Shown in pieces: positions 1-64,000 of a stretch of DNA of 64,000 nucleotides. Each line of letters starts with the position of its first letter. Within the stretch, counting starts at the first letter, position 1. Made by a program: the position numbers and the translations under genes. The notes under the pieces are model-generated. The model searched no databases, had not been told where the DNA came from, and was given only the letters and a program-made list of their open reading frames with translations. Source of the DNA: a virus (lineage: Duplodnaviria; Caudoviricetes); IMG/VR virus record IMGVR_UViG_2933096044_000001, positions 35,146 to 99,145 of that record; one strand, 5' to 3'.

Positions 1-883
1 CGATCTGCCCGAGCTGGCGGAAGACGTCCAGGGCGCCCTGCATCCAGGCCAGGGCCTTGCCGGACGCCGCGGCGTTCGACAGGAACTCGCCGAAGCGCTG
101 AGCCGCGCTGCCGATCCCAGGGGCGAGCCCAGACGCGAAGGACGCGCCCACGACCGCGACGTCACGGAGCCCGGCCAGCAACGGCTGAATCGCGGGCTGG
201 ACGGCCGCGACCGCTGATCGCAGCGAGCCGAAGATCGACGTCACGGCCGATGCGCTGGCTGCCGACGCCGCGAACCGCGCGGCCTCCCCCGCGCCGAGAC
301 CGAACTCCCGCGCCACGCCGGACATACCCGCCCGAAGGGGGCCAGCCAGGGCCGCCGCCGCAGCGGTGATGTGGCCTGCCAGCGGCTGGAAGAAGGCGTC
401 CTGAACCGACGACTTGAGCGCGTCGACCACTGGCTTGACGGCTCGCAGTTCCAAGGCCGCAGACCGCGCCGCAGGTGACAGCCCTGCGATCGACTCGGCG
501 AACTTCTCCGGGTCGTCGCCGAGCGCGGCCGAGAAAGCCTCGCCGACCCCTGACAGCGCGACCTTCAGCGTGGCCAAGGCCCCCGCTCCGAGCGCGAGCA
601 CGCCGGGCAGAGCCGCGACGATGCCCGCCGCAGGAGCGAGCGCGGCCACGAACGCGATGCCGCCCTGAGCTGCAACCGCGAGCCCACCGGCCGCCACCGA
701 GCCGGCCAGCGCCATCGCGGTCAAGCGGGCGCTCATCGCGGCCGTGTTCGCCGCGACCGTTCCCAGACTGGTGCGGGACTTCTTGGCCGCCTGGTCAAGA
801 TCGTTGTGAAACTGCTTGAGCTCTGGCCGCGACCGGTTCCGGACGAAGATCGTGGCGAAGAGTTCGCCCACGTTGAGGCCCAT
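1..883 (-). CDS. tail tape measure protein, N-terminal part (runs off window)
   Basis: ATG at 883 (MGLNVGELFATIFVRN...), Ala-rich reading running to the window edge, directly after tail chaperones. Confidence 0.85.
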   Translation of the reverse strand, partial: MGLNVGELFATIFVRNRSRPELKQFHNDLDQAAKKSRTSLGTVAANTAAMSARLTAMALAGSVAAGGLAVAAQGGIAFVAALAPAAGIVAALPGVLALGAGALATLKVALSGVGEAFSAALGDDPEKFAESIAGLSPAARSAALELRAVKPVVDALKSSVQDAFFQPLAGHITAAAAALAGPLRAGMSGVAREFGLGAGEAARFAASAASASAVTSIFGSLRSAVAAVQPAIQPLLAGLRDVAVVGASFASGLAPGIGSAAQRFGEFLSNAAASGKALAWMQGALDVFRQLGQI

Positions 884-935
884 GAGCCACCTCTCGGGAG
901 TCGAGATCAAGTGCAGGGCGAGAGGAAGCGATCGC

Positions 936-955
936 CGCCAGCGGTAGCGCTGGCG
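936..955. promoter_or_regulatory. 20-bp dispersed motif, copy 1
   Basis: CGCCAGCG GTAG CGCTGGCG. Confidence 0.75.
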
Positions 956-956
956 A

Positions 957-1648
957 TTACCGTCGTTTGCGGCGGACAGCAGGTTCATCGCCCGGGTCCA
1001 GCGCCCGCGCGATCCGCGTGTCAGCGGTCAGCAGGCCCACAACGCGGGCCTGCAACCACCGCCACGACCGGCGCTGGAGGAGGTGGGGCTCGTCGAGGTC
1101 AATCGCGTATTCGCTGTGAAGATCTGCCTCGACGAGCCCCCACCTGGTCAGGAGGTCTTGCCACGTGACCCGGCGGCCGTGCGTCGAGAGGCCGTCGTCT
1201 TCGTACCAGTCGCGGAGCCCCGAGGTCGGGTCGATTTCGCCGCCGTAGCTTCCGTCGTCGGGGCTTCCGCTTCCCCCTCCGGGCCTGACTCCCAGTGCTT
1301 GGCCGCGGCCTCGAGGCCGGCCGCGACCCAGATCAGCGCTGTCTGCCCGACGTGCTGAATCGCTGGCCACGACACCTTGTCGGCGAGCAGCTCGTCCCAG
1401 ACCGTGCCCAGGATGGTCTGGTAGAGGTCCTTCTCCTGCTCGTCGTCCAGGACGAGCTGGGCCAACTCGTTCAGGCCGTTCTCGTCCACCGCCTGCCCTG
1501 CTTGTGCGGCGATGCTGGCCTGCATGAGTCGCTGACACAGCAGGCCCACCTCGGCTGACGGCGGCGGGACGACGTATGTCTTCCCGCTGACCGGCAACTT
1601 CAGGGTGGGGTCGAAGAACTCGTCGAGGTCCTTGAATGCCGCCGCCAT
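957..1648 (-). CDS. tail assembly chaperone, long form via -1 frameshift
   Basis: slippery G-GGG-GAA (+ strand ttccccc 1271-1277) links 1148..1648 frame to the W..LL..W.LVEADLH..Y.ID frame ending at 957. Confidence 0.8.
1148..1648 (-). CDS. tail assembly chaperone, short form
   Basis: between major tail and tape measure; TGATG overlap with major tail stop. Confidence 0.8.
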   Translation of the reverse strand: MAAAFKDLDEFFDPTLKLPVSGKTYVVPPPSAEVGLLCQRLMQASIAAQAGQAVDENGLNELAQLVLDDEQEKDLYQTILGTVWDELLADKVSWPAIQHVGQTALIWVAAGLEAAAKHWESGPEGEAEAPTTEATAAKSTRPRGSATGTKTTASRRTAAGSRGKTS

Positions 1649-2121
1649 CAGGGCGTCACCAGCGGGTTATCGATCTCCTCCGGAGCGCCCTGGCCGAGCA
1701 GAGTGAAGCTGAAGGGCTCCAGATCCGTGGTCTCGCCGCCCTCGGTGTACTCGGTGACCGTGCAAACGCCCTGGTAGGCGTCGGGCGCTCCATCTCGACG
1801 GAACCACCTGACGCGGATATTGGCGTTGAAGCCGACGATCTGCGAGGCCCTGCGGATCTTCTCCTGCCCGGGGTCCGGCGTGAACACGGGGTCGTCGGTG
1901 CGCTTGCGGCGCCCCTCGGCCTCGATCTGCCACGTCCGCCCGGTGACGACGGAGCTGCCGTAGCCCTCCTCGTCGTCGAAATCGCCGTCTTCCTCGGTGT
2001 TGTCATCACTCGACCGCTCGAAGCTGGTCAGACCCTTGACCGGGGTCCAGATCGGATCAGCCGCGCCGGGCGCGGAAGTGTCCACGTCCAGCCGCCAGTC
2101 ACGCGCGAGAAGGCTTCGCAT
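1648..2121 (-). CDS. major tail (tube) protein
   Basis: LARDWRLDVDT...FSFTLLGQG, typical actinophage tail tube; synteny. Confidence 0.8.
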   Translation of the reverse strand: MRSLLARDWRLDVDTSAPGAADPIWTPVKGLTSFERSSDDNTEEDGDFDDEEGYGSSVVTGRTWQIEAEGRRKRTDDPVFTPDPGQEKIRRASQIVGFNANIRVRWFRRDGAPDAYQGVCTVTEYTEGGETTDLEPFSFTLLGQGAPEEIDNPLVTP

Positions 2122-2197
2122 GATCGTCTCTCCTTCGGTGCATGCGAAAGCGCCGCCCCGCTGCTGCGGGACGGCGCGAAAGGGAAAGGGAAGAGAG

Positions 2198-2650
2198 CTA
2201 GTCGCGGTGCGGCGTCGGCCAGACCACCATCAGCTCGTAGCTGTCCGGCCGCTCCCACCGGCCGGAAGAGTCACGGCCCAGCACGGCCACGATCGTTCGC
2301 CGGATCAGCAGCACGACCACGCCCGTGGACAGCGTGAGATTCGACCGGCCGTGCAGCGTCGCGAACACCGCGTCGGCGTAGTCGCCTGCCATGCGCGGAT
2401 CCGACGCCGTGCGTGCCCGGACCTGCACCAGCACCGTCGAATCCGACTGCTCGGGATCGTCGCCACCGGTGCCGGTGCCGTAGATCGCCAGCGAGATCGC
2501 CTCGTCCGGCTTACTCGGCAGACCGCCGAGCGTGATGGCCCGCTGGGACGCGGTGTAGGCGCCCACCGGGTCCCAGTCGCCGACGCCGGCCTCGGCTAGC
2601 AGCACCGATAGGCCGGTGAGCAGGTCGCGCGAGAAGGTCTCGGCACTCAT
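2198..2650 (-). CDS. tail terminator / minor capsid-type connector
   Basis: start MSAETF; VQVRAR...LGRDSSGRWE motif; synteny. Confidence 0.7.
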   Translation of the reverse strand: MSAETFSRDLLTGLSVLLAEAGVGDWDPVGAYTASQRAITLGGLPSKPDEAISLAIYGTGTGGDDPEQSDSTVLVQVRARTASDPRMAGDYADAVFATLHGRSNLTLSTGVVVLLIRRTIVAVLGRDSSGRWERPDSYELMVVWPTPHRD

Positions 2651-3048
2651 CCGCGCAATGCCCTCTCGATCTGCGTACCGATGATCTTGTGGACGGTGTC
2701 GACCTCGGCGCGGAGCGTCTTCTCCAGCCACTTCGGCTCGCCCTGGATGGGGTGCTCCCAGGTGGTCTCTTCGTGCTGCCGGGCGGCATAGGCGATGTCG
2801 TAGCCGAGAGCCGCCTTGAGCTTGCCCGTGTCCACGGCGATCGAGCCCGGCCGCTCACGCGGGTCGCCGGACCTCTGCAGGTCTCCGGTACGCCAGGGGG
2901 TACGGGGAGCCGCCTCGGTCAGGACGTGCTCCGACGCCAGATACACACCGCGGGCTGCGGCCTCGTTCAGCTCGTGCTCGATGATGTCCGGCCCCATCTT
3001 GAGGTCGAGTCGCACATCCACCTTGATCCGTGCGTTGGCCTTAGCCAT
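2647..3048 (-). CDS. head-tail completion protein (HK97 gp10-like)
   Basis: P.RTG.L..S and YAARQHE...H....KWLE motifs. Confidence 0.7.
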   Translation of the reverse strand: MAKANARIKVDVRLDLKMGPDIIEHELNEAAARGVYLASEHVLTEAAPRTPWRTGDLQRSGDPRERPGSIAVDTGKLKAALGYDIAYAARQHEETTWEHPIQGEPKWLEKTLRAEVDTVHKIIGTQIERALRG

Positions 3049-3356
3049 CAGCGGCACACCACCTCAACGTGATCAGGGGTCGGCAGGCCGCCGCCGTCGC
3101 GGGAGTAGCTGGCGATGACGGTGGTGACTCGGCTGTTGACGGTCACTCGCGACCCTTCGGGGCACTGGACCCCAGGGCGAAAGAAGATCGTCGTGTCGGA
3201 AACCGTCTCGGCGCCCTGTGCGTCCCTCACAAGCCGCCGCTCATCATCGACGAGGCACTGCTCCGTCACTGGCGGGCCGTAGAGCGGCCCGTACGCGCCA
3301 TCTCCGAGAAACGGCTCGATCTGTGCCTGATGCCTGAGCAGCCAGTCAGGAAGCAC
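3048..3356 (-). CDS. head-to-tail stopper
   Basis: start VLPDWLL; RLVRDAQG.E.VS, P.GSRVTV, LPTPDHVEV; synteny. Confidence 0.65.
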   Translation of the reverse strand: MLPDWLLRHQAQIEPFLGDGAYGPLYGPPVTEQCLVDDERRLVRDAQGAETVSDTTIFFRPGVQCPEGSRVTVNSRVTTVIASYSRDGGGLPTPDHVEVVCR

Positions 3357-3360
3357 GCGA

Positions 3361-3750
3361 TCACCAGGCCGTCGTGTCGAATGCGTACCCGGGCAGCAGC
3401 CCAGCGACGTGCAAGATCCGGCCGGCATCCGGCGCGTGACGCGGTGGCCCGCCTTCGGTGTTCCGACCGCCCAACCGGACTGAGCCGATTTGCACATCCT
3501 TGAACGCCGACGCCACACCGTATGGATCACCGAGCGCCAAGGACCATGCGGCTTGCGCGCACGTGGCGCGGGTGATCGCGTCCTTCTCCTTCGGATCGGT
3601 CGGCATCTCGCTGTCGTCGGTGCTGTAGACCGCGCCGATGAGCAGTTCGTCGATTCGCTCTGAAGCCCGACTCAGCACGGCATCGATACCGGCCGGGGCG
3701 GGCTTGTCGGTGTAGTCCGCGTAGTCGTCGGCCGTTGCGTACACCACCAC
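3361..3750 (-). CDS. head-to-tail adaptor
   Basis: YAT..D...L.RAS..ID...ATCAQ motif; RBS GGAGG upstream. Confidence 0.7.
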   Translation of the reverse strand: MVVYATADDYADYTDKPAPAGIDAVLSRASERIDELLIGAVYSTDDSEMPTDPKEKDAITRATCAQAAWSLALGDPYGVASAFKDVQIGSVRLGGRNTEGGPPRHAPDAGRILHVAGLLPGYAFDTTAW

Positions 3751-3771
3751 CACGGGCCTCCTCTCGGGTCT

Positions 3772-3791
3772 CGCCAGCGGCACCGCTGGCG
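3772..3791. promoter_or_regulatory. motif copy 2
   Basis: CGCCAGCG GCAC CGCTGGCG. Confidence 0.75.
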
Positions 3792-3794
3792 TTT

Positions 3795-4139
3795 TCAGGC
3801 GGGTAGCTCGTACACCGAGACCTGGACGTCCGCGGGGTTGTCGTAGTTGATCCACACCGTGTCGTCCTCAGCCCTGCGGTAGATCGGCGGGAACGGCGGC
3901 ACAAGCAGGTCGTCGCCAGCCGCCAGCGGGTACGGCTGGTCCGGCAACTCCTTGCCGTCAACTTGGCCCGGCATGACGACGGTCACCGTCCGGGTGGAAG
4001 CACCAGCGTTCACGAGCCGGATCTGTCGCCGGGACGAGTAGCCGAACGCGTGGCCATCTGCCACGGCCGCCGTGAGAGCAGCGTTGAGGTTCACGCCGGC
4101 GCGGCCCATGCCGGTGATCGGGAGGTTCTCCCTAGCCAT
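3795..4139 (-). CDS. hypothetical virion protein
   Basis: intact beta-rich ORF in head module. Confidence 0.5.
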   Translation of the reverse strand: MARENLPITGMGRAGVNLNAALTAAVADGHAFGYSSRRQIRLVNAGASTRTVTVVMPGQVDGKELPDQPYPLAAGDDLLVPPFPPIYRRAEDDTVWINYDNPADVQVSVYELPA

Positions 4140-4476
4140 CGTTCTCCTCCTCCTGGCCGAACTCCTCGACGAGGGCGGCCTTGCCCAGGGCCTTGGCGTC
4201 CTTCTCTGCCATGCCGCGCGATACCGCGTAGATGACCCAGATGGCCTTGCTCGCGCTCTCAGGCGGCGGGCCGGGCGGGAGGTCCTGCGCGGGGGCGGCC
4301 GGAGCCTGCGCGGCAGGCTCCGGCGAGGACGGTGCGGCGGAGGGTACCGGGGCTTCCGTCGCTGCTGGCCGGGACGTGATCGTCCAGTTCGGCCAGCAGT
4401 CCAGGATCGCGTCTCGCTCCGGCAGTTCCACCGTCTGTCCGGTGTTCGCGTTGTGGTAGACCCATATTTCGGCCAT
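4132..4476 (-). CDS. hypothetical protein with Pro/Ala linker and C-terminal P...ASKA.W..YA helical domain
   Basis: follows capsid gene. Confidence 0.5.
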   Translation of the reverse strand: MAEIWVYHNANTGQTVELPERDAILDCWPNWTITSRPAATEAPVPSAAPSSPEPAAQAPAAPAQDLPPGPPPESASKAIWVIYAVSRGMAEKDAKALGKAALVEEFGQEEENDG

Positions 4477-4478
4477 CC

Positions 4479-5423
4479 TTAAGGCTTCGCCTTCGTGGTG
4501 CCAGAGGTGATGACCACAGCGCGGTCGGGGTCGAGAGTTTTGACCCCGTACAACGTATCAATGGACACGACATCCTGCTTTTTGGAAATGTCGTAATCCA
4601 TGACCACGCGCAATCCGAATCCCTTATAGGATTCGACGTGCGCGTTTGCCGCACCCTGGGGCAGAACGAGCGGTCGGGTGACGAGCGCAAATGCCGTCCT
4701 GTGAAATGCAACCCCGATCTCATGGTCCGGGAGCGTCGCTCCCTGTGGGTCGGAAGCCAGAAATTCCGGCTCCTTGATATTCTGCGTCTGATAGCTATCG
4801 AAGCCGAAAACCCGCCTTCCCAGATTCGCTTCGCGAAGGCCCTCGGTATCGCCGCGAGCATCGGCCCTGTGAAACAGTTCATCCGAGAGCCAAAGCGCTT
4901 CCTGCTCGGGGCCGACCACGATGTATCGGTCGGTCGCAGGGACATTGCGCTGGTTGAGGACCCTTCGCCCGGCGATGGCCACACGGGGGTTCGCGTAGCG
5001 GAACTTCTCGTTCGGGTCGGTGTTGAGGCCGACCTTCTGTACGACGTCGCTGCGGAGCGACAGGATATCCCTGTCGATTTTCTGCGCGATGGCCTCGGTT
5101 GCCGGGGCGAGAAGCTGCTGGTTGAAATCGATGATGTCGAGCGTGAGTTCTTCGCTGGTCACGGCGAAACTTACGTCGGCGAAACGGTCGAGGGTGATCG
5201 GGATTGACCCCTCGGTCGCGTTCTGGATTTCGATGCCGGTCGCCCTGTCGAAGTTCTTGGCCTCGAACTTGGCAGGCTTCCTGATCGTGATCGTGTCGCC
5301 GATCCGCGACACGAATTCCTCTTCGTAGTCTCGGTAGACGAGCTGCGACATGACGGTCGTCTCGTAAAGGTTGGCAAGAGCCTGCCGCGCGATGATGCTC
5401 GGCGTTAGAAACGTGTTAGCCAT
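4479..5423 (-). CDS. major capsid protein (P22 coat-like)
   Basis: MANTFLTPSIIA..., GDTITIRKP, AFHRTAFAL, SIDTLYGVK. Confidence 0.9.
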   Translation of the reverse strand: MANTFLTPSIIARQALANLYETTVMSQLVYRDYEEEFVSRIGDTITIRKPAKFEAKNFDRATGIEIQNATEGSIPITLDRFADVSFAVTSEELTLDIIDFNQQLLAPATEAIAQKIDRDILSLRSDVVQKVGLNTDPNEKFRYANPRVAIAGRRVLNQRNVPATDRYIVVGPEQEALWLSDELFHRADARGDTEGLREANLGRRVFGFDSYQTQNIKEPEFLASDPQGATLPDHEIGVAFHRTAFALVTRPLVLPQGAANAHVESYKGFGLRVVMDYDISKKQDVVSIDTLYGVKTLDPDRAVVITSGTTKAKP

Positions 5424-5447
5424 TTTCGGGCCTTCTCTTATCAGCTT

Positions 5448-5467
5448 CGCCAGCGGTAGCGCTGGCT
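5448..5467. promoter_or_regulatory. motif copy 3
   Basis: CGCCAGCG GTAG CGCTGGCT. Confidence 0.75.
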
Positions 5468-5471
5468 AGCG

Positions 5472-6344
5472 TTAAGACGACTTCTTCGCCTGTCGCTGCT
5501 TGCGGAAGTCGTCGATGGACGGCTCGGACGAAGGGCTGCGCCCGCCAGGCCCGCCGGCGAACTCCCCTCCCGAGCGAGAGGGCGGCCCCGCCTGGGGACC
5601 GCTCTTGAACTTGGGGTTTTCCGTGATCGCGAGCTCGATCATCTCGCCGAGCTTCGTCGTGAAGTCCTGCGCGTCGATGTCGAGGTCACGGGCCTTCTTG
5701 AGGAAGGAACGGGAATCGAGCAAGGCATCGGGATCGGCGCCGAGCTTGAGGCCCTGGCGGTGCACGGCCAGCTCCATCAGTGCGCGGCGGTGCCGGTCCT
5801 TCTCTTCGTCTCTCTCCTTCGCGGTCGTGTCCCGCTCGGAGGTGAGCTGCTCGATGATCTGCTCCGGCGTGAGCTGCTTCTGCTCCTCGCCGAGGAGCCC
5901 CAGAGCTTTCCCGATCTGCTGAGCCAGGTCGGACTGGACCTGCTGAGTGATTTCCTCAGCAGACGGCCCCTTCGCGCGGGCAGCCTCATCGGCTGCCTTC
6001 TGGGCTTCGCGAAGCTGGCTGCGGAACTCGGCAGCCTCGTTCCGGGTCTCCCGGATGAGCTTCTGCGCCCACGAGGGGAGCTGATCCACCTTAAGCGCGT
6101 CCGGATTGACCTGCTCCTCCCGCTGCCGGGTAGCAGCGAGCGGGTCCGGCGCGGTCCCTTCCTGCTGGGCGGGCTGCGTGACCCCGGCCTCAGGACCGCC
6201 GCTCTGCGGTTCGCCCTGCGGCTGGCCTTCGCCCCCTCCCTCGCCTTCAGGCGCACCGCCAGCGATCAGGCGGATCGGTCGACCGGACTTGCGGTAGCCG
6301 ATGATCGCGCCAGGCGTCGTCGGCAGGGTGTGATCCTCGAACAT
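5472..6344 (-). CDS. capsid scaffolding protein
   Basis: start MFEDH with RBS; coiled-coil, LLDSRSF, SGGEFAGG tail; precedes capsid. Confidence 0.8.
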   Translation of the reverse strand: MFEDHTLPTTPGAIIGYRKSGRPIRLIAGGAPEGEGGGEGQPQGEPQSGGPEAGVTQPAQQEGTAPDPLAATRQREEQVNPDALKVDQLPSWAQKLIRETRNEAAEFRSQLREAQKAADEAARAKGPSAEEITQQVQSDLAQQIGKALGLLGEEQKQLTPEQIIEQLTSERDTTAKERDEEKDRHRRALMELAVHRQGLKLGADPDALLDSRSFLKKARDLDIDAQDFTTKLGEMIELAITENPKFKSGPQAGPPSRSGGEFAGGPGGRSPSSEPSIDDFRKQRQAKKSS

Positions 6345-6418
6345 CGTTGGCCCTCCTGGAGCCGGACATGAAGCAGGCCCGCACCAGGCGGCCCTACAGA
6401 ACGGACAGGAATCCCTCG

Positions 6419-6592
6419 TCAGCGCCCGGCTGGCCGGTTCCTGCGATATATGCGCACCCACAGCAGGGCGAGCGCTCGGTTACGGGCGTCGCCTGCAGGG
6501 TCGTACGGACAGTCGGTGATCGGGCGCCGGCTACGTGCCGCCCATCGCGCCGTCGTCACCGCCGCCCGACGATCAAGTTCAGAGAGTGTCAT
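6419..6592 (-). CDS. 57-aa protein with CPY...W motif (Rmf/CrpP-like)
   Basis: ATGA overlap with minor capsid stop; ITDCPYD...LLWVRIY. Confidence 0.55.
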   Translation of the reverse strand: MTLSELDRRAAVTTARWAARSRRPITDCPYDPAGDARNRALALLWVRIYRRNRPAGR

Positions 6593-8463
6593 CGGCGGTT
6601 CTCCCTGGTCCGCTGCGCCGCCTTCTTGTCGCTGGCGCGGCCGAGGAGCTGCGCGCGGAACTCGGTCGCGGTCATACGCGGGTGGTCCTCCCACCAGCGT
6701 TTCAGCTCGTCGGAGGCGTATTTGTAGGCCATGTCCTGACGGCCGGACAGCAGCGAGCGGCCGTCGATGCCTCGCTGGCGTCCCTCCGAATTCACCATGA
6801 CGCCGCGGGTGTACCGCTCGGCCGCAAGGAAGGTCATCTCCAGCCACTCATCGAACAGCCTTCGGACCACCTGATCCAGGGACTCGCCTGGCAGGCGTTG
6901 CGTCTCGACCTGCGACCGTGCGTCCTCACGACGCGCCAGGTCCGGATCTAGCCCGTACACCGTCGCGTACGCCTCCAGCGGGTCCACACCGCTGTCGAGG
7001 AGTTCGGTGACCGCCCGGTCCTCCGGCGCCTCTTCCAGGTCCCATCGCCAGCTCGGGTCCTGCTCACGTCGGTCCAGCTCGGCGAGTAGCCGCTCCAGGG
7101 CCACGTCATCGCCGGCGCCGGAGAAGCGCTCCACAAGGTCGAGCACCTGCTCGTCGGTGACCTTCGAGAAATCGTCGGGCAGCTCGCGCACCGCGGCGCT
7201 CACCTGCTCGGCTCGCTCCTGTTCCCGGTCGATGTCGCGCTGCTCCAGGACCTGGGTGATGCGGTTGACGGCGGCTTCGTCGTCGGCGTGCTGTCCGAGC
7301 AGCGCCGCCAGCTCGTCGTCCGGTCGCTTCTCCAGGTTGCGCGGCAGCACCTTGGCCCGCTGCCGGTCGCGGCGGATCGGCAGGCCGGACGCGTTGGCGT
7401 GCTCGCGGATCTGCGCGTTGAGCGACTGGACGCGCTGCTCGGCCCGTTCACGGTCCTTCTTCTCCAGCGCGACCGATGCCTGCCGCTTCGCGGCCCGCAG
7501 GTCCCGCTCCATCCGCCGCATCTTCTGCGAGTCGCCGTAGTCAGCCGGGTGCTTGCGCACCACGGGTCTCTTCGTGGCGCCGGGCAGGTAGGTGAGCAGG
7601 TTGTGCCCACATCCTGGGTGGAGCAGGCCCGCTGTGCGGGCCTGCTCCACCGTTCCTTCGACGAGCACGTCAACCTGCTCGTCGGAGACGTAGGAGAGTT
7701 CCTGCCGCCACCCGATCCGCCCCGACTGAGTGAGGATCTTGCCTTCCCAGAAGTCGCACCTCGGGCAGGTGAACGGGAGCCGGCTCACGATGACGAGATC
7801 GACGCCGTTCTCCTTCAGCGTGGCCAGGTGACCGTCCACGGCAGCACGCGCCATCGCGGTACGAACGGCCATCTCCGTGTACGACCCCATCGACCACGAA
7901 CGGCCCTTCGAGTCCGTGAACCCGGTAATGCCCTTGCGCGCGAACATGTCGAGCGCACGTTGTGTGGCCTGCTCCCTGGTTTCCGCGCCCGTCAGCGCCC
8001 GCCCAGCAACCTGTGCGATCACCTGGGAGAACACGTCCTCCATGGTGCGCAGGGCGCCCATGTGGACGCTCTGCACGCGTGCCACGGTCTGGCGTGCCAG
8101 CTCGATCACGCCCTGGCCCTGGCCGATCCGCTTCGCGTTCCCCAGGTGCGTCAGGTCCGCCATCGCGCGCTGCACGCCGCGGCGCCACGCCGCGTCGACG
8201 CCGGTCGTGACGAGCTTGTCCGACAGCCGCTCCAAACGGTGCACCACCCGGTCCGTCTGACGGCGCAATTCCCGCAGTTCGGCGAAGCGAGCGCCCTCCC
8301 ATTCGGGCTCGCCCAGCCGCGCGACCAGTGCTTCCGAGACGACGCGCAGCAGTTCCCGTTCCGCGTCGTAGTAGATGGCTGCTACGGCGCGGGCGTGGTC
8401 GAGGGCTGCCTCGATGTGCTCCAGGTCTTGCTGTCCCAGGGCCTCGGCCGCCGCGGTGGTCAT
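6589..8463 (-). CDS. minor capsid / MuF-like protein with long C-terminal extension
   Basis: GITGFTD..GR.W...Y.EMA.RT, CPRC..WEGK, GLLHPGCGH, then about 250 aa extension. Confidence 0.85.
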   Translation of the reverse strand: MTTAAAEALGQQDLEHIEAALDHARAVAAIYYDAERELLRVVSEALVARLGEPEWEGARFAELRELRRQTDRVVHRLERLSDKLVTTGVDAAWRRGVQRAMADLTHLGNAKRIGQGQGVIELARQTVARVQSVHMGALRTMEDVFSQVIAQVAGRALTGAETREQATQRALDMFARKGITGFTDSKGRSWSMGSYTEMAVRTAMARAAVDGHLATLKENGVDLVIVSRLPFTCPRCDFWEGKILTQSGRIGWRQELSYVSDEQVDVLVEGTVEQARTAGLLHPGCGHNLLTYLPGATKRPVVRKHPADYGDSQKMRRMERDLRAAKRQASVALEKKDRERAEQRVQSLNAQIREHANASGLPIRRDRQRAKVLPRNLEKRPDDELAALLGQHADDEAAVNRITQVLEQRDIDREQERAEQVSAAVRELPDDFSKVTDEQVLDLVERFSGAGDDVALERLLAELDRREQDPSWRWDLEEAPEDRAVTELLDSGVDPLEAYATVYGLDPDLARREDARSQVETQRLPGESLDQVVRRLFDEWLEMTFLAAERYTRGVMVNSEGRQRGIDGRSLLSGRQDMAYKYASDELKRWWEDHPRMTATEFRAQLLGRASDKKAAQRTRENRR

Positions 8464-8464
8464 C

Positions 8465-10033
8465 TCAGTCCTCGCCGCTGGCGTCCGGGATCAGGACGTC
8501 ATCGAGCCGGTCCGGGTCGGGAACGGTCAGCCCGAGTTCGTCGCGCAGCCTCTTGACCTCGGCCGTGACCTGGTGGTCGTCCCACTCGGCGTGGACGAGG
8601 CGCACCTTGGACTCCAGGCTGATCGCCTGGGCCCGGTTGAACAGCTCGACCGTACGACCCAACGCTTCCGGGTCCGGCAGGACACCGTCTGGCCAGTGCA
8701 CTTCGGCCCGCTCGGGCGTGACCTTCGTACCCCACACGCCAAGGTCCACCGACAGCAGGGCCTCTGAGAGCCACTGCAAAGGCGGCGTCCAGTAGCCCGT
8801 CTTCCTGCCCCTGGTCGAGAAGGACTTGCGATCGCGGCTGTGGATCTCCGTTGCGGTCAACTGCCGGCCGGAGCCGTCCGCCTCGCCGAACGATGACGCG
8901 CTGTATCCCGCGCCCCTCAAGATTTGGGCGATCAGTGCTTTGGCGGACTCAACATGCTCGGTCACCCTGATCGCGAACTGGCTGATCGTCAGCATCGCGT
9001 TCGGCGCGGCACCGGGCGGCGGGAGCATCGCCAGGCCGGAGTAGATCTCCTTGTCCGGGTCCCAGCTCGCGCCCTTGCCACGGCCGTGGTTCTCAAGGAA
9101 CAGATCCGGGATCACAATCCTGCCCTTGCCAAGGCGGATGTCGCGCATCAGCGAGGTCCACACCTCGTCGAGGCTGTCCATCAGGTGCTCAACGCCCTGG
9201 TAATCGGAGCGTCCGAGCGCCGTTCCCCTGATCAGTCGGTGGGGCCTCATGTTGGGCACGTAGCTGGTAAGCAGCCCGCGGGGGAAGTAGGTGTCGAACC
9301 CTCCGGTTTCGTCCACTTTGTCGGCGTAGATCTTGGTTTCGGGATGCTCCGTCAGCGGGATCGGCTTGCCGAGTTTGTCGCTGGTGCCCTCGTAGAGGCC
9401 GTGGTAGACGCGGCCCTTCTCATGTCGTTCCAGATGCCGGATCACGCACTTGTCGTCCTCGGCGAGGACCTTCCAGAACGTGACTGCCGCCAGAGCTCCG
9501 TATCGGAATTCGGGGATGGCGGAGTCGGGCGGGAACACTGACAGAACCGGGTGGTCGTACATCTCGGTGTCCCAGCCGACTCTGAGGAACACTCCGCCGT
9601 ACGCTGAGCTGACCTCCGCAGCCTCCAGGAGCGCCCCGTAGATGCCGGCCTCGTGCATGAGCGCGTCGAGCCGCTTCTGCCCGTTCTTCCCCTTCACCCT
9701 CAGGGTCGGAGGTTCGCTGAACAGCAGGTCGGCCGAGGTGCTGCTGATGTCGCCCGCGACCGGCACGTGCAGCTTCGTGTTCCGGACCTGCCCGGCCGGC
9801 GTCGGCGAACCCCAGAACCAGCGCGACACGCGGTTGATGATCCCGGTCACCCCTGGTTGTGGGCGGTCCCACCCCTTCGGATCCAGGCCGATACCGTGGA
9901 CCTGGTTCGCGCCGTACACGCGCGCCAGATGGTCAGGATCCCCGGCGTACCACGCCTCCCACTGCTGGTAGAGCCGCAGTTCACGCTTGATGTGCGGCGG
10001 CGGCCACTCCTGGTCCTGCACCGGCAGCGGCAT
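8465..10033 (-). CDS. portal protein
   Basis: KLHVP...DI...SADLLF.E.P, LGRSDY, LTATEI motifs. Confidence 0.9.
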   Translation of the reverse strand: MPLPVQDQEWPPPHIKRELRLYQQWEAWYAGDPDHLARVYGANQVHGIGLDPKGWDRPQPGVTGIINRVSRWFWGSPTPAGQVRNTKLHVPVAGDISSTSADLLFSEPPTLRVKGKNGQKRLDALMHEAGIYGALLEAAEVSSAYGGVFLRVGWDTEMYDHPVLSVFPPDSAIPEFRYGALAAVTFWKVLAEDDKCVIRHLERHEKGRVYHGLYEGTSDKLGKPIPLTEHPETKIYADKVDETGGFDTYFPRGLLTSYVPNMRPHRLIRGTALGRSDYQGVEHLMDSLDEVWTSLMRDIRLGKGRIVIPDLFLENHGRGKGASWDPDKEIYSGLAMLPPPGAAPNAMLTISQFAIRVTEHVESAKALIAQILRGAGYSASSFGEADGSGRQLTATEIHSRDRKSFSTRGRKTGYWTPPLQWLSEALLSVDLGVWGTKVTPERAEVHWPDGVLPDPEALGRTVELFNRAQAISLESKVRLVHAEWDDHQVTAEVKRLRDELGLTVPDPDRLDDVLIPDASGED

Positions 10034-10072
10034 CTCACGCCCTCACTCTTCTGTTGTTGATCACCGGGACGT

Positions 10073-10324
10073 TCAGGCGGGCCAATGCCAGGTGCCTGGG
10101 AGGTCGCCGGGCGGGACGTTGTACTCGTGGAACCCGCCTCGGGCGCCGGGGGTGAAGACCCACAGATGCGCATGCAGCGGTGATTCCAGCGGCGGGACCG
10201 CGCCGACCTGGACCCCTTCGGGGTCGAGAGTGTCCACGTCAGCGGTCACGATCGCTGCCCTGATCGCCTGCAGGCCCTGTCGGCCGCGATAGCGGACGAT
10301 CCGCCCGGTTGTCGGACGCTCCAT
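10073..10324 (-). CDS. small hypothetical phage protein
   Basis: PTTGRIVRY...AAIVT...PGTWHWP. Confidence 0.55.
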   Translation of the reverse strand: MERPTTGRIVRYRGRQGLQAIRAAIVTADVDTLDPEGVQVGAVPPLESPLHAHLWVFTPGARGGFHEYNVPPGDLPGTWHWPA

Positions 10325-10333
10325 CAGAACTCC

Positions 10334-10633
10334 TTAGATGACGTAGATCAGCCCTGCGGGCAGCACCGGTAGTTGAGGCGGGGCCGTCACGCGGACCCAC
10401 GCCTGGTAGGTGCCGTCCGGCCGCTCGACCGTGCCGCCAGGGCCGAAGAGGATGCGCGCGTCTGCGCCCTGCTGGGTGATGGAAGCGGGGTCCCATTCGG
10501 CGTCGTTCCAGTCGTCCTCAACCGGCTCCACGCCAGGAACGGTGAAGGCGATATGCACGACTTCCGAGCCGTTCGCTCCGCGCACGAAGAACGGCAGCCA
10601 CTCGCGCGACAACGACGAGATGGGTTCCTGCAC
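10334..10633 (-). CDS. small beta-sandwich structural protein
   Basis: W..AEW...LFGPGG...G.Y.AWVRVT. Confidence 0.5.
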   Translation of the reverse strand: MQEPISSLSREWLPFFVRGANGSEVVHIAFTVPGVEPVEDDWNDAEWDPASITQQGADARILFGPGGTVERPDGTYQAWVRVTAPPQLPVLPAGLIYVI

Positions 10634-10644
10634 CAGGGATCTCC

Positions 10645-12090
10645 TTACGTGTGCGTCGAAGCGGACCAGGAACGGCGCGGCGGATCAGCGCTCCACAAGC
10701 GCCGACCACTGCTCGCGCCCCATCGCCGACACGGGCCGTCTGCGCTCGTGATCGCCCGACCGACCTCGATGACGAGCGCGGCCTCGACCAGCGCGGACGA
10801 GTCGGAAGCGCTGGTCGGCTGGTAGGACGACGCGGTTTCGGCCGCCGCCGCGGTGTCGGTGCGTTCGAGTAGCACGGTCACGGTGGCCGCTTCGCCGATG
10901 GCCGCCGTCTCCTGGGCACCTGGCCCGGCCGCGGCTTGCTCATCCAGGGCGCCAGCATCTGCGGCGGTGCGGAGCACATCGACGCGCGCGGCCTCGCCGA
11001 GTAGCAACGTCTCGTCGGTGATGTTCTGAGCCGACAGAGCGGCTGTCTCCACGGCCGCCGCGGTGTCGAAGGTGACCGGCCCGAAGATCTCTTCTCGTGA
11101 TGCCGCCTCGCTCAGTGCTACTGAGTCGGCTGCGGCCAGGCCGATGTTGGCCTGTTCTACGAGGGAAGCTGCATCGTCTCGCGCCAGGGCCACCTGGAGG
11201 GTGGCCACGTCGGTCAGGCCCGCCGCCTCGGCGCGCCCCGTGTCGGCCGTGATCGTGGACGCTTCCGTCTGCGATGCGTTGTCGGCGGCCGTGGCCGAAG
11301 CGCTGACGGTGCCTGCCTCCGTGACGCCGGCGACGTCATCGGCTCGCGGGCCTGCCTGTGCGAGGTCGATCATTGCGGCTGAGTCGGTCCGGTCGAGCAG
11401 GACAGCCTGCGACACCATCTCCGACAGGGCCGCTGAGTCTACGCCCGTCTTCTCCACTGGGCCGGTCACGCCGGACGCGACCCGGATCGTCACGCCGCCG
11501 ATGATCCACGCGAAGCTCGTGCTCAGCGTCATGTCGGGGGATGTCTCGCCCGCGCCGAGCTCTCGGGTTCCGAGCCAACCCGACGCGTAGACGTCGGAGC
11601 TCAGGCTGGCTTGAACGTCCCAGGCCGGATCGGCCTCCCAGGTGAGCGATTCGCCATCGGGCAGCGCAGCGGCCCACCGGATGTCCAAGGCCGGTCCGGC
11701 CCCGACTCCCTTGGTGACGATCGAGCCGAGCGAATCGACGTGCTCAACGAGGAACTGCGGGGTGACGGCTGTATCCGCTTCCGCTACCGACAGGACGACA
11801 GCGACACCGTCAGCGCCGTTTCCCTTTGCGAAACCGTACGATGCCGGTTCAGCTGAGCCGGCGACCTTCCACCACACCTTGTGCAGAAATCTGCGCCCTT
11901 GGAAAGTGCCACTGCCATAGAGGAATTGCCAGGTCGTGCCACCGGTCGGGGTGGTGAGGTCGGTCTGCGCGCCAACATCGGCGACCTGGAACGCGAACAT
12001 CACGTCCTGGGCGACCGTCCCGGGCGGCTTGGTCACGGTGAACGAGGTCGCTAGCCCGGTATGCCACTCCCGGCCCCTGACGTGAGCCAT
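10645..12090 (-). CDS. fibre-like structural protein with D-x-A-x-x-x-E repeats
   Basis: globular N-terminal domain plus many DSAALSE-like repeats. Confidence 0.55.
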   Translation of the reverse strand: MAHVRGREWHTGLATSFTVTKPPGTVAQDVMFAFQVADVGAQTDLTTPTGGTTWQFLYGSGTFQGRRFLHKVWWKVAGSAEPASYGFAKGNGADGVAVVLSVAEADTAVTPQFLVEHVDSLGSIVTKGVGAGPALDIRWAAALPDGESLTWEADPAWDVQASLSSDVYASGWLGTRELGAGETSPDMTLSTSFAWIIGGVTIRVASGVTGPVEKTGVDSAALSEMVSQAVLLDRTDSAAMIDLAQAGPRADDVAGVTEAGTVSASATAADNASQTEASTITADTGRAEAAGLTDVATLQVALARDDAASLVEQANIGLAAADSVALSEAASREEIFGPVTFDTAAAVETAALSAQNITDETLLLGEAARVDVLRTAADAGALDEQAAAGPGAQETAAIGEAATVTVLLERTDTAAAAETASSYQPTSASDSSALVEAALVIEVGRAITSADGPCRRWGASSGRRLWSADPPRRSWSASTHT

Positions 12091-12121
12091 CAGCAGTGCC
12101 TCCGTTCAGAGGTGAGGAGGC

Positions 12122-12664
12122 TCAGGTCAGGGTCAGCGTCACAGACAGCACCCAGGACGCAGCGCTTGTCTTGGTGCCGAGGCTCTCGACCTTGCGGTTC
12201 AGCATCCGACCGCCGGTCGCAGCGTTGAAGATCGCCCACTCGTTCCAGGCATGGTTGGCCTCGCTGGTCGCGAACGTCGCCCTGAAGGTGATCGTCGAAT
12301 TCGCGGTGCCGCCTGTGCCGTCCGTGTGCTGCGGGAACCCGGAGTCCATGGCCTTGCGCAGCTTGTTGGTCGCGGCCTGGAGGTCGGTCTGCGTCTTGGC
12401 TTCGGCGGCGGTGGAGTCGCCGACGCCGAGGTGCGCGTTGGCCGCGTTGTAGTAGGTGAGCGCCTGGCCTGCCGTCGCGGTGCCGTTGCCGATCAGCATC
12501 TGCCAGATCGCGGACGCGCCGCCGTGCATGAGGGCGTTGCCCTCGCGCTCGATCACGTCGTAGGGCAGGGCGTCGGGGCCGGTGTCGTCGCCCCAGTACT
12601 TCTCCAGCCGCCACGAGACCTTCCACTTGAGCGGGTCTCGGGTGAGCAGGCTCTCGGCAGACAT
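12122..12664 (-). CDS. minor virion protein (collar/fibre-attachment-like)
   Basis: LGVGDST...QTDLQ...F.ATF...EAN..W.EW..FNA. Confidence 0.6.
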   Translation of the reverse strand: MSAESLLTRDPLKWKVSWRLEKYWGDDTGPDALPYDVIEREGNALMHGGASAIWQMLIGNGTATAGQALTYYNAANAHLGVGDSTAAEAKTQTDLQAATNKLRKAMDSGFPQHTDGTGGTANSTITFRATFATSEANHAWNEWAIFNAATGGRMLNRKVESLGTKTSAASWVLSVTLTLT

Positions 12665-12850
12665 ACAAACTCCCTGGTCAGGGTCGGGTCGTCACAGGTC
12701 CAGCAGTGCGGCTCCGGCCCCGCGCTGCCCCTCAACAGCGGGGGCCGGGGCCGCACCTGGTGCTCGACGCGCGTACGGGGAAGCCGCGCGGAGCGACGCA
12801 CCTCCGGGCGGCCAGGCCGCCACAACCGGCCGCATGTCCGGGGTGCGCGT

Positions 12851-14137
12851 TTAGAGAACGGGGACGGGTTCGAGCAGCCTCAACCAGGCCGCTTGGGTGG
12901 TGTGCAGGGAATACCGCAGGGCATCCACGCTGTGGTCGTCCACCTTGACCGGAACGTCATCGCCGCGCTCGGCCTTGCGCTCGTCCCACGCGTAGCCGAC
13001 CATCTCGTCGAGCAGGCCGCGGCAGCTCGCGTGCACGCGCAGGTGGTCGGCGGAGATGAGGTTCGACACGGTCCGGATGCCGTCCAAGACCGCGTTGTCG
13101 GCCTGCATGGGCCGGTAGTGGTCCCGGTAGAGCTGCTGGATGAACGAGGCCGCGCTCGGGTCGACCACGAGCCACTCGGGCCTGACGCCGCGCGTCCCCG
13201 GCCCGTAGGTGTCCGGGATGCGGTCCAGCCAGTCGGTCAGCCGCGTGCTGTACTCCGAGTCCGTCAACTGCCGCCGCTCGGCGCGGGAGTCGTAGCGCAT
13301 CTCGGATGCGACGTAGATGCGGCGCTGCCCCTCGCGATCAGGCACGCTGACGCCCAGCAGCACCGCGGCGAACGGATTCGTCGTGCCGTAGTCCACGCCG
13401 ACCGACAGCCACTTCTCCATCAGCGGCAGCGAGGTCACAACATGCTTGTCCTCGTCGAACTGGTCGTAGATCGCGCCCTCAGCCATGACCCACAAGCCCT
13501 GAATGAAGCGCTTGTACCAGAGCCCGGAATACTCGCTCTTGAGGGCCTTGACGTAGGCCGGGTCAAGGCTGTGGTTGTCGTCCAAGGTGAAGTGCCACGA
13601 CCTCAGATCGAGCTCGTGGGCCCGATCGAGGAAGTCCTTCTTCAGCCAGTGCGACGGCGCGTCCGGGTTCGTGCTCCCGAACAACTTGGCGCCCGTTACC
13701 GACAAGCGGCTGAGCAACATGTCCCAGAACGCGCGGTCGATCAGCGTGATCTCGTCCACGTACGCGCCGACCGCCGTCATGCCGCGCAGGCGGTTCTCTG
13801 CTCGGGCATCGTTGGAGGTGACGATCTCGACAGTGCGGCCCAAAATCTTCGCGGTGGGCGCACCTCTGGTGTAGGTGATCCTCTTGGCGATCGGGCCGGT
13901 GATCGCGGGGTCCATGAGCGGCTCGAAGACGTTTCTGCCGACGGTGTCGCTCGTCTTGCCGACCACGACCAGAGAGCCACCCCTTGGCGCGTTCGCCACG
14001 AAGATCACCCAGCGGATCAGCGAGGCGATCGTCTTCCCGCTGCGGATCGCCCCCTGCCAGATGTTCAGACGTGCCGTTGACTCAGCGATGCTCTTCTCTT
14101 GCTTCGGCGACAGCTTGACCGCCAGGCCCAGGCTCAA
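12851..14137 (-). CDS. terL: terminase large subunit
   Basis: Walker A GAIRSGKT, Walker B AYVDE, STNPD, GVDYG, DDHSVDALRY. Confidence 0.95.
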   Translation of the reverse strand: MSLGLAVKLSPKQEKSIAESTARLNIWQGAIRSGKTIASLIRWVIFVANAPRGGSLVVVGKTSDTVGRNVFEPLMDPAITGPIAKRITYTRGAPTAKILGRTVEIVTSNDARAENRLRGMTAVGAYVDEITLIDRAFWDMLLSRLSVTGAKLFGSTNPDAPSHWLKKDFLDRAHELDLRSWHFTLDDNHSLDPAYVKALKSEYSGLWYKRFIQGLWVMAEGAIYDQFDEDKHVVTSLPLMEKWLSVGVDYGTTNPFAAVLLGVSVPDREGQRRIYVASEMRYDSRAERRQLTDSEYSTRLTDWLDRIPDTYGPGTRGVRPEWLVVDPSAASFIQQLYRDHYRPMQADNAVLDGIRTVSNLISADHLRVHASCRGLLDEMVGYAWDERKAERGDDVPVKVDDHSVDALRYSLHTTQAAWLRLLEPVPVL

Positions 14138-14631
14138 GCTTCGCCCCCGGCGTCGTCGTATTCGATCGCGCCCTGGATGACCTCGGCTTCGAGAATTACG
14201 TCGGTGTCCGGGTCGGGCACGTTGTGGCGCTGCTGGAGCTGGAGCAGCATGTTGCCGAGCAGGCTGGCCATGTCGTTGTCGGCCGCGCCGTTCCTGTTGA
14301 TGAGGTCCAGGCCCAGGAGACTGGCTCGCTTGTTCACGATCTTCAGGGCGGCCTCGACGGCGTTGACCTCGCCCTTGAGCACTCGCGGCCAGACGGACGC
14401 CATCATGCGGTCCAGCCGGTTGATCTCCAGGTGCAGCAGTTCCTCGGCCGCCATCGCCTCCTGCTTGGCCGCCTTCTTCAGCGCGGTCGTAATGTCCTTG
14501 GAGACGAGCTGCGGCGAGGAGTAGCCGAGCCGCTGCGCGATAACCGCGTTGCTGACTCCAGCGATACGCATCTGCAACGCCTGGTAGCGCCGCTCGTGCC
14601 GCGCAAGCTTGACCTGGGCGTCTTCGGCCAT
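14134..14631 (-). CDS. terS: terminase small subunit
   Basis: HTH (IAQRLGYSS), RLD...W...G...KRASLLGLD; overlaps terL start. Confidence 0.75.
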   Translation of the reverse strand: MAEDAQVKLARHERRYQALQMRIAGVSNAVIAQRLGYSSPQLVSKDITTALKKAAKQEAMAAEELLHLEINRLDRMMASVWPRVLKGEVNAVEAALKIVNKRASLLGLDLINRNGAADNDMASLLGNMLLQLQQRHNVPDPDTDVILEAEVIQGAIEYDDAGGEA

Positions 14632-14648
14632 TAGGGGTCAGCTCCTTT

Positions 14649-14668
14649 CGCTTGCGCTACCGCTGGCG
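14649..14668. promoter_or_regulatory. motif copy 4
   Basis: CGCTTGCG CTAC CGCTGGCG. Confidence 0.75.
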
Positions 14669-15412
14669 TTGCGCGTGACTTCGCAGTGCCGCCATCACCA
14701 CCTCCGCAAGCGACGCATCACCGTCTCGGCTGCGGATGCCCGCGACCAAGCCGGTCACCTCGTCGTGCTGAGCGGCGGTCAGCGGCACGATCAGCTCGAC
14801 CATCGCGCCCGCCTTCGGGCGCGGCGGCGGCGCAGCCGAGTTGGCCGGCTCGTCGTGCGCGTCTTGGTCGTGCCTGTCCGTGGGTTCGTCGTCCTCGATG
14901 TCGGACGGGTCGTCCTCGTCGTCGGGGTCGTCTTCGAGAGACGCGGGTGCGGAAGGTGCCGGTGTCGGCGTTGGCCTGCTGGTGGCGAGTTCGTCGTGCA
15001 CGATCTCGATGTCGCCGAGGTCGTCGAGCAGGTCGGAGAGGTCTTCGTCTCGCCAACCGGTGCCGTCCAGGTCCGGAAGCGACTGCAGCAGCTCTGCGAG
15101 CTTGGCGTCGTCGTACTGGCCGTACTCGGCGAGCCGGTTGTCCGCGAGCATGATCCGTTGAGCGGTCTCGTCGTCCACGTCGATGATGACCGTGGGCACG
15201 TGCTTCAGTCCGGCCTTGGCCGCTCCGCGCCAGCGGTGCTCACCTGCGACGATCCGCATCCGGGACTTCTGCGCGACGACGGACCCGTAGAAGCCGAACT
15301 GCTTGATCGACCCTGCGATGCGGTTCACATCGCCCTGGTGTGGGTTGTCCGGGTGCGGCTCCAGGTCGCTGACCGCGACCATCCGGTACTCCTGCGGCGC
15401 GATCTTCGCCAT
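14657..15412 (-). CDS. ParB/Srx-like N-terminal domain protein
   Basis: L.PHPDNP, SIKQFGF, IVAGEHRWR, LADNR. Confidence 0.8.
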   Translation of the reverse strand: MAKIAPQEYRMVAVSDLEPHPDNPHQGDVNRIAGSIKQFGFYGSVVAQKSRMRIVAGEHRWRGAAKAGLKHVPTVIIDVDDETAQRIMLADNRLAEYGQYDDAKLAELLQSLPDLDGTGWRDEDLSDLLDDLGDIEIVHDELATSRPTPTPAPSAPASLEDDPDDEDDPSDIEDDEPTDRHDQDAHDEPANSAAPPPRPKAGAMVELIVPLTAAQHDEVTGLVAGIRSRDGDASLAEVVMAALRSHAQRQR

Positions 15413-15487
15413 CAGCCCTCCCCTGACGCCCTCGGGAGGGCCAAGTAGTCGACTATCCTGACCTGCGACTTTTCGTGTTTCCGCAGG

Positions 15488-15730
15488 TCAGTTTCCGAAG
15501 TGGTCGTCATCAGCCGCCAGCGTCTCCAGCACGGCCGACTCGGGCGTCTCGACGATCTCGACTGTCTCCCCGGTCATCCACAGCGCGCGGGCGCCCGCCC
15601 TCTCGGCGAACGCCATGAGCGTCTGCTGGGACTCCGGGTCGCCATCGAACTGATCCGCGATCAGCGCGAACGGCTCCTCGTGGATGCCGGCCAGCTCGAC
15701 CAAGGGGAGCCGCAGGACCTGGATACGCAC
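15488..15730 (-). CDS. hypothetical protein
   Basis: intact ORF coupled to upstream gene. Confidence 0.5.
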   Translation of the reverse strand: MRIQVLRLPLVELAGIHEEPFALIADQFDGDPESQQTLMAFAERAGARALWMTGETVEIVETPESAVLETLAADDDHFGN

Positions 15731-16032
15731 TACTCAGCCGCCGAGACGAGCGGCGCGTATCTGCGCGCGAAGATCGACTTCGGGACGGGCCAGAACTCGC
15801 CCGCCCCGTCGTGCAGGACGTAGTCGCCGAGGCCAGCGCGCTGCATGCCCTCAGGCGTCTGAATGTCCACGTACTCACCGGCGCGGCCCCGGATCGCGGT
15901 CTGCCCGACAATGCCCCGCAGGTTCGAGTATTGGTTGATCCAAGACACGACGTCCTCGACCTGGCCGCCGACGACCTCCACGGCCTCGACCAGCTCGGGC
16001 GCGTGCTCGCACTCCTTGATCTCCAAGGTCAT
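15730..16032 (-). CDS. hypothetical phage protein
   Basis: VEAV...I.TPEG...A..GDYV...GEFWPV...IF...Y. Confidence 0.6.
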   Translation of the reverse strand: MTLEIKECEHAPELVEAVEVVGGQVEDVVSWINQYSNLRGIVGQTAIRGRAGEYVDIQTPEGMQRAGLGDYVLHDGAGEFWPVPKSIFARRYAPLVSAAE

Positions 16033-16080
16033 CTTCTCCTTCGGCGCGCAGCGCTTATTTTGAGTAGGTAAGTTAAGGGT

Positions 16081-16443
16081 ATGGCAGGTCTACAACGCAT
16101 CACCCAGCCCACACTGGACGTGCTGGAAGTGCTGCTGCGCGCCCACAAGGAGGGCGAAAAGATCTACGGCTGGGCGATCATGAAAGAGACGAAACGCTCC
16201 GGCCCAACCGTCTACAACGCCCTCGACCGCCTCGAAGATGCAGGCTGGATCACCGGCGAGTGGGAAGACCTCGAACCTGACGCCAACCGCCCTCGGCGCC
16301 GCTTCTACCAACTCACCGGCGAAGGAGCTCCCGCAGCCCATGCGCTCCTCGCGAAGCGCCGCCCCGACGCCATGAAGACGCGGCCGAAATTCGGCTTCGC
16401 CCCGCTCTCAACGGTCCGTGCGTTGCTGAGTGGTGGCCAATGA
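16081..16443 (+). CDS. PadR-family transcriptional regulator
   Basis: YGW.I...SGPTVY..L.RLE..GWI...RRRFYQLT.EG. Confidence 0.9.
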   Translation: MAGLQRITQPTLDVLEVLLRAHKEGEKIYGWAIMKETKRSGPTVYNALDRLEDAGWITGEWEDLEPDANRPRRRFYQLTGEGAPAAHALLAKRRPDAMKTRPKFGFAPLSTVRALLSGGQ

Positions 16444-16961
16444 CCACAGAGATAGCGATGCTCATCGTCGGCGTATTACTGGCCGAGGGAACGGAAATCG
16501 CTCCCTGGCTCGCAAAGCGACTCGTACGCTGGTCAGCTCACATCCGCTACCTCGACCGAAGAAGAGCAGAAGTGCGCGCCGAAGAGTGGGAAGCAGTCAT
16601 CGAGCACCGGCCTGGGAAACTGTTCAAGCTTGCCACGGCTCTGCTGTTCACATTGCAAGCCGGAGCAACGTGGACTTCCCGTCTGCTGGTCCGGCTGCGG
16701 GTGTACGTGCAGGCCAAACGGAACCACAGCCGCCGATCCGCTCCTCCGCCCGAGGCCATCCTCACGAAAATTATCAAGGAGAAACAAAGCTTCTTGGAAG
16801 ACCAACAGAGATCGACAGTGGTCTTGAACGATCGAGCGCTTACCCCTGTTGTAAATAGAGGGGTAACCGTCCTAATTGATTATGGGAATACCGTTACAGC
16901 TCACGTACCCGGATGTTCATGTCAGACAGACCGAAGCGACGCCGACAATGAGGCCCGCTGA
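16440..16961 (+). CDS. PadR-coupled membrane protein
   Basis: ATGA overlap; hydrophobic N-terminus; R.AEEW motif. Confidence 0.6.
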   Translation: MTTEIAMLIVGVLLAEGTEIAPWLAKRLVRWSAHIRYLDRRRAEVRAEEWEAVIEHRPGKLFKLATALLFTLQAGATWTSRLLVRLRVYVQAKRNHSRRSAPPPEAILTKIIKEKQSFLEDQQRSTVVLNDRALTPVVNRGVTVLIDYGNTVTAHVPGCSCQTDRSDADNEAR

Positions 16962-16972
16962 ATAGGAATGGC

Positions 16973-17758
16973 CTAGCGGTTCACCCACACGGACTCAACA
17001 GCGTACCGCCGCTCATCCGAGCTGGATGCGCGCACGCGGTAGTCGATGCGTCGCCAGTCGAAGAGTAGCTCGTCGTACAGCTCCGACCGGTAGCCGGACA
17101 GCACGATCGCGGACTTGCAGGCGGCGAGCACCTCCAGGAGGCGGCGGTGTTCGGGCTCGCGGTCCATCTCCTTGACGTAGTGGCCGCTGCCGAACACGTT
17201 TCTTGTGCTGCGCAGGTACGGCGGGTCCACGTACATGGCTGTCTGCGGCGAATCCATACGGGCGATCAGCTCGAACGCGTCCACCTGCTCAATGAACGCC
17301 TCCCGCAGCCGGGCCGCGTGCCAGCGCAGCGCCGCGGCGGCCCGCTTGGAGCCGGCCGGGTTGTTGACCCTCGTTCTCGAGGTCGGTCTCCGCCAAGAGG
17401 CGCCCGCCTCGCCACTTCGGGACTGAGTGCATTGGATCCACCAGCGGCGGGCACGTTCGAGGTCAGTCTCTGCGGTGTCGCCCAGCTTGGCGGCCTGGTG
17501 CTCGGCGCGGGCGTACGGCGTGAGCTCGATCGCGCGGATCAGGGCGCGGGGACGGTCGCGGAGGGTTTGCATGAAGCACACGAGGTCGCCGTTGATGTCG
17601 TTGATCGTCTCGATGGGGACGGGGTCCTTGGCGAAGAAGACGGCGGCCGACCCTGCGAAGGGTTCGACGTACACCTCGTGCTTGGGGAGCAGGCTGGCCA
17701 GGAAGGGGCCCAGCCTGCCCTTGGCGCCGTAGTACTGGAAAGGGGGACGCAACGCCAT
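16973..17758 (-). CDS. DNA adenine methyltransferase (Dam/D12 class)
   Basis: YYGAK, YVEPFAGS, IND, YVDPPY. Confidence 0.92.
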   Translation of the reverse strand: MALRPPFQYYGAKGRLGPFLASLLPKHEVYVEPFAGSAAVFFAKDPVPIETINDINGDLVCFMQTLRDRPRALIRAIELTPYARAEHQAAKLGDTAETDLERARRWWIQCTQSRSGEAGASWRRPTSRTRVNNPAGSKRAAAALRWHAARLREAFIEQVDAFELIARMDSPQTAMYVDPPYLRSTRNVFGSGHYVKEMDREPEHRRLLEVLAACKSAIVLSGYRSELYDELLFDWRRIDYRVRASSSDERRYAVESVWVNR

Positions 17759-17795
17759 CGAGCCCTCCTTGCTGCACTGGATCGATTTCCGTAGC

Positions 17796-19115
17796 CTATT
17801 CATCCCTATCCCTAGCGCTCTCAACCGCGCCCAGGATGGGCGGACCCTGTGCGTCTTGCGACTCTTTTGGCAATATCACAATCGCGGGCGTGGGCATCGA
17901 AACGCCCCAGGGCGGAACGTCCCAGGACGATACATTTTCAAAGTTAAGTTGTCCGCCATTAAACATGACCCTAGTAAATGACATCACAGTACCGGCGAAG
18001 CTGGCTTTAAAGAAGTTGACTACAGCTCCATCAAAGACTGTCCTGAGAAAGGTAATTGTCCCACCGAGGAACTTTGCGTTCCGAAAGGAGACTTCGCCAC
18101 TGGCGAAAGTGGCCCCACCAAAGGAAACCTGGGCACCAGAGAAGATCGCATCAGTGAAGAAGAACTTCTTCGCAGCGAAGGTTCCATAATCAAAGAAGAC
18201 TCGACCACTTACGAAATCCGCGCCGCTGAACATCACCCTCTGACTGATGAAGGTCGCACCACTGAAAGAGATTGTCGCGCCGGAGAACACCGCTCGCATG
18301 AAGTGTGTAGTTTCACCAGCGAAAGTCGCCTTATCGAAGGAGACATGACCACCCGAAAAGATCGATCGGCTGAAATTCGCGGCATCAAAGACGACGCCGG
18401 TGAAATCCAGGTCGTGTCCCTGCCAGGAAATTGAGGCGCCCTCAAGCAGATGTGCGGCGATGAGTCGGACAATGGTAAGGCGGACTTCGCGCAGTCCAGC
18501 AAAGGCCAGTTGGTCAGGTTCGGAAGCATCCTTCCCAGGATCGGGGGCGTACGGCATGCGAAGGTATGCACACAGCACGTCGATGCAGGTCTGGCGCAGC
18601 TCACGAGTGGGAGCATCATCGGCCAGGCCCGCTAGGGCATGCACGCCGGCCAGACGGACCGCAGGCGAGTCGTGACCGAGTTGCCCAGCCGCCGTGGCAA
18701 AGCGCTCGTTGTGCAACTTCGTGGTTTCCCGTTGCTCGGCCCGATGCGCACGATCCTCGCCCTGCCTGTCCAAGTCATGCGCGGCCTCGGCCAGCTGCTG
18801 GGCCGCCTCGCCTACTTTCTGCCGCCGATATGCCACCACGAGCGCTACCAGACCGCCCAGACCAGCCACCGCGGCGAACGCGATCTTGAGCAGGTCAAAC
18901 AGTGTCGTGGCGCTCACCTGGGCTTCCGGCTTCAACCCCTGCACGCCGAGCAAAGCGAGCCCGCCGACGATGAGCACCGTCAGCAACGCCACCGCGGCCC
19001 CGGACACCAACGCGAGCGCTCGCCCAATCCTCATCAAGCGTAGGCCCGGCAGCGCCTCCGGTTCCTGTCGCTTGCTTGCTTGCTGGTTCTGGTCTGGCTT
19101 CTCTACTTCCCCCAT
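17796..19115 (-). CDS. membrane-anchored pentapeptide-repeat protein (moron-like)
   Basis: two TM helices, RF..A..QLG..S.AVRL.G..AL..LAD, F..A.F repeats; lower GC. Confidence 0.85.
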   Translation of the reverse strand: MGEVEKPDQNQQASKRQEPEALPGLRLMRIGRALALVSGAAVALLTVLIVGGLALLGVQGLKPEAQVSATTLFDLLKIAFAAVAGLGGLVALVVAYRRQKVGEAAQQLAEAAHDLDRQGEDRAHRAEQRETTKLHNERFATAAGQLGHDSPAVRLAGVHALAGLADDAPTRELRQTCIDVLCAYLRMPYAPDPGKDASEPDQLAFAGLREVRLTIVRLIAAHLLEGASISWQGHDLDFTGVVFDAANFSRSIFSGGHVSFDKATFAGETTHFMRAVFSGATISFSGATFISQRVMFSGADFVSGRVFFDYGTFAAKKFFFTDAIFSGAQVSFGGATFASGEVSFRNAKFLGGTITFLRTVFDGAVVNFFKASFAGTVMSFTRVMFNGGQLNFENVSSWDVPPWGVSMPTPAIVILPKESQDAQGPPILGAVESARDRDE

Positions 19116-19236
19116 GTAGTGGCATCAGCGCAGATCGCGCTGTTGTTACGTCGCCGCCTGTCACACGGGTGGATGTGCTTCTGCCTTCATAGGCGAAACG
19201 CCAGACGCGCACCCACAGTGCCGCAATACTCACCGT

Positions 19237-19626
19237 ATGAACACCCCATGCGACGGCATCGCCACCAACGAACCAGCGATCGGATCGCCAGAGCTCGAAC
19301 GACTTCTGAAGGCGAACCATGAACTTTGGAAGAACGCCAGGATATGCGCGAGGCTTGCGGCCAAAGCCAACCCTGCCGGACTACCTGTCAGCGACGGCTA
19401 CATCGATGCGCTCGACCAGTTCAACACCGCACTCGCGGACCGTGGGGTCCACATTGTTCGCGAAGCGTCGCGCCGCTACATCAGCACGTTCGACCTCCTC
19501 AGCGGGCGCATCCCTGCTGATGCGGCCGGAGGCGCGCTCCTCGATGCCGTCGTTACCCTCGGCCTCGCGCTGAAGTCCGTGGACAACGCACGCACCAAGG
19601 TTCCCCCCGGTGAGCGCATGCTCTGA
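19237..19626 (+). CDS. hypothetical protein
   Basis: intact ORF. Confidence 0.4.
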   Translation: MNTPCDGIATNEPAIGSPELERLLKANHELWKNARICARLAAKANPAGLPVSDGYIDALDQFNTALADRGVHIVREASRRYISTFDLLSGRIPADAAGGALLDAVVTLGLALKSVDNARTKVPPGERML

Positions 19627-19697
19627 CGACATCCGAGTGGTACGGCCTGAGCGGGGGAGAGATCGGTGACCAGTTCGCGACAGGTCACCGACTTTCG

Positions 19698-20672
19698 TCA
19701 TTCCAGCGCCGACGCCACCAACTGTGACGGGTCGCGCTCCAGTTGGCGTCCGGAGTGCACGTAACCCATGGTGGTGTCCATGGATTCGTGATCAAGTGCT
19801 TCCTTGATCTCGAATGGGTCCGCGCCCAGTTCCGCAGCCAGCGACGCCCACGTGTGCCGCAGCACATGTGCGGTGACCTTCGCGAGGATGCCGGCCTGAC
19901 GGCCGATGCGCGTCACCAGGGCCGACGCTGACGACCGGTAGAAGCGGCCTCCCGTGTCGGTCACGAAGATCCGCCCGCTGAGCTGTGACATCTCGACGCC
20001 GGCGCGGCGCGCCCGGTCCTCCAGATACCGGTCGAGCGCGTATCCGGTCTCCACTGGGAGGCGGCGCTTCTTCGGCTTGGTGCCCTTGCCGACGATCCGC
20101 AGCGTCCGCAGCCCGCGCTCATGCCCGAGCGCGCTCAAGTCGGCGGAGATCGCTTCTTCGATCCGGATCCCGGTGTGCAGCAGGACTCGGATGAATGCCG
20201 AGGTGCGCAGCCGGGCCGGCCCGTGGTCGCTGTCGGCCGCCGCCACCAGGGCGCGGGCCTCGTCCCGCGTGAGCGCGGTCGTCTCGGAGTACCCTCGTGA
20301 CACCTTCGGCCTACGGGTCCGCTTGAAGCGGTTGGCGTCGATGATCTCCTCGTCGGCGAGGTACTCGTACCAGGACGACACAGCCGAGATGCGGCGCTGC
20401 ATGGTCTTCGGCGGGACCGGCTTTCCAGCCTGGAGTTCGAGCCACCGCTTGTAGACGTCGCCGTGGGACTTACGCGCCTTCAGCGGGTCGAGGCCGGTCT
20501 CGCCGCAGAACGCGAACCACCGCTCGATCTCCAGCCGGTAGGCGTCGCGGGTGTTCTTCGAGTCGAAAGACAGCAGCCACGCCATCGTCGCGTCCTGGGC
20601 GAAGCCCAGCAGAGTCGACGGGAAGGCGATCCTCCCGGCTCCGCTCGGCTCGCGAATCAACTCAGCGGTCAT
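19698..20672 (-). CDS. Xer-like tyrosine recombinase
   Basis: SAM-like N-domain; TGIRIEE, GKG.K, HVLRH, LDH.S..TT..Y; no arm-binding domain. Confidence 0.92.
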   Translation of the reverse strand: MTAELIREPSGAGRIAFPSTLLGFAQDATMAWLLSFDSKNTRDAYRLEIERWFAFCGETGLDPLKARKSHGDVYKRWLELQAGKPVPPKTMQRRISAVSSWYEYLADEEIIDANRFKRTRRPKVSRGYSETTALTRDEARALVAAADSDHGPARLRTSAFIRVLLHTGIRIEEAISADLSALGHERGLRTLRIVGKGTKPKKRRLPVETGYALDRYLEDRARRAGVEMSQLSGRIFVTDTGGRFYRSSASALVTRIGRQAGILAKVTAHVLRHTWASLAAELGADPFEIKEALDHESMDTTMGYVHSGRQLERDPSQLVASALE

Positions 20673-20896
20673 GAGCCGACCGTGGGGTCAGTGAGAGTCA
20701 GCTCTAGCATCGCCCCATCTGGCGCGTGTATCTGATAGCGGACCTCGCCGCGGTGAACCAGGTGCGCCAGCACGATGTGGAAGTCAGCTTCAGGGCCGGA
20801 GAAGAGTTCGGCGAGCTTGGCGGCTAGGGCTGCGAGATGAGGCGGAGGCGCTGAGGCGGGGCGACTGTCGCCGTGAGGGATGTGGTCTTCGCTCAT
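20669..20896 (-). CDS. small hypothetical protein coupled to recombinase
   Basis: ATGA overlap with recombinase. Confidence 0.45.
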   Translation of the reverse strand: MSEDHIPHGDSRPASAPPPHLAALAAKLAELFSGPEADFHIVLAHLVHRGEVRYQIHAPDGAMLELTLTDPTVGS

Positions 20897-20946
20897 GGCC
20901 GTCCGTTTCGAGAGGGGATGTGCTCTCGACCCTACCGGAAACGATC

Positions 20947-20974
20947 TATGGACATAACATGGATTATGACCACT
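20947..20974. other. dif/res-like recombination site
   Basis: TATGGACATAA-CATGGA-TTATGACCACT: 11-6-11 layout with CATAA-N6-TTATG core. Confidence 0.75.
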
Positions 20975-21145
20975 TCTCAACGATCATGGCGTGCGACGGA
21001 ACAAGATGGTCGCTGCTGCGGGATTTGATGCCCGAACCTCGCCACCCGCTCAAGAGCGCGCGAGACAATGACACGGGCATCCTTGCCGGCCCTGAGTAGA
21101 ACGTCGGGGACGATCGACTAGGGCTCACTGCGTCAGGAGACAAGC

Positions 21146-21691
21146 ATGCAGGCGTTCGATCGAGCCATGGCGGTCTTCGATCGCCGCAGCGTCGCAATCA
21201 TCATGCTGATCGGAGTCATTGCCGCAGGCACCTTGGCGATGGGTGTTGCGATCTTCACCTGGCGACCTCCCCTATGGCTGTTCGACGGCTTCTTCGCCGC
21301 CTACGCAGTGAGTCTCGGGAGTGCACTCTGGCTCTCCTGGCGGCGAGGAACAAGACGTATCGCTCAGGCGGCAGAGGACCCCGGCGAGGTCCTTCGCGAA
21401 CGGATCTCGCACGTCAACGCTGCGTTCGCCGCGGCGGCCGTGCTGATGGATGACCTCCGTCGCGATCTCGAAGCCCAGCAGGCCGCGCGTGAAGCGCTCG
21501 TCTCCCACGCCGAGGAGCAGCAGCGACTCTTGGAGGTGAACGAGGATCAGGCCGAGAGGATTCGGCAGATTCTTGTCGGCGAGACGAAGGCAACCATCCG
21601 CGCGGAGCGGCGGCAGCAGTGGATGTTCTTCGCGCTGGGCGTGGTCGTGTCGATCCCGATCGGCGTCATGATCAACTTGCTTGTGCCGTGA
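21146..21691 (+). CDS. membrane protein with coiled coil
   Basis: 2 N-terminal TM, coiled coil, C-terminal TM. Confidence 0.6.
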   Translation: MQAFDRAMAVFDRRSVAIIMLIGVIAAGTLAMGVAIFTWRPPLWLFDGFFAAYAVSLGSALWLSWRRGTRRIAQAAEDPGEVLRERISHVNAAFAAAAVLMDDLRRDLEAQQAAREALVSHAEEQQRLLEVNEDQAERIRQILVGETKATIRAERRQQWMFFALGVVVSIPIGVMINLLVP

Positions 21692-22151
21692 TCACGAGAC
21701 CTGATGCGGCAAGCCGACCTTCCGAATCTTGGGGGGTGTACCCCCTCGGCGCGCTGCGAGGTGCGGCATGTGTCTGCCGAGTGACAAGTCCGTCGACAGC
21801 GTGGGACCGAGAGACCGCCATGATGCAGACTGAGAGATGAGGCAGCGGCGGCGTAAGGCTCCGGCCCTCCTCATTCAGGAGTGAAACCAGATACCGACCC
21901 GCGACACACCGGATCACCCCATAGAGTTTCCGTCCCCGCTAGGACAGAGCGACCCGCAGTACGGAGCCAGGACCGTAGGAAGCTTGGGATGAAGCCCGGC
22001 GAGGTGCTACGCGATGTCTGGCCTCCTGAACACCATCTCCACCGTGCTCCCTGAGTTGCGCGCCATTGCAGAGGAATTGTTCCTGCTGACAGCCCAGGTC
22101 GTCGGCTACTACGTGATCCTGCGATACCTCTGGACTCACCGGAAGTAGCTC

Positions 22152-22178
22152 GGGGCCCGCCGCTGAGCGGCGGGCCCC
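22152..22178 (-). terminator. hairpin terminator
   Basis: GGGGCCCGCCGC-TGA-GCGGCGGGCCCC at gene end. Confidence 0.6.
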
Positions 22179-22369
22179 TACATTGAGTGCCCCCGCTCGG
22201 GGAACATCTCGCCCCAGTTGAAGGACGCGCCGGTCGCGAGGGCCAGGTGCAGCCGCATGTATGCGTCGGCGACGATCACGCATGACTGGACGTACGCGTT
22301 GTCGAGGAGGTTCTTGGCGGCGTCGTCGAGGAGGTCGGCCGCCTTGGCCGCGGCCTGGTCGGGGGTCAC
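22178..22369 (-). CDS. hypothetical protein
   Basis: GTGA-coupled ORF. Confidence 0.5.
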   Translation of the reverse strand: MTPDQAAAKAADLLDDAAKNLLDNAYVQSCVIVADAYMRLHLALATGASFNWGEMFPERGHSM

Positions 22370-22605
22370 GCGTCCGCTCCGGCCGTCTCGGTCGTCTCGG
22401 TCTTCTGCGAGGCGCGGGTGTCGCCGCCGCGGTGGCGCAGCTCGGCGCCGGCTTCTTCGAGGAGACGGTGCACGAATCCGTAGCTGCGGCCGATGTTGAG
22501 GGCGATGAGACGGATCGACTCGCCGCCGGCGTACTGCTTGGCGAGCGCGTCGGCGAGCTGGGCGCGCTCGGCGCCGACGATGCGCTTATTCTTCGGAAGT
22601 TTCAC
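22366..22605 (-). CDS. small actinobacterial HTH regulator
   Basis: Y..GESIR.IA...GRSYGFVHRLL.EAG..LR.RGG. Confidence 0.8.
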   Translation of the reverse strand: MKLPKNKRIVGAERAQLADALAKQYAGGESIRLIALNIGRSYGFVHRLLEEAGAELRHRGGDTRASQKTETTETAGADA

Positions 22606-22621
22606 GAGGGGCCTTCCTGGT

Positions 22622-22855
22622 TCAGGCGGCGCGGCCGAGCTGGGCGCGCAGCTCGTCGCGGTCTTCGGGGGTCGGGGGTACGGGGTCGCCGCGCCAGATA
22701 CAGCCCTCGATCGTGGCGACGTCATCGTAGTCGTAGACGACCTCGCGGCCTGCACGGCCGAGGACGCGCGCTTGGTAGCGGCGGGCCCACTGTCGGATGG
22801 TGCCGGGTTCGCGTTCGAGCCGGTCCGCGGCTTGGCGTGCGGTCGCTGGATGCAC
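22622..22855 (-). CDS. small HTH DNA-binding protein
   Basis: TARQAADRL.R.PGTIRQWARRY...YD. Confidence 0.6.
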   Translation of the reverse strand: MHPATARQAADRLEREPGTIRQWARRYQARVLGRAGREVVYDYDDVATIEGCIWRGDPVPPTPEDRDELRAQLGRAA

Positions 22856-23429
22856 GTCTCACCTCCGCAAGGGTCGCGTTCGTGGACGTATCAGGCGATT
22901 CCGGACAGGCGAAAGCGTGAGATCGACGTGCTGTAGTCAACGCTGACAGGCGATTTCGCATGTCCGAAAGGGCAGAGATGGACGGAAAGTCGATCTTGTT
23001 AGGCGCGCTCTCAGCGCTTTGCCGAAGTTTCCGCAGGTCACGGACCTAAGCCGTGTGACAGGCACAGATCACCTGCCGACACGAAGTGTTACACAGCCGC
23101 CAGCCCGTCGCAACACGACCCGGACACCAGCAGAGAAGAGGGAAGAAACCGCCCATGTCGCAGCACGGGAAACGACCCGCCTCATCACGCACGAGGGGCC
23201 ACAATAGGGCACCAGCATGGCGACTCGTCGATCATGTGCTTAGGTGTACTTCACCAGTTGACAGTGGACGCCAGCAGTTACCATTAGAATTTCGCCGAAG
23301 AATGGCAACAATCGCCACAAAGAATCGCTAGGATGGCCTTAACTCGCCGCTTAATTGGCTCCTCGGCGACGCGACCGCCGGGGGCGACCGCGCCCCCTCC
23401 CTCAGGGAGTCAACCACGAGGAGATGACC

Positions 23430-23540
23430 ATGTTAGGTGGCGACGCCCCAGAGGACTCGGACGGTTGGGTCAGGCTGCTCCTGCTACTACAGGCGCTGCT
23501 GATCTCGCTGGACCTGTACCTCAGAGTCCAGGGGCTCTAG
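23430..23540 (+). CDS. 36-aa hydrophobic peptide
   Basis: GAGGAG RBS 23418-23423; single hydrophobic helix. Confidence 0.5.
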   Translation: MLGGDAPEDSDGWVRLLLLLQALLISLDLYLRVQGL

Positions 23541-23560
23541 CTAGACGCTAGAGCCCCTGG
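23528..23560. terminator. 14-bp perfect hairpin
   Basis: CCAGGGGCTCTAGC-TAGAC-GCTAGAGCCCCTGG. Confidence 0.65.
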
Positions 23561-23918
23561 GATAAACGAACGGCCCCGTCTCTGGTCTCCACCTACGGCG
23601 GGGTCGCTTCGTCTGTACCCACATCGTACAACCAAAATAACTACCCTGTACTATGAGATGAGGAAAACAGATTGCGGCCCCAAAAGCTCTAACGCCGGAT
23701 ATCGCAGATGCAGAAATGACTACGAGGTCACCGCAAAGATAAACATGGTGGCACTCTTCTACAAAATAAGCATCGTCGATACGGCTTCCCGCATAACGCT
23801 AACGATGCGGCTCACCTCAGAGCACTATCTCGTAGCACTTAGCGAGACACTCACATGACGGAAGCACTGCTTAACACGTAGGCAGCGAACGACATCCGCG
23901 ATCCATAACCTGCATCCG

Positions 23919-24701
23919 TCACCGATCCGCCTCCTCGGCGACCAGGCCCCGCTCCTCAACCTCGCCGACGTGCTTCCCGCACGCCCCACACACGAAGTAC
24001 CCCACCCGCGCATCCCAGCGGAGATTCCGGTCACCGCACGAGCATCGCGCCGGCGTCCAGCTCGGCGGCTCGTCCTCCACCGCCCGCCGCAGACGCCGCT
24101 CCCAGCCGAGCGCTCCCTTCACCAGCTCGGCCGGCCCGGCCGCCGCCGCAGCAAGCACCGACTCCAGGTGATCCACCAGCCACGCCACCGCCCGCGACCT
24201 CGCCACCGCACCCCGAGCACCCGACGGACGCGGCGGAAACCCCAGCACCGCCCGCGCCTGATCCTCGAACCACAGCAGCTCCCCCACCAACTCGTCGAGG
24301 AGCTCCGCGTCCGGTGACACCGCAGGCTTCGGACGCGACCCCGACACCCGCGACCAGCGCGACGCCGGACGAAGACCATCCCCCCGCGCGGCCACCACCG
24401 ACGCCAGCGCATCCACCACCAGCAACGCCCGCCTCGTCGTCGCCCGACACCTCCCACAGACGAGCGGCTCCCCCGGCCGCCACGACACCTCAGGCTGAAC
24501 CGGCTCCGCAGGCGGCTCACCCTCGGCGCCCTCCGACACCCACCGATCCACCGCATCCGCATGCACATCACGCACCCGAAGGAACGCGGCCCACACCTCA
24601 CGCGCCCTGTCGTTGCACGGCCCCACACACGCACGACCAGCCACCACGCACCACCCCTCCGGAGACGACCCAACACAGTACAAGATCAACTCCTTTCCCA
24701 A
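23919..24701 (-). CDS. Cys-rich (Zn-binding) phage protein, possible late-gene regulator
   Basis: CxxxC, CxxC, CxC...CxxC motifs; start uncertain. Confidence 0.55.
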   Translation of the reverse strand: MGKELILYCVGSSPEGWCVVAGRACVGPCNDRAREVWAAFLRVRDVHADAVDRWVSEGAEGEPPAEPVQPEVSWRPGEPLVCGRCRATTRRALLVVDALASVVAARGDGLRPASRWSRVSGSRPKPAVSPDAELLDELVGELLWFEDQARAVLGFPPRPSGARGAVARSRAVAWLVDHLESVLAAAAAGPAELVKGALGWERRLRRAVEDEPPSWTPARCSCGDRNLRWDARVGYFVCGACGKHVGEVEERGLVAEEADR

Positions 24702-24761
24702 TGAACCAAGCCAAGTGGAGACCCTGGGGGCCTTCCGGAGGGGGGTTCGAGGGCGCGCGGA

Positions 24762-24792
24762 AGCCCCGCGCGCCTGGCTGGCGCGCGGGGCT
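24762..24792 (-). terminator. hairpin terminator
   Basis: AGCCCCGCGCGCC-TGGCT-GGCGCGCGGGGCT. Confidence 0.55.
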
Positions 24793-24809
24793 CGCTGGCG
24801 TGGTTCGCG

Positions 24810-25532
24810 TTAGGCGCGTGTCCTGCGGTTCGGGCGGCGCTCCACACGTTCGCGTGCCTTCTCAGCGCTGCGCGCGTAACCGTTGATCTCGCGCAGCATG
24901 CCGTTCCGTGCGAGCTGATCCATGAGGCGTAGCGACTTCAGCGCTTCGACCACGTAGGAGGCATCCTCTTGGGCCTGTCCGGTGGCGTGCTGGCGCGCGT
25001 AGCGGGCTTCCTGGTCGTACCGGCCGAACTGGGGCGCGTCCCACGTGATCACTACCTTGCCGTTCTCCGACGTCACGCGGACGTGAAGGAGGTAGCCGCA
25101 CGTAGCGAGTAGGCGAGTGATCTCGGACGCCGCGCGCTGGACGGCTGCTAGGACGCCGGTCGGCTCCGGTTCGATCGGCTGCCGGATGTGCTCCAGCGGA
25201 ACATCATCGATGATCGCGCCGGACCGGTGCTGGTGTAGCAGGTAGGACGTGTGCAGGGACGTGCGGCACGTGTCCGTGACGTACCACACTCCGTGCAGGT
25301 GGACGGCGGGACCGTGGTACTCCACGCCGCTGCCCTGCGGCGCGTAAGCGAGTAGGGCCGCGTGGCTGGTCTGGCTGCTCATGTAGACCTCGCGCTGAAG
25401 GTCTCCGAGCACGTGGCACTCTGCGTGGTTGATGCACTTGCCGCACCCGGCGCGGTGGTCGGCAAGCTCCTGCCGTGCGGCCTGTACGGCCTCGACGGCC
25501 ACATATGCCGCGCCCCGCTTGATCGCGTTCAT
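24810..25532 (-). CDS. hypothetical protein (H/C-rich N-terminus)
   Basis: intact ORF. Confidence 0.55.
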   Translation of the reverse strand: MNAIKRGAAYVAVEAVQAARQELADHRAGCGKCINHAECHVLGDLQREVYMSSQTSHAALLAYAPQGSGVEYHGPAVHLHGVWYVTDTCRTSLHTSYLLHQHRSGAIIDDVPLEHIRQPIEPEPTGVLAAVQRAASEITRLLATCGYLLHVRVTSENGKVVITWDAPQFGRYDQEARYARQHATGQAQEDASYVVEALKSLRLMDQLARNGMLREINGYARSAEKARERVERRPNRRTRA

Positions 25533-25602
25533 GCTGGTTTCTCCCTGTGGTGGTTGGGGGTGTGGTGGGTGCCCCCGCCCCCATATGGGGCGGGGGCGGG
25601 GG

Positions 25603-26331
25603 TCACTTCTTGGGGGTCGCCTTGGGCTTGGCGGGGGCCTTCGGCTTGTCCGCGTCGACCTTGTCCGTCTCGGCCTTCTCCGCGTCGGCCTTTGCCTTGG
25701 CTTCCTCGCGGCGCGCGGCCTTCTCGTTCTTGGCCTTGGTGCGGCGCTCGACTTCGGCGCGTCCCTCGGCGCTGAGTTCCGCCATGAGGGCGGCGCGGGC
25801 GGGGTTCGTCTCCGACAGGTTCATGATCGCGTTGACCGTCTCGCGTTCCTGCGTAGACAGCTTGCTGCCCTTCTCGCCCTCGGGGGCGGGGGTGAGGGCG
25901 GCTGCGATGACCTCGAACGGGGCGGACACGTCGGGCTGGGTCGCGCGGTACAGGGCCGCGATGATCGCGCGGTCGGACTGCTCCGCCACGCCGTCCCAGG
26001 ACACGGCGGGGTGCTCGTCGTCCAACTCGTACAGAGCCGCGCCCTCAACCACGAGCGTGGACGGGGCCACGTCGCGAAGGATCGGCCACGACTTCGGGGA
26101 CGCGTCCCAACCGTGCTGAAGCGCTGCCAGCATGCCCACGAGCGGGATGCGGGCACCGTTGCAACGCCACGCGAGACGGGCGGGGCTGTTGTTGCTGTCG
26201 TCGGAGTTGATCCGGCCGGTAGCGGGGACCAGCACGGCGGGGCGGGGGGTGCCGTCCGCCATAACGGTGAACCACGTAAGCACCGTGGTCAGCGCGGCCT
26301 TGATCGCGTCCGTGGTGGGCTTGGTAGCCAT
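25603..26331 (-). CDS. hypothetical protein with Lys/Ala-rich tail
   Basis: start MATKPTT after GAAAGG RBS. Confidence 0.6.
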   Translation of the reverse strand: MATKPTTDAIKAALTTVLTWFTVMADGTPRPAVLVPATGRINSDDSNNSPARLAWRCNGARIPLVGMLAALQHGWDASPKSWPILRDVAPSTLVVEGAALYELDDEHPAVSWDGVAEQSDRAIIAALYRATQPDVSAPFEVIAAALTPAPEGEKGSKLSTQERETVNAIMNLSETNPARAALMAELSAEGRAEVERRTKAKNEKAARREEAKAKADAEKAETDKVDADKPKAPAKPKATPKK

Positions 26332-26392
26332 GAGGTGTTGCCTTTCGCTGTGGTGGGATGCCCCCGCCCAGCGGGGCGGGGGCGGGGGTTTG

Positions 26393-27169
26393 CTACTCGC
26401 CCGCGTTACCGCTGGCGTTATGTGATTCTCGACGCTCGCGCCACCTGCGTACGGCGACATAGGACGCCGTAAGGGCTGCTGTCGCGAGTAACGCGCCGCC
26501 CGTGAGCAGAAGCGGCAGATTGATTCCCTCGTCCGACACGCGGCGCATGCTGGAAGCGCTCGGAGAGTCGGACGGGTCCGGCGTGACGGTGGTGTCCGGC
26601 GCGACGGTGACGGCAGGTCCGGGCGTGCCGTTCCTGCCGTTGATGCCGTCCCTGCCGGGCGTACCGGGGTTGCCCTGCCCGCCCGGCTCACCCTGGGGAC
26701 CGGGCGAGCCTGCGGGACCGGTCGGACCGGGCTCGCCGGGCTCACCCTTCGGACCCTGGGGGCCTGCCGGACCCTGGTCTCCCTTCGGACCCTGCGGGCC
26801 TGCCGGACCCTCCGGACCCTGCGCGCCGGTCGGACCGGGCTCGCCCTGCGGACCCTGAGGACCGGGCGAACCCTGCACGCCTGCCGGACCCTGAGGACCG
26901 GGCGAACCGGCGGGGCCGGTGAGGGTCACCACGTCCATGCAGAGCGGGAACGGCATCACGGTTTTGATCACCTGGGGCGGTTCACCGGGAACGGTGATCT
27001 CCGCCGTAGGCGTCACGGTGACGCACACCGGTACTTCGGCGTACGCCGTGGTGGTCGCGCTGCTAGGCACGACTTGTGCGGCGATGGCCAGCGTTGCGGC
27101 GGCGGTCGCTGCGCTGAGAAGCGCTGCTCTCGCTGCCCTGGCCGTTGATCGGTTTCTCACGCTGCACAC
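26393..27169 (-). CDS. exported collagen-like surface protein
   Basis: signal peptide, about 30 G-X-Y triplets, C-terminal TM plus RRWRERR. Confidence 0.8.
26398..26417. promoter_or_regulatory. motif copy 5
   Basis: CGCCCGCG TTAC CGCTGGCG. Confidence 0.75.
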
Positions 27170-27631
27170 TCTCGTTTTTCGGATAACGGAGTGTCCAGTG
27201 TTGTCAAGTTTTCGTTATACACACGTTATAAGGCGGGGCTCCAGCTATACCCCAATACCCCATCTGGCCTGCGACAACCTACTAAGTTGGGACGACAAAC
27301 TAAGTTCCGGGCGCAGTCGAACCATGATCCACCGACCCGCGCCCAGCCGCCGCCATAGTCACCTTTGGGTGGTGTCGAGGCTGGCTGGTGCGGTGTGGTT
27401 TTGCGCGTTGTTGTCGCTTGTGAGCGCTTATGTGTGCAGGGGTTTCTCCTTGTACCGGTCTGCATGTGTTCGTGCTTGTGTGTGGACGCTGTCAGGTCTT
27501 TCGCTGGTGTTCCGTGTCTGGTCGTGGTCGAGGTTCTGCGTGTGGTCCTGTTTCATGCGAAAACCCGTCATCGACGACCAGGACGGTTGGGCCTGGGTGG
27601 GTCGGTGACGGGTTGGTGGTGGTGCTGGTGG

Positions 27632-28423
27632 TTAGTCGTCTCGGGCGAGCCGGTCTGCGGCGCAGGATCGGCAGGGTTCGGCCATGTAGGGGTGGGTGGG
27701 GCACATGCGGCCGGCGCCGCGGTGTTCGCGGGGTGGTTGGGGCAGGTACTGGCTGGGGTCGGCGCGGAGTGCTCGGAGGACGTACCGGTAGGGGTTTTTC
27801 ACGGTGCTGTGGGCGCGGCCGAGGATGTCGCGCCGGATCTGCGCGGCTTGCTGGTCCGTGAGGTCCTGCGCGGCGAGCGGAGCGAGTTCGCGCTTGAGCA
27901 TCTCGTCTACCTGGGAAAAGTCCTGTCCGTCTGTCTGGTTGTTGTCGTGGTCGCGCGGGGGGTACGGCGGGATAGATGACTGACTAGAGAAGTTGTGTTG
28001 GGAGTGGGATTGGGATGGGATTGGGGCAGCGTCTTGCGACACGTCGTCGGACGCGTCACGAGACGCGTCTCCCTGTGATCTTGACTGGTCTCGTTTCCGC
28101 TCAAGCCACCGCTCTTGACGTGCTCGTTTAGCGTCACGACCCTCCCTGATCTTCTCTGCGGAAGGCTGATATTCGAGGTAATCGTGCACGCACCAACCTG
28201 AGTCCGTTCTCTCCCACAAACCGACCGAAACCAGCTCACTCGCGTACCGTTTCGGAGCGCGAATGTCGCTCACGAACCTCAGGTCACGCTCCGGGATCAC
28301 CCCGTCGGTCAAGTTGTCGTTGCACCAGCACAGACCACTCACGAACAGGCGGAACGCCTGGTCGGACAGGTGCCGCACCTTCCGATGGTGCGGAAACTGA
28401 TCATCGACACGAACCCACGGCAT
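27632..28423 (-). CDS. phage replication initiator-like protein
   Basis: MPWVRVDDQF..H.K, TDGVIP, ELV..GLWE...HDY..YQP; C-terminal C..H....C..C. Confidence 0.65.
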   Translation of the reverse strand: MPWVRVDDQFPHHRKVRHLSDQAFRLFVSGLCWCNDNLTDGVIPERDLRFVSDIRAPKRYASELVSVGLWERTDSGWCVHDYLEYQPSAEKIREGRDAKRARQERWLERKRDQSRSQGDASRDASDDVSQDAAPIPSQSHSQHNFSSQSSIPPYPPRDHDNNQTDGQDFSQVDEMLKRELAPLAAQDLTDQQAAQIRRDILGRAHSTVKNPYRYVLRALRADPSQYLPQPPREHRGAGRMCPTHPYMAEPCRSCAADRLARDD

Positions 28424-28631
28424 CGAGCGCCGCCCTTCCCTTCCTGAACATGAAGCGGGGACCCGCCACCGAGGGAAGTGGTCGAGCCCCCACCGTATAT
28501 GCGCCGATATGTGCCCTGCGGCCCTGGCCAGGTTCGCGTGCTCCGATCATGCCGGGTGCTTCACGGCCCCGGGGAGTGGAGCGGCGATGCAAGTTGGTGC
28601 AGCCTTGTTGTAGTTCCTGCGTTAACCACCT

Positions 28632-28902
28632 TCACGCGCGCCGTGACGTCCGCCCCGTCAGGTCGTACACCTCACGCCGGCGCGGGTCGGACAACACGTC
28701 CCATGCCTCCGTCACCGCCTTGAACCGCTCGGCCGCCGCGGCGTCGCCCGGGTGTAGGTCCGGGTGGAGCTGGCGGGCCAGGCGCCGGTACGCCCTCTTG
28801 ATGTCGAGCGCGGTGGCCCTCTGGTCGACGCCGAGCCGCTCGTGCAGTCCGCCCGCTGTTGCCCCGCCAGTCGGTAAGCGTCATGGGCTGCTGCTCGGTC
28901 AC
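28632..28902 (-). pseudogene. J-domain (DnaJ N-terminal) protein, frameshifted near 28861-28866
   Basis: LHERLGV...[15 protein letters not shown]...[20 protein letters not shown] lies out of frame with the GTG/ATG start. Confidence 0.75.
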
Positions 28903-29342
28903 CGTGCGCCTTTCGTGTCGCTCAGGAAGCGGGCCAGCTCCCGCATGGCCAGCTCTGTTGCGTTGGTGCACCGCCGTGTCACCTCGTCGTCGAAGTACTC
29001 GGCGAACTCTTCCGGGTGCGCCTCGACCAGGCGGACGTACGCGGCTGTCTCCGCGTCCTTGGCAATGCGGGCCACACCGTCCGCGAACGGCAGGTGAAGC
29101 GCGCACACCGTTCGAAGTCGGCCGACGTCGGGCCGGGCGAAGGAGGTCGAGGAGTACCGGACGAGGACGACTGCAACGGGTGGGCCGCAGTCCACCCCGC
29201 GGGCTTTGCGGGTGACCGCGCACAGCGGATCATCGCTGTCGCGCCAGCGGCGCAGCCAGGTGTTGCGGTGCCGGTAGCTGGTGGACGTGCCCTCGACGAG
29301 CTTGAACCCGTCTCCGGGATGCTCGGGCTGCTGCTTGGACAT
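28899..29342 (-). CDS. hypothetical protein
   Basis: intact ORF in early operon. Confidence 0.5.
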   Translation of the reverse strand: MSKQQPEHPGDGFKLVEGTSTSYRHRNTWLRRWRDSDDPLCAVTRKARGVDCGPPVAVVLVRYSSTSFARPDVGRLRTVCALHLPFADGVARIAKDAETAAYVRLVEAHPEEFAEYFDDEVTRRCTNATELAMRELARFLSDTKGAR

Positions 29343-29349
29343 GGTCGTC

Positions 29350-29679
29350 TCAGACCGCCTCGTCGATCACGACTAGGGTTACCCGCGCGCCCTTGATCGA
29401 GCTGTGCTTGGCGCGGCGCTCGTCGGCCCGGGTCAGGTAGTCGCGGCCAGCGTCGGTCAGCCGTACCTTCCACACCCCAAGTCGGGGGTGCTCGACGGCG
29501 ATGAGGTGCAGCTGCGATGGGACGCGGAACGTCTCGTCTCGGGTGGAGAAGTCGGTGCCGTCGAGGCGGCGGCATCCTCGCGGTGCGGGCTGGAACAGCA
29601 CGCCGTCGCCGGTGTCGTGGTCGGCGATCTGCCTCAGTAGCGCGATCGAGGCACGCTTGAGCGGCTGGGGGGAGGTCAT
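29350..29679 (-). CDS. hypothetical protein
   Basis: intact ORF. Confidence 0.5.
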   Translation of the reverse strand: MTSPQPLKRASIALLRQIADHDTGDGVLFQPAPRGCRRLDGTDFSTRDETFRVPSQLHLIAVEHPRLGVWKVRLTDAGRDYLTRADERRAKHSSIKGARVTLVVIDEAV

Positions 29680-29682
29680 GGG

Positions 29683-30069
29683 CTACTCCTCGTTGTCTTC
29701 GGGGCTGGTGTCGGTGCTTTCCTGGTCGAGGAACCGCTTGCGGACGAGTTTGATCCCGTAGGCTTCGCCGCCGCGGGCGTGCGCCTTGGTGTAGGCCCAG
29801 GTGGGGGGCTGGTTCGCGATGATGGTGCCGTGGTCCATCAGGGCGTGCTTGACGACGGCGAACGCGTGCTCGGTGTTCATGGGGAAGCGGCGGGGGCCGT
29901 GTGCTTCCTTCCAGATCACGTACTTGCCGTAGCCCTGGGCGTGGGTGACGTCCGCAAGGATTAGGTATGCCTCGAACGGCTCGGCTTCCTGCCAGTCGAT
30001 GTCGTCCGGGTGGGCATACCTGTGCGGGTGGCGGATCAGGTTGCCGCTCGGGTCAACCGGGACTTGCAT
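29683..30069 (-). CDS. hypothetical protein
   Basis: intact ORF. Confidence 0.5.
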   Translation of the reverse strand: MQVPVDPSGNLIRHPHRYAHPDDIDWQEAEPFEAYLILADVTHAQGYGKYVIWKEAHGPRRFPMNTEHAFAVVKHALMDHGTIIANQPPTWAYTKAHARGGEAYGIKLVRKRFLDQESTDTSPEDNEE

Positions 30070-30361
30070 CGTGGTATCCCTCCTTATCGGTGTCGGGTTC
30101 GCGGTTGAGCAGGCGGCGCGCTAGTGCGGCGCCGCGCTCGTAGGTGCTGGTGTTGTCGCGCGGTTGTGTGGACGTCCACGGGCTCCGCTTGGCGTTCGTC
30201 GGCCGCCAGCCGTGGCCGACCTGGGTGTTGAGGTAGTCGAGCGCGAAGGCGTACGGGTCGGGCTGCTCATCCGCGGGGAGCTGGTCACGCTCATGGATGC
30301 GGCACGCGAGGGCCTGCGCGGCCTCGCTGATGGCGCGGCGCAGCGCCTCGACCCCCGTCAC
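30053..30361 (-). CDS. hypothetical protein
   Basis: GTGA-coupled start VTGVEAL. Confidence 0.45.
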   Translation of the reverse strand: MTGVEALRRAISEAAQALACRIHERDQLPADEQPDPYAFALDYLNTQVGHGWRPTNAKRSPWTSTQPRDNTSTYERGAALARRLLNREPDTDKEGYHDASPG

Positions 30362-30687
30362 GACGGCGCCCTTCGGGTCGCCCGCTGCGGCCGGCGTCGC
30401 ACCCATCCGAGGTGGATCGCGGCGGCGACGTAGCGGTCCACCATGCGCTTCGACTTGCCGGTCTCGGTGACGATGTCCTCGGCGGTCTTGCCTTCCCGTA
30501 CGAGGCCGGCGACGTGCATCACGATGCTTCTGCCAATGTCGTCCTTGGGCAGCCACGCGGGCGGCTCCACGGGCTCGGGGTCGGTGATCGTGCAGCCTGC
30601 CCGGGCGAGTTCGTCAAGGACGGCCGCGGCGGTGGGTGTCTTTCTCCTCAGGACGCGGGCGATGACTGTCTCGGCTGTGCTGGGCAT
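30358..30687 (-). CDS. HTH-containing protein
   Basis: GKTAEDIV.ETGKSKRMVDRY. Confidence 0.55.
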   Translation of the reverse strand: MPSTAETVIARVLRRKTPTAAAVLDELARAGCTITDPEPVEPPAWLPKDDIGRSIVMHVAGLVREGKTAEDIVTETGKSKRMVDRYVAAAIHLGWVRRRPQRATRRAPS

Positions 30688-30840
30688 TGGTTCTCCTACT
30701 GCTGTGGTGCCGGTGTGGCGCGGAGCGCGAGTTGCCGCGCGGCTGCGATGTCGTCCGGCGTGACGTGGCCCTCGACGACGGCGAGCAGGGTCATGCCGTC
30801 GTAGGACCAGATCGCCGTCCGCCTACGCGTTCGCTTGCTT

Positions 30841-30860
30841 CGACTGCGGTTCCGCTGGCG
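30841..30860. promoter_or_regulatory. motif copy 6
   Basis: CGACTGCG GTTC CGCTGGCG. Confidence 0.7.
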
Positions 30861-30995
30861 CTTGGCGTTGCTTGCGTCGTCGGCTGCGAGCACGGTTGGT
30901 CTCCTCGTTGGGGTCGGGAAGGGGTAGCTGGAAGCGCACGACCTGGCCGTCAACGATGACGGGCTCGCCGACCTCTTTGCGTTTGCGTCGGGGCA

Positions 30996-31184
30996 TCAGG
31001 TCCTCGGCTCCGTGTCGTCGCGCCTGGCGATGAGGTCCATCAGCCGGAAGTACGTGGGTGCGACGAAGACGACCATGCAGGCGAGGAACAGGAGGATGCC
31101 GCCCGGTTTGCTGTCCTGATAGATGACCCAGGAGGCGCCCGAGGTGGCGGCGAGGACGGCGAGGAACGCGACCAGACGGATCAT
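30996..31184 (-). CDS. small two-TM membrane protein
   Basis: two hydrophobic segments. Confidence 0.5.
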   Translation of the reverse strand: MIRLVAFLAVLAATSGASWVIYQDSKPGGILLFLACMVVFVAPTYFRLMDLIARRDDTEPRT

Positions 31185-31729
31185 GCGGCCCTCCGCTCAG
31201 CAAGCTTGACGTCCTTGAGGATGCGCCGGTGTGAGTTCGGCAGTGGGAACGTGGGGACGCCCAGCAGGTCGAGGCCGAGCCAGCGCAGCCAGGCGGCATC
31301 GCATTCGTCTTCGGTGGAGAACTCGAGGCCGGCCCGCTTCAGCGCGGCGGTAGCCATCTGGCTCTTGGTCGCGTCGCCGCTGCCGGTCGCGTAAATCTTG
31401 AGGTGCTTCACATTGACCAGTGCGAGCGTGGCACCACTCCGCCAGCAGGCCAAGCGGATGTTGCCGCTGATCTCAGCAAGCCGGTGAGCAGCGGCAGAGC
31501 GCAAGCTGGCGGCGTAGTCCTCCAGTACGAGCATGTCCGGCTTGAGCCGGAACAGCACGTCGTAGACGTGGGCCTGAATGAGGTCCATGCGGGCGAGGTC
31601 GTCGACCAGGGTGCGCTTGCCCTTGACGTTCGGCGCGACGATGGTTTCGGTGGCGCCGTCCGGAAGTGCGAGGCCGGACTGTTCGGCTGCCAGGTCAAGG
31701 CCGACCACCTTGGGTCGAACGGGAGTCAT
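31181..31729 (-). CDS. RuvC-like Holliday junction resolvase
   Basis: VVGLDL...SG, LVLED, LK.YATGSG.A.K, DECDA. Confidence 0.85.
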   Translation of the reverse strand: MTPVRPKVVGLDLAAEQSGLALPDGATETIVAPNVKGKRTLVDDLARMDLIQAHVYDVLFRLKPDMLVLEDYAASLRSAAAHRLAEISGNIRLACWRSGATLALVNVKHLKIYATGSGDATKSQMATAALKRAGLEFSTEDECDAAWLRWLGLDLLGVPTFPLPNSHRRILKDVKLAERRAA

Positions 31730-31974
31730 GTGTCTTCCTTCGGGGGTTGGATCTTGTGGAGATCGTGGTCACGTACGAACTCCAGCCAGACGGCCAGGCC
31801 CTCCTGCCCGGTCACGTGCTCCGGCTTTAGAGCGCGAGCCCGTTGGTCGCGCCGTGCTCGGCCGACCCGCTGGTGCTTGCGTTGGAGCTGCACTCCGAAC
31901 AGCATCAATGCGGCTGCGGCCGACACGGTGATCGCGCCGACCGCAGCCAGGAGGTAGAGCAGGAGGTCTCTCAC
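31726..31974 (-). CDS. small membrane protein
   Basis: N-terminal TM. Confidence 0.45.
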   Translation of the reverse strand: MRDLLLYLLAAVGAITVSAAAALMLFGVQLQRKHQRVGRARRDQRARALKPEHVTGQEGLAVWLEFVRDHDLHKIQPPKEDT

Positions 31975-32393
31975 GGGTGAGGCTGGGCCTCCGGGACGCG
32001 GTCGATCTCCTCGGTGTCGTCGTCGGCCGCGCTGATCCCAGCCTCGTTGAGGCGAGCGCGGAGGGTCGCCTGCCGCAAGTGCGCGGCCTGGAGGTCCTTA
32101 CGCGTCTGTACGAGGTCGCCGGTGAGCCGCGCGTTGTCCTCGATGGTCTTCATGGCGGTCGTGACGGCGTTCTCGTACTGGTTGTTCGCCAGCTCCATCC
32201 GGCGGCTGAGGAGGCGCCGCGCTGATTCGTGGCCGAAGGCGTAGCTGAGCGGGCAGCAGACTGCGAGCACCAGCACGACCGTGACGAAGGCCCAGATGCC
32301 CGCACTCGTGAAGCTGAGCGCGAAGTACGCCAGCACCCCCGCGAGAACGATCCACCGCTGGCGGCGGGTCAGCCGGTACCACCACTCTTCCAT
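31971..32393 (-). CDS. membrane protein with coiled coil
   Basis: two TM then coiled coil. Confidence 0.5.
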   Translation of the reverse strand: MEEWWYRLTRRQRWIVLAGVLAYFALSFTSAGIWAFVTVVLVLAVCCPLSYAFGHESARRLLSRRMELANNQYENAVTTAMKTIEDNARLTGDLVQTRKDLQAAHLRQATLRARLNEAGISAADDDTEEIDRVPEAQPHP

Positions 32394-32773
32394 CAGACGG
32401 CCTGCCCTTCGAGAGCGGCGAGGACTTCGTCCACGGTTCGGGCCGTGTCATCGTTCCAGTCCAGGAGCCAGTCCATCGGGGTCTGAATGCTCGTCTTCGG
32501 CTGCCCGAGCGCGGTGGCCAGCTCGATGACGGTGTTGATCACCGCCTGGTACTGCTCGTGCAGAGCCGGGTCGTTCTGCATGGCCACCCGCTTGCTTCCG
32601 TTCACCAGGCTGAGTGGCGGCAGTCCCGCGGCCTGGCCGATCGCCTCGACCATGCACAGCTTGCATTCCGTAGGAGTCCCGGAGTCGGCGAGGTAGTCGT
32701 CCCGGATCCAGCCGCGCTGGCGCAGAAGTTCAGCGGTCTTACGCCGGATCTCGGCGGTGTCAAGCGTCGCCAT
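32393..32773 (-). CDS. DUF6197-like protein (paralog 2)
   Basis: A.LL...GW...C...AI...WND...T..EV.AAL. Confidence 0.65.
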   Translation of the reverse strand: MATLDTAEIRRKTAELLRQRGWIRDDYLADSGTPTECKLCMVEAIGQAAGLPPLSLVNGSKRVAMQNDPALHEQYQAVINTVIELATALGQPKTSIQTPMDWLLDWNDDTARTVDEVLAALEGQAV

Positions 32774-33147
32774 CAGGCGGCCTGCCCTTCGAGCGCGCCG
32801 AGCACGTGGTCGAGGGTGGTGTGGGGCTTGTCGTTCCAGAAGGACAGCCACCGCGTCGGTGCCATCTCGTGCGCGGGTCGGCCGAGCGTGGCGGCGATCT
32901 CGTCGCAGAGCTCCTGCGCCGTCGCCCAGCGGGCGAGGTAGTCAGCGTCCACCGTGCCCGGCTTGAGAGAGGCGAGTGCGGTGGCGGGCAGGCCCGCGGC
33001 GAGGCCGATCGCGGCGACGAGGCAGACGCCAGTCGTCTTGCCGTTGCCGGAGTAGTACTTGCCCTGGATCCAGCCGCCCGTCCTGAGCAGGTCGGCGGCT
33101 CCGGCGCGGATCTGGGCCTTGCTGGGGGTGGAGGTGAGGGCGGTCAT
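32773..33147 (-). CDS. DUF6197-like protein (paralog 1)
   Basis: same motifs as neighbour. Confidence 0.65.
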   Translation of the reverse strand: MTALTSTPSKAQIRAGAADLLRTGGWIQGKYYSGNGKTTGVCLVAAIGLAAGLPATALASLKPGTVDADYLARWATAQELCDEIAATLGRPAHEMAPTRWLSFWNDKPHTTLDHVLGALEGQAA

Positions 33148-33271
33148 GCGTGTTCTCGCTTTCAAGGGTGTGATGGGGCGGAGGAGAGGAGGACGGTTGC
33201 CGTCGTGACGGCCAGGAGCAGCAGCAGACCCACTAGCGCCCACAGGTCGGGGCGGTCGCCGCGGCGGCGGT

Positions 33272-33529
33272 TCATCGGGGGCCACCGGCGGGGGCCCACT
33301 CGAGTTCCTCGGGCGTGCATTGGACGAGCTCGACGCGGTCTTGGCCGCCGTTCTCGGCTGCCGAGGTCGCGATCCGTTTCCACTCGTGTCCGGCGTACGC
33401 CAGTGGGAGGGGCCGGTCGGGGTTGACTGCCGCGTTGTTCACGAAGACCACCCAGTACGGGCCGGTCTCCTTCATGTAGTCGATGCCGGACGGGTCGATC
33501 GCGCCGTCCGGGAGGAGCTTGATCGTCAC
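33272..33529 (-). CDS. hypothetical protein
   Basis: coupled ORF. Confidence 0.45.
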   Translation of the reverse strand: MTIKLLPDGAIDPSGIDYMKETGPYWVVFVNNAAVNPDRPLPLAYAGHEWKRIATSAAENGGQDRVELVQCTPEELEWAPAGGPR

Positions 33530-33948
33530 GCGCGGCTGGCCTCGGGGAGTCGGGCCGGCTCGGCCGCGGCGGGCACGGGCTCACTTTTGCACTGCTCACC
33601 CGCAGGCACGGACTGGCCATTGACCGTGTGGTACCAGCCGAAGTTGGGCACCCAGTGCGCCGTTCGACCACAGCCTGCGCACTCGGTGGTCTCCGGCGTC
33701 TGCCCGCCGCTGCTGGGGTCGCGATTCTGGTCGGCGTACCGGATCAGGGCCTCGACCTGGCGGGCTTGTCTCTTCAGGGCGCCGATCTCGTGGTCGGCGC
33801 GCTGCTTAATCTGCTCGGCCTGGCCCAGGAGAGAATTGCGCTGCCCGACGAGCATCTGGATCGTATCGGCGGTGAAGTACTGCCCGAGAGGGTCGCTAGC
33901 GTTGATGCCGAGCGGGTTGCTGTCGTTCGCGGTGTTGTCGCTGGTCAT
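33526..33948 (-). CDS. coiled-coil plus Zn-ribbon protein
   Basis: CAGCG...W.H...C. Confidence 0.5.
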   Translation of the reverse strand: MTSDNTANDSNPLGINASDPLGQYFTADTIQMLVGQRNSLLGQAEQIKQRADHEIGALKRQARQVEALIRYADQNRDPSSGGQTPETTECAGCGRTAHWVPNFGWYHTVNGQSVPAGEQCKSEPVPAAAEPARLPEASRA

Positions 33949-34028
33949 GCCAACGGTCCTTTCAACGGTGGTGTGGGGGTTGGTGCCGTCCGGGCGCCCT
34001 GGCCTGTGCGCGGGCGCCCGGACGGGGC

Positions 34029-34424
34029 TTATCGGGTGTAGCCGCGGTCGAACTGCTCGACTAGGGCGGTGCCGCCGATGGCGTAGTACTTCAGGCGGCG
34101 CACGATCCGGCAGCCGGTGCATCTGCACTCGGCGGCGGGGATTTCGTCGTTGCGGTCGAGGTAGGCCCAGGTGGCGTGGTCGGCCACTTCCTGCCTCAGT
34201 ACGCGCAGGAGGTGGTCCCGCTCCGCTCGAAGCTCCGAGATCTCCTCGGCCAACTCGGCCTCGCGGCAGTCGCACGCAGTGCGGTGGGCACCGCATGCTA
34301 CGTACCGGATGTCCATCGTGTTCTTCGGCAGCGGCATCGCCAGCGGCATCTCGACGCGGGGATCACGCCAGGTCGGCGGCTTGAACCTGGCCACCGCGCG
34401 TTTGACGAGCTCTGTGGAGGTCAT
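34029..34424 (-). CDS. Cys-rich hypothetical protein
   Basis: C..H..ACDCREA, CRCTGC. Confidence 0.55.
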   Translation of the reverse strand: MTSTELVKRAVARFKPPTWRDPRVEMPLAMPLPKNTMDIRYVACGAHRTACDCREAELAEEISELRAERDHLLRVLRQEVADHATWAYLDRNDEIPAAECRCTGCRIVRRLKYYAIGGTALVEQFDRGYTR

Positions 34425-35884
34425 CAGAAGTCGCCACCCTGCTGCTCGCCCTGGGTCTCCGCTGCGAGCGCGGCCCTGGCGGCGTGGATCATCGTGTCCC
34501 AGGTGTCACGGGGCTGCTCGCTGCCGAGCGCCTGCTCCAGCAGCTCGGCGACCGCATCGATCTCCTCGTGGGTCAGGTCGTCGGCCTTCATGACCGTTCT
34601 CCCGAGCAGGTCAGACAGGTCGTGGAAGCGCTCCTCACCCTCGATGCCGAGCCGGTTGAACGACTCCCCGATCTGCCTGGCGCGGCTGTTGCGCAGCTTG
34701 GCCCGCTCGACCTGGAGCCGCTTCAGCTCGGCGACGACGCGCTGGGCCTGGCCGTCGTTGAGGTTCTTCGTGGAGCCCTCGACCTTGACGCCCAGGAAGT
34801 TCGACAGCCAGGTGAACCGGGCCTCGTCGTTCAACTTCTTGGAGCCAGTACCGGTGTGCGGAGTGATGCCCAGGTCCGTCATCAGGATGCCGATGTCCCG
34901 CAGGACCTTGGGGTCGGCGGGCTCGTCCTCGACGATGTCCGCGTCCACCGGCTCCTCCTTGCTGGCCGCAGGATGATGCTCGCCGCCGGCGGGCTTCTCG
35001 TCGTCGGGCGCCGCTGCGGCCGGTTCGCTCGCGGGCGCGGTGCTCGCCTGCGCCCCGTCCGGTTCCTGCGCAGGGGGCAGGTTCTCGCCCCGGCCGATCG
35101 CGTTGGCGACGTGGGCGGCCTGCGCGGACGTGAGGTCGGCGGCCGACTTGAACTCGTAGTCGGGGAACAGGTCACGGATGTAGCCGAGCTTGTCCGTGAT
35201 CCCCTTGGAATCCATCAGCTTGGCGAGGTCGCCGAGCTGCTTGGTGGTCGCCTTGACGACCCCGGTCACCTCCTGCGCGGCGGCTGCGGCCTCACGCACC
35301 GATGAGCTGCCCTGCACCGTGGCGTCGGTGACGACGTAGGAGCCGTCCTCGTTCATCGAAGCGCCCAGTTCTTCGGGCAGGTAGGACAAGCCGAGCAGCG
35401 CTTCCTTCGCGCCGTCCCTGCACACCTCGCCCTGGGCTCGCGCTTTGAGCATCTGCTCGGTGTACTTGGCGTAGTTGTCGTTCTGCTTGAACAACCCCGC
35501 TCGCTGGGCGCGAGCCACCGACCACTCGGATACGAACTCGAAGTCCGGGTCATCGGCTCGGATGAGGGTTGCCACGGCCTTCACCGGGTTGCCGTTGTCG
35601 TCGCGCTCGACCTTGATCCGTAGCTTGTGCCCGGCGCGGCGGACGAGAGCGGACATGAAGGCCGAGGATGGGCACGGCTTGCCCTTGATGACGTGGATCT
35701 CGGTGATGGCGACGACGGGGTCCACGCGGAGCGCGATGCCGTACTCGATCGCGTACAGGACGTTGGCGGGCTGCTTGCGGAAGGAATCCGGCAGCAGGCC
35801 AGCGTTCGCCAGCTCGTGCGCGTACTTGAGACGGTCGGGGACCGACCAGGACGCGATAGCGGGAAGGTTGTCGGAGGTGGTCAT
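34424..35884 (-). CDS. RecT-like single-strand annealing protein
   Basis: LLP..F...PANVL.AIEYG, IHVIKGKP, W...RA..AGL, ML.ARA; adjacent to exonuclease. Confidence 0.8.
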   Translation of the reverse strand: MTTSDNLPAIASWSVPDRLKYAHELANAGLLPDSFRKQPANVLYAIEYGIALRVDPVVAITEIHVIKGKPCPSSAFMSALVRRAGHKLRIKVERDDNGNPVKAVATLIRADDPDFEFVSEWSVARAQRAGLFKQNDNYAKYTEQMLKARAQGEVCRDGAKEALLGLSYLPEELGASMNEDGSYVVTDATVQGSSSVREAAAAAQEVTGVVKATTKQLGDLAKLMDSKGITDKLGYIRDLFPDYEFKSAADLTSAQAAHVANAIGRGENLPPAQEPDGAQASTAPASEPAAAAPDDEKPAGGEHHPAASKEEPVDADIVEDEPADPKVLRDIGILMTDLGITPHTGTGSKKLNDEARFTWLSNFLGVKVEGSTKNLNDGQAQRVVAELKRLQVERAKLRNSRARQIGESFNRLGIEGEERFHDLSDLLGRTVMKADDLTHEEIDAVAELLEQALGSEQPRDTWDTMIHAARAALAAETQGEQQGGDF

Positions 35885-36837
35885 GCTGCTGCGGCTCCTT
35901 GCAGTTCGGGGAACGTAGGAAGGTCGGATTCGACGACCAAGTGCGGAGTGCCGCCCTGCTTGGACTGGCGGCGGGCAATCTTCAGCCGGCCGTACCGGGC
36001 CTGGGCGGTGGTGCCCATCGCTTCCAGCAGCTCGGCGCGGACCTGCATCGCGTCCTTCTTGGCCGCTGCTGCTGCGGCTGCCGCTTGCTTCTCCTCCGCA
36101 AGGGCGGGGAACCAGCGGGCGGCCTGGTCGTCGGTAACGTCGTAGACGGTGTTCGGTTCGATGAGCGGGTGCCGCTTGTGGAGGGCCTTGACGGTCGCCT
36201 TGTGGCCGTCAACTGGCGGCATCTCGTCCCACGCGATCGACAGTTGGAACTCCTCGGCCTGCCTGCGCATCCACTCGGTGTCGGCCTCGTCGGGGAGGAT
36301 GGTGTACTCCCGGAACTCGAGGCCGCGGCCGATGAGGACAGCGACTCGCCATTCGGGCAGGCCGAGGACGTCCATGTACCAGCGGACTTGGGTGAGGTAG
36401 TAGAACGGGATCTCTGCTGTGCCCGAGGTGCCCCATTCGCGGCCGTCAGCGTCGGTCTTGAGCTCCAGCCCGCTGACCACTCGCCCATCCTGAAGGAGGA
36501 GCCGGTCAGGGTTGGCGAGCTGCCAGTCCCGGTCGGGGTCGGCGTGGATGTACGTACCGGCTTCGACGACCTCGAATTCCGGGTGCTGGAGGGCGAACCA
36601 GTTGGCGACACTGGGCTCCAGGATGTGGCCTCGGGCCTGGTCGTTGTCCTGCGGGTCGGGCTCGATGAGCCCGGCCTTCTCGCACCACAGGCTGTACTTG
36701 GACTGCCACTTGGAAAGGCCGACGATCGCGGCGACGTCGGATCCGCCGATGCGGTGCCGACGCGCCTCGTGCCACTCGGGGCTTCCGGAGGCCCACCGGC
36801 CGAGATACCGGCCGGTGGGGGTGGTGAGTGTGATCAT
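35881..36837 (-). CDS. YqaJ/RecE-like exonuclease
   Basis: W..ARR..IGGSD, G..LE, ANPD, LELKT, Y..QV.WY. Confidence 0.9.
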   Translation of the reverse strand: MITLTTPTGRYLGRWASGSPEWHEARRHRIGGSDVAAIVGLSKWQSKYSLWCEKAGLIEPDPQDNDQARGHILEPSVANWFALQHPEFEVVEAGTYIHADPDRDWQLANPDRLLLQDGRVVSGLELKTDADGREWGTSGTAEIPFYYLTQVRWYMDVLGLPEWRVAVLIGRGLEFREYTILPDEADTEWMRRQAEEFQLSIAWDEMPPVDGHKATVKALHKRHPLIEPNTVYDVTDDQAARWFPALAEEKQAAAAAAAAKKDAMQVRAELLEAMGTTAQARYGRLKIARRQSKQGGTPHLVVESDLPTFPELQGAAAA

Positions 36838-37223
36838 CAGAACGGCGGCTCGTCCTGGTTCCGGTAGACAAGCCGCCATGGGGCGTTCGTCACGAGCAGT
36901 TCGTCGAGGCCGTCTGCCGGGTAGCTACCTCGGGCGCTGAACAGCGTGACCTTGCTCTCGGTGCCGGGGACGACGCCGAACCACGCCAGACCCTGGCCGT
37001 CCTCCCAGACATCTCCCTGGCGCGGTGGCCAGGAGTACGGGGTGAGTGGCTCGACCTTGAGCAGCTTGGCTGCGATGGGGAGCGGGCCCACATTCAGGGT
37101 GCTGTACTGGTCGCGGAAGCTGAGGTACAGGAACCGGCCGCGCGACGTTGTCTCGACCGACTCGGTGTAGCAGTCGAGGATGGTGACCTTCAGCCGGTCA
37201 CCCTTCCTGATCTCTCCTTGCAT
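36837..37223 (-). CDS. hypothetical protein
   Basis: WPP..GDVW.D motif. Confidence 0.5.
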   Translation of the reverse strand: MQGEIRKGDRLKVTILDCYTESVETTSRGRFLYLSFRDQYSTLNVGPLPIAAKLLKVEPLTPYSWPPRQGDVWEDGQGLAWFGVVPGTESKVTLFSARGSYPADGLDELLVTNAPWRLVYRNQDEPPF

Positions 37224-37332
37224 CAGCTCTCCTGCTCTCGGCGGTAGACCCACTCGTCGTAGGTGGTCATGGCCTGTTCGGCCGGGTTGGTGGGGTCGCG
37301 CCACAGGCGCGGGCGCGGTGCCGTGTCGGTGG

Positions 37333-38322
37333 TCACGCGCTCAGCTCCTCCGCCTCGCCGATGGCGAGCTGGTAGAGAGCGGAGCGGTCCAGGCGGGACG
37401 AACCCTGCGCGATGCGGATCAGCCGCTCGACCGCCTTCTCGTGCGCGGTCATCGGCAGGCCGAGCGCGGCGCAGTTGATGCGGTGGATGGCCGTGGCGAG
37501 CGGGATGTTCGCCGGCTGGCCGCCCTCGTTGGTCTGGACCTCGACGAGGTAGCCGGAGTGGCTCCAGTGGAAGATGCCGAGCCCGTTGATGACACCGCCG
37601 CTCCACACGTCGGGGTAGCGCTGAGCGAGCGTCTCCAGATGCGCGACCACCCGAATGGGGTCGGCGTCGAACGGGATGTACGCCTCGGCGAACGGGATTA
37701 CGCCTTCTTGCCTGCGTGGGGTGAGCATCGGGAACTGCGAGGTGATGTCCTGCCCATGACGGTCGCGTACGGAGATGCCCCACACCCGGCTTGTGTGGCC
37801 GGGAGGGAGGGCGGCACGGCGTGCGAGCTTCTTGCCGAGGCTGACCTCGAACCGATCGGCGTGGATTCGCTTCATCTCGCGGGGCCCGTCCGTGCTCATC
37901 CACGTCACCGTGTAGAGCGGCGAGAGCTCCGTCACGAACAGGGGGCGGGTGGGGCCCTCATTCGGGAGGACCTGGCCGTCGCCCTGTTCGAGGTCGAGTG
38001 AGACCTCGCACGGCAGGTCGTGGTAGTAGCCGAGGTAGGCGGCGAGCTGGTCGGCCAGGTGGTTGGCTGTGACGGCCGCTAGGACGATCGGGTTGGACAG
38101 GCACTCGGACTCGATCCGGTACACCGGGTCGTTCTCGATGTCCTTGGTGTGCCTGTTGATCATGCGGTCGGCGGCGGTGATGTCGCCGTCGAGCAGGCTG
38201 ATGAGGCGGGTGCGGGCGGCCACGCCGATGTCGCTGATGCGGTGCTCGACGACTGCCTGGACGAGGATTTCGAGGCGCTCGCCCGTGACACGTTGGACGG
38301 GTGTGTGGGTGGTGATGGTCAC
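37333..38322 (-). CDS. hypothetical protein, first gene of leftward early operon
   Basis: GTG after GGGAGAG. Confidence 0.55.
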   Translation of the reverse strand: MTITTHTPVQRVTGERLEILVQAVVEHRISDIGVAARTRLISLLDGDITAADRMINRHTKDIENDPVYRIESECLSNPIVLAAVTANHLADQLAAYLGYYHDLPCEVSLDLEQGDGQVLPNEGPTRPLFVTELSPLYTVTWMSTDGPREMKRIHADRFEVSLGKKLARRAALPPGHTSRVWGISVRDRHGQDITSQFPMLTPRRQEGVIPFAEAYIPFDADPIRVVAHLETLAQRYPDVWSGGVINGLGIFHWSHSGYLVEVQTNEGGQPANIPLATAIHRINCAALGLPMTAHEKAVERLIRIAQGSSRLDRSALYQLAIGEAEELSA

Positions 38323-38336
38323 TTCTCTCCCGGCTT

Positions 38337-38356
38337 CGATTGCGGTACCGCTGGCG
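38337..38356. promoter_or_regulatory. motif copy 7
   Basis: CGATTGCG GTAC CGCTGGCG. Confidence 0.75.
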
Positions 38357-38649
38357 ATATTGGCTACTTGCCTGTTGTGGTGGATCACCGTTGACGGCAC
38401 CTTTTGGCTGGTCAGTGCTCGTATTGATTTAGCTGTTGATCTTGATTCGGACAAGGCTGTCCGACTCCTTGAGCCTATCGCGATCATGTCCTACATGTCC
38501 ACTTTGTAATTACAGACGTGACATCGAGGACATTGGGAACTGTCATCAAGTCAGTGGAGCGTCATGAAAGTTGTGCGCTTCACACCTGGGCGGATCGGCA
38601 CTCAGGTTGGTACCGTTGCGACAAATACGCCACGAAGAAGGACGCCGTA

Positions 38650-39153
38650 GTGCCGAAGCCGCCACACCGACCCGCCGAAGTGGAACTTCTCCACCGCCTA
38701 CGCACACGGCAGGACGAACTCCTGCCTGAGATCCCTCTCAAGGCCGTCGCCGAGAAGATCGCCCAGACTGCTGGGTACAACTTCTACACCAACAAGGTGC
38801 GCCGCATCGAAAGCGGCGAGACCACTGCCAGCGATCTTGACTACGCCTGGTTTGCATGGGCGGTCGGAGCGTCTGTGAGCCAAGTTGAGGAGGTCGGCCG
38901 GCCCGAGGCCGCACGCCTGCTGCGCGAGATCATCGCCAAGAACTCCGCAACCGAGACGAAGCGGGCCAGCCTGGACCTATCCATCACCCCTGACCGATTC
39001 CAGGCCGAGCTGCAGGAGAAGCTACGGGAGATCCGCACTATGCCGGGCATCAGCGACGAGGACCGCGACCGCATGGAGGAAACCCTTCTCCAGCACCTCG
39101 ACCTGGTGCTACGAACCTATGACCAGCAGATTCACATGCTTCGTGCTCGCTGA
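38650..39153 (+). CDS. XRE-like HTH regulator (candidate repressor)
   Basis: L..LR...LKAVAEKI...VRRIESGE; divergent from early operon. Confidence 0.65.
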   Translation: MPKPPHRPAEVELLHRLRTRQDELLPEIPLKAVAEKIAQTAGYNFYTNKVRRIESGETTASDLDYAWFAWAVGASVSQVEEVGRPEAARLLREIIAKNSATETKRASLDLSITPDRFQAELQEKLREIRTMPGISDEDRDRMEETLLQHLDLVLRTYDQQIHMLRAR

Positions 39154-40125
39154 CTAATTCATCCAATTCCGAGCGGCATGGAAGATCAGCGCTGGCCGGG
39201 TATCCACTCCCGCCAGTTCTCGCATCCGCTTGACGCGGCGCAGGATGGTGCTCTTGCTGGTGCCCATCAGCCTGGCCATGCTGTCATCGGTCTGCCCGGA
39301 GATGATGTGCTGCAGGATGGCCATGTCCTGCTCGTCGATTTCGTCAGCCGCCGCAGGGCCGAAGCCGTTGTAGTCGGCCTCCAGCGGGGCGGCCTCCGCC
39401 CAGAGGTGCTCGAAAAGCACGATCATGCATTCGACCAGGGCACCACCCCTGATGAGCAGCGTGGACGACTGATCCGAGAAGCCGCGGGGAAAGCGCGGAA
39501 CCAGCGCCCTTTCTCTGTCCGCCACGATCAGCTTGAACGGCAGTTCCTTGGCGACACGCACGTCGGCGCCCAGCCTGATCGCGTTGTGCAGGCCAATCAC
39601 AGCAGGCTCGCTGTCAAGCACCGCCCGCTCGTACAGGAGCCGACGCCGAGGCTGGCGCACCGATCCGTCAGGGTTTCGGCGCGCCGGATCACCCGGGGCA
39701 TGCACAGCAGTCAGCGGCACGAACGGCCAGGTCACCAGTTGCAGCACCTCGCGGTGCGCGCTGAGCGACAGGTCGTCGAACGCTGCGGCCACACGCTGGC
39801 GAGACGTCAGAACCTCAACCGGTGCATTCGGGCCTCGCAATCCCACCGCCGTGCTGTCGAACAGGTCTCGCATCTCAGCGGCCTGGGCCTTCAGACTGGT
39901 CAGTTTGGACTCCGCGTTCGCCACCAGTGGGAGTAGGGCGTAGTCCGGGTGACGAGCGGTGGCCGGCTCTCCAACCACAAGGCCGACGTCTCGCAGCGTG
40001 GCAAGAGCATCGTCAGCGCCCGGCCCGCTGATACGTTCCAATTCGCTGCTCGGTGTGGGCCCGTGCTCCACGAGGTAGCGGTAGAGCTCTTCCCCGATTG
40101 CTCCGATTCCCAGGCCGGACTTCAA
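39154..40125 (-). CDS. TrmB-LuxR type transcriptional regulator
   Basis: N-terminal wHTH, LPFKLIVADR, C-terminal G.TD...AR..G.S..TI.RR. Confidence 0.85.
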   Translation of the reverse strand: MKSGLGIGAIGEELYRYLVEHGPTPSSELERISGPGADDALATLRDVGLVVGEPATARHPDYALLPLVANAESKLTSLKAQAAEMRDLFDSTAVGLRGPNAPVEVLTSRQRVAAAFDDLSLSAHREVLQLVTWPFVPLTAVHAPGDPARRNPDGSVRQPRRRLLYERAVLDSEPAVIGLHNAIRLGADVRVAKELPFKLIVADRERALVPRFPRGFSDQSSTLLIRGGALVECMIVLFEHLWAEAAPLEADYNGFGPAAADEIDEQDMAILQHIISGQTDDSMARLMGTSKSTILRRVKRMRELAGVDTRPALIFHAARNWMN

Positions 40126-40178
40126 CGTTCTGCTCCCTTTCGATCCCCGTGTTACTCGACACCTGCGACGTGCGGCGC

Positions 40179-40430
40179 TTACTCCCGTGTGAGGGTGGCT
40201 GCCCAGCGTGCGTGTTCTTGACCGGTGCGGTAGGCCCGGCGGTAGGTCTTCACAGCATGGGTGAGCGCGATGACCGTGGTCGTCGCCTGTACGGTGATGG
40301 CGATCCAGACGAGAACCACCAGAATCACGGCGTCAGAGGCGGCCGTGGCCGCCGCCGCAGCCACCGTGGCGGTGACAACGGCGACGGCAGCCGCGGCTGT
40401 ATGGCGTATGACGCTTGTGCCCAAGTTCAC
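40179..40430 (-). CDS. small membrane protein
   Basis: two hydrophobic segments; GTGA overlap. Confidence 0.45.
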   Translation of the reverse strand: MNLGTSVIRHTAAAAVAVVTATVAAAAATAASDAVILVVLVWIAITVQATTTVIALTHAVKTYRRAYRTGQEHARWAATLTRE

Positions 40431-40780
40431 CAGCCGCCAGTGTCGCTGTTCTGGGTGCTGTCCGGCTTCGTCGTCGTAGAGATGATCGTTGTCGTGGTCG
40501 TGGTGTCAGTAACAGTCTTAGTGGTGGTCTTGCTGCCGTCAGGGTGGCTTACCGTCTGCGTCGTCTCGGTGTGCGTCTGCACGGTGCCCGGCTTGACGGC
40601 CGGCATGGTGGCGGTCGCGCTGGGCTCCGGCGTGAAGCCAGTCTCCGGCGTGAAGCCAGTCTCCGTCGCGGTCGGCGTGGGCGTTCCTACAGGTTCAGCC
40701 TGAGCCGCCACTGAGAAGGAGACGGCGAGGAGCAGGGCGACGGCGAGGGCGGCCAGTATGGCGCGGAAGCGCTTGATCAT
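40427..40780 (-). CDS. secreted Thr-rich protein
   Basis: Sec signal ending AAQA; ETGFTP twice. Confidence 0.6.
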   Translation of the reverse strand: MIKRFRAILAALAVALLLAVSFSVAAQAEPVGTPTPTATETGFTPETGFTPEPSATATMPAVKPGTVQTHTETTQTVSHPDGSKTTTKTVTDTTTTTTIISTTTKPDSTQNSDTGGW

Positions 40781-41078
40781 GGGTGACTCTCTGTGGTGGT
40801 GTTCGGTGACATGGCGCGTGCGTCGTCGCCCCAGCAAACGGTTTCCCGCCGAGGGGCGTTACGCATTGTGCGCGCCGGGGGGAACTATGTAAATACCTGA
40901 ATACTGGCGTGTCCAGAATTATTGGTGACGTTTCGCAGCCATGACACCTTGTTGTCAGTCAACCGAGGACCGGCGGTAACGATCAAGCAACAGGGCAGCA
41001 TAGAGACGTTTCGCGACACAGTCATGACTCACTACGGTGACATGGCACGCATACGGAGTTGATCAGCGAAGGAACGCC

Positions 41079-41315
41079 ATGTCCGCACGACGACTCGCCC
41101 GGAACATCTCTGCTGTCGGCTGTGTCGCCTACGCTCTGCTCATCGTGGACCTAGCCCTTCAGGGCCTCGATCCGAAACTTACGGTGACCATGGCAGGGCT
41201 CGGCTTGATCGCCATCGCCGCTGCGGTCCTTCCAGGCCGTCCCGATGCTCAGGCGCCCCTTGCCTACGAGCGCGGGATCTACAGCGCTGCACGGCGCGCG
41301 GGACAGCGCCGCTAG
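41079..41315 (+). CDS. small membrane protein
   Basis: two TM, RBS present. Confidence 0.45.
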   Translation: MSARRLARNISAVGCVAYALLIVDLALQGLDPKLTVTMAGLGLIAIAAAVLPGRPDAQAPLAYERGIYSAARRAGQRR

Positions 41316-41506
41316 CTCACCAGCTCAGGAAGGTCGAATACGCCGCGTCGGACCCCGGCGAGCATCTCCACCCACTCGGGAATCGTGAACCACACCACCG
41401 GCTCCGCCGGTCGCTTGCTGTTGCGCACTTCAACGCGGCCAGCAACCAGCCGCGCTTCGAAGCAATCGCCCGACTCCGACGCGGTGATCCACTGGTCGCT
41501 CAGCAC
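41312..41506 (-). CDS. DUF397 protein
   Basis: W...S.S..C.E......V.VRNSK.P......F...EW..ML..VR.G. Confidence 0.85.
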   Translation of the reverse strand: MLSDQWITASESGDCFEARLVAGRVEVRNSKRPAEPVVWFTIPEWVEMLAGVRRGVFDLPELVS

Positions 41507-42348
41507 ACAAGGCCCTTCCGTACAGCCATGATGAGGCCCGCGGACTGATCAGCGGGCAAGGCCCGCTCAAGGAAGTAGCCGAAGCGCTTCTTGAACTCGA
41601 CGACTCGCGGACCTTGGTCGATTATGCCCGCGGTGCCCGCCTCCAAGAACAGCACCTCCCCCAGTTTCGGCAGGGTAAGCACTACAAATCCGCTTGACAG
41701 GCCGACTGCTCGTTCCTGCGGGATGACCTGGATGGTGACGTTCGGCCGGTGCATGTCGAGCGCCAGCTTGTCGAGCTGCGCGGCCATCACTTCCGGTCCG
41801 CCGACCTGCTGGTGCAGCGCCTGCTCGCCGATGAGCGCATGTAAGTGGACTGGGTCATCGCAGTAAGTGATCCACTGGCGGGCGAGGCGCGCTCGGACCT
41901 TGAGTGTCAGCAGCTTCTCGTCTGGTTCGATCATGCCTGCGGCGATGACGGCTCGCGCGTATGCCTCAGTCTGGAGTTGACCCGGGATCAGTAGGGGGTG
42001 CCAGTGGCGAATCAGTGATGCCTCGGTCTCCCAGACCACGAAGTCAACGAGGGCCCCCAAACCGCGCTTGTGCTCCTCCCATGGCGGCCTGGTGCGTCCA
42101 GCTCGTAGAAGGTGCTGGCATTCGGAGCGAACGACGGCGTCCACGTTGTAGAGGTCGAGGAGGCGGGTGAGCTCGCCGGCCGTGGCGTAGCTGTTGACGC
42201 CACGTTCAAGACGGGAGACTTTGGATGGGCTCCACTGCAGGCTGTCGGCGACTTGATTGCAGGTGAGGCCAGCGGCGTCCCGCAGGCCGATCAGCTTGCG
42301 GCCCAACATCATAAGCCGCAGCGGCGGGCTGATACGCGACTCAGACAT
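41500..42348 (-). CDS. XRE-HTH plus DUF5753 regulator (Scr1/WhiJ-like)
   Basis: LG..L..LR..AGLT...SKVSRLE.G; IPGQLQTEAYARA; VGG..VM..QL. Confidence 0.9.
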   Translation of the reverse strand: MSESRISPPLRLMMLGRKLIGLRDAAGLTCNQVADSLQWSPSKVSRLERGVNSYATAGELTRLLDLYNVDAVVRSECQHLLRAGRTRPPWEEHKRGLGALVDFVVWETEASLIRHWHPLLIPGQLQTEAYARAVIAAGMIEPDEKLLTLKVRARLARQWITYCDDPVHLHALIGEQALHQQVGGPEVMAAQLDKLALDMHRPNVTIQVIPQERAVGLSSGFVVLTLPKLGEVLFLEAGTAGIIDQGPRVVEFKKRFGYFLERALPADQSAGLIMAVRKGLVC

Positions 42349-42425
42349 GGTGAAGATTCTTCCAGGCCACCAGCCCGAGAAGGATTCTGTTTCACTTACA
42401 TATTCAGCGGCAGATCAGTGCACCG

Positions 42426-43127
42426 TTAGTCCTGTTTGAGAGCGAACGTCCCTTTATTGGGAAGGGTGTTCACCAAGCCGTGATCCCTCAGCCGCTCAAG
42501 AGCGGCCCGCACCACTTTGCGTGTCACGCCGAACTCCTCAGCGAGCGCTGTCTCTCCTGGTAGAGCCTCCCCTGGCCGGTAGCGGCCTTGACGAATCCGG
42601 GAGGCGATTTCCCGGGAGATCGCTTCTCCCTTGGTCGGCTCTCGCCGCACCTGGATGCCTTCCGGCCCGACGAATCTGCCGAGCCGGCCCCGCGAGTGGA
42701 TGAGTCCTTCCTCCCGCAGCTCCCGCAGCGCCGCCCGGATCGCTGGCGACGACAGGTTGTACATGGCCATCAGCTCCGGCTCCTTGGGGAGCTGGTCACC
42801 CTCCTTCAGCCGTCCCTCGGCGATGCCGTCGCGAATGTCCTGCAACATTCGATCAGTCAGGGACATGGGGGGCTGCTGCTGTCCGGGCCTGGCGACAAAG
42901 CTCCCGCTGCCGTGCACGGTGACGATCAGGCCCCACTGGCGTAGACGGTCCAGGCCAGAGCGCACAGCAGCGCGGCCAACACCGTACGCGGCCTGTAGGT
43001 CCGGCTCGGCCGGAAGCTGGTCCCCGTGCTTGAGCCGGCCCGCCTTGATGTCGGCCAGCACGCCGGCGGCGACTCGCTCGCCGGGGGTGAGGGTCTGGAC
43101 TTCGGGGCCGTCTAGGGGTGCGGTCAC
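42426..43127 (-). CDS. triple GntR winged-helix protein
   Basis: three repeats of I..G....G..LP.E..L...Y/F.V....R..L..L...GL. Confidence 0.85.
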   Translation of the reverse strand: MTAPLDGPEVQTLTPGERVAAGVLADIKAGRLKHGDQLPAEPDLQAAYGVGRAAVRSGLDRLRQWGLIVTVHGSGSFVARPGQQQPPMSLTDRMLQDIRDGIAEGRLKEGDQLPKEPELMAMYNLSSPAIRAALRELREEGLIHSRGRLGRFVGPEGIQVRREPTKGEAISREIASRIRQGRYRPGEALPGETALAEEFGVTRKVVRAALERLRDHGLVNTLPNKGTFALKQD

Positions 43128-43219
43128 GCGACCACCGTACCCGCCGCCCCGACAACTAGTACACCTATCGGTACCGTGGGACTGGCGAGCTTGTGAAGTG
43201 GCCGCGCCGTGCGGAGACG

Positions 43220-43257
43220 ACGAAGGCCCTGATCCGGTTGCGCATCAGGGCCTTCGT
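43220..43257. terminator. 14-bp hairpin terminator
   Basis: ACGAAGGCCCTGAT-N10-ATCAGGGCCTTCGT. Confidence 0.65.
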
Positions 43258-43291
43258 GTGTGAGAAACGGCCAACGACCGTGATGAACAGG

Positions 43292-43762
43292 CTAGCCGAT
43301 CGGCCTCGCGTTCGGTCGGCGCCGGGACATGATGGGGGCCTCGTCCGCTTCAATGGTGAACACGGCCAGATAGCCGCCGTCGCTTTCGTCTACGAGCACC
43401 GCCGTGTAGTCGAGGCCGCACGGCTGGCACCGCACCGCGAACTCCAGCATCGGGTCCGCTTTCAGGTGCGCCCAGCGCGAGCAGCACGGCATCTCCGACC
43501 ACACCGTTCCGCCGCGAGCCAGCGCGGTGTACCGCCGTACGATGACACCCTCGACGAGTTCCCGACTCGCCATGGTGTGTGTGGGGCCGAACACGGTCGC
43601 CCGAGGCCGCTCCTCGGACATCGTCTTGAGGACGATGTCGTACCCGTAGCCGAAGATGACATCTTCCATCTGGCCAACGAGTTGCTCAGCGTGCTCAGGC
43701 TGAAGCGCGAGCTGCCCGGGGTCGGTCAGCAGCTCGATCAGCTTGGCCCGGTACAGCCTCAC
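43292..43762 (-). CDS. hypothetical protein (Cys-containing)
   Basis: intact ORF. Confidence 0.5.
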   Translation of the reverse strand: MRLYRAKLIELLTDPGQLALQPEHAEQLVGQMEDVIFGYGYDIVLKTMSEERPRATVFGPTHTMASRELVEGVIVRRYTALARGGTVWSEMPCCSRWAHLKADPMLEFAVRCQPCGLDYTAVLVDESDGGYLAVFTIEADEAPIMSRRRPNARPIG

Positions 43763-44091
43763 GGCTGCTCCGGCTGGTAGGCGATCTCGTCACGGATCGC
43801 CGCCTTCCAGGCGTCCACGTCGATCGTGTCCAGCTCGAAGAGGATGACGGACAGCTTCTGCTCCCATTCCTGCACGCGGGTCCGCTGGGAGTCGGGGACG
43901 GGGTAGGCGGACGGGCCGCTCAGTTGGCCGCGCAGCGTGTCGAGGGCGGTCGCGACGCGGGAACGGCAGGTCTTGATCTCCGTGCCGGCGTGGATCATCG
44001 CGTCCCACGGGCGGCGCCGCCGGTGGAAGGCGCTCTGGTCCTCGTCGGGCTGCTGCTGCTCGGGCAGTAGGCTGCGGGTCTTGTCAGGCAT
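43759..44091 (-). CDS. hypothetical protein
   Basis: coupled ORF. Confidence 0.5.
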   Translation of the reverse strand: MPDKTRSLLPEQQQPDEDQSAFHRRRRPWDAMIHAGTEIKTCRSRVATALDTLRGQLSGPSAYPVPDSQRTRVQEWEQKLSVILFELDTIDVDAWKAAIRDEIAYQPEQP

Positions 44092-44356
44092 GGTTGTCTC
44101 CCTGCAGATACGTGATGAGGCGGTTGGCCCATTCCTTTGGGATCTGGGCGCGGGATTCGGCTAGTAGCCGGGTCTGGTCCACCCGAATCGGCGCGAGTTG
44201 CTCCGACAGGAATACGGACCGCTCGCGGATCTCCATCAGCCGGTCCAGGGCCGGGTCCCACCGGCCGCCCTCGACCGTCGTGAGGAAGCGCCCAAGCGTC
44301 TCGATGAGGACGGCCAGGTGCTTGGCGGCTGTCGCCTGGCGGTTCTCTGTGCTCAT
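44084..44356 (-). CDS. hypothetical protein
   Basis: coupled ORF. Confidence 0.5.
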   Translation of the reverse strand: MSTENRQATAAKHLAVLIETLGRFLTTVEGGRWDPALDRLMEIRERSVFLSEQLAPIRVDQTRLLAESRAQIPKEWANRLITYLQGDNHA

Positions 44357-44787
44357 CGGCAGCAGTCGCTTTCCTCACAGCCGTATCGCTCGCACCGCTG
44401 GTGCTGGCAGTCCGGGCCGTGGGTGCAGGTGGGCGGGTCGGCCACGGCGGCCGGGGCCGGCACCGGGTCCTGGGGCTGGGCCGCGGTCTCTTGCGGCACT
44501 TCGACCGGTTCAGCGGCTACGGGTGTGGGCGCCTCCGTCGGGGCTGTGTTCGCACGCAGGCGCAGCATCGCGTGCCCGACCGCGCCCACGGGGCCTCGGT
44601 GCTGGCCGCCTGCCCGGATGTACTCCTCGGCGGCGGTGCGCATGAAGTCATAGCGCAGGTTGCCGTCGGCGTCGACGAACTCCTCGTCGGGCATGTCGGG
44701 CATGTTCGCGGCCATCTTCTTGATGATGGTGTCGGCCGTGAGCTCGTTCACGGCTTCCTGGTAGTGCGTGGGCAGTCGGGGGTTCAT
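44353..44787 (-). CDS. hypothetical protein with Cys-rich tail
   Basis: start MNPRL, TGATG overlap. Confidence 0.5.
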   Translation of the reverse strand: MNPRLPTHYQEAVNELTADTIIKKMAANMPDMPDEEFVDADGNLRYDFMRTAAEEYIRAGGQHRGPVGAVGHAMLRLRANTAPTEAPTPVAAEPVEVPQETAAQPQDPVPAPAAVADPPTCTHGPDCQHQRCERYGCEESDCCR

Positions 44788-44998
44788 CAGTTCTCTTCCT
44801 GGGTGAGGGCCGCGGCCAGGGAGCGCTTCAGCTTCTCGGCCTGGTCGAGGGTCATTTCGGTGAGGCTGCCGTCGAGGGTCCGGTCGCCGGGCAGCGGATC
44901 GATGTAGATCGTGTCGCCGTCGTCGGGTCGGATACAGCGACGGGGCTTCCTGCGACGGTGTACTCGAAGGGGTCGCAGTGGAACGCTTGCACGCGCAT
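44787..44998 (-). pseudogene. small gene with probable 1-bp deletion near 44925
   Basis: ATG with RBS at 44998; GC3-rich frame switches at VSD/PDDG. Confidence 0.45.
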
Positions 44999-45010
44999 GT
45001 CCGTTTCCTG

Positions 45011-45391
45011 TCAGCGGATGTCGCCGCCTGATAGGCGGATCTGCCTCTCCTCTTCGGCGGTGAGGAGGTGGGCGGGCAGCGTTGCGACGTCTTCTTGGGT
45101 GGCGCGGTGGATGCGGTGCCAGCCGTCGATGGTGAGGTAGCCAGCGAAGGACTCTCCGGGCTTCTTGGGATCGTGTACGGCAACGACCAGGACCGGCTTG
45201 TTGAGGTCCACGGTGGCGGCGTGTGCCTGGTTGATGACGATCACAGGCAGCCACTTGGCGGCGTCCGCGACTCCGATGGTGGCGTTGGGTTCGCGGCCTT
45301 CGACGAGGGCGAGGGCGGCGGTGATGTCCCATTGGTAGGCCAGCATGCTGAAGATCTCGCGGCATGGCTGGTCTGCTACGGCGTTACTCAT
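45011..45391 (-). CDS. ParB/Srx-like protein
   Basis: DL.KPVLV...TIDGWHRI. Confidence 0.65.
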   Translation of the reverse strand: MSNAVADQPCREIFSMLAYQWDITAALALVEGREPNATIGVADAAKWLPVIVINQAHAATVDLNKPVLVVAVHDPKKPGESFAGYLTIDGWHRIHRATQEDVATLPAHLLTAEEERQIRLSGGDIR

Positions 45392-45401
45392 CTTGTCCTT
45401 T

Positions 45402-45421
45402 CGACTGCGGTTCCGCTGGCG
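45402..45421. promoter_or_regulatory. motif copy 8
   Basis: CGACTGCG GTTC CGCTGGCG. Confidence 0.75.
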
Positions 45422-45572
45422 CTTGGTGATTCGTGCCTGTGCGGTGCTGTGGTGGTCGGAGGAGGGCTTTCATGCCCCTCTTGATGCTAGCGGACCATCG
45501 GACGTCTCTATACCTATAGGGAACAGCTCAGAGATTCATGAATCGGACAAATCGGACACGAGGAGTGTGTTA

Positions 45573-46481
45573 ATGAGGCGGCAGCCCAATACGCTGAGAC
45601 ACAGCAAGCAACCCGCCCCGCCACCACTGGAGCGCGCACCCATGCCTCGCAAGCAGTCCGATCCACGGTCGGCCCCACTCGTCGAGCCCAGCAGTTCGCC
45701 AGCGGCAGCGCTGGCAGGGCGCACCAATAGGCCACTCCGCGTCCGCGAGGCCCAGTGGACCAACTTGCACAGCACGACCGCCCGCCTCGACCAGGACACC
45801 GACAACCGCCTCACGGCCTCCGTACAACGCACAGGCAAGGGCGTCCAAGACATTTGGGAAGCGGCGATCAACCTCCTTGCCGACCAGAACGGCGTCCGCA
45901 AGGAGATGCCTGCCGGCGCGGACCTGGCGCTTCCGCAACCCATTGAGCGACGTACCCTCGACGAGGGCACCGTGAAGGCGACTGTGCGTCTCACGAGGAA
46001 CACGAGAGCGCGACTCGTCGCCACGGCGTCACGGCTCGGCTTGGGTGGCAGTGAAGCCGTCGTCGAGGCGCTCAACGTCTGGTTCGACGAGCAAGGCACC
46101 CCTGGCGAACATGCTGTCCCGATACGGCGAGCAACAAGATACGTCACCAAAGTCATGATTAGCGAGGAGACGAGCGAGCGGCTAAAACGCGAGCTACAGC
46201 GCCTGCAGATGACTACCCAAAGCGTCGTAGAAGAGTCGATCAACAGGTATGCCTCTCAGCACGGGGTGCCCGAGACGATGCCCGCGGGCTCCCCTTTGGC
46301 TCTGCCGAAGCCGGGAAGGGCGAGTGCGCACCGCGGGACGGTGCCCACGATTGCGCGGTTGACGGAGAACACGAGGGCTCGCCTGGTCGCGGTGTGTGTG
46401 CAGCAGTCGCGGACAGCCGCCGAGGTGATCAACGAGGCCCTCAGCGAATTTTGTGATCAGCACGGGATGTCTGATGGTTGA
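45573..46481 (+). CDS. four-ribbon-helix-helix DNA-binding protein (start 45573 or 45642)
   Basis: four beta-alpha-alpha units in an (AB)2 arrangement. Confidence 0.7.
   Translation: MRRQPNTLRHSKQPAPPPLERAPMPRKQSDPRSAPLVEPSSSPAAALAGRTNRPLRVREAQWTNLHSTTARLDQDTDNRLTASVQRTGKGVQDIWEAAINLLADQNGVRKEMPAGADLALPQPIERRTLDEGTVKATVRLTRNTRARLVATASRLGLGGSEAVVEALNVWFDEQGTPGEHAVPIRRATRYVTKVMISEETSERLKRELQRLQMTTQSVVEESINRYASQHGVPETMPAGSPLALPKPGRASAHRGTVPTIARLTENTRARLVAVCVQQSRTAAEVINEALSEFCDQHGMSDG
45697..45716. promoter_or_regulatory. motif copy 9 (inside 5' end of four-RHH gene)
   Basis: CGCCAGCG GCAG CGCTGGCA. Confidence 0.65.
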
Positions 46482-46561
46482 TCACAAACTGTAGAGTGTT
46501 CCACAGGATGCAGAGGGCGCCATCAGACACGAGACCGCCCTCTGCCAGCTTGAGACAGAAT

Positions 46562-48109
46562 TTATACCTCCGGCTTCGCAATGCGACGCCCTACCTGCAC
46601 GTTCCAACGCTTGCGTAGCCACTCCACCAGCCCGTACGAGTTGATTCCCCCAAATATCACGAAAGCGATCCCTGCCCCTACACCCGTGTCCTGGGACGTC
46701 TCCAACCCTCCCCAGAACAACAGGCCGAGCGGCGGCACCCATGTACGAACCTGCGAGCGCAGCACCCAGCACAAAAAACCCATGCATGAGGCGGCAGCAG
46801 AGCGTGCCCAGCAGGAGATACGCGAGTGCAGACCAGCGTAAAGAATGCCAGCGGCGTAGTTGAGAGCATGCCCACGCCCGTTTCCTCCGATGAGTTGGAG
46901 AAGCGCCTCTTTCCACTCCTCACCCCGCTCTGGTTCGACAGCTAAGATCGCACCCCATTCACAGAGGCGGCGAACTGCCGGTGAGGGCTTACCAGTCGCT
47001 TTATTACCGATGGATAGCTTAAGGCTCTCTTCCCGCGCTTCAGCGGGGCGTGGGTAACCGTGATTGGCCGCGAGTTTGTAGTAGAACCTGGCGATGTCAA
47101 GCTGCCCGGGTCCTGTACGTTCGTAGGCGCGGGCATACAAGAGGGCTGCATTTGCCGCGAACTCAATCGGGTCTGAGTCGTTCGCCAGGGCTTCGGCTTG
47201 GGGGTGTTGTTGCTGGCACGCGGCATTGGTCCAGTAGCGGGCCTCCGCGGACTCGCCGGTCAGCACGTGGATGACCGCCAGCCGGTACGCGGACTCCGCG
47301 TCGCCGTCGCCCGCCAGACGGACCAGGCGCGCGACGGTCCTGGTGGTGCGCCGTTCGGCCTCGTCCGCGGCGGTGCCGTAGAGGTCGTACGAGCCGGTGG
47401 CGTGCAGCCGGGGCTGCTCATTCCTGGCCGCGCTCCAGCGGGCCTGCCACTGCTCGACGCTGCCGAGGCCGTTGATGGGCAGCCCCGTGCCCTCGGCGTG
47501 GCGGTGGCACACCATCACGAAGGAGGCAACCACCTCCCAGCCGGGCAGACGTTCCCGCTTGCCGTTGAGGATGTCGTGGAGGGTGCTCGCCGCAAGTTCC
47601 CTGGGGACGCCGTGAGCACGGGACAACCGGTGCATCTGGGCATAGCTCGGCTGCCCTGCCGACTCACGCAGCTCCACGAGCGCGGCGGTAAAAGTGCCCC
47701 CAGGCGCACCATCAGCCACCGGGTGAACTACTCTCGCGACGTTTTTGGTGGTGCGCCGTTCGGCCTCGTCCGCGGGGGTGCCGTAGAGGTCGTACGAGCC
47801 GGTGGCGTGCAGCCGGGGCTGCTCATTCCTGGCCGCGCTCCAGCGGGCCTGCCACTGCTCGACGCTGCCGAGGCCGTTGATGGGCAGCCCCGTGCCCTCG
47901 GCGTGGCGGTGGCACACCATCACGAAGGAGGCAACCACCTCCCAGCCGGGCAGACGTTCCCGCTTGCCGTTGAGGATGTCGTGGAGGGTGCTCGCCGCAA
48001 GTTCCCTGGGGACGCCGTGAGCACGGGACAACCGGTGCATCTGGGCATAGCTCGGCTGCCCTGCCGACTCACGCAGCTCCACGAGCGCGCCCTGGAAAGC
48101 CGACGTCAT
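46562..48109 (-). CDS. duplicated HTH plus SEL1-like repeats plus TM protein coupled to PadR
   Basis: two copies of L.ELR..AG.PSY...STL.D.L.G.R..LP.W; A..GD.E.AY.L; EEW motif; C-terminal TM. Confidence 0.75.
   Translation of the reverse strand: MTSAFQGALVELRESAGQPSYAQMHRLSRAHGVPRELAASTLHDILNGKRERLPGWEVVASFVMVCHRHAEGTGLPINGLGSVEQWQARWSAARNEQPRLHATGSYDLYGTPADEAERRTTKNVARVVHPVADGAPGGTFTAALVELRESAGQPSYAQMHRLSRAHGVPRELAASTLHDILNGKRERLPGWEVVASFVMVCHRHAEGTGLPINGLGSVEQWQARWSAARNEQPRLHATGSYDLYGTAADEAERRTTRTVARLVRLAGDGDAESAYRLAVIHVLTGESAEARYWTNAACQQQHPQAEALANDSDPIEFAANAALLYARAYERTGPGQLDIARFYYKLAANHGYPRPAEAREESLKLSIGNKATGKPSPAVRRLCEWGAILAVEPERGEEWKEALLQLIGGNGRGHALNYAAGILYAGLHSRISCWARSAAASCMGFLCWVLRSQVRTWVPPLGLLFWGGLETSQDTGVGAGIAFVIFGGINSYGLVEWLRKRWNVQVGRRIAKPEV
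47341..48089. repeat. 344-bp direct repeat (47341-47684 / 47746-48089)
   Basis: 405-bp offset; one mismatch seen. Confidence 0.9.
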
Positions 48110-48408
48110 TGTGCCCACCTCGGTCGAATGCTTGGAGATGTCGCCTCCATGGCCTGCATTGCCGAAAGACCTTCACCAGCCAACTCGTACATGCGACGTC
48201 GGGGGCCTCGAGTGTCGTCTTGGGCCCAGTATGCGCGGACCCATCCAACTCGTTCGAGTCGCGTGAGGATGGGATAGACGGTCCCCGGCCCGAGTCCGGT
48301 GATCTTGCAGATCTCCAGACCGTAGGTGGCACCACCGTGAGAGGCGGCAGCCTGGAGCATTTCTAGCACCTCTCGAGTAGTTCTTGTCATGCGGATGGTT
48401 GATCCCAT
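48106..48408 (-). CDS. PadR-family regulator
   Basis: TYGLEI...GL.PGTVYPIL.RLE..GWV...RRRMYEL..EG. Confidence 0.9.
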   Translation of the reverse strand: MGSTIRMTRTTREVLEMLQAAASHGGATYGLEICKITGLGPGTVYPILTRLERVGWVRAYWAQDDTRGPRRRMYELAGEGLSAMQAMEATSPSIRPRWAQ

Positions 48409-48511
48409 TGCAGCTCCGTTATCGTCCTCGATCTATATCGAGATAGCGTACCCAGCCAACGGTGGGCTCGCCGGGAAAGTTCCAGACTAGGAAGGCGTTA
48501 CGAACGCGCAA

Positions 48512-48539
48512 GGGCGGGGCTGGCCACGCAGCCCCGCCC
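48512..48539 (-). terminator. hairpin terminator
   Basis: GGGCGGGGCTG-N6-CAGCCCCGCCC after HU gene. Confidence 0.6.
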
Positions 48540-48555
48540 ATCCCTACTCAGCCGT

Positions 48556-48834
48556 CTACGGCGCCAGCTCCGCCACAGCGGCCTTGAAGCTGGTGCCGGC
48601 GTCAAACTTCGGGCGGTACTTGGCCTCGGCCCGGACCATCTCCCCCGTAGACGGCACGCGCACGTCGCGCGCCGGCGACAGGATCGGCTTGAACGTGCCG
48701 AACCCCTTGAACTGCACTTCGTTCCCGGCCGCCACCTCAGCCTTGATGTAGTCGAGCAGGGCGTTCAGGGTCGTGGTCGGCACGCTCAGAGCTGCAGCAA
48801 CGTCGGCCTTCGTCCTCTTGGTTTTCTGCGTCAT
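48556..48834 (-). CDS. HU/IHF-like DNA-binding protein
   Basis: G.EV...GFGTF.....AR..R.P.TGE....A...PKF..G..FK..V. Confidence 0.9.
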   Translation of the reverse strand: MTQKTKRTKADVAAALSVPTTTLNALLDYIKAEVAAGNEVQFKGFGTFKPILSPARDVRVPSTGEMVRAEAKYRPKFDAGTSFKAAVAELAP

Positions 48835-48883
48835 GTTGGTTCTCCCGCCTCTTCCATGCATACAGGGCCAGCGTAGCCCATTT

Positions 48884-48903
48884 CGCCATCGATACCGCTG
48901 GCG
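48884..48903. promoter_or_regulatory. motif copy 10
   Basis: CGCCATCG ATAC CGCTGGCG, flanked by TTT/AAA. Confidence 0.75.
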
Positions 48904-48918
48904 AAAGTAGATACTTAA

Positions 48919-49362
48919 CTAGGTCAGAGCCGGCTGATACGCCGCCGGAAGGTTGTCTGTCCGCGCGAGTCGCCACCACCAAACTCCCTGTTCAGCCTTG
49001 TAGCCGCGGGCGTTGACGGTGCGATGCTCCGAGACGGCCAGGCCCTCCCGCGTCATGCGCTCCAGCGTGCACCTCAGCGCGTTGTCGCGATTGAGCAGGA
49101 CCCTGGACAGTTCTCCGTCTGTGAACCAAGCGTCGGGGTAGCGGCGCAGGTGCTCCAGCACGAGCGGCATCCATAGCGCGTAGTAGTCGGGCCTGCGAGG
49201 GCCTTCCAGGTGGAACCGGTATCGCTCAACCGTCCGGTCTGTGACGCCGAGCCGTTTCGCGATCGACGGCACCGGCTCGTTGGCCTCCCACAGCTCCCGG
49301 AATGCCTCGAACTTGGCCTTCTTGTGCTTGCGCATCCTCGGCAGTTCAGCCGCCGGCGTCAC
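48919..49362 (-). CDS. HTH protein
   Basis: IAKRLGVTDRTVERY plus wHTH-like C-half. Confidence 0.6.
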   Translation of the reverse strand: MTPAAELPRMRKHKKAKFEAFRELWEANEPVPSIAKRLGVTDRTVERYRFHLEGPRRPDYYALWMPLVLEHLRRYPDAWFTDGELSRVLLNRDNALRCTLERMTREGLAVSEHRTVNARGYKAEQGVWWWRLARTDNLPAAYQPALT

Positions 49363-49634
49363 GGCTGGACCTCCTCGATCATCGCGGCGGCCTTAGCGTG
49401 CGCCTCCTTCCACGTCAGGCCCTCGGCCTCAACGAGCGCCCTGATCAGGTTGTGCCATGCGATGGCGGCCGTCTCGGCGAACGAGATCATCGCCGCAGGG
49501 CCGAGCGTCAGCGCGATCGACAAGAGCCACGTCTCGAACTCCGCGCGGGCGGAAAGATGGCCAAGGTAGCTATGGCGGCAGACAGTGATCGAGCGCCCGC
49601 ACGGCGGGCAGATCGTGCTGTCGAGCTGCGTCAT
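49359..49634 (-). CDS. hypothetical protein
   Basis: coupled ORF. Confidence 0.45.
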   Translation of the reverse strand: MTQLDSTICPPCGRSITVCRHSYLGHLSARAEFETWLLSIALTLGPAAMISFAETAAIAWHNLIRALVEAEGLTWKEAHAKAAAMIEEVQP

Positions 49635-49644
49635 GATCTTCTCC

Positions 49645-50407
49645 CTAGAACAGAGCCTCCTGCCGAACGGACAGGTCCGGCTCGCCCTGTACGGCCCGCA
49701 CGCTGCAACCAGGCCCAGCCGTCGTCAGCAGGTAGGAGGAATCGGTGATGTCGCCAATCGGCGCATCGACGTCGAAAAGCCGCTGGTCGGACCGCTCGAC
49801 GACCCGCCGCCACGCGAGCACGTCGGGCAGGTTCTTGTCGGGCGCGTACCGCATGTAGGTGCCGTCCACGCTGTTGCAGCCGATCCGGGCGGCGTAACCA
49901 GTACCGTCGCAGGCTGTTCACCCGCCCCATGTGGACGAGCTGGCCGTAGTCGGCCGCGGCCTGGGCGAACGCGGCGGCGACCGGCGACAACTTGAACGCG
50001 GTGGTCCCAGCGATGAACAAGCAGTCGAACTCGTCGTACAGCTCGACCGGGTCGCGGTCCATGTCGGCGTAGTCCTGCAAGGCGAACGCGGCTAGAAAGC
50101 CGAGGTCGCGGATGCAGCGCAGCATGTCGCGCGACCGGGCCCACGTGCGAGGGTGGTGGCCAGGCACGTCGGGCGCGACCGCGAACAGACACCATTCGCG
50201 CAGGTGGCGGAGCTTGCGGAGCATGGACAGGTAGGCGTTATCGCCGGGGTAGGTTCCGGCGAACGCGCCGTTGTCGATGCAGAACTGCCAGCCCTCTTCG
50301 ATCACGTTGCCCTGGGCGGGGCTGGTGATCGCGCCGAGCCGGCCCGCGCGGATGTGCGCGCGGATCGGCTCGGTCGAGGGCGGCGTCATGTAGAGCGGCG
50401 CCCGCAT
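49645..50407 (-). pseudogene. DpdA-like (TGT-fold) 7-deazaguanine DNA transglycosylase, 1-bp frameshift at 49896-49897
   Basis: IDNGAF, AVAPDV, ALQD, LFIAG...FKL, VHMGRVNS then shifted YAARIGCNSVDGT. Confidence 0.75.
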
Positions 50408-50423
50408 GATCCCTTCTTTCTGC

Positions 50424-50747
50424 TCATGACGACGCCCCGATCAGTGCGGCGGCGGCCAGCTCGACCGCGACCGCCTTAGCCTGGCCGCGCGTCAGCTTCA
50501 GAGGCAGCCGCCTGCGGGGCCGCTTCCTGCTGAGCACGTACACGGTGTTGGTGACGGCGCGGTAGCGGGCAGTGCCGCCGTTCAGTCGACCGAACTGCAG
50601 GGCTGTGTTCAGCTCGTGCACCACGGCGCATGCGTTGGGCGCGTGGAAGCGCCACTTGTCCAGCCCAGGTACGGGGATGCTGCCGCTTTCTCCGACGAGC
50701 CAGATGCGGCCATCGTGGTCGTGCTCGTAGGAGTCGATGGTGCTCAC
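50424..50747 (-). CDS. hypothetical protein
   Basis: GTG with AAGGAG RBS. Confidence 0.5.
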   Translation of the reverse strand: MSTIDSYEHDHDGRIWLVGESGSIPVPGLDKWRFHAPNACAVVHELNTALQFGRLNGGTARYRAVTNTVYVLSRKRPRRRLPLKLTRGQAKAVAVELAAAALIGASS

Positions 50748-50804
50748 TGGTCTTTCTCTCCTTGCTGGTTTGGGGTGCCCGCCCCGGGCTGGGGCGGGGA
50801 TGAC

Positions 50805-50824
50805 CGTATGCGCTACCGCTGGCG
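50805..50824. promoter_or_regulatory. motif copy 11
   Basis: CGTATGCG CTAC CGCTGGCG. Confidence 0.75.
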
Positions 50825-50839
50825 GAATGTGATTCTTGA

Positions 50840-51289
50840 TCAGGATTTCCGGGCGACCAGGAGCCATGACGGCGCGGCCGGCTCGGGAATGCCCAGCGCG
50901 TCGAGGGCGGCCCTCAGCGCCGCAGTGCAGTCGTTCTCGCACTGGACGAACTCTCGGAGGTCCATAGGCTCAGCCGCGTTCCGGTCGGACGCGATGGTGC
51001 GGTGTGCGGCAAGTAGCCATCCCTCACGGTGCTCGCTGCCGTACCAGACCATGTGAACGCCCCACAGGTCTTCCGCCAGGTCTCCGTCTTCGCCGTCACG
51101 GATCGGGCGTTCGCCCTTGAGCGTGACAAGGTGGGCCGCGGCCTGCTCGCCGAAGTTGAGCTCGTCGGGGTCGGACGGGTTGTACCAGTCCACGGCCGGC
51201 TGGCCGTGGCGAGTGGGGAACTTCCAGCCGAGGGGTTCGGCGGGTCCGCCGAGGTCGTATCCGAAGACGACCATTCCGGTTGCAATCAT
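50840..51289 (-). CDS. hypothetical protein
   Basis: FGYDLGGP...W motif, RBS. Confidence 0.55.
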   Translation of the reverse strand: MIATGMVVFGYDLGGPAEPLGWKFPTRHGQPAVDWYNPSDPDELNFGEQAAAHLVTLKGERPIRDGEDGDLAEDLWGVHMVWYGSEHREGWLLAAHRTIASDRNAAEPMDLREFVQCENDCTAALRAALDALGIPEPAAPSWLLVARKS

Positions 51290-51301
51290 GGTGGACTCCT
51301 C

Positions 51302-51321
51302 TGCCAGCGGTGGTGCTGGCG
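51302..51321. promoter_or_regulatory. motif copy 12
   Basis: TGCCAGCG GTGG TGCTGGCG. Confidence 0.65.
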
Positions 51322-53217
51322 TTAGGCGATGAGGGTGTAGTCGTGGGCGAACCGGTCGAACTCAGTGCCGACGATCGCTTCGATGACGGCGCAGGCGAGG
51401 ATTTCCGCCATGGGCGGCGGCACGGCGTTCCCGATGAGCCGGACCTTGTGCCGCTGGCTGTTGGCGACGAACTTGTAGTCGTCGGGGAAGCTCTGCGCCC
51501 TGCGCAGTTCGTGCAGCTTGAGCATTCGGAACAGGATCGGCGACACGTCGATCATGTCCGGGGTGATCTCGCCGCTGGTGGCGAGCAGCGCCCACCTGTC
51601 GCGTGTGGGGAGGGTGCCCACCGGTTCGCTTGTCGGCGTGGTTCCGCCGTTGCCGTAGTAGGCCATGAGTAGGGATCTCAGCCCGTCCGGGACGCTGACC
51701 AGCGACTGATGCCCCGTGGACGTGATAGTCCGCGCGGGCTCACCCGTGCTGGTGCAGTGCTCCTTCCCATCGCCCTTGCTGCCGTTGTTGCGCATCAGGA
51801 ACGCGGGCGGTGCCCAGTCGGGGTGCACGCCGAGCCCGTGGTAGAAGCCGCTCGCGGTGACGCAGTGCGCGGGGTCCTCGAATGCGGGCCTCGACTTCAG
51901 GGCGTCGCCGCCGCCGCGCATCGGGAACACGAGCGGCTCCATGTCCGGCTTCGACACGAGCGCGTGGTTGGAGCCGTCCGCGACGAGCGTCGCCGTGGGG
52001 TCTGTGGACGGGTCGAACGTCCGTACCCGGTCGGATCGGAACAGGCTGAGGAACGAGTCGGGAGGGAAAGCGACGGCGTCTTCCAGGCGGGTCGTGCTGG
52101 TCCGCTTGGGGTCGCTGGCCGGCCGCGCCATCTTGCCTTCGCGGCCTTCGCATGGGACGACGAGGGCCTGCGACTCCCGCGTGGTCAACGTCCGCGCCGG
52201 GTCGGTGACGCTCGTTGGGTCGTCGTTCCAGGTGCCGCCCGCGGGCGACAGGAACGGCGTGATCCAGTGCTTCATCACACCGGCGCGGACGCGGTCGAGC
52301 GTCTTCGGCGCCATGCCCTCCGGCTTGGCCTTCGTCTTCTTACGACTGCCGATAGGCGTGCCGAGGTCGGTCCAGTCGATCGTTGCCGCCGCAGGCAGGA
52401 CGGGGGGCTGCACCTCTTGGTTGCCGCATGACGGCTGCGGACACACGTACAGGTATTGGCCGTGCTTGCCGTAGGCGCCCATGTCCTGCCCGGGTGTCTT
52501 CCACGCCTGCCGGGCCTGGATCCATCCCTGGTGCTTGGGGCACCAGGCGAAGGGGTCGAACCACTTGGGGTAGTTCGGGACGCGGCCCACCGACTCGTGG
52601 ACGGCCGACACCATCAGCCGGTCTCGCGACTGCGGAGTGAGCTGAGTGGTACGCCCTTGGGCGTGCATGGCGTTGAGCGCGTGCACCTGGATGATGTAGC
52701 CGAGCTTCCGCAGCTCCCGGATCCAGCGGTCCCAGTGGACCCACAAGCGTGCTTGGATCACGTTTTCCACGCCGAATCCGAGCACCGGCCGCCCATAGCG
52801 TTCCTGGCAGTAGCGCAGGTAGGTGACGACCTCCTCCATCAGCGCCCGTGACCTGACCCCGGCCTTCTCGTCCTCGGTCATGTCGTCGAGGTCCCACAAG
52901 GCCATCTGATTCTCTTTGTCGAACCACCGCTTGTCGCCGCGGGCCGTGGAGAAGCGGGGGCAGGCGGGCGAGGCCCAGAAAAACGTGGCGTACGGGAACT
53001 TCTCCACCGCGTCCGGCTTCTGGACATCGCCGAGCCAGAACTGCACGTCGGGGTGGTTCTCCATGTACGTCCACTGAGCGGGCTCGAAGTGGTTCGCGCC
53101 GAAGATCAGCTCTGTTCCGGGGACGCGCTTGATGCCGTCGCCGGAGCCTCCTGCTCCGGCGAACATCTCGGCGACGGTGACGGTGTCGATGCCCTTGTGC
53201 CGGATCAGCGTGCCCAC
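51322..53217 (-). CDS. C5-cytosine DNA methyltransferase
   Basis: FAGAGG, SPACP, VENV, QSRDR, AQSFP, IGNAVPP; repeated P..T.T...H.L inserts. Confidence 0.92.
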   Translation of the reverse strand: MGTLIRHKGIDTVTVAEMFAGAGGSGDGIKRVPGTELIFGANHFEPAQWTYMENHPDVQFWLGDVQKPDAVEKFPYATFFWASPACPRFSTARGDKRWFDKENQMALWDLDDMTEDEKAGVRSRALMEEVVTYLRYCQERYGRPVLGFGVENVIQARLWVHWDRWIRELRKLGYIIQVHALNAMHAQGRTTQLTPQSRDRLMVSAVHESVGRVPNYPKWFDPFAWCPKHQGWIQARQAWKTPGQDMGAYGKHGQYLYVCPQPSCGNQEVQPPVLPAAATIDWTDLGTPIGSRKKTKAKPEGMAPKTLDRVRAGVMKHWITPFLSPAGGTWNDDPTSVTDPARTLTTRESQALVVPCEGREGKMARPASDPKRTSTTRLEDAVAFPPDSFLSLFRSDRVRTFDPSTDPTATLVADGSNHALVSKPDMEPLVFPMRGGGDALKSRPAFEDPAHCVTASGFYHGLGVHPDWAPPAFLMRNNGSKGDGKEHCTSTGEPARTITSTGHQSLVSVPDGLRSLLMAYYGNGGTTPTSEPVGTLPTRDRWALLATSGEITPDMIDVSPILFRMLKLHELRRAQSFPDDYKFVANSQRHKVRLIGNAVPPPMAEILACAVIEAIVGTEFDRFAHDYTLIA

Positions 53218-53552
53218 GAAGCCTCCGACCTGGACCGCTCGAACGCCGTGGCGACGCGGGTCTGCGCGACGGCCTTAGCCAGCTCGCCGAGCGCGGCGGT
53301 CGGGATTCGCGCCGGCGCGGGGGCCGGGAGGTAGACGGCCCCTCCGGTGGTGAAGGTCATCGCCATGAAGTAGACGGGAGGTGCCCAGTACGCGCGCTGG
53401 CGCCATTCAGCGACGTGACTCTCGATGACGTGCGGCGTCTCCACCGTGTTGATCGCCTCGACGAGGGCCATCGCGCTGTGGTTCGCCGTCTCGCGGGCTG
53501 GCAGGGACAGCATGGGCGGCAGACCGTCCCAGCTCAGTACTGCGCCGAACAT
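53205..53552 (-). CDS. hypothetical protein
   Basis: intact ORF. Confidence 0.45.
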   Translation of the reverse strand: MFGAVLSWDGLPPMLSLPARETANHSAMALVEAINTVETPHVIESHVAEWRQRAYWAPPVYFMAMTFTTGGAVYLPAPAPARIPTAALGELAKAVAQTRVATAFERSRSEASWAR

Positions 53553-53652
53553 AGTTTCTCCGTAGGTAGTGAAGGGAATGGTCCTGCCTCGGGCGAGGCA
53601 GGACCGTACGATTGAGCAGCGGCGCGAGCCCGGTAGCGTCGGGCTCGCGCTG

Positions 53653-55311
53653 TCACTCGTTGGGCGCGGGGACGACCACGAGGACGGTGCGGACGTCCGT
53701 GCCGGAGATGGCGAACGCGTTGTCGGGCAGCGGCGCGATGTGACCGCCGCTCTTCCACACCAGGTCGCAGAACGCGAGAGTGCGCTTGTCCTGGCGGTGC
53801 GTCACGCCGGAGCTCATCACCGCGATCAGCAGTCCGCCCGGCTTCAGGAACCGCAGCGCGTGCATGACGTGCTGGATGTCCTGGCCCTTGGAGAAGGGCG
53901 GATTCATCAGCACCCGATCGAACTTCGCCGGGTACTGGTCGGGCGTCACCTCCAGGAAGTCGGCCGTTGTCAAGCCGACGATCCCGTTCACGTCGAGGAG
54001 GTTCTGCGACAGCACCGGGTACCGTTCGACGCAATGGACTTCACAGCCCTCGGCCGCGGCTGCCTTGGCCAGCGCTCCGTTCCCTGCAGAGGGCTCCAGC
54101 ACGAGCATGCTCGGCTCCAGCTCGGCCGCATCCAGCACCCGTTCGACCACAGCGGGCGGCGAGAAGAACGCGTCCGAGTCGCGCGGCGCCTCCAGGATGG
54201 CCGCCGCTATCTTCGCCGTGAGCTCGTCTACGTCCACCTTGGCAACCTGGACCTTGCGCGGCGCGGGCGCCGGGCTCGGAGGCGGAGCTGTCATGGGGAC
54301 ATCGGACGGAGACTCAGCTGCCGAGACGTTCATGTCCTCGTGCGGGCACTCCACCGACAGGATCTTCGAGAACTCGACCTTGTCCGGCCACGAGTAGCCC
54401 GACTCGACGGCGACGGTCTTCTTGTTGACCTTGAGCACCGGCCGCTTCCGTCCACGCACCCAGTACTCGACGAGGTCACCGACGTGTACGTTGTCCGGCC
54501 CCCACTCGATCCAGCCCGCGGCCTTCGCGGCCTCGAGTTGCGCCCGGTCGTACTCCAGTTGCTTTTCGAGCTGGGCTCGGCGGGCGAGCAGCCGTTCGCG
54601 GTGGTCCCCGGACGCGGGCTCATGCTTGTCGATGAAAAGCGGGTTGCCGTGGTGGTCGAGGTGGCGGCGGGTGTAGCCGGCCAGGTCCCGGTCTATCCGC
54701 TTGATCTCGTTGACGGCACTGTCGATCCTGCGTTTCGTCACGCTGGGCTTCGCCGAGTAGCGCATGTTGGCCCCGACCGCCGAGGCGCGGCCCGCGATCT
54801 CCTGCGCTGCCTTGTCCTCCCGGACGGACTTGCCCATCGCGGCGTGCATCCGCTTCTGGTCGGCCTCGTACCTCCGCTGGGAGTGGTGGCCAAGGATCTT
54901 AGGCTGGCCACCCGCGAACCGCTCGCTGATCTGGTCCGCCCGGTCATGCGCAGCTGCCGCAGCGCTGGCGTGCCGGCCGGCTTTGACTTCTAGTGCGTCG
55001 CGGCGATCTTCGAGCCGTTCGGCCTTGTCTTCCAGAACCTGGGCGCGCTCGCGCGGGGTGTCGTCGATCTCGACGGTGACCTCGAATCCGGCCGCGCGCA
55101 GAGCCTTCGCCGCGGCGTTGATGGCCCACCGGTCAGCGACCTGGTCACGCGAGTGCCGCAGCCCGATGCACGGCAGCCCTCGCCTGGCCATCGACGGGAA
55201 GTAGCGGAAGTTGCCGTTCTCCCACTTCTTGACGATCTCGTAGACGCCGTCACCCTTGGAAGTACCTTCGATGAGTGTGCCGCCCTCATGGGTGTGCCTG
55301 ATCGTGATCAA
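53653..55311 (-). CDS. DUF3560-like domain fused to N6 methyltransferase
   Basis: GQP.ILGHHS..R; VLEPSAG.G.L; MNPPFS; F..SGT.V.T. Confidence 0.85.
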   Translation of the reverse strand: MITIRHTHEGGTLIEGTSKGDGVYEIVKKWENGNFRYFPSMARRGLPCIGLRHSRDQVADRWAINAAAKALRAAGFEVTVEIDDTPRERAQVLEDKAERLEDRRDALEVKAGRHASAAAAAHDRADQISERFAGGQPKILGHHSQRRYEADQKRMHAAMGKSVREDKAAQEIAGRASAVGANMRYSAKPSVTKRRIDSAVNEIKRIDRDLAGYTRRHLDHHGNPLFIDKHEPASGDHRERLLARRAQLEKQLEYDRAQLEAAKAAGWIEWGPDNVHVGDLVEYWVRGRKRPVLKVNKKTVAVESGYSWPDKVEFSKILSVECPHEDMNVSAAESPSDVPMTAPPPSPAPAPRKVQVAKVDVDELTAKIAAAILEAPRDSDAFFSPPAVVERVLDAAELEPSMLVLEPSAGNGALAKAAAAEGCEVHCVERYPVLSQNLLDVNGIVGLTTADFLEVTPDQYPAKFDRVLMNPPFSKGQDIQHVMHALRFLKPGGLLIAVMSSGVTHRQDKRTLAFCDLVWKSGGHIAPLPDNAFAISGTDVRTVLVVVPAPNE

Positions 55312-55383
55312 TGTGCTCCTTCCCGAGCATGGGTGAGTGAGGGGCGGCGGTGGCCGCCGCCCCTGGGATGGAGTGCGCTTGGG

Positions 55384-55593
55384 CTAAGGGCGCTGGAAGG
55401 TGTAGCCGGGCGGCAGAGACACCGCCCGGCCGCAGTCGGAGCACGCGAAGCCCTCGCACTCGGCGTCGTCCTCGCCGACAGAGGCGCTGATCACGTGCTC
55501 CTCGGCGATGTAGACGGGGATCTCGCCTCCGTCTGCGGTGGTCGCCACGATCGAGTCGCCGCCGCAGCCGCTGTAGGGGCAGGCCAGACTCAT
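55384..55593 (-). CDS. small Zn-finger protein
   Basis: CP...C...C..C. Confidence 0.5.
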   Translation of the reverse strand: MSLACPYSGCGGDSIVATTADGGEIPVYIAEEHVISASVGEDDAECEGFACSDCGRAVSLPPGYTFQRP

Positions 55594-55656
55594 GCGGAGA
55601 AGCAAGGTCGGCAGATCGCGGCGGCTGGACGTCGCGTCCGGTGCGCTGTGCGCGTG

Positions 55657-56310
55657 TCACTCATCGCCCTCAACCCCGTCTTCGTTGCCCTCGCCGCCGT
55701 CCTCGCAGAAGCCGATGTCGTCCTTGAGCACCTGGTCGAGGAGTTCGAGCACCTCGTCGCGGGTCGGCGCTGTACCGCGCACCGGCTCATAGACGGGGCA
55801 GGAGTCGGGGCAGCGCAGGCCCGGGTGGGTGCCGCAGTGGTTGCACGGCCGGTTCTTCGGCGTGGTGTCGCGGACGTCGAACACCCGCTCGCTGGTGAAG
55901 CCGCTCCAAGCGCCTGCGTCGATTTCCTCGGTCTCGCCGGTCTCGGGGTTGTCGAACTCTTCGACCTTCTTGCCGCCGCGGCGGCGGGCGATGACCCGCA
56001 TCGGCTCGGCGGTCTTCACGACCGCGCGGTCCTCCTTCGCCCAGAAGAACGCCGAGTGAACGCGGGTGGCGGCCGGGTTTTGGGCGAGCATGGCGAGCGT
56101 GTTGCGCAGTGTGCGATGTCCCTGCACCTGGGCTGCGTACTCCCGGAACGCGTCGATCAGGTCCGGCCGCTCGGACAGCGCCCGGGCGGCCGTGACGACG
56201 GCGTCGTTAGCGATCTTCTTGTCCTGGTGCTTGCGGGCGCGCCACGCCTGCTTGTCCTCTTCGCTCCAGCGGGCGCGGGGGCGAGTGCGGCGGCGTTTGG
56301 TGGTCGTCAT
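55657..56310 (-). CDS. ArdC-like ssDNA-binding / anti-restriction protein
   Basis: RN...L.Q.P.AT.V....W....R.V.K...VFDV.DT. Confidence 0.7.
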   Translation of the reverse strand: MTTTKRRRTRPRARWSEEDKQAWRARKHQDKKIANDAVVTAARALSERPDLIDAFREYAAQVQGHRTLRNTLAMLAQNPAATRVHSAFFWAKEDRAVVKTAEPMRVIARRRGGKKVEEFDNPETGETEEIDAGAWSGFTSERVFDVRDTTPKNRPCNHCGTHPGLRCPDSCPVYEPVRGTAPTRDEVLELLDQVLKDDIGFCEDGGEGNEDGVEGDE

Positions 56311-56329
56311 GGCTGGATGGCCTTTCTTC

Positions 56330-56377
56330 CGAATGCGGTACCGCTGGCGATGGTGGATGCCTGCGGTACCGCATGGT
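56330..56377. promoter_or_regulatory. motif copy 13 plus adjacent inverted degenerate copy
   Basis: CGAATGCG GTAC CGCTGGCG (56330-56349); TGCCTGCG GTAC CGCATGGT (56358-56377). Confidence 0.75.
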
Positions 56378-56395
56378 TGTGGTGGTGGTAGGGGG

Positions 56396-56830
56396 TTAGT
56401 CGGAGAGGGTGACCGACTGAAGCTCCGCATCCCGGAGAAGTTGTGCAGATGTGGCATACGGGGTGAAGGTCTCCCCGTCCAGGTAGACGACGACGAGCTT
56501 GACCGGGCAAGCCCGGCTCGTCTGCGCGGTCGGCGTCTCGACGTACATGTCGGCGACGGTCCCGTATCGAGGTCCAACCTTCACCGGGTCACCGATGCGG
56601 AACATCGACATCTGCTCGCCGTGACCGCGCACGTGCGTGGTAATCGCGCGCCGATCGAGGTGGCGCCACTCGGGCGATCCGGGCTTACGGATGAGAGCCC
56701 TTGTCGGCGCGGAGCCGTTGAACTCGACGCGGATGGTCCAGTCGGCGCGGGTCATGACGAGCGACTGGCCGTCCTGCGTGACCTGCCAGTGCGCGATGTA
56801 GGCGCGGGCCTTTAACGTGTGCGGGTTCAT
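56396..56830 (-). CDS. hypothetical protein
   Basis: ATGA overlap. Confidence 0.45.
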   Translation of the reverse strand: MNPHTLKARAYIAHWQVTQDGQSLVMTRADWTIRVEFNGSAPTRALIRKPGSPEWRHLDRRAITTHVRGHGEQMSMFRIGDPVKVGPRYGTVADMYVETPTAQTSRACPVKLVVVYLDGETFTPYATSAQLLRDAELQSVTLSD

Positions 56831-57468
56831 CCCCGCTCCTTCCTGCTGATCTTCACGAGGTGGGCGGTCAGGTGCACGTGGGATACGGGGTCGTCGGGGT
56901 GCACGGCCAGTTCGCGCACCTGTGCGGGGTCCCGCCAGGTGCCGTGCTCGGTGTACTGAGCGACGTCGAGCCGGACGGTTTCCGGGTGCGGGCCAACCAG
57001 TCCCAGGAACGTCCAGGTAAGGGATCTGCCCGAGAGGTAGGTGATGTGGATTTGGTCGCCTGGCCGCAGCTCGTACCACCGGTCGCGGTCGGATGGCGGT
57101 CGCTTGGCGGCCTCCGTGTCGTCCTGGCCGAACGGGTGCAGGTCGTAGAAGTGCTGCCACATTGCATTGAGCGTGGCCACGGTCCGCTTGTGCATGACGA
57201 GGTCGGCGGCGGCCGACGCGTTCGCCGCAGCTTTCTCGACCCGCCGCGCATGCTGTATCGCGCGGTTGGCCTCGTCGTAGAGGCGCTCGGCTCGCTGCCT
57301 GTCCTCGGCCGTGCCGCCGAAGCCGTGCTTCTCGCGGTCGGCCTGTTGCGCACGTTCGAGGCGGCGGTCGGCGTCCTCCAGCGTCCGCTGGGGGACGAGC
57401 ATGGCCCGCGCGATCGACAGGTAGTCGTCCACCGTCGCATTGCCAGTAGCGACGAGCTGATCAGGCAT
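56827..57468 (-). CDS. hypothetical protein
   Basis: intact ORF. Confidence 0.5.
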   Translation of the reverse strand: MPDQLVATGNATVDDYLSIARAMLVPQRTLEDADRRLERAQQADREKHGFGGTAEDRQRAERLYDEANRAIQHARRVEKAAANASAAADLVMHKRTVATLNAMWQHFYDLHPFGQDDTEAAKRPPSDRDRWYELRPGDQIHITYLSGRSLTWTFLGLVGPHPETVRLDVAQYTEHGTWRDPAQVRELAVHPDDPVSHVHLTAHLVKISRKERG

Positions 57469-57841
57469 TCGGCGACTCCCAGCCGTGCGGGGTGACCTGG
57501 CCGATGAGCTCGCCGATGGCGCGGGCGCCCTCAGCTTTGCGCGTCTGGTGCGGCCGGTCCTCGGGGTGCCACGTGATCGAGACGCGCAACAGCCGTCCCT
57601 TCCACTTGGACACCCACAACACGCCGAACCACCGCTCGCCAGGCTTGTCCAGAGCGAGCTCCCAGGACGAGCCGTGCGGCACGTCAGGCACCTTGACCGT
57701 GAACCCCTTACGCTCCAGGCGGGCGATGATCTGCTGGGAAGTCCGGTTCGGCGACCACTCCGCCTTGTTCGGCGCGGCGTCGTCCTCGGCGGCTAGTGCT
57801 GCGTGATCCTCCAGGTCGTACGGCCGATCGCTGTGGATCAT
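57461..57841 (-). CDS. hypothetical protein
   Basis: RBS plus ATG. Confidence 0.45.
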   Translation of the reverse strand: MIHSDRPYDLEDHAALAAEDDAAPNKAEWSPNRTSQQIIARLERKGFTVKVPDVPHGSSWELALDKPGERWFGVLWVSKWKGRLLRVSITWHPEDRPHQTRKAEGARAIGELIGQVTPHGWESPNA

Positions 57842-58035
57842 GTGGTGCTCCCTTCGAGCAGGTTGGAGATGTAGCCGGGAATCAGCTCGGCGTCCTCGAC
57901 GCACACGGGGTATCGGTGCCCGTCGACGATCACAGTGGCGGCGGCGTGCCCCGCCTTGCAGCCGGCGGCGCGGCAGGGTCCGTGCTCGTTCGGCCGCAGC
58001 CGGTCCCACGCGATGCCTTCGGCCGGGCCGGTCAC
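57838..58035 (-). CDS. small Cys-containing protein
   Basis: coupled ORF. Confidence 0.45.
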   Translation of the reverse strand: MTGPAEGIAWDRLRPNEHGPCRAAGCKAGHAAATVIVDGHRYPVCVEDAELIPGYISNLLEGSTT

Positions 58036-58168
58036 AGGCCCGGGTCCGCGTCAGAGATCCCGTCGTCGAACCATTCGCTCGGGTCCTGCATGAGCACGCA
58101 GTCGGGATCGCAGTCCTGGTCGGCGGCAGCCCCGCACATAGGACACGGCTCGGTGGTGAGATACACGT

Positions 58169-58453
58169 TCACAGGACCCCGGCCTCCTCCAGCCGCGCGT
58201 ACGAGGCCGTTCGGCTGGTGTTGAACTCCTCCTGCGTAGCGACCTCGCGGCAGAACTTGCACCTGTAGCGGCGCGGAGAGGCCACCGGAGTTTCCTTCAC
58301 AGCCAGCACGACGCCGTGCAGGCAGATCCCCATCTCGTCGCAGGCGGCGTACAAGTCGTCGCCCGCGGCGTCCATGGCCGCCTGTTCCAGGTCGGCGTCC
58401 ATTCTGGCGGTCGCGATGGCTTCGGCCTCGGCGCCGAAGTCGTCGTCGAACAT
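58169..58453 (-). CDS. hypothetical Zn-ribbon protein
   Basis: C.H...C..C. Confidence 0.5.
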   Translation of the reverse strand: MFDDDFGAEAEAIATARMDADLEQAAMDAAGDDLYAACDEMGICLHGVVLAVKETPVASPRRYRCKFCREVATQEEFNTSRTASYARLEEAGVL

Positions 58454-58577
58454 GCTGATCTCGCTCTCTTCGGTGTGCTGGGGTCAGTGCGTTAAGCTGG
58501 AAACAACCAACGCCCGACTTCGTGCGTGTTGGCTGGTTTCTTTCGTCCGCGTTGTGGTGGCGCGGGGGTTTGATGCG

Positions 58578-58607
58578 GTGGCCGGACCTGTCTTCAGGTC
58601 CGGCCAC
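58578..58607. terminator. 13-bp hairpin
   Basis: GTGGCCGGACCTG-TCTT-CAGGTCCGGCCAC. Confidence 0.55.
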
Positions 58608-58613
58608 TGGCGT

Positions 58614-58889
58614 TTACGACGGCGGGAACACCAGGACGCGAGCGTCCACGACCACCTGGCCGCAGCCGCCGCACAGGTAGTAGCCCTCCCAGGCGGGGTT
58701 CTCCTCGCCGTTGATGTAGCGGCCGCCCGCCAGGAGGTTCCCTGCGCGGTCGCAGGGGTGGAAGCCGCCGTACTCGGGGATGTTGCCGCACCCGCAGTGG
58801 AACAGGCCGTCCGGCTTGACGAACACCTGGCCAGCGGGCGGGACCTCGCCGTGGGAGGCAGGGGTCGGGATCACCGTAGGCAGGTCCAT
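58614..58889 (-). CDS. small Cys-rich protein
   Basis: C.CGN.P...GF.PCD...Y.C..CG. Confidence 0.55.
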   Translation of the reverse strand: MDLPTVIPTPASHGEVPPAGQVFVKPDGLFHCGCGNIPEYGGFHPCDRAGNLLAGGRYINGEENPAWEGYYLCGGCGQVVVDARVLVFPPS

Positions 58890-59455
58890 CAGAGCTGCCC
58901 GTCCATCTCCGCGACGGCCTCGCTGATGCCGCAACCGGTCTTCAGCGCGTGCCGGATCGACTCCATGGCCAGCTGTGAGTCGACCGACTGTGTGAGCAGC
59001 AGCGCGACCAGCGCGGCCCGTGTCTTGGCGGCGGCCGTGACGAAGTGCTCGCCGTGCTCGGCGCGTAGCTTCATGGCTATGCGCAGCCCGTCGAGCAGGA
59101 GGTCGGCCAGCACGATCGGGGTGGGCTCCTCGGCAGCCTCGTCGGGGTCGCCGATCTCGTTGATGACGAGCTGGATGACCCTCTTCTGGTCATCGCCGGT
59201 CAGGTCGTCGAACGTCGCGGTGTCGTGCGGGTAAGGCGTCTTGCCGGTGGTGCGCTTGTACTCGCTGGACAGGTCGTCGTAGTAGAAGCCCCCCGTGTCG
59301 AGCACGTTGCGCATCACCTGCTCGAACTGCGCCGGGGTCGCGGCCGGCCCGGCGCTCATGCGGGCGATGGTGTGCAGCAGGTGCGTGGTGGTGCCGCCCG
59401 CTTCGCGGACTTCCTCTACGGCCTTCAGCAGCTCAGCGCGGGTGATCGTCTGCAT
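58889..59455 (-). CDS. hypothetical protein
   Basis: start MQTIT, RBS. Confidence 0.55.
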   Translation of the reverse strand: MQTITRAELLKAVEEVREAGGTTTHLLHTIARMSAGPAATPAQFEQVMRNVLDTGGFYYDDLSSEYKRTTGKTPYPHDTATFDDLTGDDQKRVIQLVINEIGDPDEAAEEPTPIVLADLLLDGLRIAMKLRAEHGEHFVTAAAKTRAALVALLLTQSVDSQLAMESIRHALKTGCGISEAVAEMDGQL

Positions 59456-59487
59456 GGTGGTGTGTCCTTCCGTGCGGGTTGGTGTGG

Positions 59488-60039
59488 TCAGCGGGCGTTG
59501 ACGGTGATCGAGTAGTCGTTGATCCGCTCGACCCACACGCCGGGCGGCAGGGCGGCTTCGGGGAACTCGATGCCGTCGGCGTTGTAGCCGCCGTTCGGGA
59601 AGGTGTCGGTCCACTCGACGCCGGGCCAGGTGATGACCCACTGGCGGTCGGGGTCGTCCCATTCGGGCAGGAGTTGCGGGCCGTGCTGCGAGCTGGGGTT
59701 GATGCCGAGCTGCCTGCAGGCGGCAACGCGGACCTGCTGGGCCGTCTCCAGCGTCACGACATTTGCCTGTATCAGCCGCATCGTTTCCTGCAGCGTCGCG
59801 TTCGGGTCGAGCGTCACGGCCGTGACCGTTTCTTCGGCCTGGCGCGGTTCCCAGCCCTGCGTGCGCAGCAGTTCGAGGAGTGCCGCGCGGAGGTGGCCGA
59901 ACACGCCGGGATCGCGTGCGACGACCTGAGCGGTGCATCGGTTCGCGGCGTGAAGGAGCTGGACGAGCTGCTCGCCGATCTGCGCGGGTGTGGCGCTGTT
60001 CGAGGTGGTGTCGATGGTGGTCGGCGTGGTGGTGGCCAT
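59488..60039 (-). CDS. hypothetical protein
   Basis: start MATTT. Confidence 0.55.
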   Translation of the reverse strand: MATTTPTTIDTTSNSATPAQIGEQLVQLLHAANRCTAQVVARDPGVFGHLRAALLELLRTQGWEPRQAEETVTAVTLDPNATLQETMRLIQANVVTLETAQQVRVAACRQLGINPSSQHGPQLLPEWDDPDRQWVITWPGVEWTDTFPNGGYNADGIEFPEAALPPGVWVERINDYSITVNAR

Positions 60040-60095
60040 CGGGGGTCGCCTCTCTCTGTCAACAGGAACGCCCCGCCCGGTCACGGGCGGGGCGG

Positions 60096-60115
60096 CGCTT
60101 GCGTTACCGCTGGCT
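60096..60115. promoter_or_regulatory. motif copy 14
   Basis: CGCTTGCG TTAC CGCTGGCT. Confidence 0.7.
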
Positions 60116-60122
60116 AAGGCTG

Positions 60123-61163
60123 CTACTTGAGCATGGTTGCGGCGAGGTGGTCGAGCAGGGCCTTGACCTGGTCGTCACTGAGCGAGTCGAGCACCTTCTC
60201 ACCCCGCCACTTGATCGCGTCGCCGGTGAGGCCCTCGATGAACTCGAATGCCTCGGCCATGACCCGCCGGTGCGCGAAGGCGACTTCCGAGTAGCGGAGC
60301 ATACGGTCGGGGTTGACCCGCAGGGCCGGGTCGGTGTCGTGCGGCCAGATGCGCTGGGCCGCCAGCTCGGTGATGAAGCTTCCGACTCGGGTCCGGGCGG
60401 TGGCGGTGCCGTTGCTCTCGGCCTTGGCGTACAGGCTGCCGGAGAACAGGTTCTCGTCGGCGGTCAGAACTGCGGTGTAGGCCAGCATTTCCCAGTCCCA
60501 CAGCGTGCCGTACTGGTCTTTGTCGAGCTTCTGGAATGCCTTGCTGAGCATGTCGGCGATGTCCTCGCGCACCGCGTGGAACGGGATCAGCGAGTGGTGG
60601 CCGGTGAGCAGGTCTACGGTGGCAAGCCAGGCGACGGCGTCGATGACGTCCTGGTCGGCAGTGCCGTGGGCCTCCTTCGTGTGCGTGGCGATCTCGTCGT
60701 GAGTCAGGTCGCCGTCGAGGGGGTAGGGCTGACGGTCTCGCTTCATGGCGATCATGTCCGTTTCCTTCGTGGTGGTTGGGGTGGTTGCGGTACCGCTGGC
60801 GATATCAGGGAGTTGCTTGGTGGCGAGCTCGACCATGGCGGACAGCAACTGGGTGGCGTCCTTGCTGGTGAGCTGGTCGAAGGTGAGGCCATCCCAGAAG
60901 TTGCTGTAGTGGTCAGAGAAGTGGGCGGCGATGTAGTTGGTGGCGAAGGTGCGCCACTCCCAGAGCGTTTCGTGGAGGATTGCATCCCACCGCAGGTGGT
61001 GGATGGTGGCGCCGTAGAGGTGGGCCGTGAAGCTGTAGGCGATGGCGTCTATGGCGTTGGTGACGGTGCCACCCTTTGCGGACAGGGCGCAGAAGGCGAT
61101 GTCGGCGGGGAGGGGGATGATGCCGACTGGGATCGGCTCGGAGGTGGTGGCGGGGGTGTTCAC
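60123..61163 (-). CDS. hypothetical protein with internal in-frame start at 60755
   Basis: RBS before both 61163 and 60755. Confidence 0.55.
   Translation of the reverse strand: MNTPATTSEPIPVGIIPLPADIAFCALSAKGGTVTNAIDAIAYSFTAHLYGATIHHLRWDAILHETLWEWRTFATNYIAAHFSDHYSNFWDGLTFDQLTSKDATQLLSAMVELATKQLPDIASGTATTPTTTKETDMIAMKRDRQPYPLDGDLTHDEIATHTKEAHGTADQDVIDAVAWLATVDLLTGHHSLIPFHAVREDIADMLSKAFQKLDKDQYGTLWDWEMLAYTAVLTADENLFSGSLYAKAESNGTATARTRVGSFITELAAQRIWPHDTDPALRVNPDRMLRYSEVAFAHRRVMAEAFEFIEGLTGDAIKWRGEKVLDSLSDDQVKALLDHLAATMLK
60782..60801. promoter_or_regulatory. motif copy 15
   Basis: TGGTTGCG GTAC CGCTGGCG. Confidence 0.7.
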
Positions 61164-61444
61164 TTGCCGCGTCCTTTCGCTGTTTGCCCTGATGGAAGGC
61201 TCTTCGATCTTGCTATTCGGTTGGATCTCGATCTTACCAGCACCACCACATGTATGTATACCTAAAGGGGACCACTTGCGGAGTGGTCGCGAAACCGCAC
61301 CCCAGAGGCCCTGTAATCGCCTCAGACGGATCTAGGACCGGTTCGCTACCGCTGACACCGGATCGCGCCTGATCGCACGTCACCGTGGACAACGACATGT
61401 TTAGCGCGCCCTTGTGGCGCCGTAGCGCGGGTAGATCGCACTAC

Positions 61445-61789
61445 CTAATTAGTGGCGCTTTCGGCCGCCGGCTGAGCCGCCGACTGCTTCCCCTGCTTAG
61501 ATAGCAGGGACGCTGGCATTCTCGTCCGCCCAGTTACAAACACACCGACGATGGCCATCACGCCTGCCACGGTAGCTGCTACTAAGTCGTGCCCTGTCAT
61601 TGCCAACAGCACGACAGTCCCCAAAATGATCATCAATGACGCGAACCCCAAATACTGGCCGCGCTGCGCCAACTTCACGCGCTCTTCCAGCTCGCGATCC
61701 GCTCTATCCTGCTCCAGCTTGTCGAGACCCTTAGTGTGCTTGAACTTCAGCAGCGCCAGATCCGTTGATGATCCAGGCGTAGGACTCAT
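61445..61789 (-). CDS. two-TM membrane protein (DUF2335-like C-part)
   Basis: RGQYLGF...G.D..A...VGVFVTGR. Confidence 0.55.
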   Translation of the reverse strand: MSPTPGSSTDLALLKFKHTKGLDKLEQDRADRELEERVKLAQRGQYLGFASLMIILGTVVLLAMTGHDLVAATVAGVMAIVGVFVTGRTRMPASLLSKQGKQSAAQPAAESATN

Positions 61790-62490
61790 GGTGACCGCTC
61801 CGACTCAGAATCCCGCGAACGAAAATAACGCAGCACTGCCTTTATGACTGCAGACCTACGATCCGGATGGCCCCGCCACCGCACCGACACTTGGTGCGAC
61901 GTTGGCGTCAGCAGACGGGAGACGATGGTCGAAACGAGCACCGTCGCAGCAGCCAAAACACCCCAGGCTGTACCGTCTCCGGCGAATATGGCGATGCCAT
62001 AAATCAGGCCACCTGCCACAGATGAGACTGCTACGAACGCGGCGACTCGCCACGCCAGTAGCCCCACGTCAGGCTGTCGCGACAAGCGCTCCCGTCGCGT
62101 ACGTTCAGCACGCACACGACGCTCTACCTTCCCCGACAGCTCGGCAATCTCGATAAGCGCATCTACTTGACCCCGCGACAAGGTGACATTGGGGGCAAAA
62201 GCGCGCAAAGCGGTCGATACGGCAGCATGCTGATTGACGCGCGGAGCGCCCTGCGGGATCGACGCGATGATCTGCTCAGCTTGCTCTTCCGACAGAGGCA
62301 CCATGCTTGACGCGTCGCCAGCGCGGAGAGCGGGAGGTTCTTCGACAATCGATGTGTCGGTGTGACGTCGAGGAGGAGAGGTTAACGGGGTGCCGAAAGC
62401 CCGGGCACCGGACATATCGAAGGCGCTAGCAAACGCTGACCAGAAAAGTTTGGCCTGTTGCCATCTGGTCCGGTCGCCAGAAAAGGTCAT
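61786..62490 (-). CDS. membrane protein
   Basis: two TM; ATGA overlap with next gene. Confidence 0.5.
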   Translation of the reverse strand: MTFSGDRTRWQQAKLFWSAFASAFDMSGARAFGTPLTSPPRRHTDTSIVEEPPALRAGDASSMVPLSEEQAEQIIASIPQGAPRVNQHAAVSTALRAFAPNVTLSRGQVDALIEIAELSGKVERRVRAERTRRERLSRQPDVGLLAWRVAAFVAVSSVAGGLIYGIAIFAGDGTAWGVLAAATVLVSTIVSRLLTPTSHQVSVRWRGHPDRRSAVIKAVLRYFRSRDSESERSP

Positions 62491-62652
62491 CGCTTCACCT
62501 CCGCCCCTTCAAGCCTATGCCAACGTCAGTGTCATGCACAGGCACTTGCCCCTGTCGCTAAGCCGAGAAGCCCCACACTGCTTCTCCAGGAGGTGTCCGA
62601 TACCACTAACCGAATGGGGCCTGGTCGCACGTCTCCATGGACAACGACAGAT

Positions 62653-63849
62653 CTAACGCGCGCTCTTGCGCCGTATGCCAGTCCGGCGCAACGCAGCAGC
62701 AAAGCGCGGACTTGTAGCCACTAGGAGAGCCCGCGCCCGCGCAGCCGGCCCGTCCTCGCCCTCGGCATCCACGCGCTGGGCCGCCTGTCGACCTTGCTCC
62801 TCGATGCGACGGCGTCTCTGCTCCCCCGCTTCCTTCGCGGCCGTGGCCACGCGCTGAGAGCGCGAGGGCAGAACTTGGCCATCCATATCGGTCCAGGCGG
62901 CGAGGCGGTTCCGTACCCAGCCGGGAATGTGCCGCAACTCGTTCACACTGGCCCATGTGTACGTCCACGTGCTGCTGTCGGCACGGACGTCAAGGGCATG
63001 CAGGACATCTGCGGGCGTCCAGCCAGCGAGGAGGAACGCCTTCAGCAGCCACCGTAGGTACCAGGCCGTCATCCTGCGCAGCACCCCCGACTCCTGCCGC
63101 AGACGCTCACAGGCTGCGAGTCGATCACGTTTGGTCCTTGGCGACTCATGCAGTCCCCAGGTCGGCGAGATACGTGGACCGCGACGGGCGCCCTGAGGGG
63201 CCTCGCGCGTGCGCGTGGGATCTCTCTTGTCTCTCTCAGGGAGAGAGACAGAGGGGGGTTCAGATACGGATTTCGCCTGGTCAGACGCGCCTTCAGGGGC
63301 TGGAACAGGCGTGGTGTCGCGAGGAATGCAGATGACCCAGAGGGCCGCGCGGTTGCCTAGGCCGTCATCGTCGAGGCCCGCGCTGGTGCCCTTGCGGAAG
63401 CGGACGGTAGACCCTTGCTCGACGACGCCGAGCCAACAGTGTTCGCGCAGCCAGCGCACCCAGCGCTTCACGGTCGCCTTGGACAGACCGGTCCGCTCGA
63501 CGATGCCCGCGATCGTCGGGCGTGAGCACATGGTCTTCCAGTCGGCCGCCCAGGCGATCACCTGGGCGACGCGCAGGAGGTTGCTGTAGCCGTCGTAGCG
63601 GAGGTCGAGGACCTCGGGGGCTTCCCGGAGGGCGTGAAGGAACGCCTTCTGCGACGATGCGCGCCGCCGGCCGCGCGGGACCGCGGCGGCGATGAGCGCT
63701 CTCGACGGTGCCAGCGCGAGGGCAGATGTGTCGGAAACACGAGCGGCGCGCTGCCGCGCGCCGCTCGGACTGCTGGTGTTGGTGGCTGGTTGATGTGCGT
63801 TTGCCGCGTGTGGTGCTTCGTCAACCGGGTCCGCCGTGAAGGCGGTCAT
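62653..63849 (-). CDS. plasmid-type replication initiator (actinobacterial pLR7-like RepA)
   Basis: ADW.T..SRPT, wHTH GLS.ATV.RW..WL...WLG.V..G, GN.AA.WV.CIP, F..AGWTPADV.HALD, GW...RL..W. Confidence 0.7.
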   Translation of the reverse strand: MTAFTADPVDEAPHAANAHQPATNTSSPSGARQRAARVSDTSALALAPSRALIAAAVPRGRRRASSQKAFLHALREAPEVLDLRYDGYSNLLRVAQVIAWAADWKTMCSRPTIAGIVERTGLSKATVKRWVRWLREHCWLGVVEQGSTVRFRKGTSAGLDDDGLGNRAALWVICIPRDTTPVPAPEGASDQAKSVSEPPSVSLPERDKRDPTRTREAPQGARRGPRISPTWGLHESPRTKRDRLAACERLRQESGVLRRMTAWYLRWLLKAFLLAGWTPADVLHALDVRADSSTWTYTWASVNELRHIPGWVRNRLAAWTDMDGQVLPSRSQRVATAAKEAGEQRRRRIEEQGRQAAQRVDAEGEDGPAARARALLVATSPRFAAALRRTGIRRKSAR

Positions 63850-63878
63850 GCGGCGTCCGGCTGGCCGTCATGGCCAGC

Positions 63879-63898
63879 CGCACGCGGTACCGCTGGCG
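63879..63898. promoter_or_regulatory. motif copy 16 (upstream of RepA-like gene)
   Basis: CGCACGCG GTAC CGCTGGCG. Confidence 0.75.
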
Positions 63899-64000
63899 TT
63901 GACTGGTGCGTTCCGTGCCATACGCGTTCCGCCGTTCCCGTTCCCGGGAGAAGACACAGGTGGGGGCCTGATCTTGAAGGGGTCTCCGGAGCCGGGTGCG

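Follow-up and report, generated by a model that had tools for sequence, protein, structure and literature searches.

We propose, tentatively, that a protein with four RHH units in a single polypeptide is the maintenance repressor of a Nonomuraea prophage and the putative reader of a 20-bp motif dispersed through the phage genome. The proposal is based on the fold of the protein, at the level of prediction, together with its internal duplication, the layout of the gene, the statistics of the motif and the conservation of a motif copy inside the gene itself. The DNA that we analyzed (hereafter, the window) is the final 64 kb of a 99-kb Nonomuraea temperate phage, whose source record is 99,145 bp long and contains portal, capsid, terminase, RecET and integrase genes. 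The features of the locus are collected in Table 1.

Table 1. Features of the four-RHH locus, in window coordinates.
Feature	Position	Strand	Remarks
First gene of divergent leftward operon	45011..45391	-	126 aa, no family, GC3 0.83
Dispersed motif copy (CGCCAGCGGAACCGCAGTCG on the - strand)	45402..45421	-	PWM 26.8 bits
CGGAC box pair, 8-bp spacing	45491..45503	+	the window's only exact CGGAC-N3-CGGAC
Exact tandem AATCGGACA AATCGGACA (CGGAC boxes, 9-bp spacing)	45541..45558	+	
TACGCT, putative -10 element of the four-RHH gene	45590..45595	+	inferred from conservation
Four-RHH protein CDS	45642..46481	+	279 aa + stop; most likely extent
Inverted ATCGGAC box	45656..45662	-	14 nt into the CDS
Near-palindromic motif copy in the four-RHH gene	45697..45716	+	PWM 21.1 bits on +, 16.9 on -
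N-module, made of RHH units 1 and 2 and their linker MPAGADLALPQP	45765..46094	+	predicted single intramolecular RHH2 domain
C-module, made of RHH units 3 and 4 and their linker MPAGSPLALPKP	46137..46460	+	second predicted intramolecular RHH2 domain
GC-rich inverted repeat, probable bidirectional terminator	46510..46545	unstranded	10-bp perfect arms; RNA fold -28.4 kcal/mol, z -2.5

The gene and its surroundings

The reading frame of the four-RHH gene is open from 45345 and contains an alternative ATG at 45573. The MPRKQ N-terminus specified from ATG 45642 is kept in homologues of the protein, and GGAG is found at 45629-45632, 9 nt 5' of this codon. Judged from the sequence, ATG 45642 is most likely the start of the gene, which corrects the ORF beginning at 45345. 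The GC3 of the resulting CDS is 0.76. The putative -10 element is located downstream of the alternative ATG, and at the equivalent place in four-unit and two-unit relatives it reads TACGGT, TACCGT or TAACGT. A scan of 45300-46650 for the sigma-70 consensus returned no promoters.

The initial annotation placed the gene divergent from a leftward operon, and the first leftward gene indeed runs away from it on the opposite strand. A homologue of this leftward gene also adjoins the RHH homologue in G002, G004 and G005. The four-RHH gene is the sole rightward gene in its neighborhood, on the minority strand, and it ends at a hairpin formed by the GC-rich inverted repeat that separates it from a convergent gene (46562-48118). 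With the divergent promoter region on one side and the terminator hairpin on the other, the gene is monocistronic, and therefore no toxin gene is present in the same operon.

Fold prediction, family membership and duplication

RHH proteins are the standard example of DNA readers that depend on oligomerization: a dimer provides a single reading head, and reading an operator takes a tetramer. Two RHH units in one natural chain are known from TraY, AvtR, VirC2 and DndE, and a full-text literature search, which was not exhaustive, returned no description of four units in a single chain. The initial annotation recognized four beta-alpha-alpha units in the protein, with an MPAG..LALP.P-type linker after units 1 and 3. 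The units are present in the translation as STTARLDQDTDNRL, KATVRLTRNTRARL, VTKVMISEETSERL and PTIARLTENTRARL, as are both linkers, and an AlphaFold2 model of the whole protein, built on a 15-sequence alignment, has exactly four units. In P0001 numbering, these are E65-73/H74-87/H91-105 (unit 1), E133-141/H142-155/H159-174 (unit 2), E189-197/H198-211/H215-229 (unit 3) and E256-264/H265-278/H282-296 (unit 4), and residues 1-62 are disordered. The whole-protein model has a mean pLDDT of 73 and a pTM of 0.48, with uncertain relative placement of its two modules.

The units are predicted to pair within the chain, forming two pseudo-dimeric RHH2 modules separated by a flexible linker of approximately 15 residues. 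The N-module modeled alone gave a pLDDT of 89.3 and a pTM of 0.82, again with two strand-helix-helix units. Two intramolecular RHH2 folds had been expected and two were modeled, each superposing on single-chain RHH proteins over 87-94 residues. With VIA-align, the best match of both halves was 9f0x_E, to which the N-module aligned with Z 10.7 (rmsd 3.0, 94 aligned) and residues 190-299 of the whole model with Z 10.4 (rmsd 2.4, 91 aligned). We take 9f0x chain E to be TraY of the F plasmid, which we infer from its chain length and from PMC12117103, where F TraY is described as a monomer containing the entire RHH-dimer fold. The same method matched both modules to the engineered single-chain Arc 1u9p_A, which shows that a fused RHH2 can fold (Z 8.5 for the N-module, 8.4 for the C-module), and to AvtR (PDB 4hv0; Z 6.2-6.8, the C-module giving 6.8).

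Profile searches point to the same superfamily. The window protein scores below threshold against Pfam RHH_1 (11.8 bits, cut-off 20.5) and RHH_10 (14.8 bits, cut-off 27), its homologue P0013 passes RHH_1 with 23.8 bits against the cut-off of 20.5, and the family profile matches the RHH domain of PutA at unit 3 (E 2.6e-5). By its unit, its modeled RHH2 fold and this profile match, the protein belongs to the RHH (Arc/MetJ/CopG) superfamily. Weak Pfam matches to Pertussis_S2S3, HindIII and Ubinuclein (E 0.05-0.1) were set aside as chance. The family phrog_876 ("transcriptional repressor", 239 positions) was rejected as a multi-RHH precedent because different units all match one stretch of the profile, at about positions 55-109. 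The nearest ESM Atlas clusters are hypothetical proteins of 165-212 aa at 0.90, with RHH_1- or Arc-bearing clusters at 0.88-0.89, and add nothing.

The resemblance to TraY raises the question of a non-regulatory role, as a TraY-like relaxosome accessory, a ParG/omega-like partition protein or an antitoxin. Like the modules described here, TraY forms a complete RHH2 fold from two units in one polypeptide, and the relatives of the window phage occupy contigs of their own (95-124 kb), which might be plasmid prophages. There are also weak RelB-like matches, in NCBIfam (24.2 bits, cut-off 50) and in Pfam (RelB, E 0.007 in P0003). However, TraY has two units instead of four and works with a relaxase at oriT, whereas the complete 99-kb record gave no matches to the relaxase profiles PF03432 and PF08751 and none to the ParA-type ATPase profiles PF13614 and PF01656, for which controls matched in 14 of 14 genomes. 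Moreover, the Pfam TraY domain scores below its cut-off against the window protein (10.9 bits, E 0.52, cut-off 21.3), and the gene is monocistronic. Such roles are therefore highly improbable, and the link to plasmid stability that was suggested initially found no support, no ParA-type ATPase having been found.

The (AB)2 arrangement proposed in the initial annotation is recovered when the two halves of the protein are aligned with each other (40% identity over 110 residues, E 6e-25). In a tree of 47 rows, N-modules form one clade (98/94) and C-modules another (100/99). By alignment and phylogeny, the (AB)2 layout thus goes back to a single internal duplication, the ancestral two-unit form persisting in related Nonomuraea phages, where two-unit RHH proteins share 33-40% identity with the four-unit form. 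Using tblastn, we found the RHH gene in each of five related phages, with most other regulators being patchier. Among 301 genomes searched, 8 more have a match that adds to the two-unit homologues. A search with 44000-48500 (blastn) and with the protein (tblastn) against 50,697 phage records gave no match.

The dispersed motif and its copies at the locus

The motif family has the consensus CGCCAGCGGTAnCGC(T/A)(G/A)nCG over 20 bp, and 16 loci in this genome score at least 17 bits. The 14-mer allowing at most one mismatch has 39 matches, compared to 9.9 ± 2.9 in shuffled sequences, and none of 100 shuffles reached 39. A PWM found 23 hits of at least 15 bits against 1 in reversed-sequence controls, a count that is partly true by construction because the PWM was trained on 17 seed copies from this same genome. 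Independent relatives contain 17-23 PWM hits and their controls 0-1. Exact matches to a 15-mer of the motif occur in 121 stretches of viral contigs, nearly all of them lone chance matches, and the single other multi-copy record is G308, a 41-kb fragment of a relative. Because this fragment stops short of the RHH locus, the absence of the gene from it is uninformative. The complete motif-bearing relatives that we examined (G001, G002 and G003) all carry the RHH gene, and the case of a motif-bearing relative without it, which the initial annotation had regarded as damaging to its proposal, was not encountered among them. Common ancestry of the whole phages is a confounder of this co-occurrence.

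Three of the 16 loci are palindromic. The other 13 copies are asymmetric and all are oriented as the local genes run, with 12 on the minus strand among minus-strand genes and one on the plus strand inside the four-RHH gene. Copies occur at distances of 10-30 nt from start codons, where they fill short gaps just 5' of ribosome-binding sites, and one occupies a gap of approximately 25 nt between two genes within an operon, which leaves no room for a promoter. Across 50 sites from four phages, only the 20-mer and about three A/T-rich bases are conserved. We rejected the motif as a promoter, since no -35/-10 pair is conserved over these sites and one copy lies in the short operon gap.

The same placement could suit an element that acts in RNA, within 5' leaders or between cistrons, to affect translation, processing or stability, and the RHH protein would then be a transcription factor with no part in it. 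The copies are transcribed just ahead of start codons, once inside an operon, and are strictly co-oriented with the genes; moreover, hairpins of -12 to -18 kcal/mol are predicted for 7 of 16, and four copies are followed within approximately 10 nt by a GC-rich hairpin. We consider this reading improbable because the other nine lack a stable hairpin (-3 to -8 kcal/mol, with z near 0 in most cases) and yet keep the sequence, indicating that sequence is what is conserved, in keeping with a site that a protein recognizes in duplex DNA. The palindromic form of the conserved 10-bp core likewise suits a dimeric or pseudo-dimeric protein bound to duplex DNA, and searches of the 64-kb window with Rfam at the gathering threshold and with ARAGORN gave no hits.

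Two motif copies, one upstream of the four-RHH gene and a palindromic one in its 5' end, had been noticed in the initial annotation, and both are real by PWM. The upstream copy precedes the start codon of the leftward operon's first gene by 10 nt, and its position is occupied likewise in L002, G002, G003 and two-unit relatives. The in-gene copy has 7-bp arms around a 4-nt center, is co-oriented with the gene and, with the start at ATG 45642, covers codons 19-25. In relatives it appears as GCG GAA CCG CAA TC, read as A-E-P-Q-S. It is an exact GCGGnACCGCAATC in G004, L042, L043 and L051, differs from this by one mismatch in G005 and by two in G001, G002, L041 and L049, and in G003 carries that phage's own CGCAAG variant of the motif. 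The relatives with such a copy include two-unit forms of 33-40% identity. In five divergent homologues (L044, L046, L047, L048 and L052), the in-gene copy is at background level, and these proteins lack the VRLxxNTRARL signature in the strand of the second unit; all B-unit strand comparisons were read by eye. On the right-half 14-mer, the window's own in-gene copy is the weakest of the set, with 4 mismatches, a value reached by 76 of 300 random windows. The copy contains rare codons (GAA, CAA and CCA make up 24%, 16% and 9% of their codon families), which is only suggestive since the gene uses GAA elsewhere too.

Candidate operators and proposed mode of action

A further set of repeats lies at the locus. 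The initial annotation pointed to a tandem repeat as an alternative target, and this is an exact tandem duplicate of AATCGGACA, carrying CGGAC boxes at 9-bp spacing. In all five four-unit loci aligned, the tandem boxes are kept as AAnnnGACA-N4-GACA (invariant positions, AA.C.GACA.A...GACA), amid intergenic DNA that varies. ATCGGAC occurs 6 times in 64 kb compared to 11.2 expected, and is thus under-represented, yet four of the six are within 45497-45662. Exact CGGAC pairs at 8- or 9-bp spacing are confined to this locus, apart from a collagen-like coding repeat. Short sub-sites at 7-11 bp spacing are known for omega, MetJ, ParG and TraY. From their sequence, the conserved, locus-specific CGGAC boxes are a candidate operator whose geometry would suit RHH sub-sites no less than that of the motif does.

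A less likely but possible reading is that the four-RHH protein is a local regulator of its own promoter, two modules of one chain reading boxes 8-9 bp apart, and that another protein reads the dispersed motif and also controls the four-RHH gene. A direct repeat would naturally suit two modules arranged head to tail. The other reader could be a host factor, a three-domain GntR chain or a weakly XRE-like plus-strand protein (38518-39153). The latter two have tblastn matches in 5 of 5 relatives, as the RHH gene does; the protein at 38518-39153 gave only sub-threshold XRE-like leads in the ESM Atlas and had no sequence match in the PDB. Other DNA-binding proteins encoded by the phage include WhiB, two GntR, XRE+DUF5753, two PadR and HU. 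However, the CGGAC boxes are missing from two-unit relatives that share the B-unit strand, where both motif copies are kept, and a second regulator would be needed to account for the conserved copy inside the gene. In addition, the last GACA box of G001-G003 overlaps a -35-like GCGACA, 17 bp before the conserved TACGGT, and so conservation of the boxes may partly reflect the promoter.

In the reading that we tentatively favor, the four-RHH protein is instead a sequence-specific regulator that would read the dispersed motif. Its four-unit chain arose from a two-unit phage protein, TraY- or AvtR-like, that was duplicated internally once. The gene forms a transcription unit of its own against the direction of almost all others in the phage, and a motif copy lies on either side of its putative promoter. 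Arc and Mnt of phage P22 place two RHH2 dimers on an operator of approximately 20 bp, one per arm, using four separate chains, whereas the four non-identical units here are covalently joined. With four RHH units, a single chain would thus be able to read as much DNA as a tetramer of Arc or Mnt does. Each RHH2 module would bind one 10-bp arm of the motif, and the protein would act as a monomer; sites so occupied, oriented with transcription, would repress by blocking initiation or elongation throughout the genome, and the copy in the 5' end of the gene would provide negative autoregulation.

This logic would be that of the cluster A mycobacteriophage stoperators, but with an RHH reader. As described in PMC9283540, the cluster A repressor (L5 gp71, TipsytheTRex) is monomeric and has more than 20 asymmetric sites in promoters and short gaps, oriented with transcription, a distribution and orientation that match the motif here (16 loci, 13 of 13 co-oriented). 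That repressor combines an HTH with a "stoperator domain" and recognizes 13-mer sites, in contrast to the candidate RHH reader and 20-bp near-palindrome of the window phage. By analogy, the likeness would be one of working mode and not of family membership. AvtR of Acidianus filamentous virus 6 is closer in fold, and PMC5569661 describes how it represses its own gene and has some eight sites, imperfect inverted repeats, in the genome of the virus. AvtR differs in belonging to an archaeal virus and in having two units, about 100 aa and an unrelated sequence, and its sites are not reported to follow the direction of transcription, unlike the motif here. The motif arrangement may also be compared with an actinophage system of another fold. 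Repressor c of phiC31, an HTH protein produced in nested isoforms, unlike the RHH candidate, goes with a conserved inverted repeat present in many copies across the phage genome.

A more specific version, in which the single-chain RHH "tetramer" is a monomeric, orientation-sensitive silencer of the 99-kb prophage whose modules have diverged to fit unequal arms, is rather doubtful. In its favor, in a comparison that covers two lineages only, the motif arms of four-unit phages are unequal, CG[CA]CA being the left arm in 32 of 46 sites and the right arm in 7, whereas the inner arms are equal in two-unit phages (20 and 21 of 22). Two-unit phages also have oriented sites, with the outer GCTnAnn found 17 times against 5. 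The motif core GCGGTACCGC is identical in phages whose two-unit RHH proteins share 33-40% identity with the four-unit form, and four units are therefore unnecessary for the core. Two- and four-unit forms in sister phages with a common motif amount to a natural experiment on what fusion and duplication do to the symmetry of an operator, to cooperativity and to the dependence on concentration. If the four-RHH protein is the motif reader, then genome-wide, orientation-dependent prophage silencing would have evolved independently on a different DNA-binding fold, and actinomycete genetics would gain a compact monomeric reader of 20 bp. There is also a weak indication that the right arm of the four-unit phages is the ancestral two-unit arm (8 of 35, with about 1.3 expected).

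Architecture and origin of the four-unit protein

All four beta-alpha-alpha units that the initial annotation described in the target protein are present in the translation; its observation on the locus was confirmed, and the structural part of its interpretation is supported. AlphaFold2, run with 15 homologues, placed exactly four strand-helix-helix units after an N-terminal stretch of ~60 disordered residues (mean pLDDT 73). Because the whole-protein model had a pTM of 0.48, the relative position of its two halves is uncertain. The N-module (units 1 and 2) modelled alone with 17 relatives reached a pLDDT of 89.3 and a pTM of 0.82. We searched both modules against 48,161 representative chains using VIA-align and obtained the same list. 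Residues 190-299 (units 3 and 4) matched 9f0x_E (Z 10.4, rmsd 2.4, 91 residues), permuted single-chain Arc 1u9p (Z 8.4), AvtR 4hv0 (Z 6.8) and DndE (Z 6.0). The N-module matched 9f0x_E (Z 10.7, rmsd 3.0, 94 residues), 1u9p (Z 8.5), 6oaw_B (6.3), AvtR (6.2) and DndE (5.9). The two intramolecular RHH2 folds that had been expected are thus borne out at the level of prediction.

Chain 9f0x_E carried no name in the structure search. The relaxosome paper describes F TraY as monomeric, with the entire RHH-dimer fold in a single polypeptide (PMC12117103). This agrees with the length of the chain (113 residues) and its alignment over two units, and we therefore read 9f0x_E as TraY. In Foldseek, no PDB entry matched the target model at E 0.001 or better, and the best 10 rows were all F-plasmid relaxosome chains (E ~0.01, TM by target 0.58-0.68). 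The target protein falls below the threshold for Pfam RHH families; homologue P0013 lies above that for RHH_1, and the family profile matches the PutA RHH domain (E 2.6e-5).

The halves of the protein are 40% identical across 110 residues (E 6e-25), the MPAG..LALP.P linker included. A word-indexed search found 20 relatives, comprising 14 four-unit (239-312 aa) and 6 two-unit (166-181 aa) proteins, and an exhaustive search of 1.84 billion representatives returned only 13, one of four-unit length. A maximum-likelihood tree built from 15 N-modules, 15 C-modules (units 3 and 4) and 17 two-unit proteins grouped the N-modules in one clade (98/94) and the C-modules in another (100/99). Because each module type forms one clade, the four-unit layout goes back to a single duplication, from AB to ABAB. 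The tree did not resolve the root or the exact sister, and several two-unit rows sat on long branches. A literature search covering listings and a few passages found no description of a four-unit single-chain RHH protein.

The target gene and its surroundings

The target reading frame is open over 45345-46481, with a GC3 of 0.76 from 45573 onward versus 0.63 upstream. We took the gene as 45642-46481 (279 aa) because the MPRKQ N-terminus encoded from ATG 45642 is found at the start of, or within, 11 of the 14 four-unit homologues (as MPRRN or MPVKR in two of them), GGAG lies 9 nt 5' of this ATG, and a -10-like TACGCT (45590-45595) lies downstream of the alternative ATG 45573. Both four-unit and two-unit relatives keep the latter element, as TACGGT, TACCGT or TAACGT. 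A consensus promoter scan of the locus found none, so the target-gene promoter, with TACGCT as its -10, is putative. The gene is divergent from the leftward operon, which starts at 45391, and it is monocistronic, since a hairpin parts it from the convergent gene.

Motif copies and hairpin at the target locus (window coordinates)
Feature	Position	Description	Remark
First locus copy of the motif	45402-45421	10 nt before ATG of first leftward gene	position kept in relatives
Second locus copy of the motif	45697-45716	covers target-gene codons 19-25	position kept in relatives
GC-rich hairpin	46510-46545	10-bp arms, -28.4 kcal/mol, z -2.5	between target gene and convergent gene 46562-48118

The first leftward gene (45011-45391, - strand, 126 aa) has no Pfam family; it adjoins the RHH homologue in three of the five related phages (G002, G004 and G005) and is replaced in the other two (G001 and G003). 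Its product contains a DGWHR string, reminiscent of the ParB/sulfiredoxin motif. The convergent gene (- strand) encodes a 518-aa protein with a near-exact internal duplication of ~135 residues, a sub-threshold HTH_31 in each repeat (22.3 bits; cut-off 27) and a hydrophobic C-terminus. Two overlapping + strand reading frames (47397-47615 and 47802-48020) are identical to each other, and tblastn found no homologue of the 518-aa protein in the five related phages.

The dispersed motif and its candidate readers

On the gene strand the motif reads (A/T-rich)3-CGCCAGCGGTAnCGC(T/A)(G/A)nCG, a near-palindrome of CGCCAGCGGT. The 14-mer with one mismatch occurs 39 times, against 9.9 ± 2.9 expected. A PWM trained on 17 copies gave 17-23 matches of at least 15 bits in each of G000 (the phage under study) and G001-G003, with 0-1 in reversed controls. 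At 17 bits or more, G000 has 16 loci: three are palindromic, all within the structural operon; 12 are asymmetric and lie, like the genes around them, on the - strand; and one, inside the + strand target gene, scores better on the + strand. Copies lie 10-30 nt 5' of start codons, and those placed "inside" genes by longest-ORF calling are followed by a Shine-Dalgarno sequence and a start codon. The copy at 14649-14668 occupies a ~25-nt gap between two genes of one operon. This pattern matches, in placement and orientation, the published account of cluster A stoperators, in which more than 20 asymmetric sites occupy promoters and short gaps between genes and are oriented with transcription (PMC9283540).

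Across 50 sites from four phages, conservation is limited to the 20-mer and three A/T-rich bases, and therefore we rejected the motif as a complete promoter. Hairpins of -12 to -18 kcal/mol are predicted at 7 of the 16 copies and none at the other 9. Downstream of copies 26398, 50805, 60096 and 63879 (- strand), a strong GC-rich hairpin lies within ~10 nt, in place of a ribosome-binding site, an arrangement repeated in relatives L002, L003, L004 and L006.

The leftward locus copy is present in L002, G002 and G003 and can be recognised in the two-unit loci L042 and L051; G004, G005 and L043 have a more degenerate inverted repeat at this position. The in-gene copy codes for A-E/G-P-Q-S amid an otherwise variable, disordered tail. 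It matches GCGGnACCGCAATC exactly in G004, L042, L043 and L051, with one mismatch in G005, two in G001, G002, L041 and L049, three in G003 (where the copy has this phage's own CGCAAG variant), L007, L045 and, by reading of the listing, L002 and L005, and four in G000. It is at background level in L044, L046, L047, L048 and L052, the homologues whose second-unit strand deviates, by eye, from the otherwise invariant VRLxxNTRARL. Conservation of the locus copies among relatives, the in-gene copy included, ties gene family and motif together functionally. Either the target protein would bind the motif in autoregulation, or another binder would control the target gene. Reading of the motif by the target protein is plausible and newly supported by circumstantial evidence, yet still tentative.

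The initial annotation had linked fused non-identical modules to unequal motif arms. The core GCGGTACCGC is common to four-unit and two-unit phages, and the flanks alone differ. In four-unit phages the arms are indeed unequal, CG[CA]CA lying upstream at 32 of 46 sites and downstream at 7; in two-unit phages the three core-adjacent bases agree between the two sides (20 and 21 of 22 sites), but the outer GCTnAnn is one-sided (17 versus 5). These patterns are in line with the proposed link, but the comparison spans only two lineages and both show orientation.

CGGAC boxes are the other candidate operator. The 64 kb contain six ATCGGAC, against 11.2 expected, and four of these lie at the target locus (45497, 45542 and 45551 on the + strand, 45656 on the - strand). 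Exact CGGAC pairs with 8- and 9-bp spacing occur only there, apart from a collagen-like coding repeat. (A tandem 9-bp, CGGACCCTG-like repeat at 26786-26898 encodes, by eye, collagen-like Gly-Pro-X on the - strand.) The tandem boxes are kept in all five aligned four-unit loci and absent from the two-unit relatives compared; in G001-G003 a -35-like GCGACA, 17 bp ahead of the -10, coincides with the last box. Direct repeats at such spacing resemble the sub-sites of RHH proteins (omega, MetJ, ParG and TraY) and suit two head-to-tail modules. We do not rank motif and boxes firmly, and the two targets are not mutually exclusive.

The Pfam DNA-binding set comprises WhiB, two GntR, XRE+DUF5753, two PadR and HU. 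One product (42426-43127, - strand, 233 aa) has three tandem GntR winged helices (three Pfam stretches, E 1.9e-52) without an effector domain, and is a second chain with several DNA-binding domains in the same early operon. When 110 predicted proteins were compared with the five related phages by tblastn, the RHH gene, the triple-GntR gene and a + strand gene at 38518-39153 had matches in all five. For a separate GntR gene, matches in G004 and G005 are confined to the shared GntR domain, and WhiB, XRE+DUF5753, PadR and HU are patchier. The 38518-39153 product (211 aa) is a possible CI-type repressor and a competing candidate for reading the motif. Like the target gene, its gene runs rightward on its own and diverges from a leftward gene with a motif copy (38337-38356); the protein's only leads, which are XRE-like, were sub-threshold (Atlas 0.82). 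Partition, relaxosome and antitoxin roles for the target protein are disfavoured, because the complete record has no ParA-type ATPase and no relaxase (two families searched), and the target-gene operon has no toxin gene.

The phage and its hosts

The virus record (IMG/VR; 99,145 bp, of which the window is bases 35146-99145) is rated 100% complete, has a 95-bp repeat at both ends (by script) and a G+C content of ~67%. PHROG matches include portal, major head, head maturation, large terminase, major tail and tail chaperone proteins, together with RecE/RecT-like and RuvC-like proteins, a replication initiator, a tyrosine integrase and several DNA methyltransferases. Nearly all genes lie on the - strand in a GC3-based call. 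Nearly all homologues of the target protein are from Nonomuraea, the exception being one on a Microtetraspora plasmid; among the relatives, three occupy contigs of 94.7, 98.5 and 123.6 kb, and another lies within a 9-Mb chromosome. Therefore, the phage lineage is a temperate one of Streptosporangiaceae. A homologue was present in 10 of 301 sampled host-family genomes. One Nonomuraea genome (G001) has five matches on contigs C14, C38, C105 and C617, with the four-unit gene and, on three other contigs, two-unit homologues, which suggests several related prophages in a single host. Outside the window (L012, G000:C1:12442-17621), the phage also has a lanthipeptide-dehydratase-like gene (Lant_dehydr_N, E 1.5e-157) and a gene fusing Lant_dehydr_C to a protein-isoaspartate O-methyltransferase (Pfam), which together look like a phage-borne peptide-modification cassette.
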